From: an uncultured archaeon
GTDB lineage: Archaea; Asgardarchaeota; Lokiarchaeia; Sigyniarchaeales; Promethearchaeaceae
Assembly (NCBI GenBank): GCA_964426185.1
Contig: CAYRPF010000055.1
Location: 1-22,139 of the forward strand
Length of the DNA: 22,139 bases
Direction of reading: 5' to 3'
The notes beneath the pieces were generated by a model. That model ran no database searches. It was not told the origin of the DNA and worked only from the letters and a program-made list of their open reading frames with translations. The position numbers and the translations under genes are program-made. This document shows positions 1 through 22,139 of this stretch, in pieces. Numbering within the stretch: the first letter of the stretch is position 1; every line of letters begins with the position of its first letter.

Positions 1-178
1 TATTCGGTTAAATAAATAAGATATAATCTTTATTTCTTTCTTTGAAATTTTCAAAATTCCTTTTTTTTACAATTTTTTCTTAATTTTTATGCTCAAAATT
101 CATAACCGAGCACTAAATGGTTGATATACGACATAAAGCATAATAAGACGAAAAAAAAATTAGTTCTCAATAACTTTA

Positions 179-1354
179 CTATTTTTCGACTTTTTCGGGA
201 ATTTTACTTCGAATTGTAGGAATCGGCGTTAATTCTTTAGCTTCCAATCGTTCATAATCGAAATAATCCACGATATCGCCCCAATGTGCATTTACAGTGT
301 TAATCACCTCATCGGAGATGTTGAATTTATTCACTTGATAAGTTTTTTGACTGTTAATATGGGTTTGAAAATTTTCCTTTGCTTCTTCCCAATTGTCTAA
401 ATTAAACTGGCGATAAATTTTTTCCATGTGGGACATTGGATCTTGAATAAACTCTTCATATTTAATTTCCAAGAAATTTCCATCGGGAATAATCTTCTTT
501 GCTTTTTTCCAATAGGTTACCATTTCTTTATAATGATTCAAGATTTCCTCTTTCAACATATCATCGGTAAAATTCTGTAAAGTATACAACGGCACGACTT
601 TTTGATAATAGTTCAAATTGGATGAATACAGCGTATAAGGATTGCGATATGTAAAGATGAATTTGGCGTTGGGAAACATTTCTAAAATGTATTTTACTCT
701 AAAACAAATGGCTGGATTTTTCAAGTATAATTGTTTACCATCGTATATGTAATCCAATATCTCCAGCAAATACTTATATTGCTTTTTCCACTTTCGCGCG
801 TCTTTCGGGAGATCCTTAAAACTGTGATATTTAGCAAATTCTTTGAATTTTTGAGGAAAAACCATTCCATGATAATAACCATACTTTGAATAGGTGCCTA
901 GACAATATTCTTCTTCGGTGGGTTCATCAGCACCCATAATTACATTATCCATTGGGCGTGTTTCAGGTAATGACGCATCAATTATCTTTCGAGTTAACTT
1001 CGGGATTGCTAAAAAGAAAGAAAAAGCATAACCAATTAAATTCGATACGTATCCTTTGGATTTATCTTTAGAGAGGGTGGTAATTAGATAGGTGGTGCCT
1101 GTTCGGTAATTTCCTATTATGAAAAGAGGGTCTGTTTTAATTTTCCGACCTTTAAGAGCTTTTCTAAGTTTTTGTTTTTGAAATATCCGCATGGGAACAG
1201 TAAAAAGAGATAATCCAAAGGCATATAAAAGTCGTAACCAATATTTAGGATGGATTTTAAAGCGTCCCATCCATAAAACTCGGAAAAAATTAGTTAAACT
1301 ATATCCAGCCATAATTTCCTCCGAAACCACAAGCCAATCGGTTTTTTTAGCCAT
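179..1354 (-). CDS. PAPS-dependent sulfotransferase (Sulfotransfer_3 / mycobacterial Stf3-like family)
   Basis: 5'-PSB loop IIGNYRTGTTYL, RPMDN and PTEEE motifs, LKNP, 3'-PB motif FPNAKFIFTYRNP..YSS, and IKYEEF. ATG at 1354 (MAKKTDW) is preferred over the GTG at 1363. Confidence 0.85.
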   Translation of the reverse strand: MAKKTDWLVVSEEIMAGYSLTNFFRVLWMGRFKIHPKYWLRLLYAFGLSLFTVPMRIFQKQKLRKALKGRKIKTDPLFIIGNYRTGTTYLITTLSKDKSKGYVSNLIGYAFSFFLAIPKLTRKIIDASLPETRPMDNVIMGADEPTEEEYCLGTYSKYGYYHGMVFPQKFKEFAKYHSFKDLPKDARKWKKQYKYLLEILDYIYDGKQLYLKNPAICFRVKYILEMFPNAKFIFTYRNPYTLYSSNLNYYQKVVPLYTLQNFTDDMLKEEILNHYKEMVTYWKKAKKIIPDGNFLEIKYEEFIQDPMSHMEKIYRQFNLDNWEEAKENFQTHINSQKTYQVNKFNISDEVINTVNAHWGDIVDYFDYERLEAKELTPIPTIRSKIPEKVEK

Positions 1355-1531
1355 GTTAATCACAGATATATATATGTTAAAGAGAATATTTGAATAAATA
1401 AAGAGATATTTGTATTTTAATCTTATGAGTCAATTTCGAATATTCGAATGATAAAATAATTATAATACGGAAAAAGTCTAATTATCATATCAGAAAAGGA
1501 CTAATCTAAGACATATATGTATAATTTTGAA

Positions 1532-1571
1532 TTTACTAAATGGAAATTTTAGTAAAAAAAAATTACTAAAT
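1532..1571. promoter_or_regulatory. Three TTACTAAA half-sites in alternating orientation; candidate operator between the divergent sulfotransferase and dinB genes
   Basis: TTTACTAAA (1532-1540), 7 nt, TTTAGTAAA (1548-1556), then TTACTAAAT (1563-1571). The repeats are seen directly; the function is inferred. Confidence 0.35.
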
Positions 1572-1667
1572 ACGGAATCTGTTAAATTCTCCTAAAAACA
1601 AAAAATCACTTTACCAGAACTGAGGGTTTTTTTAAAAAGCACTCTATATTAGTTAGATAGAAAGTGG

Positions 1668-2756
1668 ATGAGCAGATGTATTTTTCACGTAGATTTAGAT
1701 TGTTTTTTTGCAGCAGTGGAAATATTAGATAATCCAGAATTAAGGGGAGTTCCTCTCATAATTGGGGCAGATCCTAAGAAAGGAAAAGGTAGGGGTGTTG
1801 TTTCGACTTGTTCTTACGAAGCCAGAGATTATGGAGTTCATTCCGGCATGCCAATTTCCAAAGCATATGAATTATGCCCATTTGGAGTTTATATAGCCCC
1901 TCGATTTAATCGCATTAAAGAAATTTCATCTAAAGTAATGAAGCTTTTACAGAGCTATGCTGAAATATTTCAACAAACAAGCATTGATGAAGCATATTTG
2001 GATCTGGGTGATAAAATACAAAATTTTGAAGAAGCAAAAAAAATCGGTATAGAAATTAAAGAGCGGGTGAAAAACGAAATTGGGGTTACTTGTTCTGTAG
2101 GAATTGCATTTTCGAAGACTTTGGCAAAAATTGGCTCTGATTTTCAAAAACCAAACGGAATCACAATTATCACCCCACAAAATTATCAAAAACTACTCGC
2201 AAACCTCTCCATTACTGCAATTCCTGGTATAGGAAAAAAAACCAAGATATATTATTTTAGACGGGGGATTAGGACGTTCAAAGATATTTTTCAATCAAAT
2301 TTAACGCAATTAACTCGTAAGTTGGGTGAATCTGGAAAGTGGCTTTATAATACAGTTCACGGACAAGACGGTCGTAAAGTACATGATTCACGATTAGATT
2401 ATGACCCCAAATCAATTAGCACGGAAAGAACTTTTCGGGAAGATACGGCCGATATATCTTTTATTTTACAAAAACTGAGAGAAATGAATGAGAAACTCCA
2501 TCAAAAATTACATAAAAGGCAATTATTATATCGAACAGTATCAATTAAAATTCGTTTTCAAGGTTTTATTACTTATACTCGTGCTCAATCCTTTCCTCTT
2601 CCTACATATTCCATTCAAGCAGCAAAAGAAGCGATAAATGAACTGATGGAAGAATTCAAGCATTTAAACAGGAAAATCCGACTGATTGGATTACGATTTT
2701 CTAATTTAAGTGAAAAATTGCAAAAAAATCAAAAGAAAATTACCGAATATCTCTAA
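1668..2756 (+). CDS. dinB: Y-family DNA polymerase IV
   Basis: Motifs HVDLDCFFAAVE, CSYEAR, SIDEAYLD, KTLAKIGSDFQKPNG, HhH IPGIGKKT, little-finger KSISTERTF and RLIGLR; C-terminal PIP-box-like QKKITEYL. Confidence 0.96.
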   Translation: MSRCIFHVDLDCFFAAVEILDNPELRGVPLIIGADPKKGKGRGVVSTCSYEARDYGVHSGMPISKAYELCPFGVYIAPRFNRIKEISSKVMKLLQSYAEIFQQTSIDEAYLDLGDKIQNFEEAKKIGIEIKERVKNEIGVTCSVGIAFSKTLAKIGSDFQKPNGITIITPQNYQKLLANLSITAIPGIGKKTKIYYFRRGIRTFKDIFQSNLTQLTRKLGESGKWLYNTVHGQDGRKVHDSRLDYDPKSISTERTFREDTADISFILQKLREMNEKLHQKLHKRQLLYRTVSIKIRFQGFITYTRAQSFPLPTYSIQAAKEAINELMEEFKHLNRKIRLIGLRFSNLSEKLQKNQKKITEYL

Positions 2757-2776
2757 ATTAACTTCTCGAATTCATT

Positions 2777-4315
2777 CTAATATAATTTAGATAGTGTTTT
2801 TTGTAATTCTTCTATTTTATAGGGCTTAACCAGACTTCCTGAAAAACCATAATCTTGATAGTGGACAATCACTTTATCAGTAGCATAACCACTGGAAGCG
2901 ACTGCCTTAACAGAAGGATTCAATCTTAAAAGTTCTTGTAACGTAAGAACCCCTCCTTCTCCACCCTTTATTGTTAAATCTAAAATGACTACTTTAAATG
3001 GATCATGAGCACGCATGTGTTCCTTATAAATCTGCACTGTTTCTTGTGAATTTTTAGCCGTGTATACTTCTAAACCTAATTGAGTCAACATCTTCTTCAA
3101 AATTTTCCTAACTATTTCTTCATCATCCATAATCAAAATTTTTCCAGAAAATTTCGTTTCCGTATGGAACATAGGTTCTTCTTCCACTTGAACCATTGGT
3201 TCTGCAGGTAAATAGATTTTTATTTTAATTCCTTGTCCCAATTTTGAATGAAGTTGGATAAATCCAAAATGTTGATCAATGATATTCTTCACCGTTGAGA
3301 AATTAACATCTTGGCTAATATACTCACTTTGGAAAAACGGATCAAAAACATGAAGTATTTCTTCTTCTGGAATTCCAACGCCGTGATCTTGAAATTCTAT
3401 TAAGATATAAGACCCAGGATTATATTTAAATCGGTTGTTTTCATCTAAGGTTACGTTTGAAGCTGAAATCTCAATTGAGCCTCCAATTGGCATAGCTTGC
3501 ACACTGTTAATAATAATTTGATGGAATAGCAAACTAATCTGGGTCTTATTAAGATAAACCGGCCAAAGATTGTCATCAAAATTTATATTTGCAGTAATGT
3601 TGCTTCCAGAGAGAGTAAATTTGACAATTTCATTTAAAAGTTCAGGAAATTCAACCAATTCTTTCTCTTTTTGTTCTTCTGCAGAAAAAGTGAGTAATTG
3701 CTTAGTCATTTCGCGTGCATTTTCTATTCCTTTCTCCGCATCTTCAAGTAAATTCACCAATTCCCCCTCAGAGGGTATCTCAAACTTAGCTAAACTTACA
3801 TTTCCTAAAATAGTTGTAAAGATATTGTTAAAATCATGAGCCAATCCACTTAGTAGGCGAGACATTGATTTTAAGCGCAAATTTTTTTGTAATTCTTGAT
3901 TTATCAAATATTTTTCAGTATAATCGAATAAAAAAATAGTGAACCCTTCGATTTCATGTGAAGAATTTGTTTTTTTTAGGGGTATGATTGAAACTTTAAC
4001 GAAATGTTCTTCTCTTTTTTGATCAATAATGGTAGTAGGATATTCTAAAATCAACGGCTCTTTAGTTTTGAGAATTTTCTCAATATAGAATCCTAAGCTG
4101 GTTTTTTGATTATTTTGATAGAAATTTAGTGTTTCAAAAAGGTTTATAGTTTTCAAGTCCAATTCTGACATGCCTAAAATTGTATAAATATTAGAATTGC
4201 ACGTTTGAACCTCTCCGAACAAATCTGTTATTATTACCCCTTCATCCAAAGTTTCTAATATTATTTGAAGATTTAAATCTATTTCAAAATCCATAGATAT
4301 CAATAAACACTTCAT
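2777..4315 (-). CDS. Cytoplasmic hybrid sensor kinase (PAS-HisKA-HATPase-REC, CckA-like) with a degenerate G2 box
   Basis: PAS start ILETLDEGVIITD; H-box GLAHDFNN; N-box IIINSVQAM; G1 DHGVGI; F-box FDPFF; receiver MDDEE, ILDL, SSGY, VKPY. The start may be the ATG at 4294. Confidence 0.9.
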   Translation of the reverse strand: MKCLLISMDFEIDLNLQIILETLDEGVIITDLFGEVQTCNSNIYTILGMSELDLKTINLFETLNFYQNNQKTSLGFYIEKILKTKEPLILEYPTTIIDQKREEHFVKVSIIPLKKTNSSHEIEGFTIFLFDYTEKYLINQELQKNLRLKSMSRLLSGLAHDFNNIFTTILGNVSLAKFEIPSEGELVNLLEDAEKGIENAREMTKQLLTFSAEEQKEKELVEFPELLNEIVKFTLSGSNITANINFDDNLWPVYLNKTQISLLFHQIIINSVQAMPIGGSIEISASNVTLDENNRFKYNPGSYILIEFQDHGVGIPEEEILHVFDPFFQSEYISQDVNFSTVKNIIDQHFGFIQLHSKLGQGIKIKIYLPAEPMVQVEEEPMFHTETKFSGKILIMDDEEIVRKILKKMLTQLGLEVYTAKNSQETVQIYKEHMRAHDPFKVVILDLTIKGGEGGVLTLQELLRLNPSVKAVASSGYATDKVIVHYQDYGFSGSLVKPYKIEELQKTLSKLY

Positions 4316-4341
4316 TCCTAAGAATTTTAAGATTAGATATT

Positions 4342-4363
4342 AAAAGAAGAAAAAAGGGAAAAG
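4342..4363 (-). terminator. Oligo-pyrimidine archaeal-type terminator after the ior-panE operon
   Basis: The minus strand reads CTTTTCCCTTTTTTCTTCTTTT just downstream of the panE-like stop. Confidence 0.35.
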
Positions 4364-4377
4364 AATTGTAGAAGAGA

Positions 4378-5460
4378 TTAAAGATTTACAAAATAGGAAG
4401 GAACAATGTTCCGAACTCTGCCATCCAATACCTCTTTATAAAATTTGCGCAGCAAACCCCGCCCGCCCTTGATTTCCTTGTTTTCCAGCTTTTTAATGTA
4501 TTTTACCAACAAGGTATTGACAGGGAGTTCCATTCCATACGACTTTCCTATCTCTAAAATTTTTCCGTTTAAATAATCAATTTCGGTAGGGCGATTACCT
4601 CGAATATCTTGCAACATGGAAATAACCGCATTTCTGTGAGGATACACAATTTTTCCCAGAACTAATCGGGCAATGGCATAACTGATAATATCGTAGATAT
4701 ACAGAACTTCAGGGAAGAGTTTACCTTCAAAGGGATTTAAGGTTATTCCATGCTGAGTAGCCACATCAACCATTTCCTTCCAAGCCCACAGACATAGATA
4801 AACGCTTTCGTTTGAATTGGCTAATTCACCCAATGTACAATCTCCAATTGCCGAGAGTGGGTTGATAACAGAATTTATCAGCACTTTCATCCAAATATCT
4901 CCAGCAATAGTTTTAGATACCTGCACTGGTGCTACCTTGTTCAAAGATTCTACGATAAATTCCGGTATTTCTTCACTTTTACCATTAATATTTCCGATAA
5001 CCAAAGAACCATCTGAAGCTTGAACCGATATCCCCAAATTTTCCTTTTTTATGTTAAAACCGACCACACAACCAAATACATTCTGGAAATGATTGCTAGC
5101 TCCGATGTCGTAAGCAATTAAACCATTCTGGAGAGATACAATGGGGGTTTCTGTGGGTAAAATCTCGCCGAGTTGAGTCACTAAATCCATGGTATGGTTG
5201 GCTTTAAGAGTAATTGCCACGTACTTGGGTCTTATTTGATTTTTCTTGAGATCCTCAAGAGTGACTACTTCTACTTTTCCAGATAAGGTTTCGTTTCCTT
5301 TAACATATTTCACTTCATTGTTAGAAAAATGCTCCTTATGATGTTCTTTTCCCAATATCTTTACGGGAATTTTATAGTGTGCCAAACTAGCTATAACGGC
5401 GCACCCTATTGCACCTGGACCTACCACCAAAATTTCTGATTCTACTGTTTTTTTAGCCAT
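4378..5460 (-). CDS. panE: Ketopantoate reductase family (PanE/ApbA) 2-oxoacid reductase
   Basis: Rossmann VVGPGAIG, LKA, SLQNG, catalytic-Lys motif WMKVLINSVINPLSA, SMLQD...TEIDYLNG. Overlaps the iorB 3' end by 19 nt. Confidence 0.88.
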   Translation of the reverse strand: MAKKTVESEILVVGPGAIGCAVIASLAHYKIPVKILGKEHHKEHFSNNEVKYVKGNETLSGKVEVVTLEDLKKNQIRPKYVAITLKANHTMDLVTQLGEILPTETPIVSLQNGLIAYDIGASNHFQNVFGCVVGFNIKKENLGISVQASDGSLVIGNINGKSEEIPEFIVESLNKVAPVQVSKTIAGDIWMKVLINSVINPLSAIGDCTLGELANSNESVYLCLWAWKEMVDVATQHGITLNPFEGKLFPEVLYIYDIISYAIARLVLGKIVYPHRNAVISMLQDIRGNRPTEIDYLNGKILEIGKSYGMELPVNTLLVKYIKKLENKEIKGGRGLLRKFYKEVLDGRVRNIVPSYFVNL

Positions 5461-6047
5461 TGTTTTCCCTCCTTAAATGCTGTAAGATTGAATGATTGAG
5501 CCAATGGGTTTTTGGCAAAATGTTTACGAATTATTTTCTTAGCTAGCTTGGGATCCAACCCCAATTCATCAAAGTCTGTTAAAGCGCCAAAAATTGCGAT
5601 GTTCGTGGGCTTAATCTTTATTTCAATCTGTTTTTCATATTCAACACTATTAAAAATATATAATTCCTTGGCAAACTTCCTAATTTCGGCATCAATTTCC
5701 TCTTCTTCCGGAAAATTTTCCAAATCTAAATAGACAGTATTGCGAATCTCATATCTATTACCCATGATAATAACAGGTTTAGCTTTACTGGCATATAAGA
5801 AACGCAGAGTCTCGAGCTTTTCCAAACCAATTAAATAATGGGTATCTTCTAAAGCAAAAACAGGACAAGTATTCTCATTTACCGCTAACAGAGATTGAAC
5901 CGAGCCACCACGCTGAGAAAGACCGTGAACTTCATTAAAACATACTTCTTGACCTTGTGAACGGAAAGTTTTGGCCAAAAGATTGGCAAGAGTTATGATT
6001 CCCTGTCCACCTAATCCTACTAAAGCAATATTTATTCGACTGCTCAT
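5442..6047 (-). CDS. iorB: Indolepyruvate:ferredoxin oxidoreductase beta subunit
   Basis: GLGGQGIIT, EVHGLSQRGGSV, LEKLETLR, NIAIFGA, NLTAFKEG. Directly downstream of iorA, with SD-like AGGTGA (6052-6057, minus strand). Confidence 0.92.
   Translation of the reverse strand: MSSRINIALVGLGGQGIITLANLLAKTFRSQGQEVCFNEVHGLSQRGGSVQSLLAVNENTCPVFALEDTHYLIGLEKLETLRFLYASKAKPVIIMGNRYEIRNTVYLDLENFPEEEEIDAEIRKFAKELYIFNSVEYEKQIEIKIKPTNIAIFGALTDFDELGLDPKLAKKIIRKHFAKNPLAQSFNLTAFKEGKQWLKKQ
5468..5474 (-). promoter_or_regulatory. Shine-Dalgarno site for the panE-like gene, embedded in iorB
   Basis: The minus strand reads AAGGAGG, 7 nt, ATG (5460). Confidence 0.65.
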
Positions 6048-6055
6048 AATTTCAC

Positions 6056-7960
6056 CTACTTCGATTCTCCTCCGGTTTTTAGAACGATTGCATTAACCGG
6101 GCAGACATTTATACATAAATTGCATGCGATACAGCTGTTCTGATTGATTACAAATTTCCCATCATATTTCACTATAGAAGGACACGAAAATTCGTATAAA
6201 CAGGTTCCGCAGCCAGTGCATTTATCTTGATCGATATATACCTTCTTTTTACCTTGCTCCAGAATATCTTGGTTCCTGAATATGTCAATAACGCAAGTAC
6301 CGGTAAAAATTACGACAGACGGCCCTTCATAAGCCAAAGCTTCTTTGAAAATCTTGATATTATCTTTAATATTATCTACGGAAACGGATTTGACCCACTT
6401 TACGCCTAAACCCCGAACTACTTGTTCAATATCAATTTGTTCTTGTTCTGGCGCAATTCGTTCTGGTGAACTAGCAGTAGGTTGCCCCCCGGTCATAGAG
6501 GTTAAGTAGTTATTTAAAATTGCCACCGTTAGTTTTCGCTTGTGAAGCACGGCATCGAGTAGAGGAGGAATTCCCGCATGGAAAAACGTACCATCACCAA
6601 TAACTGCAACTACATGTTTATCTGTGGTCACCGAGAATCCAAGAGCTGTTCCAATACCCCCACCCATGCAAAGCCAGAAATCTCCCACTTGAACAGGAGG
6701 TACTTGCCCTAAAGCATAGCAACCAATATCACTGGGGATAATATCGTCGTAATTAGTGGCTTTCTTAATAACATAAAAAGCACCACGATGCGGACAACCA
6801 TCACATAGTCTTGGTAAAGTACGGGGTATAATCAGCTCTTTTTGAGTTAATATTGGGGCGAATGGTAAGGTGGATTTGATTTTCTTCACAAAGGTCTCAG
6901 GATCGGTGGGATCACCCTTAATATGCTCGAAGGGAATAGCTAAGAATTCTGCGACCAAACGGTTTTCTTGGGGAACTTCCAATTCCTTCTTGCCAAACAC
7001 CAAATGATCTGTCTTATTCTTGCCAATCATGGCCAGAAATTCAGTTTCCAAGTAAGATTCCAGCTCTTCCACAAAGTAGAGATACTTATACGGTTTTATT
7101 GCTGAAAGAATCTGTTCTTCATTTAATGGATGGATGGCTGAAATCTTTAGTATCGGTAAATTCAACTTATAGTATTCGTTGAGGTATGCCACTACAGGAT
7201 AAATCGCTCCATGGGTAATTATTAATTTATCTTGTGATTGCGGTTCCCCCTTCGGCTGCATAATCCGGTTTAAGGCATTAAACTGTGAGTCTACTCGAAT
7301 TTGTTCCAATTTTGCGTGCACGTTTTTGTGAAGGATATATCGAGCCGGAATTTGATAATTCACATCTCGGAGGAATTCCCCCTTGTGTGGTAATTTTTCT
7401 TCAATTGGGATGTACTCTACTTCGCTGGTATTCAATGATGTAAAATTTGTGAGCCGTAATATACACAATTGATTGTACTTTTCGGAGACTTCATAAGCTA
7501 CTTTAATCATATCAATGATTTCTTGATTTGTGGCGGGTTCAAAAATGGGAAGATGAGCAAATTTTCCCCAAAACCTCGAATCTTGTTCATTTTGACTAGA
7601 TAAACAACCTGGATCATCCACCACAACCAATAACATACCGCCCAAAGTTCCAAAATAGGCAAAAGCCATCATAGGATCAGAAGCAACGTTCAACCCCACA
7701 TGCTTCATAATTACTGCCGAACGGACTCCGCTCATGGATGCAGCTGCACTGAGTTCAAAAGCAACTTTTTCATTTATGGCAAACTCAAAAAATATCTGCC
7801 CTTTTTTGTGGAGCTGATATAACTTGGTTTGAATTTCGGTACTGGGAGTTCCCGGATATGCTGCAGTTACACCTACATGAGCTTGCAGAAGACCTTGAAC
7901 AACTGCATGATTTCCGATGATCAATTTTTTTTTTTTAGTAATAGTTTCGGAATCTGACAT
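6056..7960 (-). CDS. iorA: Indolepyruvate:ferredoxin oxidoreductase alpha subunit (TPP, two [4Fe-4S] ferredoxin motifs)
   Basis: YPGTPSTE, NEKVAFE, KHVGLNVASDP, DDPGCLSSQNEQD, LCDGCPHR, DIGCY, TPP motif GDGTFFHAG...LNN..TSMTGGQ, CTGCGTC...CP and CIACNLCINVCP. Confidence 0.96.
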   Translation of the reverse strand: MSDSETITKKKKLIIGNHAVVQGLLQAHVGVTAAYPGTPSTEIQTKLYQLHKKGQIFFEFAINEKVAFELSAAASMSGVRSAVIMKHVGLNVASDPMMAFAYFGTLGGMLLVVVDDPGCLSSQNEQDSRFWGKFAHLPIFEPATNQEIIDMIKVAYEVSEKYNQLCILRLTNFTSLNTSEVEYIPIEEKLPHKGEFLRDVNYQIPARYILHKNVHAKLEQIRVDSQFNALNRIMQPKGEPQSQDKLIITHGAIYPVVAYLNEYYKLNLPILKISAIHPLNEEQILSAIKPYKYLYFVEELESYLETEFLAMIGKNKTDHLVFGKKELEVPQENRLVAEFLAIPFEHIKGDPTDPETFVKKIKSTLPFAPILTQKELIIPRTLPRLCDGCPHRGAFYVIKKATNYDDIIPSDIGCYALGQVPPVQVGDFWLCMGGGIGTALGFSVTTDKHVVAVIGDGTFFHAGIPPLLDAVLHKRKLTVAILNNYLTSMTGGQPTASSPERIAPEQEQIDIEQVVRGLGVKWVKSVSVDNIKDNIKIFKEALAYEGPSVVIFTGTCVIDIFRNQDILEQGKKKVYIDQDKCTGCGTCLYEFSCPSIVKYDGKFVINQNSCIACNLCINVCPVNAIVLKTGGESK

Positions 7961-8225
7961 TAATTCAGAAAAAAAGTATGATCAGTATAAAAATTTTACT
8001 TTTAAGTAGATCGCATTTTTGTAAAAAAAATAAGGAAAATTTTTCACAAACCTTTAGATATGAAGATTTCTGAAATGAAAAAAACGCTACAATGATATTT
8101 TTCGAAGATAAAACCTTGCTAAATATGTAGAATTTATGTAGACGATAACTTAATTAAATAATTGAAGATTTATTTATTTTAAAAACACAAAACTCATTAA
8201 TTAGTTTTTTTTAACTTTGTTTACG

Positions 8226-9581
8226 ATGAATGAAAGAAAAATATCACAATTAAGAACTTACATAATTTCTCACAAATATCAAGCAGCCTCAATTCTCATC
8301 ATAGTAAGTTTTTTAGGTAGTTTCGTTTACGGATATTTAGATCAATATTCACTCAATGACCCAAATTGGAATTATCCCGAGAATGCTCAAGAATTAACAG
8401 TAAAAAACGCCGCCGAGTGGGCCAGTGATTGGTTCATCAGGACTGTGCGCTCAGATGGATCGTATAGGTATATATACTATCTAGACCGTGATACATACAG
8501 TTCTTCATATAACTATCTACGCCACTGGGGTTCTTCATACTCCATGATTTACTATTATGAATTCAATCCTTACCCAAAATTACTGCAAACTGTTCGAAAA
8601 ACGATTGATTGGGGTTTGAAATACTTTACCACAATGGAAAATGATAAGAATATTGGATATTTCTTTTATCAATACTCTTCTTCTTCAGGTGGCCCCGCAT
8701 TGGCACTTATGGCCATGACCAAATATCGTGAATTAACTAATGACCCAAGATATGATAATTACATTACCAAATTGGCTAATTTTCTTTTATGGATGCAGGA
8801 GCCGAGTGGAAAGATTCGTTCAATGTATATTACAAATGGAATTCCAGGTGGAGAAGATAATCCATTTTACCCTTCCGAGAGCCTACTTGGACTAACACTG
8901 GTTTACAAATTGACGGGAGAAGCAAAATACCTTACTGCTTTGGAAAAAGCCTATAAATATTATCGAAATAGGGATAATTTTGATTATTTAGCTTCAGCAA
9001 ATACCCCTTTTATCCCATGGAGCACTTCAGCCTTTTCTGAACTTTACTTGCTGACTGGAAACTACTCCTATGCCGATTTTGCCTTTGAAATGATTGATCA
9101 TCGCTTAAAGAGTCAAGTCACCAACACTAATTACTATGATCAATTTGGACATAGCTTGTTAGGATGTATCAGTAAAAGTGTGGCAGTTTCATCCACGTTA
9201 GAAGGTTTGGGAGATTGTTATGCGGCTGCAGTTGAGGCAAATGATTCTCAGAGAATGAATGATTATGAATACCGAATGCGAATAGGAATGGAATGGGTCC
9301 TTACCCTACAAATGCGTTATGCTGAATGCGAAGCAATGAATTTAACCCATCCGGAACGTGCATTTGGAGGGTTTCGACATAGTTTCGAGTATTCTGATAA
9401 TATGACAATGCGTAATGATTATACTCAACATACTATTAGTGCCCTCACAAAATACTTGAAATATTTTCCTGCTTCAATTATAAATGCCACAGAATTTCGG
9501 GTTCCAATTAATCCCAATTCAGCCAATTCTGAAAGAAATACTAATTATATTGATTCTACAATTTCTGCCTCAACCAATTAA
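8226..9581 (+). CDS. Membrane-anchored, probably extracellular alpha/alpha-toroid protein (six-hairpin glycosidase / terpene-cyclase-like fold), function unknown
   Basis: One N-terminal TM helix (AASILIIVSFLGSFVYGYL); helical repeats such as LANFLLWMQEPSG and MEWVLTLQ; motifs DGSYRY, YNYLRH, FYPSESLLGL, RNDYTQH; five N-x-S/T sequons. ATG at 8226 is preferred over TTG at 8217. Confidence 0.6.
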   Translation: MNERKISQLRTYIISHKYQAASILIIVSFLGSFVYGYLDQYSLNDPNWNYPENAQELTVKNAAEWASDWFIRTVRSDGSYRYIYYLDRDTYSSSYNYLRHWGSSYSMIYYYEFNPYPKLLQTVRKTIDWGLKYFTTMENDKNIGYFFYQYSSSSGGPALALMAMTKYRELTNDPRYDNYITKLANFLLWMQEPSGKIRSMYITNGIPGGEDNPFYPSESLLGLTLVYKLTGEAKYLTALEKAYKYYRNRDNFDYLASANTPFIPWSTSAFSELYLLTGNYSYADFAFEMIDHRLKSQVTNTNYYDQFGHSLLGCISKSVAVSSTLEGLGDCYAAAVEANDSQRMNDYEYRMRIGMEWVLTLQMRYAECEAMNLTHPERAFGGFRHSFEYSDNMTMRNDYTQHTISALTKYLKYFPASIINATEFRVPINPNSANSERNTNYIDSTISASTN

Positions 9582-9623
9582 TATTAGTTGTAAAATTTTT
9601 TACTTCTTTTTACTTCTTTATCC

Positions 9624-9764
9624 ATGCTTATGCCATCTTTAGGTGAAATTTTAAAGCAGGTTCAAAAAAACCAAATCTCATTAGAAATGGTATATATCGA
9701 TAAAAGTTTTGGAGCGGCTGCTTATTCCAGTTTAATTTTGAATCAGATTTGCCAAAATGATTAA
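9624..9764 (+). pseudogene. 46-codon ORF resembling the N- and C-terminal ends of LarB joined by an internal deletion
   Basis: Translates as MLMPSLGEILKQVQKNQISLEMVYIDKSFGAAAYSSLILNQICQND. VYIDKSFGAAA..SLI resembles the LarB C-terminal signature VNIDNGFGAA. Too short for the ORF track. Confidence 0.5.
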
Positions 9765-9956
9765 AAATGGCTATTTTTAAAATTCCTATTGTTCTATAGA
9801 AAAAAACGAAGATTTTATTTCTATCGACAAATATGTAAATGATTCTTAATTTTTTCCAAAATTTGAAAATTTTTGACCTCTGCAAGTATCCAAATTAATA
9901 TATCTCATTTCATTTGGATCATAGATTTTAAATTCATATAAGATCAAGATAATATT

Positions 9957-10751
9957 ATGCTCATTCAAACCACAGAATTTGCAGCTATCCAAAGTTTAAT
10001 AATTGGCGGAATTATAATATTGCTCTTTAGTGGAATTAGCATATTATTGCTAAAAAGAAATCTAAATCGATTATCAATATCTTTGTCACTTTATTTTATC
10101 TTCTCTGCATTTGGATTATTGGTAAATTTTCTTTATCGATTATTGGAATTGTTAGATGTATTGCAATTTTCTAATCCCAATCATGTTACGATTTTTTCCA
10201 TTCTCAATCTGACAACGCTGTATTTTACCACAATTGCGGGAGTGCACTTGCTGAATTTTAATTTAATTTTGGTGTATTCCAGCAAAATTTTCAGTAGAAA
10301 GAAGCAGATTGTTACCTCAGTTCTTTATGGAATTATACTTTTAGGGATTTTTGTATTTGGATTTCTATCTTTCGATATTGGTGGGGAGCAAGTTCAAGGA
10401 ATTTCCTGGAATGTTCATCCATCTCCTTCTCAATCCTCCATAGTTCCATATTATAATATCTATTTGGGGCTGTATTTCTTATTAACATCCCAAATTGTTT
10501 TCTTGGTTATAATCTATTTTTCCATTATCATCACCAAAAAAATGGGAAAAAACAAATACAGTAAGAAATACATACGCAATATCATCGGAATTTTACTATT
10601 TGACCTACAAATTATTGGTGCTTTCATTGCAAATACATTTGGAAGTTCTGTTCTAGCCAGAAATATTGGTTTGTGGTTTCAAATAATATTTACCATCCCA
10701 GGTGCGCTTTTCCTTGCATTTGGTCTACGAAAAGAACCTGAAAATGCATAA
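9957..10751 (+). CDS. Stand-alone seven-transmembrane protein (HisKA_7TM-like topology), no output domain
   Basis: Seven hydrophobic segments of about 20-29 aa; Lys/Arg-rich loops after TM1, TM3, TM5 and TM7 imply N-out/C-in; long outer loop between TM4 and TM5. Confidence 0.7.
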   Translation: MLIQTTEFAAIQSLIIGGIIILLFSGISILLLKRNLNRLSISLSLYFIFSAFGLLVNFLYRLLELLDVLQFSNPNHVTIFSILNLTTLYFTTIAGVHLLNFNLILVYSSKIFSRKKQIVTSVLYGIILLGIFVFGFLSFDIGGEQVQGISWNVHPSPSQSSIVPYYNIYLGLYFLLTSQIVFLVIIYFSIIITKKMGKNKYSKKYIRNIIGILLFDLQIIGAFIANTFGSSVLARNIGLWFQIIFTIPGALFLAFGLRKEPENA

Positions 10752-10918
10752 TTTATTAATTTTTTTTCCAATTTTTATAGAGAATATCTTTCACTTCTTT
10801 TTCAATTTCCACTCTTAATATAAGTTTTTACTTTTTTCTCATGTGAAGAAAGAGAAATATTCCTACAAATATTATCAAAGTAAAATTTTAAAAATCCTTT
10901 AACATTAAACCAAAAATA

Positions 10919-12217
10919 ATGAAGAAATGGTCCGTTGAAGCACTACATCAAATAAGAAAAGAAGAACAAAAGAATCTACAAATTATTGACGTAATTGACG
11001 GTCATGCATATGATTATAAATCAATTTTCAGCAGTGAAGAAGAAGCATTAGAACATATAAGGAGAGATATAGATAAATTAATAACCGATACATATGATTT
11101 CTTTCCCGGAGTTATTCATTTTGATTCAAACATGATTTTATGTGTTTTTTACCATAAAAAGAAAAAAGATATCATCGGAACTATCGCTCTTTCAATTTTT
11201 TCTGAAAAACAAGTGGATTTTATAGAATTAGGTTTATCGCTAATCGCTAAAAAATATCGAAAGATGGGATTTCAATCGGTGGAAGCGCGCCGTATTCGTG
11301 AATTTGCATACTATTTTCTCAAACAAGGAAATCCATTTTATTTATCGGCCCGGATGGCTTCAGCAGCGACTCAACTTCAAGTTCAAAGGGGTGTAATGCC
11401 TAATGCACATGGGAAAATCGTAAATGTTGCCTACCCAAAAGGGTTTCTTTCCCACTACATTGCCAATAAGGATCCTAAAGGAAATTTTTTGCTCGAATTT
11501 GGATTATTCTATGATGCTTGGCCGACACTTGATCAAATAATTCAGAAAATAGTTCACCTTCCTAAAATCGCACAGATTAAAGGATTTCATATCTTTCAAA
11601 CTGATTTTCGTCAAGATATCGAGCCATTATATCATGATATCGTCATCAAAGATAATCAATACATAAAATATGGCGCAACTCAATATAATTGGACTGTGTT
11701 GAAACCTTATTTGAAATTATTTGGCGATTTTAAATCATTAAAAACCCTACATAGTTCAAAAAATATCAAATTTTTGTATTCTGAACTAGCTGCGCCTGAT
11801 CAAAACAATTTGGCGATTGCAATTGAATCGATAGAATCATTGGATTTTATAGATGATTTTTCAGAAAAGATGAAATCTATTAATTTTACATTGCAAGTTT
11901 CGAATTTTCAAAAAGAAGAAGAAATGGTGGCTAATTTAGCAGTAATGGATATTCTGATTGAAAACAACTTCGCTCCAATCTGCGTTTATGATATCCTTTA
12001 TCGAAAGGAGCGGATCCGGATAGCACTGTTTTCACGTTGGCAGAACATCGTTCTTCAGCCCTATTTCGAATTTTTGCATCATTATCATTCGGTCTTCAAG
12101 ATTTTCTGGCATGATTGCAATGTGCAGGGATTAACATGGGATCCGAAGATAGAAGTATTAGATAAGGAGAAAATTGAGGGAAGAATTCTGGTGGAAAAAT
12201 TTAAGACCATTCTTTAA
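10919..12217 (+). CDS. Hypothetical protein with a divergent GNAT-like acyltransferase domain
   Basis: 432-aa ORF; FIELGLSLIAKKYRKMGFQ resembles GNAT motif A. The remainder is not recognised. Confidence 0.5.
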   Translation: MKKWSVEALHQIRKEEQKNLQIIDVIDGHAYDYKSIFSSEEEALEHIRRDIDKLITDTYDFFPGVIHFDSNMILCVFYHKKKKDIIGTIALSIFSEKQVDFIELGLSLIAKKYRKMGFQSVEARRIREFAYYFLKQGNPFYLSARMASAATQLQVQRGVMPNAHGKIVNVAYPKGFLSHYIANKDPKGNFLLEFGLFYDAWPTLDQIIQKIVHLPKIAQIKGFHIFQTDFRQDIEPLYHDIVIKDNQYIKYGATQYNWTVLKPYLKLFGDFKSLKTLHSSKNIKFLYSELAAPDQNNLAIAIESIESLDFIDDFSEKMKSINFTLQVSNFQKEEEMVANLAVMDILIENNFAPICVYDILYRKERIRIALFSRWQNIVLQPYFEFLHHYHSVFKIFWHDCNVQGLTWDPKIEVLDKEKIEGRILVEKFKTIL

Positions 12218-12272
12218 TCGCAGCTAATTTAAATGTGATCAAGTTTGATCAAGAAAAAATAATCACCATTCT

Positions 12273-12725
12273 TTAGTAAAGCGCTTTAAAACGATCTTCT
12301 AATTTTAAAGCAAGATCAGCGAAAGTTTCTTCCATCCGTTTCTCGAATTTTTTGAATTTTTTGATTTTCATGCTCCGAATATCAAAATTACTATATCGAT
12401 TTAGGAATTGATCCAAACTATTATTCATGGCGCTAATTACAGGTTTCTCTTTAGTATCTTTTTCGATGATACTGAAAATTACTATTAGAGAATCTTCTGA
12501 AGACAGTTCACCAGTAGGGGTTAATTTGCGTGATACCATTAAGATGGGATAATTTCCAATTATAAATCTATTTAATTCATCGTGAAATGTTTGATTGACA
12601 AATTCAAGGATCCCATTAAAGAGATCTCCCACCATCTCTTCAGATATGAACCCTTCTTCGGGATAAAATTTCTTTTCAACCAAGATTTTTCCCTTATATA
12701 TAATTCCAGATACTAAAATGCCCAT
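12273..12725 (-). CDS. Longin-like (profilin-like fold) domain protein, Asgard eukaryotic-signature type
   Basis: Pattern of beta-beta (GIIYKGKILVEKKF), helix (MVGDLFNGILEFVNQTF), three strands (LNRFIIGNYPILMV...IVIFSII) and helices ending QFLNRY...FKKFEKRM. Confidence 0.6.
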   Translation of the reverse strand: MGILVSGIIYKGKILVEKKFYPEEGFISEEMVGDLFNGILEFVNQTFHDELNRFIIGNYPILMVSRKLTPTGELSSEDSLIVIFSIIEKDTKEKPVISAMNNSLDQFLNRYSNFDIRSMKIKKFKKFEKRMEETFADLALKLEDRFKALY

Positions 12726-12876
12726 AGAATATCTACTAATTGTTTTGTTGGGAAATATAATAAAGATAATGGAATTCTTATTTTATTCTGATACAACATT
12801 AATGTTATTTACATGGTGAAATTTATGATAAATGGGAAAGAGAAAAAAGAGTGAATAGATTATTTTTAAAGCGAAA

Positions 12877-13884
12877 TTATACAGATGCAATTAGAGTCGG
12901 ATCAACAAACCAGTCAATAAAACTTGAAATTGTTGCACCACTCGGAATATTTGGTGAATCTAAACTAATAAGATCATTTAAATCAACCATTTCTTGCACG
13001 AATAATTCCATTTGGGCAATATCCATCTGATATACATATCCAATATTTGCCATGGCAAGTTCAGCTTGTTCTTCAGAAAGATTCATCTTTTCGACGGCAA
13101 TTTGCTTGGCTTCATCCCAATGTGTCCATATCCATTCAGTTGCTTCCTTATGAACCTTCAATATTTTCAAAGTGATCTCAGAATTAGATTGTAAGAAAGA
13201 ATTATGTGCCGCAATAATGCAACAGGGATGATTTGGCCATACTTCACTACTAAGGTAAAGATATTTTCCAATATTATATTCTAAACCTTTAACGCAATAT
13301 GGTTCCCATGCAACGTAGCCATCAATTGAACCCGCTTGCAGGGCTAAAACCATATCAGACGGAGACATTCCTTCAGTTAAAGTAATGTCATCATATGTTA
13401 AACCAGAATTGTTTAATATCATGCTAAGAATGAAATCTTGCATATTATGCCTTGATGGAACCGCAATATTCAAACCTTTCAAATCTACTCCCGAAGTTAT
13501 CGCAGGGTCGTTTTTCACAATTAGTGCAGAGCCATTTACATTAACTCCGGCTAAAACTGTTATGTTGGCAGCTTGATTTGTAAACCGATGAAACAGAGCA
13601 GGCGCAAATCCAAAATAAGCTAAATCTATACCGCGATTGGCTGCTTCAAAAGCGGTCATTACTGCACCACCGTTTTCAAAAGCGACGCTTTCAATACTCA
13701 ACCCTTCTTGCGTATATAATCCCTGTTCACGGGCAATAAAGAAAGCTAATTGATGAAGATCACCTTCTAGATAGCCGATACTAACATCTCGTGAACCTTC
13801 ATTAAGGTAATAGATGCCAATTCCTAATCCAGCAACAACTATAATACCTAGCAAGCTAAATGCCAAAGATTTTCGTGAGATCAT
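12877..13884 (-). CDS. ABC transporter substrate-binding protein, SsuA/TauA/NrtA (NMT1-like) family
   Basis: True start taken as ATG 13884 (MISRKSLAF plus TM anchor, GGAG upstream); IGYLEGDLHQLA, FENGGAV, GSIDGYVAWEPY, WPNHPCC; 335 aa. Confidence 0.9.
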   Translation of the reverse strand: MISRKSLAFSLLGIIVVAGLGIGIYYLNEGSRDVSIGYLEGDLHQLAFFIAREQGLYTQEGLSIESVAFENGGAVMTAFEAANRGIDLAYFGFAPALFHRFTNQAANITVLAGVNVNGSALIVKNDPAITSGVDLKGLNIAVPSRHNMQDFILSMILNNSGLTYDDITLTEGMSPSDMVLALQAGSIDGYVAWEPYCVKGLEYNIGKYLYLSSEVWPNHPCCIIAAHNSFLQSNSEITLKILKVHKEATEWIWTHWDEAKQIAVEKMNLSEEQAELAMANIGYVYQMDIAQMELFVQEMVDLNDLISLDSPNIPSGATISSFIDWFVDPTLIASV

Positions 13885-14056
13885 AATGATTTTTCTCCAT
13901 ACAATAGATAGTAAGTATCTTAAATATCTTGAAACAATATCCATATTTGAACCATTGTGTTCACGGATCATCATAAATTCCAAAAGTGTTATATACTCAT
14001 GTCGGTTTATAGAATTTAGTTCTGAATAAGTTAAGATAACCTTAGTGTGACTGCCA

Positions 14057-14686
14057 ATGAAACCCATCGAAATAATAAATTCAAAACCAAAAAAGCACTT
14101 GCACACGACGGTCTCTCCAAATACATATAAAACTCTTAAAAAATTGGCGATTACATACGGATCAATTTCCAACGTTATCGAAGAAGCGCTTAAACTATTA
14201 AAGATCCGGGTACATATGCTTGATAATTTGAAGAAAAGTGAACTTGATGAATACCAGCTCTGGCATTTAATGCGGACCGATTTCAATATGCTGGCAGTCG
14301 GTCGTACTACTTTTCTCTCATACATCGATAAAATCCCCACGGAACCACAGGAAAATAATAATTGTGTTGAATTGATTGAGTGGTTTTATGACAATCGCCC
14401 TATTAACCGCCTCACACTGTATGAGATATTAACCGCCATTAAACAGATTTGGATTGCGGGAAATTATTTCTGGAAGATACAAGTCAAAGCTCAAGATGAA
14501 AAATCCCAAAATGAATTTTACGCTAAGAAATTCGAAATGAGCTTTTTTTATCATTTTAGCGAGAAAACTTATGGGGTTTACTGGAGCGAATATTTCAAAA
14601 CAGTGCTGGCTAAACCGCCGCTAAATTGTAAATGTGATATTACATTACGAAACGAGAGTTTTTACATGGTGATAGAGCAAACATGA
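14057..14686 (+). CDS. Putative transcription regulator: N-terminal ribbon-helix-helix plus a C-terminal alpha/beta (possibly V4R-like) domain
   Basis: KKHLHTTVS (ribbon), PNTYKTLKKLA, YGSISNVIEEALKLL. Overlaps the permease start (ATGA) and is divergent from the binding-protein gene. Confidence 0.6.
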   Translation: MKPIEIINSKPKKHLHTTVSPNTYKTLKKLAITYGSISNVIEEALKLLKIRVHMLDNLKKSELDEYQLWHLMRTDFNMLAVGRTTFLSYIDKIPTEPQENNNCVELIEWFYDNRPINRLTLYEILTAIKQIWIAGNYFWKIQVKAQDEKSQNEFYAKKFEMSFFYHFSEKTYGVYWSEYFKTVLAKPPLNCKCDITLRNESFYMVIEQT

Positions 14687-15546
14687 AGAAACAATCCAGC
14701 AAAATATCTGGAAATCGGACCAATAATAAATTCAATAAATTAACCAGCAAATTTACCACTAAAACGCTGCAGACAGTCTTTTACTACATAATCGGATTTA
14801 GTTTGTTTATCGCAGCATGGTATTTATTCGTCTGGTTGCTAGAAATCATATCAAATACACCCCAAGTCGTCCCCTACCCCCATGAAGCCTTTCGCGCCTT
14901 TTTCCTCCTACAGTATACCCCTATTGATGGTGTGACACTCCCAGCACATGCTTTGGCCAGTTTCTTTCGTGTTTTGATGGGAATTTTTTATGCATGGTTA
15001 GTGGCGTTACCACTGGGCATTTTATTGGCTCTTTTTGAAAAAATTGATCGAATAATTAGCCCCATTATCGAAATAATTCGACCAATTCCTCCAATCGCGT
15101 GGATACCATTTGCAATTATTACACTCGGCTTAACCACAACCTCAAATGCCTTTATTATTTTTATCGGGGCATTTTTTCCACTTTTTCAAAATACATATGA
15201 TGGTGTGCGTCAGAGCAATAAAGTGTATCAAGATGTAGCCAGATCGCTGGGGGCACGAAAAATACAAGTTATTTGGCGCGTAGTATTACCATCTGCAGCA
15301 CCGAATATCTATACGGGTTTTAAAGTCGCAGTAGGCATTGGATGGATGTGTGTTATAGCCGCTGAGATGATGGGAATATCTGGGGCAGGTATTGGATACT
15401 TCATCAATTATATGAAAAATATCGGATATTATTCTAACATGGTAGCGGGAATGCTGATGATCGCGGTGGTAGGGTTGCTAATTAACGGAATATTCTTGAT
15501 AATTGAAAAATACGCACTCTCTTGGAAATATAACTCTAATCGATAA
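14683..15546 (+). CDS. ABC transporter permease, SsuC/TauC/NrtB family
   Basis: RPIPPIAWIP, EAA loop DVARSLGA...VVLPSAAP, WMCVIAAEM..GIG; multiple TM helices. Confidence 0.93.
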   Translation: MKKQSSKISGNRTNNKFNKLTSKFTTKTLQTVFYYIIGFSLFIAAWYLFVWLLEIISNTPQVVPYPHEAFRAFFLLQYTPIDGVTLPAHALASFFRVLMGIFYAWLVALPLGILLALFEKIDRIISPIIEIIRPIPPIAWIPFAIITLGLTTTSNAFIIFIGAFFPLFQNTYDGVRQSNKVYQDVARSLGARKIQVIWRVVLPSAAPNIYTGFKVAVGIGWMCVIAAEMMGISGAGIGYFINYMKNIGYYSNMVAGMLMIAVVGLLINGIFLIIEKYALSWKYNSNR

Positions 15547-15593
15547 ATTTTCTTAGTATTTTTTCTCAGCAAACAAAAAATTGGTGAAAATAA

Positions 15594-16397
15594 ATGTTCT
15601 CTGTTAAGATTCAATCAAAATCCTTCCCAAATCCTGAAAATTCACAGATTGAGGTGTTAAAAAATTTAGATTTTACCATCCACGATCATGATTTTTTAAC
15701 AATCATCGGGCCAAGTGGATGTGGAAAAACTACACTTTTACGTATAATTGCAGGATTCGATAAAAACTTCCAAGGCAATATTACCTATATTCCTTCAGCC
15801 GAAAGTTATGCCAATAATGTTAATCCCAAAGTAGGGACAGTTCCTTCCTCGTTTGAGCCGTTAGGACAGGTAGGTTATATCCCCCAAGATTTCTCTCTGT
15901 TTCCTTGGCTTACCGTCGAAGAAAACATTCGGTTTGGACTCAAAATCAATAAAATTCCGAAAAAGGAACAAGATCTCATCGTAGATCGATTACTAAAACT
16001 GGTAAGGATGGAAAACTATCGTGATTATTTACCAAAGGAAATATCTGGAGGGATGCAGCAAAAAATCGCAATTTGTCGGGCAATTGCCATTAATCCTATC
16101 AGTAATTTAATTGTCATGGATGAACCATTCTCTGCTTTGGATGCTCAAACCAGAAATTCGCTCCAGACCGATCTTCTTGATATTTGGAAGAAACAGAACC
16201 TTACTATCATTTTTGTTACACACAACATCGATGAAGCTACATTTCTCAGCCAGCGCGTTTTAGTTTTAAGCGAATTACCCGCTAGAATGGTAAAAATGTT
16301 CTCAATTAATCTCCCACATCCACGAGATCGAACCAATTTTGAATTTAATAGCATACGCAGAGATTTATTGGGTTATCTGAAAATTATCGATAGATAG
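15594..16397 (+). CDS. ABC transporter ATP-binding protein, SsuB/TauB/NrtD family
   Basis: Walker A GPSGCGKT, Q-loop PQDFSLFPW, signature ISGGMQQK, Walker B IVMDEPFSALD, VTH; SD-like GGTGA at 15583-15587. Confidence 0.95.
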   Translation: MFSVKIQSKSFPNPENSQIEVLKNLDFTIHDHDFLTIIGPSGCGKTTLLRIIAGFDKNFQGNITYIPSAESYANNVNPKVGTVPSSFEPLGQVGYIPQDFSLFPWLTVEENIRFGLKINKIPKKEQDLIVDRLLKLVRMENYRDYLPKEISGGMQQKIAICRAIAINPISNLIVMDEPFSALDAQTRNSLQTDLLDIWKKQNLTIIFVTHNIDEATFLSQRVLVLSELPARMVKMFSINLPHPRDRTNFEFNSIRRDLLGYLKIIDR

Positions 16398-16479
16398 CTG
16401 TATTTTATCATTGCATTGAAAATTTCACGGTTATTTTCTAATTGATTAAGGATTATATAGTTGTTTTCTCTTTAATGAA

Positions 16480-17325
16480 ATGGGGAATGGAATGCCAAGT
16501 GTGGTTGTTTACACCAAATCTAACTGTCAGCGTTGCCATCATTTAACCCAATGGTTGCAACTCCATGCAATTTCTTTTTCGGAAAAATCTCTTGATGATC
16601 CCATCACTTTTTCGCAAATTTCTAAAGATCCCAACTATACAAATGAACATTGTAAAAAAACACCCTGCAAAATCTATCCACCTGTAATTTATTTCCCAGA
16701 AACTCAAAAATATATACAAAACAAATTATTCAACATCAATGGGTTGCGAACGGATTATCTTTCCCGACTTCTTCAAGTTCAACACATTTCCACCCATTCT
16801 CCACCAGAAACCAGGAATCCACTATCCTTCACGCCGAAATTATGCGCGAACGAATTAGTGCAAAAATTACTCCAGAAATATATCTTGGCAATTGGAATTT
16901 CTCGAATAGGAGGAGATATGCTTTATTGCATACAAATTGATAAATCTTTAAATTTAGACTTGATATCTCAATTTATCTGCGCGTTATCTATGTTTGGGGA
17001 AGAGAATTTAGGAAAAATTGACCGGATATTAATCCAAGGTCTAAAAATCGAAATGAGTATGGTGACGCGCTATGAATTAATCTTTTTTGTCTTGTTCCGC
17101 GCTCATATGGTACAAGATCATTTGGATGAAGAATCTACTAAATGTTTGAAGAAGTTCTACTCGCAATTTCGTCATGACATAGAAGCAAAGCATACGAACC
17201 GAGTTCTATATGAAAGTTTTGACAAAGAAATGTGCTTAAGTATTCAGAATTATTTAGTGAGGATTGGTGTTTTAGAATGTGTCGATTGTTCTTTAGAAAT
17301 TCCTATCCTACGGGAACGGAAATAG
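16480..17325 (+). CDS. Glutaredoxin/NrdH-like CxxC domain fused to a longin-like domain
   Basis: VVVYTKSNCQRCHHLTQWL and IYPPVI (cis-Pro region); Pro/Ser/Thr linker; longin-type LISQFICALSMFGEENLGKIDRILIQG; C-terminal CVDC. The start may be 16492. Confidence 0.65.
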   Translation: MGNGMPSVVVYTKSNCQRCHHLTQWLQLHAISFSEKSLDDPITFSQISKDPNYTNEHCKKTPCKIYPPVIYFPETQKYIQNKLFNINGLRTDYLSRLLQVQHISTHSPPETRNPLSFTPKLCANELVQKLLQKYILAIGISRIGGDMLYCIQIDKSLNLDLISQFICALSMFGEENLGKIDRILIQGLKIEMSMVTRYELIFFVLFRAHMVQDHLDEESTKCLKKFYSQFRHDIEAKHTNRVLYESFDKEMCLSIQNYLVRIGVLECVDCSLEIPILRERK

Positions 17326-17384
17326 AAACAACCCAAAATCTTTTTATTTCATAGGATCTTCTTAACCTTATCTGATTTCAGTTA

Positions 17385-17481
17385 GGGCTCATTGTATAGT
17401 GGTTATAGGAAATTAAAAATTTCTGACCAATACGCCTGCTTGACGTGCAGGAGGTCTCCAGTTCAATCCTGGATGAGCCCA
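17385..17481 (+). tRNA. tRNA-Val(GAC) with a 24-nt intron in the D-arm
   Basis: Acceptor stem GGGCTCA/TGAGCCC, anticodon arm CCTGC-TT-GAC-GT-GCAGG (anticodon 17442-17444), T-arm TCCAG-TTCAATC-CTGGA, discriminator A, CCA not encoded; 73 nt after splicing. Confidence 0.95.
17407..17430 (+). other. Non-canonical tRNA intron (position 22/23) with a strict BHB motif
   Basis: Central 4-bp helix GGTT/GACC, 3-nt bulges ATA and AAT, inner stem GGAAATT-AAA-AATTTCT, outer pair GT/AC. Confidence 0.88.
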
Positions 17482-17630
17482 TTCTTTCTTTTAATATAAA
17501 CAACAGATTTAATTTTGTTTAACCAATTTTTACTCTTTAGAGTTATTTTTCATTTTAATACTAAAGCAAAAAAATAAGAAGGACTTCAACCAAATTTTGA
17601 ACTACAGAAAAAAAATAGGTAGAATATCTA

Positions 17631-20462
17631 ATGAAAAATTTCGTAAAAATTGCTCAAGAATTACTTGACTTAGAAGAATTTTCCGCTGATTGTTATGAAC
17701 TCTTATTAATCAAAGGAAAATTAACAGTTGGAGAAATATGTGCCTATAAAAAGCTAGATGAAGAATCAGAATACAACCATGTTCTAGAAGTTTTAAATAA
17801 TCTAGTAGCCAAGGGATTGGCTCAAAAGATTCCAAAAGCAAAAGGATTAATAGATGTATACATAGGAATTGCACCATTTGAAGGATTTACCATAAAACTT
17901 CATGAATTATCAAGTCAAATGATGAAAAATCGAAAATATGTTGAGAAAGGAATTGAAGAATTACGAGATACTACAAAAACAACCATAGATACTGTAAAAA
18001 ACGATATAGAGGGAATTCTTGGAGAAAAAGCACAAGAAATAAAAGATTTATCCCAAAAACAAGCAGAGAACATCTCATCTGCAGTTGAATCCACTATATC
18101 AGAGTTGGAATCCAGAAAAAATTCACATATCTCCGCAATCCAATCCAATATGGCAAAATCAAAGGCGGATTTAGAAGAAAGTTTAACAAAGTTGACTCAA
18201 GATTCTTTAGGAGCAATCGAGAAAACACAAACTGAAACTATCCAATTTACAGAAGAAAACAAAAATTCATTGATTAACGGAATCAAAGAAAAAGATGGAA
18301 TAATGCAAGCTCATTTTGAAGAAGAAAAGAACAATTATCAAGAATCCTTACAAGGAACCTCAGAATCTATAATCAAACTGCATTCGATAAATGTAAATAA
18401 AATTTCCGAAAATGTCGACCTTTGGCACCAGCAAATTTTGACCAGCTTAGATAAGATGGAGCAAGATACCATCATTTTCACTGATAAATTCGAAAAAGAA
18501 GCGATTAACACTTTAGAGCAAGGATTAAAAACTGCAGTTTCTGAAGTTAACAATCAAAAAGATACAGCAATTGCAGGTATTACGAAATCTTCTAAAAATG
18601 CTACCGAAAAAATTGAAAATCAGATTAATGATAATCTCTCCAAAATCCAGACAGTTTTACAAGAAAATTTTACTCAAATATCCACTAAAATGGAAGATAA
18701 TGATGCAAAATTTGCAGAAAAGATCAACACGACTTTAGGAAAAATCAAGAATTCAATTGACACCCATGAAACAGAATTTAAAGAATCGGTAGAGAAAGAT
18801 TCTGAAAACTTGACATCAACCCTAGAAAAATCAGTGGATTCCTTTGAAAATCAAATTATTAATCAGAAAGGCACATTGTCAAGAAGTTTTGATAATAATT
18901 TTTCCCAACTATCACAAGAATTGGATGAAATGATTGCTAAAATTCAAGAAGTTGGTGAACAGCAAAAAGGGGTGCTAAATTCTACCATGGAATCTATCAA
19001 GGAACAAATGGAAACCCAAACCACTCAACTTATATCTACGGCTAGAAATGCAGTGACGAACTTTAATTCAGTTTTGTCGGAGAAATCAGAACAATTTCTA
19101 TCAGAACTTTCCAAAAGGGTGTCAGAATTCGACTCAAAGATTGCCACGGAATCAAGCCAAGTCTTGGAAACTTCGAAGCAAAACACCAACGAAATTTTGT
19201 CCAGTATTAAATCTACGAATCATATAATCCATTCTCAGTTTTCGAACACTCAAAATTCATTTTTAGCAGAATTTCGCACAGAATTTGAAAACTTAATGAG
19301 TTCTTTTACGAAGGAACTACAAAGCGAAGTCAAATCATTTGAATCAGGCTTAGCTAACGCTGTTTTAGGAATGAATAAGGAAATTCAGACTGTTTCAAAG
19401 ACGGTTAAAAGTAGTACGGGCAAAATTAAGGTAAACAATATTAAAAATGTCAAAAAGGAAATCGATTCTTTCAAAACCACTTTATCAGATGGTACCAAAA
19501 CTATGAAGCGGGAAATTGCTGCCACCATTGAAACAAGCGTTCAAAAAGAAAATATTTCCGCCGATAAAAACAAAAAAGCCATATCAGAAACGCTACAACA
19601 AAACATTGGCGCAATCGATCGCGGTTATGAAGAAAATAAGAAAATTATTGAATCCTTGGCAACCAGTTTAACCGAAAATCTGCAACAAACATCAGATAAG
19701 ATTGGAAAATTCACCAACAGCATGCTTTCTGAAACTGAAACATCAATTTCCGAATCAACTCAACAATTTGCTTCAGAAATGTCCCAAACAACTAAAAATC
19801 TGCAGAAAAATATGCAGCAGACTTTAAAAACACTGGAAACAAGCTATGAATCGGTAACTAATACGGTGGGGAAACAATCATTAACTGAATATGAAAAAAC
19901 TGGAGAAAAATTCTTCAATGCTGTGGATATGCTTGAAAAAGTGGTTTATAAACCCATCCAATCTTCTATTGAATTGGCAGATAATTACCGCCATGAATTT
20001 GAAACGGTATGGGATGATGTAAAAAACATGGAATTGTTAAAAGCGGAAGGAACTTGGCAAATTGTGACCCAAAATTCTATCATGGCTTTTTTGGACGCCA
20101 TGGTCAAACGAACAAAACTGCATTGTTTAATTGTAGTTCCTGACATGAAATTACTCCCGGTGAAGGCCATTGAATCCACAAATATTCGCCAAAAAATAAC
20201 GATCGCATGTAAAATCACTGATAGAAAATTAGCGGAACACTTAGTGGAGAAAGATAATATCGATTTGCGGGAAGTTTCTGATTTCCCAGTTAATGTGTTC
20301 GGAGCAAATCGAGATCAAGAAGAAGCTTTTTATGGTCCAGTAACAGAGAATTTGAATGAAATGGTTTGCACAATCACCCAACAAGATGAATTAATTAAAG
20401 TAATCGCTGAAATGTTATCCTCATTTTATCGAGGTCGCTCAAAGAAGTTTGTTACTGAATAA
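17631..20462 (+). CDS. TrmB-like protein: winged HTH, about 660-aa hendecad helical rod, and TrmB-type C-terminal domain
   Basis: wHTH YELLLIKGKLTVGEI...VLNNLVAKGLAQK...YIGIAP; about 60 consecutive 11-mers from residue 108; C-terminal TWQIVTQNSIMAFLDAMVKRTKLHCLIVVP resembles the start of the TrmB effector domain. Confidence 0.75.
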   Translation: MKNFVKIAQELLDLEEFSADCYELLLIKGKLTVGEICAYKKLDEESEYNHVLEVLNNLVAKGLAQKIPKAKGLIDVYIGIAPFEGFTIKLHELSSQMMKNRKYVEKGIEELRDTTKTTIDTVKNDIEGILGEKAQEIKDLSQKQAENISSAVESTISELESRKNSHISAIQSNMAKSKADLEESLTKLTQDSLGAIEKTQTETIQFTEENKNSLINGIKEKDGIMQAHFEEEKNNYQESLQGTSESIIKLHSINVNKISENVDLWHQQILTSLDKMEQDTIIFTDKFEKEAINTLEQGLKTAVSEVNNQKDTAIAGITKSSKNATEKIENQINDNLSKIQTVLQENFTQISTKMEDNDAKFAEKINTTLGKIKNSIDTHETEFKESVEKDSENLTSTLEKSVDSFENQIINQKGTLSRSFDNNFSQLSQELDEMIAKIQEVGEQQKGVLNSTMESIKEQMETQTTQLISTARNAVTNFNSVLSEKSEQFLSELSKRVSEFDSKIATESSQVLETSKQNTNEILSSIKSTNHIIHSQFSNTQNSFLAEFRTEFENLMSSFTKELQSEVKSFESGLANAVLGMNKEIQTVSKTVKSSTGKIKVNNIKNVKKEIDSFKTTLSDGTKTMKREIAATIETSVQKENISADKNKKAISETLQQNIGAIDRGYEENKKIIESLATSLTENLQQTSDKIGKFTNSMLSETETSISESTQQFASEMSQTTKNLQKNMQQTLKTLETSYESVTNTVGKQSLTEYEKTGEKFFNAVDMLEKVVYKPIQSSIELADNYRHEFETVWDDVKNMELLKAEGTWQIVTQNSIMAFLDAMVKRTKLHCLIVVPDMKLLPVKAIESTNIRQKITIACKITDRKLAEHLVEKDNIDLREVSDFPVNVFGANRDQEEAFYGPVTENLNEMVCTITQQDELIKVIAEMLSSFYRGRSKKFVTE

Positions 20463-20517
20463 CTTAGCAAATTTTAATTTCTAAGTTGTTTTTTTTTGTT
20501 TTCCATTTTTGTTTTCC
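20461..20517 (+). terminator. Hairpin plus oligo-T terminator of the 943-aa gene
   Basis: AACTTAG-c-AAATT-tt-AATTT-CTAAGTT (20461-20487), followed by G, T9 and a duplicated TTTTTGTTTTCC. Confidence 0.55.
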
Positions 20518-20540
20518 GTTATTCGTTTTATAGTCCATAT

Positions 20541-20610
20541 TCAACTACATTCTTACACATTCAGCATAAATTAAACTAATTTAGCCATCTTCAGCATAAT
20601 TCAGCAAAAT
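20541..20610. repeat. Degenerate 10-bp tandem repeat, seven units, consensus about TCAGCATAAT
   Basis: Units: TCAACTACAT, TCTTACACAT, TCAGCATAAA, TTAAACTAAT, TTAGCCATCT, TCAGCATAAT, TCAGCAAAAT. Confidence 0.55.
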
Positions 20611-20674
20611 TCGGTCTTGAGATACTTGTGTTTCCAAAACCTCAAATATCATGGTTGTTCACTAAATATAGAAG

Positions 20675-21475
20675 ATGAACCTCAAGGCTAACGAGATTAC
20701 TTTGCTGGAGTCATTATCCTTTAGTGCATGGCCAGCCCATGAATTTTCTCTTTTTGATGGCTGGGTTCTTCGATTTGCAGAGGGGTATACTAAGAGATCC
20801 AATTCTGTAAGCCCACTCTATCCTGGAGCCATTCCACTGAATTCCAAAATCGAGTATTGTAGCCACGAGTATACTTCTCGTGGGTTACCTTTGATTTTCA
20901 AACTAACAGATCTACCACACGCCTTGGAAATCGATAAATGGGCAGTAGACAAAGGCTTTGAAAAACTGGATGAGACTAGCGTTCAGACCCTTTCTCTAAT
21001 TAACATCGACCCCATCCTGAAATCTACCCCTCAACGTACTCAAAATATACAATGGAAGCCAACATTAGACAAAAAATGGCTTGACTCGTTTATAGCTTTA
21101 AATCCTCAAAGGGGATTTAACCCAGCGGAGCAGTCAGCAATGGTGGGCATCTTGCAGTCGATCCAACCCCCACACTGGTTTTATCAAATTTATTTGAATG
21201 ATGATGAAAATAATCAATGCGTGGGTGCTGGACTGGGAGTTCTTCAAGTGGGATATTACGGGATCTCCGACATCGTTGTCCACCCCAACCACCGGCGCCA
21301 AGGAATTGCCACTCAATTGATTCAAGGGATGCTATCCCACGCCCGCCAAGAAGGGGGACATACTGCATACTTACAAGTGGTTAAATCAAACGTACCAGCG
21401 GTAGACCTATACGCAAAACTCGGTTTCTCAGAACTTTATCGTTATTGGTACCGTAGGGAGCTTGGAAAACAATAA
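20675..21475 (+). CDS. GNAT family N-acetyltransferase (tandem GNAT type)
   Basis: N-terminal AWPA...DGWVLRFAEGYTKRSNSV; motif A IVVHPNHRRQGIA; motif B AYLQVVKSNVPAVDLYAKLGF; YRYWYR. Confidence 0.92.
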   Translation: MNLKANEITLLESLSFSAWPAHEFSLFDGWVLRFAEGYTKRSNSVSPLYPGAIPLNSKIEYCSHEYTSRGLPLIFKLTDLPHALEIDKWAVDKGFEKLDETSVQTLSLINIDPILKSTPQRTQNIQWKPTLDKKWLDSFIALNPQRGFNPAEQSAMVGILQSIQPPHWFYQIYLNDDENNQCVGAGLGVLQVGYYGISDIVVHPNHRRQGIATQLIQGMLSHARQEGGHTAYLQVVKSNVPAVDLYAKLGFSELYRYWYRRELGKQ

Positions 21476-21552
21476 AAAAGCAATTTCCTTTTCTAATGAA
21501 AAATCAGCTCTAGATAGATTTTTTTCCTTTCCTTATTTTACAATAATTATAA

Positions 21553-22139
21553 ATGTCGGATTTTGGATTAAAAAAACTAGATAAAACCATTCGATTTCTC
21601 CGTTTCCCATCGCAAAATCCAGCCACCATGAAATATTTGGAGAAAACTAAAGGTAATCCCGATATTATTTCAGCCGTTGATGATTCTCCCACTTTTGGTT
21701 TTTTGAAAATTCGCACCCTTCTACAAGAAAGTCCTATTGATCGCATTAAATATCTGAATGTGAAGGAAAATCTAACAGATAAATTTGGATGGAAAGACAT
21801 TTGCTCTGTAATTCGAACATATCCCCAATTTCTGGGAGTCGCCATAGGAGTAATAAAGCAATTTCTTGATTTAAAAGCAAATTCATCCATTACTGAAGAA
21901 TTTTCCAGTAATTTACCATCTTCTGAATTATGGGAACAGTTAGTCAATTATTCTCATAAGAAATGGGGGATACAAAGCATTGGTTTTACCCGAGTCCCCA
22001 AAGAGCTTATTATTCACGGTCGCCATATTCTTTATCCTTATGCTTTAGTGTTAATTGATGAAATGAAAAAGGATCGCATAGATGAGGCACCTCAAGCTAA
22101 AGTAGGGTTTGAAACTATTCGAGGTTATAATCATCTTGG
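21553..22139 (+). CDS. Partial reductive dehalogenase / QueG-like cobalamin and Fe-S protein (runs off the window)
   Basis: Open frame from ATG 21553 to the end of the window (195 codons): MSDFGLKK...WEQLVNYSHKKWGIQSIGFTRVP...YPYALVLIDEMKKDRIDEAP...ETIRGYNHL, matching the RdhA-domain pattern G-xx-xxG...AIV...EM...AP...Y. Fe-S motifs would lie beyond the window. Confidence 0.65.
   Translation, partial: MSDFGLKKLDKTIRFLRFPSQNPATMKYLEKTKGNPDIISAVDDSPTFGFLKIRTLLQESPIDRIKYLNVKENLTDKFGWKDICSVIRTYPQFLGVAIGVIKQFLDLKANSSITEEFSSNLPSSELWEQLVNYSHKKWGIQSIGFTRVPKELIIHGRHILYPYALVLIDEMKKDRIDEAPQAKVGFETIRGYNHL

Follow-up and report, generated by a model that had tools for sequence, protein, structure and literature searches.

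A TrmBL2 relative in Asgard archaea whose pairing helix has grown into a hendecad-repeat rod of about 700 residues

TrmBL2 is a chromatin protein of the Thermococcales, and TrmB (PDB 3qph, 2f5t) is a sugar-sensing regulator of the same archaea. We take TrmBL2 to be PF0496 / TK0471, with structures 5bpd, 5bpi, 5box and 5bqt. The protein is about 260 amino acids long, pairs through a helix of about 40 residues and coats DNA as tetramers (PMC4877046). An amphipathic helix is the dimerisation element of both TrmB and TrmBL2 (PMC4877046). Among other described systems, right-handed hendecad coiled coils, with an 11-residue repeat and a core at positions a, d, e and h, form stiff helical rods that are almost straight (PMC3293630, PMC6131620), and Sso10a serves in architectural DNA bending and bridging (PMC4941522).

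In the 22,139-nucleotide stretch of DNA analysed here (the window), one gene encodes a TrmBL2 relative in which the pairing helix has grown to about 700 residues of 11-residue-repeat helix. The open reading frame proposed in an earlier note on this DNA was confirmed, and the gene is separated from its neighbours by spacers of 305 nt upstream and 212 nt downstream. Its features are as follows (nucleotide positions in the window, strand, description).

17631-20462, forward strand: complete monocistronic gene (943 codons and a stop)
17631-17876, forward strand: TrmB-type winged helix-turn-helix (wHTH), residues 1-82, closing with the family-invariant Pro82 (PFEG)
17877-18953, forward strand: N-terminal arm of the hendecad helix, residues 83-441
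17952-19931, forward strand: 60 in-register hendecads, residues 108-767 (limits of the earlier note)
18954-18971, forward strand: candidate turn at the rod midpoint, residues 442-447 (G-E-Q-Q-K-G), weak core positions
18972-20024, forward strand: C-terminal arm of the hendecad helix, residues 448-798
20025-20459, forward strand: PLD-like domain of TrmB/TrmBL2 type without HKD, residues 799-943 (from AF2, Foldseek and VIA-align)

Single-sequence PDB searches with either end of the protein gave nothing useful, and family profiles were required to place the terminal domains. The window protein alone scored 22.8-24.9 bits against Pfam PF01978, under the cut-off of 25.6; this family was matched by 77 of 85 relatives (E ≤0.001). 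An N-terminal profile built from the 85 relatives matched TrmBL2 5bpd (E 7.9e-15) and TrmB 3qph (E 7.2e-14). For the C-terminal domain, the AF2 model (pLDDT 89.8) had TrmBL2 as its best Foldseek match (E 1.9e-9), and VIA-align placed it on TrmB 2f5t with Z 16.2 (rmsd 2.2 Å over 130 residues) and on TrmBL2 with Z 15.0. The C-terminal family profile matched TrmBL2 with E 0.012, and PF11495 was matched, in its N-terminal part, by 35 of 142 relatives. These matches bear out the proposal that both termini carry TrmB/TrmBL2 domains. The PLD-like domain is the best-conserved region of the protein (62%–82% identity to orthologues), with P837, R894, E897 and E898 near-invariant across the family, and a search of the window protein for an HKD motif found none.

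The last approximately 40 residues of the C-terminal arm align with the dimerisation helix of TrmBL2, which puts the rod at the site of that helix, as had been suggested. Instead of the short dimerisation helix of TrmB and TrmBL2 (about 30-40 residues), however, the helical stretch extends over about 715 residues, from P82 to the first strand at residue 801. The window protein thus has the same end domains as TrmBL2 in the same order (extended wHTH, then PLD-like), an amphipathic helix connecting them and no sugar-binding subdomain, but it differs in the length and strict hendecad register of that helix, in its acidic recognition helix and lost wing Arg, and in a C-terminal domain sharing only 11%–15% sequence identity. 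TrmB is similar in that both its wHTH profile and its PLD-like subdomain match the family of the window protein, with the structural match confined to TrmB chain residues 110-243. It differs in having a C-terminal sugar-binding barrel, whereas the window protein stops at residue 943, directly after the PLD-like domain, and bears a giant rod where TrmB has its short helix.

The earlier note described a DNA-binding protein, a claim that fares poorly for this copy. The recognition segment (residues 42-60) bears a four-residue acidic insertion and has a net charge of -5, the lowest among 85 relatives (TrmBL2, +1), and the wing Arg found in 60 of the 85 is replaced by Val, although the wing still keeps a net charge of +3. 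DNA binding by this copy is doubtful on this reading of its sequence, and because the DNA-reading helix has turned acidic, the ligand could be a protein. The same features bear on a further reading, in which the protein would be a sequence-specific transcription regulator of the ordinary TrmB type that merely has a long linker. Both TrmB-family end domains are present, and a 1,794-residue relative is labelled "sugar-specific transcriptional regulator TrmB" in one database. Against such a role stand a 700-residue rod of fixed length, the acidic recognition helix with its missing wing Arg, the absent sugar-binding subdomain and the lack of a conserved target operon adjoining the gene, and we find it barely credible.

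Residues 108-767 consist of 60 consecutive 11-mers with zero indels, 46 of which begin with I, L, V, F or M, and Pro is absent from residues 83-774 (it occurs only at positions 68, 82, 775, 837, 843, 886 and 903). These counts agree with those of the earlier note, as does the absence of an ATPase (no Walker A motif) and of a transmembrane helix (top 19-residue Kyte-Doolittle mean, 1.15). The period of the rod is 3.67 residues and not 3.5: Fourier power of hydrophobicity was 771 at 3.67 and 12 at 3.5, compared with a maximum power in shuffled controls (n = 500) that averaged 63 and never exceeded 137. Each 110-residue segment from residue 81 to 795 peaked at 3.64-3.69, and 11/3 phase coherence over the whole rod was 0.93. 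Hydrophobic residues cluster at 11-mer positions 0, 4, 7 and 8, corresponding to the h, a, d and e core of a hendecad, and the rod accordingly has the in-register a/d/e/h core and 3.67-residue hydrophobic periodicity of an 11/3 coiled coil. Tandem Repeats Finder detected no 33-nt tandem array in the DNA of the gene; hence, the periodicity is structural rather than a recent DNA repeat.

An 11/3 periodicity is also shared by lipid-binding helices of the apolipoprotein, perilipin and synuclein kind, and the rod could be a giant amphipathic helix of this type, lying on or coating membranes or lipid particles, possibly after the opening of a closed hairpin. The top Pfam match to the rod is indeed Apolipoprotein A1/A4/E (PF01442), for which orthologues P0003 and P0005 scored 97.7-97.9 bits and the window protein 66.3 bits, below the cut-off of 90, and Ser, Thr, Asn and Gln are abundant on the polar face (38%). 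Nonetheless, the 11/22-residue amphipathic periodicity common to exchangeable apolipoproteins, perilipins and this rod can alone explain the match. The rod has none of their Pro-punctuated 22-mers (zero Pro and 3% Gly in the helix), its net charge is -28, and it lacks a class-A pattern, Lys/Arg not being gathered at the polar-apolar boundary (12 and 8 at boundary positions 1 and 3, vs 16 and 8 for Asp/Glu). Moreover, exact conservation of length and the lockstep of the two arms (both below) indicate a defined rod rather than a flexible coat, and we consider lipid coating quite improbable. The suggestion that the protein links DNA to membranes is weakened in the same way, as no membrane-binding element was found and the acidic rod has no class-A lipid-binding 11-mer pattern.

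Members of the family were found in 296 of the 301 Asgard genomes searched, with two to seven copies each, and our full-text literature searches found no paper on it. Rod lengths range from about 50 to 1,500 residues across the family, and nearly all of these rods are hendecad. The orthologue in Ca. Harpocratesius repetitus, of the same genus, is also 943 amino acids long, and its rod is only 46% identical to that of the window protein yet shows no indel. In one subfamily, representatives with <50% identity share exact rod lengths of 709 (n = 5), 684 (n = 5) and 749 (n = 4) residues. As judged from these sequences, the length of the rod is most likely held fixed by selection, and the rod would then act as a spacer or strut. 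A conserved operon partner was sought at related loci and none was found; the upstream Grx-longin gene and ABC transporter are common only to the same-genus Harpocratesius locus. At one distant locus, a longin-like gene lies 2 kb upstream on the opposite strand. The window contains neither a STAND ATPase gene nor a second rod gene.

We favor a non-enzymatic structural protein of TrmBL2-type ancestry that would fold back into a rod about 50 nm long and have a single conserved head, and rate this at about an even chance of being right. A TrmBL2-type ancestor (wHTH, pairing helix and PLD-like domain) would have lengthened its pairing helix to a continuous 11/3 amphipathic helix of about 715 residues. 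The halves of this helix, of about 350 residues each, would pair antiparallel within one chain through a turn near residues 436-447. The result would be a stiff rod, about 50 nm long, with the wHTH and the PLD-like domain gathered into a head at one end. This conserved head would be the working end, probably self-associating like TrmBL2 and binding a conserved ligand, which would have been DNA in the ancestor and may be a protein in this copy.

The earlier note had left the choice between a rod of about 100 nm, extended, and one of about 50 nm, folded back; arm lockstep, mirror conservation and a central motif favor the shorter form over the extended one. Using the conserved landmark residues P82, Q412, K457 and W794 to delimit the N-terminal arm, tip and C-terminal arm, we obtained lengths of 330/45/337 residues in two orthologues, 319/27/326 in four and 319/45/326 in three, so that the C-terminal arm exceeds the N-terminal arm by 7 residues in all nine. 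Indels in the arms are all of 11 or 33 residues, in line with the expectation that lengths would differ by multiples of 11. Furthermore, the identity profile against the Harpocratesius orthologue is mirror-symmetric about the midpoint between the anchors P82 and W794 (residue 438), with the conservation mirror centered at about residue 436 and the peak 2 residues before the midpoint. Block shuffling gave P = 0.015 for the mirror correlation of identity in an 11-residue window (r = 0.41) and P = 0.0045 in a 22-residue window (r = 0.57). Apparent symmetric indels in a MAFFT alignment were discarded, as three gap penalties moved the gaps in pairwise global alignments.

Relatives of the window protein also mark the center of the rod. 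In a paralogue subfamily, an A[FW]KAL motif divides the rod into arms of 411/410, 305/304, 312/311 and 261/260 residues in four members, including a paralogue from the window's own genome. Pro lies within 12 residues of the rod midpoint in 20 cases family-wide, compared with 8.7 expected. Orthologue P0005 carries a 105-residue tandem duplication centered on the old midpoint, with a Gly/Pro loop and a break in hendecad phase at the duplication junction. In the low-confidence full-length AF2 model of the window protein, the helix is interrupted at residues 446-451 and also at 280-286 and at 599-603, the last two breaks lying symmetrically about residue 442. Two further signals at the midpoint were slighter: the strongest Gly/Pro cluster falls there in only 10% of 91 relatives, a candidate signal that we set aside, Pro enrichment alone being significant, and an [FWYLM]-G-[KR] motif shows weak enrichment (6 observed, 1.9 expected), mostly from one clade.

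Other observations sit less comfortably with a turn. Across the proposed turn, the hendecad phase continues without a break (coherence 0.93), a continuity that a loop would not need; the 18-residue difference in tip length between orthologue groups equals 11 + 7, and the hydrophobic stripe stays nearly in phase. The Harpocratesius orthologue has neither Gly nor Pro at its midpoint. When smoothed hydrophobicity and charge were tested for mirror correlation, none of nine sequences showed a peak at the midpoint, and in the other two orthologue groups the midpoint was not the global best center of mirror conservation. P0014 (21% identity) falls outside the arm lockstep or is not reliably alignable, and the full-length AF2 model has a pLDDT of 58.6. 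A prediction of head pairing between residues 1-230 and 655-943 scored 0.27 against a mark of 0.32, with no controls, and weighs neither way.

Some of these observations would suit two chains better than one. In an antiparallel homodimer, two continuous 700-residue helices would form a bipolar rod about 100 nm long, each end having a composite head (one wHTH plus the PLD-like domain of the other chain), and such a rod could bridge two distant ligands, e.g., DNA segments. Such a dimer accounts for mirror-symmetric conservation about the midpoint, as well as for the unbroken central phase and the Gly/Pro-free center of the closest orthologue. Its ends would be flush wherever an indel falls, however, and hence it does not require equal changes in the two arms or an exactly central motif in the paralogues. 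The Gly/Pro loops and phase break at the exact center of some relatives also fit a turn better than the dyad of an antiparallel homodimer, and we regard this arrangement as fairly unlikely.

The extended model of the earlier note, taken here as two parallel strands in a right-handed hendecad coiled coil about 100 nm long, would place both wHTH domains at one end and both PLD-like domains at the opposite end, tethering DNA to something 100 nm away. The rod does replace the helix through which TrmB and TrmBL2 dimerise (PMC4877046), its phase is continuous from end to end, and two-stranded right-handed hendecad coiled coils are known, e.g., in the A/V-type ATPase peripheral stalk (PMC3293630, PMC6131620). 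Yet a parallel dimer predicts unrelated halves, contrary to the arm lockstep, the mirror-symmetric conservation and the enrichment of Pro at the midpoint, and we judge it unlikely.

A single-chain fold-back rod would resemble the arms of SMC, Rad50 and MukB, which are likewise long intramolecular antiparallel helical arms with length-matched strands and termini joined in a head; the matched AF2 discontinuities, about 159 residues from the apex, may even recall an SMC-type elbow, albeit at low confidence. The window protein differs in having no hinge, zinc hook or ABC ATPase head (no Walker A motif), its termini being a wHTH and a PLD-like domain rather than the two parts of a split SMC/Rad50-type ATPase head. 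SMC-type arms are interrupted heptads, unlike the hendecads found here, and there is no detectable homology. Sso10a similarly bears a winged-helix domain on an antiparallel coiled-coil rod, but has about 95 residues, a rod of a few nanometers, no PLD-like domain and no hendecad array. The E-G peripheral stalk of A/V-ATPases and the tetrabrachion stalk share the 11-residue repeat and a/d/e/h core; the former spans only about 100 residues, the latter is four-stranded and extracellular, and neither carries TrmB-type domains. Exchangeable apolipoproteins and perilipins differ from the acidic, length-conserved rod in proline punctuation and class-A charge pattern, as described above.

Among known prokaryotes, the Asgard archaea are the nearest relatives of eukaryotes, and the organisation of the Asgard cell interior is little understood. 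Given its presence in nearly all genomes searched, in several copies per genome, the family is a strong candidate, as far as sequence can tell, for a structural element of the Asgard cell interior, with rod lengths fixed to the residue while the sequence drifts. Because it reuses the chassis of the chromatin protein TrmBL2, the family may connect the chromosome, at a defined distance, to another component; a role as nucleoid scaffold or DNA-membrane tether is a guess. A still broader proposal, which we think has only a slim chance of being correct, is that TrmBL2-headed rods across the Asgard archaea form an ATP-independent internal skeleton, working as molecular rulers that set the spacing or anchorage of the chromosome or other structures with respect to the membrane or cytoskeleton. 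Under that proposal, the subfamily rods of one genome, of about 18, 50 and 60 nm, would each have their own fixed length, and the skeleton, if real, would functionally be a prokaryotic forerunner of eukaryotic lamina-like or tethering coiled-coil systems. The window protein is predicted to be soluble and cofactor-free, making direct expression and imaging feasible. For coiled-coil biology, the arrays of this family are among the longest unbroken hendecad arrays, reaching about 1,070 residues in one relative with a phase coherence of 0.99.

The rod gene occupies the following part of the window:
17631-20462, + strand, ORF of 943 codons

Residues 108-767 of its product, the window protein, resolve into 60 successive 11-mers with zero indels, and the first position is I, L, V, F, or M in 46 of them. 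Hydrophobic residues fall at 11-mer positions 0, 4, 7, and 8 (46, 32, 27, and 29 of 60, respectively), which, counted from position 4, form the canonical a/d/e/h hendecad core. The prolines of the protein are confined to residues 68, 82, 775, 837, 843, 886, and 903, it carries no Walker A or HKD motif, and no segment is sufficiently hydrophobic for a transmembrane helix. The account of the rod in the earlier note (consecutive hendecads, free of proline, with no ATPase motif or transmembrane helix) was borne out in every detail, as was the expected period of 3.67 rather than 3.5 residues. The hydrophobicity Fourier spectrum has a single dominant peak at 3.67 residues (power 771, versus 12 at 3.5), while across 500 shuffles the top peak at any period averaged 63 and reached at most 137. 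Peaks in 110-residue windows from 81 to 795 all lay at 3.64-3.69, and the 11/3 phase drifted by ~60 degrees across the rod (whole-rod coherence 0.93). The DNA of the gene contains no 33-nt tandem repeat, and the rod is acidic (net charge -28). The top match of the rod was the Pfam Apolipoprotein model, which scored above cut-off in two orthologues, as a lipid-binding helix might. However, the rod is of fixed length and has neither proline punctuation nor a class-A charge pattern; we therefore regard lipid binding as very improbable and read the match as shared periodicity.

Both ends of the protein point to TrmBL2. The N-terminal domain alone scored 22.8-24.9 bits against Pfam TrmB (PF01978), slightly below the cut-off of 25.6, although 77 of 85 relatives matched this model. 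A profile built from those 85 retrieved TrmBL2 (5bpd, E 7.9e-15) and TrmB (3qph, E 7.2e-14) far ahead of every other winged-helix protein. The C-terminal 174 residues alone gave no Pfam match (PF11495 was matched by 35 of 142 relatives), but an AlphaFold2 model of this domain, based on an alignment of the 142 relatives, was confident (pLDDT 89.8). Foldseek searches with the model ranked TrmBL2 chains best (E 1.9e-9), with TrmB and the PLD superfamily next, and VIA-align superposed it on TrmB 2f5t over 130 residues (Z 16.2, rmsd 2.2 A), with Z of 15.5 to 3qph and 15.0 to TrmBL2. TrmBL2 also headed the C-domain sequence profile search (E 0.012), the aligned region including its pairing helix. 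Because the window protein terminates after the PLD-like domain, its layout is that of TrmBL2 rather than of TrmB with a sugar-binding barrel. TrmBL2 consists of a wHTH, a long dimer-making amphipathic helix, and a domain at the C-terminus, and forms tetramers on DNA (PMC4877046); hence, the rod occupies the exact place of the TrmBL2 amphipathic helix. These results uphold the proposals that both termini have TrmB/TrmBL2 folds and that the rod lies at the site of the dimerization helix, and the window protein is classed as a member of the TrmBL2 family whose hendecad rod is giant and of fixed length. While TrmBL2 and TrmB have domains in common with it, the closest described comparisons also include Sso10a, in which a winged helix is joined to an antiparallel coiled-coil rod (PMC4941522), and rotary ATPases, with their hendecad stalks (PMC3293630, PMC6131620); SMC/Rad50 arms resemble it in geometry only. 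Full-text literature searches found no paper on this rod-protein family.

The turn and recognition helix of the window protein (residues 42-60) have a net charge of -5, the lowest in the 85-sequence alignment (family median -1; TrmBL2 +1), and the recognition segment carries a four-residue acidic insertion across the orthogroup. Val stands where 60 of 85 members have the wing Arg; the wing is net +3 and the whole wHTH -3. Judged from sequence, the protein has the fold of a DNA binder, but its reading surface is not that of one. The claim that it binds DNA is thus weakened, being supported by the TrmB-type wHTH fold and opposed by the recognition surface. Since the PLD-like domain is best conserved, followed by the wHTH, and the tip of the rod is not conserved across the orthogroup, function would most likely reside in the head, the rod serving as a spacer.

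When the C-domain profile was run against 1.84 billion representatives, 175 clusters matched at E ≤ 0.001, and 89 of them also have an N-terminal wHTH of the window-protein type. The linkers of these 89 span 52 to 1506 residues and are hendecad, not heptad, in nearly all 66-residue windows. Named representatives are Asgard without exception (Promethearchaeota, Helarchaeota, Thorarchaeota, Freyarchaeota, and Sigynarchaeota) and are annotated as "hypothetical", "helix-turn-helix domain-containing", or, once, "TrmB"; the closest ESM Atlas clusters are likewise Promethearchaeota. In a sample confined to the window's phylum, matches at E ≤ 1e-5 occurred in 296 of 301 genomes and 69 of 70 genera, mostly two to seven per genome, with open frames mainly of 600-1800 codons. 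The window's own genome has six, three long forms and three short (open frames of 231, 277, and 446). Besides the window protein, the long forms are:
L004:1351-4503 (contig 81), 1050-aa paralogue of the same architecture, hendecad rod from ~116 to 885, TrmB wHTH at 30 bits
L005:2601-4958 (contig 76), 785-aa paralogue with wHTH, linker of ~250 residues, and PLD-like domain mid-protein
The linker of the contig-76 paralogue is shorter and partly heptad (3.5) near the N-terminus, and a ~300-residue Lys/Pro/Ser-rich tail, probably disordered, follows its PLD-like domain.

Rod length appears to be closely held. Ca. Harpocratesius repetitus, of the same GTDB genus as the window genome, encodes an orthologue also of 943 aa, which is 54% identical overall (46% in the rod, 82% in the C-domain) and aligns gap-free under three gap penalties. 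Neighboring genes at the two loci share 65-84% identity, and hence rod sequence evolves fast and rod length not at all. Identical rod lengths recur among representatives of <50% identity (five at 709, five at 684, and four at 749), and eight further such representatives have rods of 859-863. A single hendecad phase runs end to end (coherence >0.8) in 30 of 86 rods, the longest being 1071 residues (coherence 0.99).

In a first alignment, indels seemed symmetric about the rod center, but gap positions were unstable at 30% identity, and conserved landmarks of an 11-sequence alignment therefore served as the points between which distances were taken.

Distances between landmarks (window-protein numbering) in nine orthologues
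Window protein and Harpocratesius: P82-Q412 (N-arm) 330, Q412-K457 (tip) 45, K457-W794 (C-arm) 337
Four Promethearchaeota orthologues: N-arm 319, tip 27, C-arm 326
Three other orthologues: N-arm 319, tip 45, C-arm 326

In each of the nine, the C-arm exceeds the N-arm by 7. Both arms contain one extra hendecad in the window lineage (within 265-295 and within 500-699), and one orthologue group shows +33 and -33 inside the N-arm, net zero. The survey of rod lengths suggested in the earlier note thus gave arm changes that are multiples of 11 without exception. Total rod length varies between orthologue groups (712, 672, and 690), with arm equality kept. Since a fixed-apex hairpin requires lockstep of its arms, we favor, at roughly even confidence, a fold-back into two ~350-residue arms of ~50 nm (0.15 nm per residue), with helix orientation inferred. 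An antiparallel homodimer predicts mirror symmetry as well, and residue-by-residue identity of the window protein to its Harpocratesius orthologue indeed shows such symmetry, with the best center 2 residues off the exact midpoint (scan of ~214 residues; r 0.41, P 0.015 with 11-residue and r 0.57, P 0.0045 with 22-residue smoothing, block shuffle). However, the ends of such a dimer would be flush wherever an indel falls, so that lockstep around fixed central landmarks is not required, and this arrangement seems unlikely. A parallel dimer, which predicts no arm lockstep, mirror, or midpoint relation, is quite unlikely.

Midpoint features of other rods also agree with the fold-back. Four proteins of a paralogue subfamily, with rod lengths up to 300 residues apart, carry a basic-aromatic motif, A[FW]KAL...GKHKK, between N- and C-arms of 411/410, 305/304, 312/311, and 261/260. 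They include the contig-81 paralogue, in which KRGSAWKALLFGKHKK occupies the exact midpoint of the rod (arms of 411 and 410). Although scarce in rods (0.4%), proline is overrepresented at up to 12 residues from the midpoint (20 versus 8.7 expected; central-bin P 0.008). Compared with its nearest kin, the related rod protein P0005, encoded on an ENA contig of 4014 bp, has a single 105-residue tandem duplication centered on the old midpoint (residues ~419-523), with a Gly/Asn/Pro loop (GLGNNPN) and a hendecad phase jump of ~120 degrees at the junction; in the first copy, the FGK motif has lost its Gly. In a full-length AF2 model of low confidence (pLDDT 58.6), the helix is interrupted at 446-451, 280-286, and 599-603, with the last two breaks placed symmetrically about residue 442 and at the site of the extra hendecads. 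Against the fold-back, hendecad phase is uninterrupted through the proposed turn, the tip difference of 18 (11 + 7) keeps phase nearly intact, Gly442 and Gly447 are Ser and Asn in the closest orthologue, and cruder mirror tests showed no signal. Of the two geometries offered in the earlier note, arm lockstep and mirror conservation favor the folded-back form of ~50 nm, whereas the extended form of 100 nm is disfavored. Oligomeric state, ligand, and cellular location of the window protein we can only infer.

The rod gene stands alone among the following genes:
Upstream: NMT1-type binding protein, ABC permease, ABC ATPase, glutaredoxin-longin fusion
Downstream: GNAT acetyltransferase
Remaining window, housekeeping: Y-family polymerase, hybrid kinase, indolepyruvate oxidoreductase, PanE-like reductase, sulfotransferase
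The upstream genes are shared only with the same-genus locus and are absent at five more distant orthologous loci. ARAGORN predicted no tRNA within 17000-20800. The glutaredoxin-longin gene (16480-17325) has a longin-like relative (L009:1363-1869; 36% identity over 109 aa) on the other strand 2 kb upstream of the rod gene at one distant orthologous locus; as longin and roadblock genes are numerous in Asgard genomes, this proximity may be chance. In the 903-aa orthologue group, paralogous genes of ~131 codons flank the rod gene on the opposite strand, on both sides where the locus extends that far; none lies next to the window's rod gene:
L007:166-561 and 3625-4020
L008:3158-3565 and 6605-7000
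L010:6597-6992
Their products begin MAE..KE.KI, followed by a hydrophobic stretch, and may be small membrane proteins. Within the window, the first ~95 codons of the NMT1-type binding-protein ORF (12877-14340, - strand, GTG start) overlap the start of an opposite-strand ORF of 209 codons (14057-14686, + strand), which lacks a Pfam match but has a Ca. Harpocratesius counterpart of 84% identity; the true start of the binding protein is probably a later codon.
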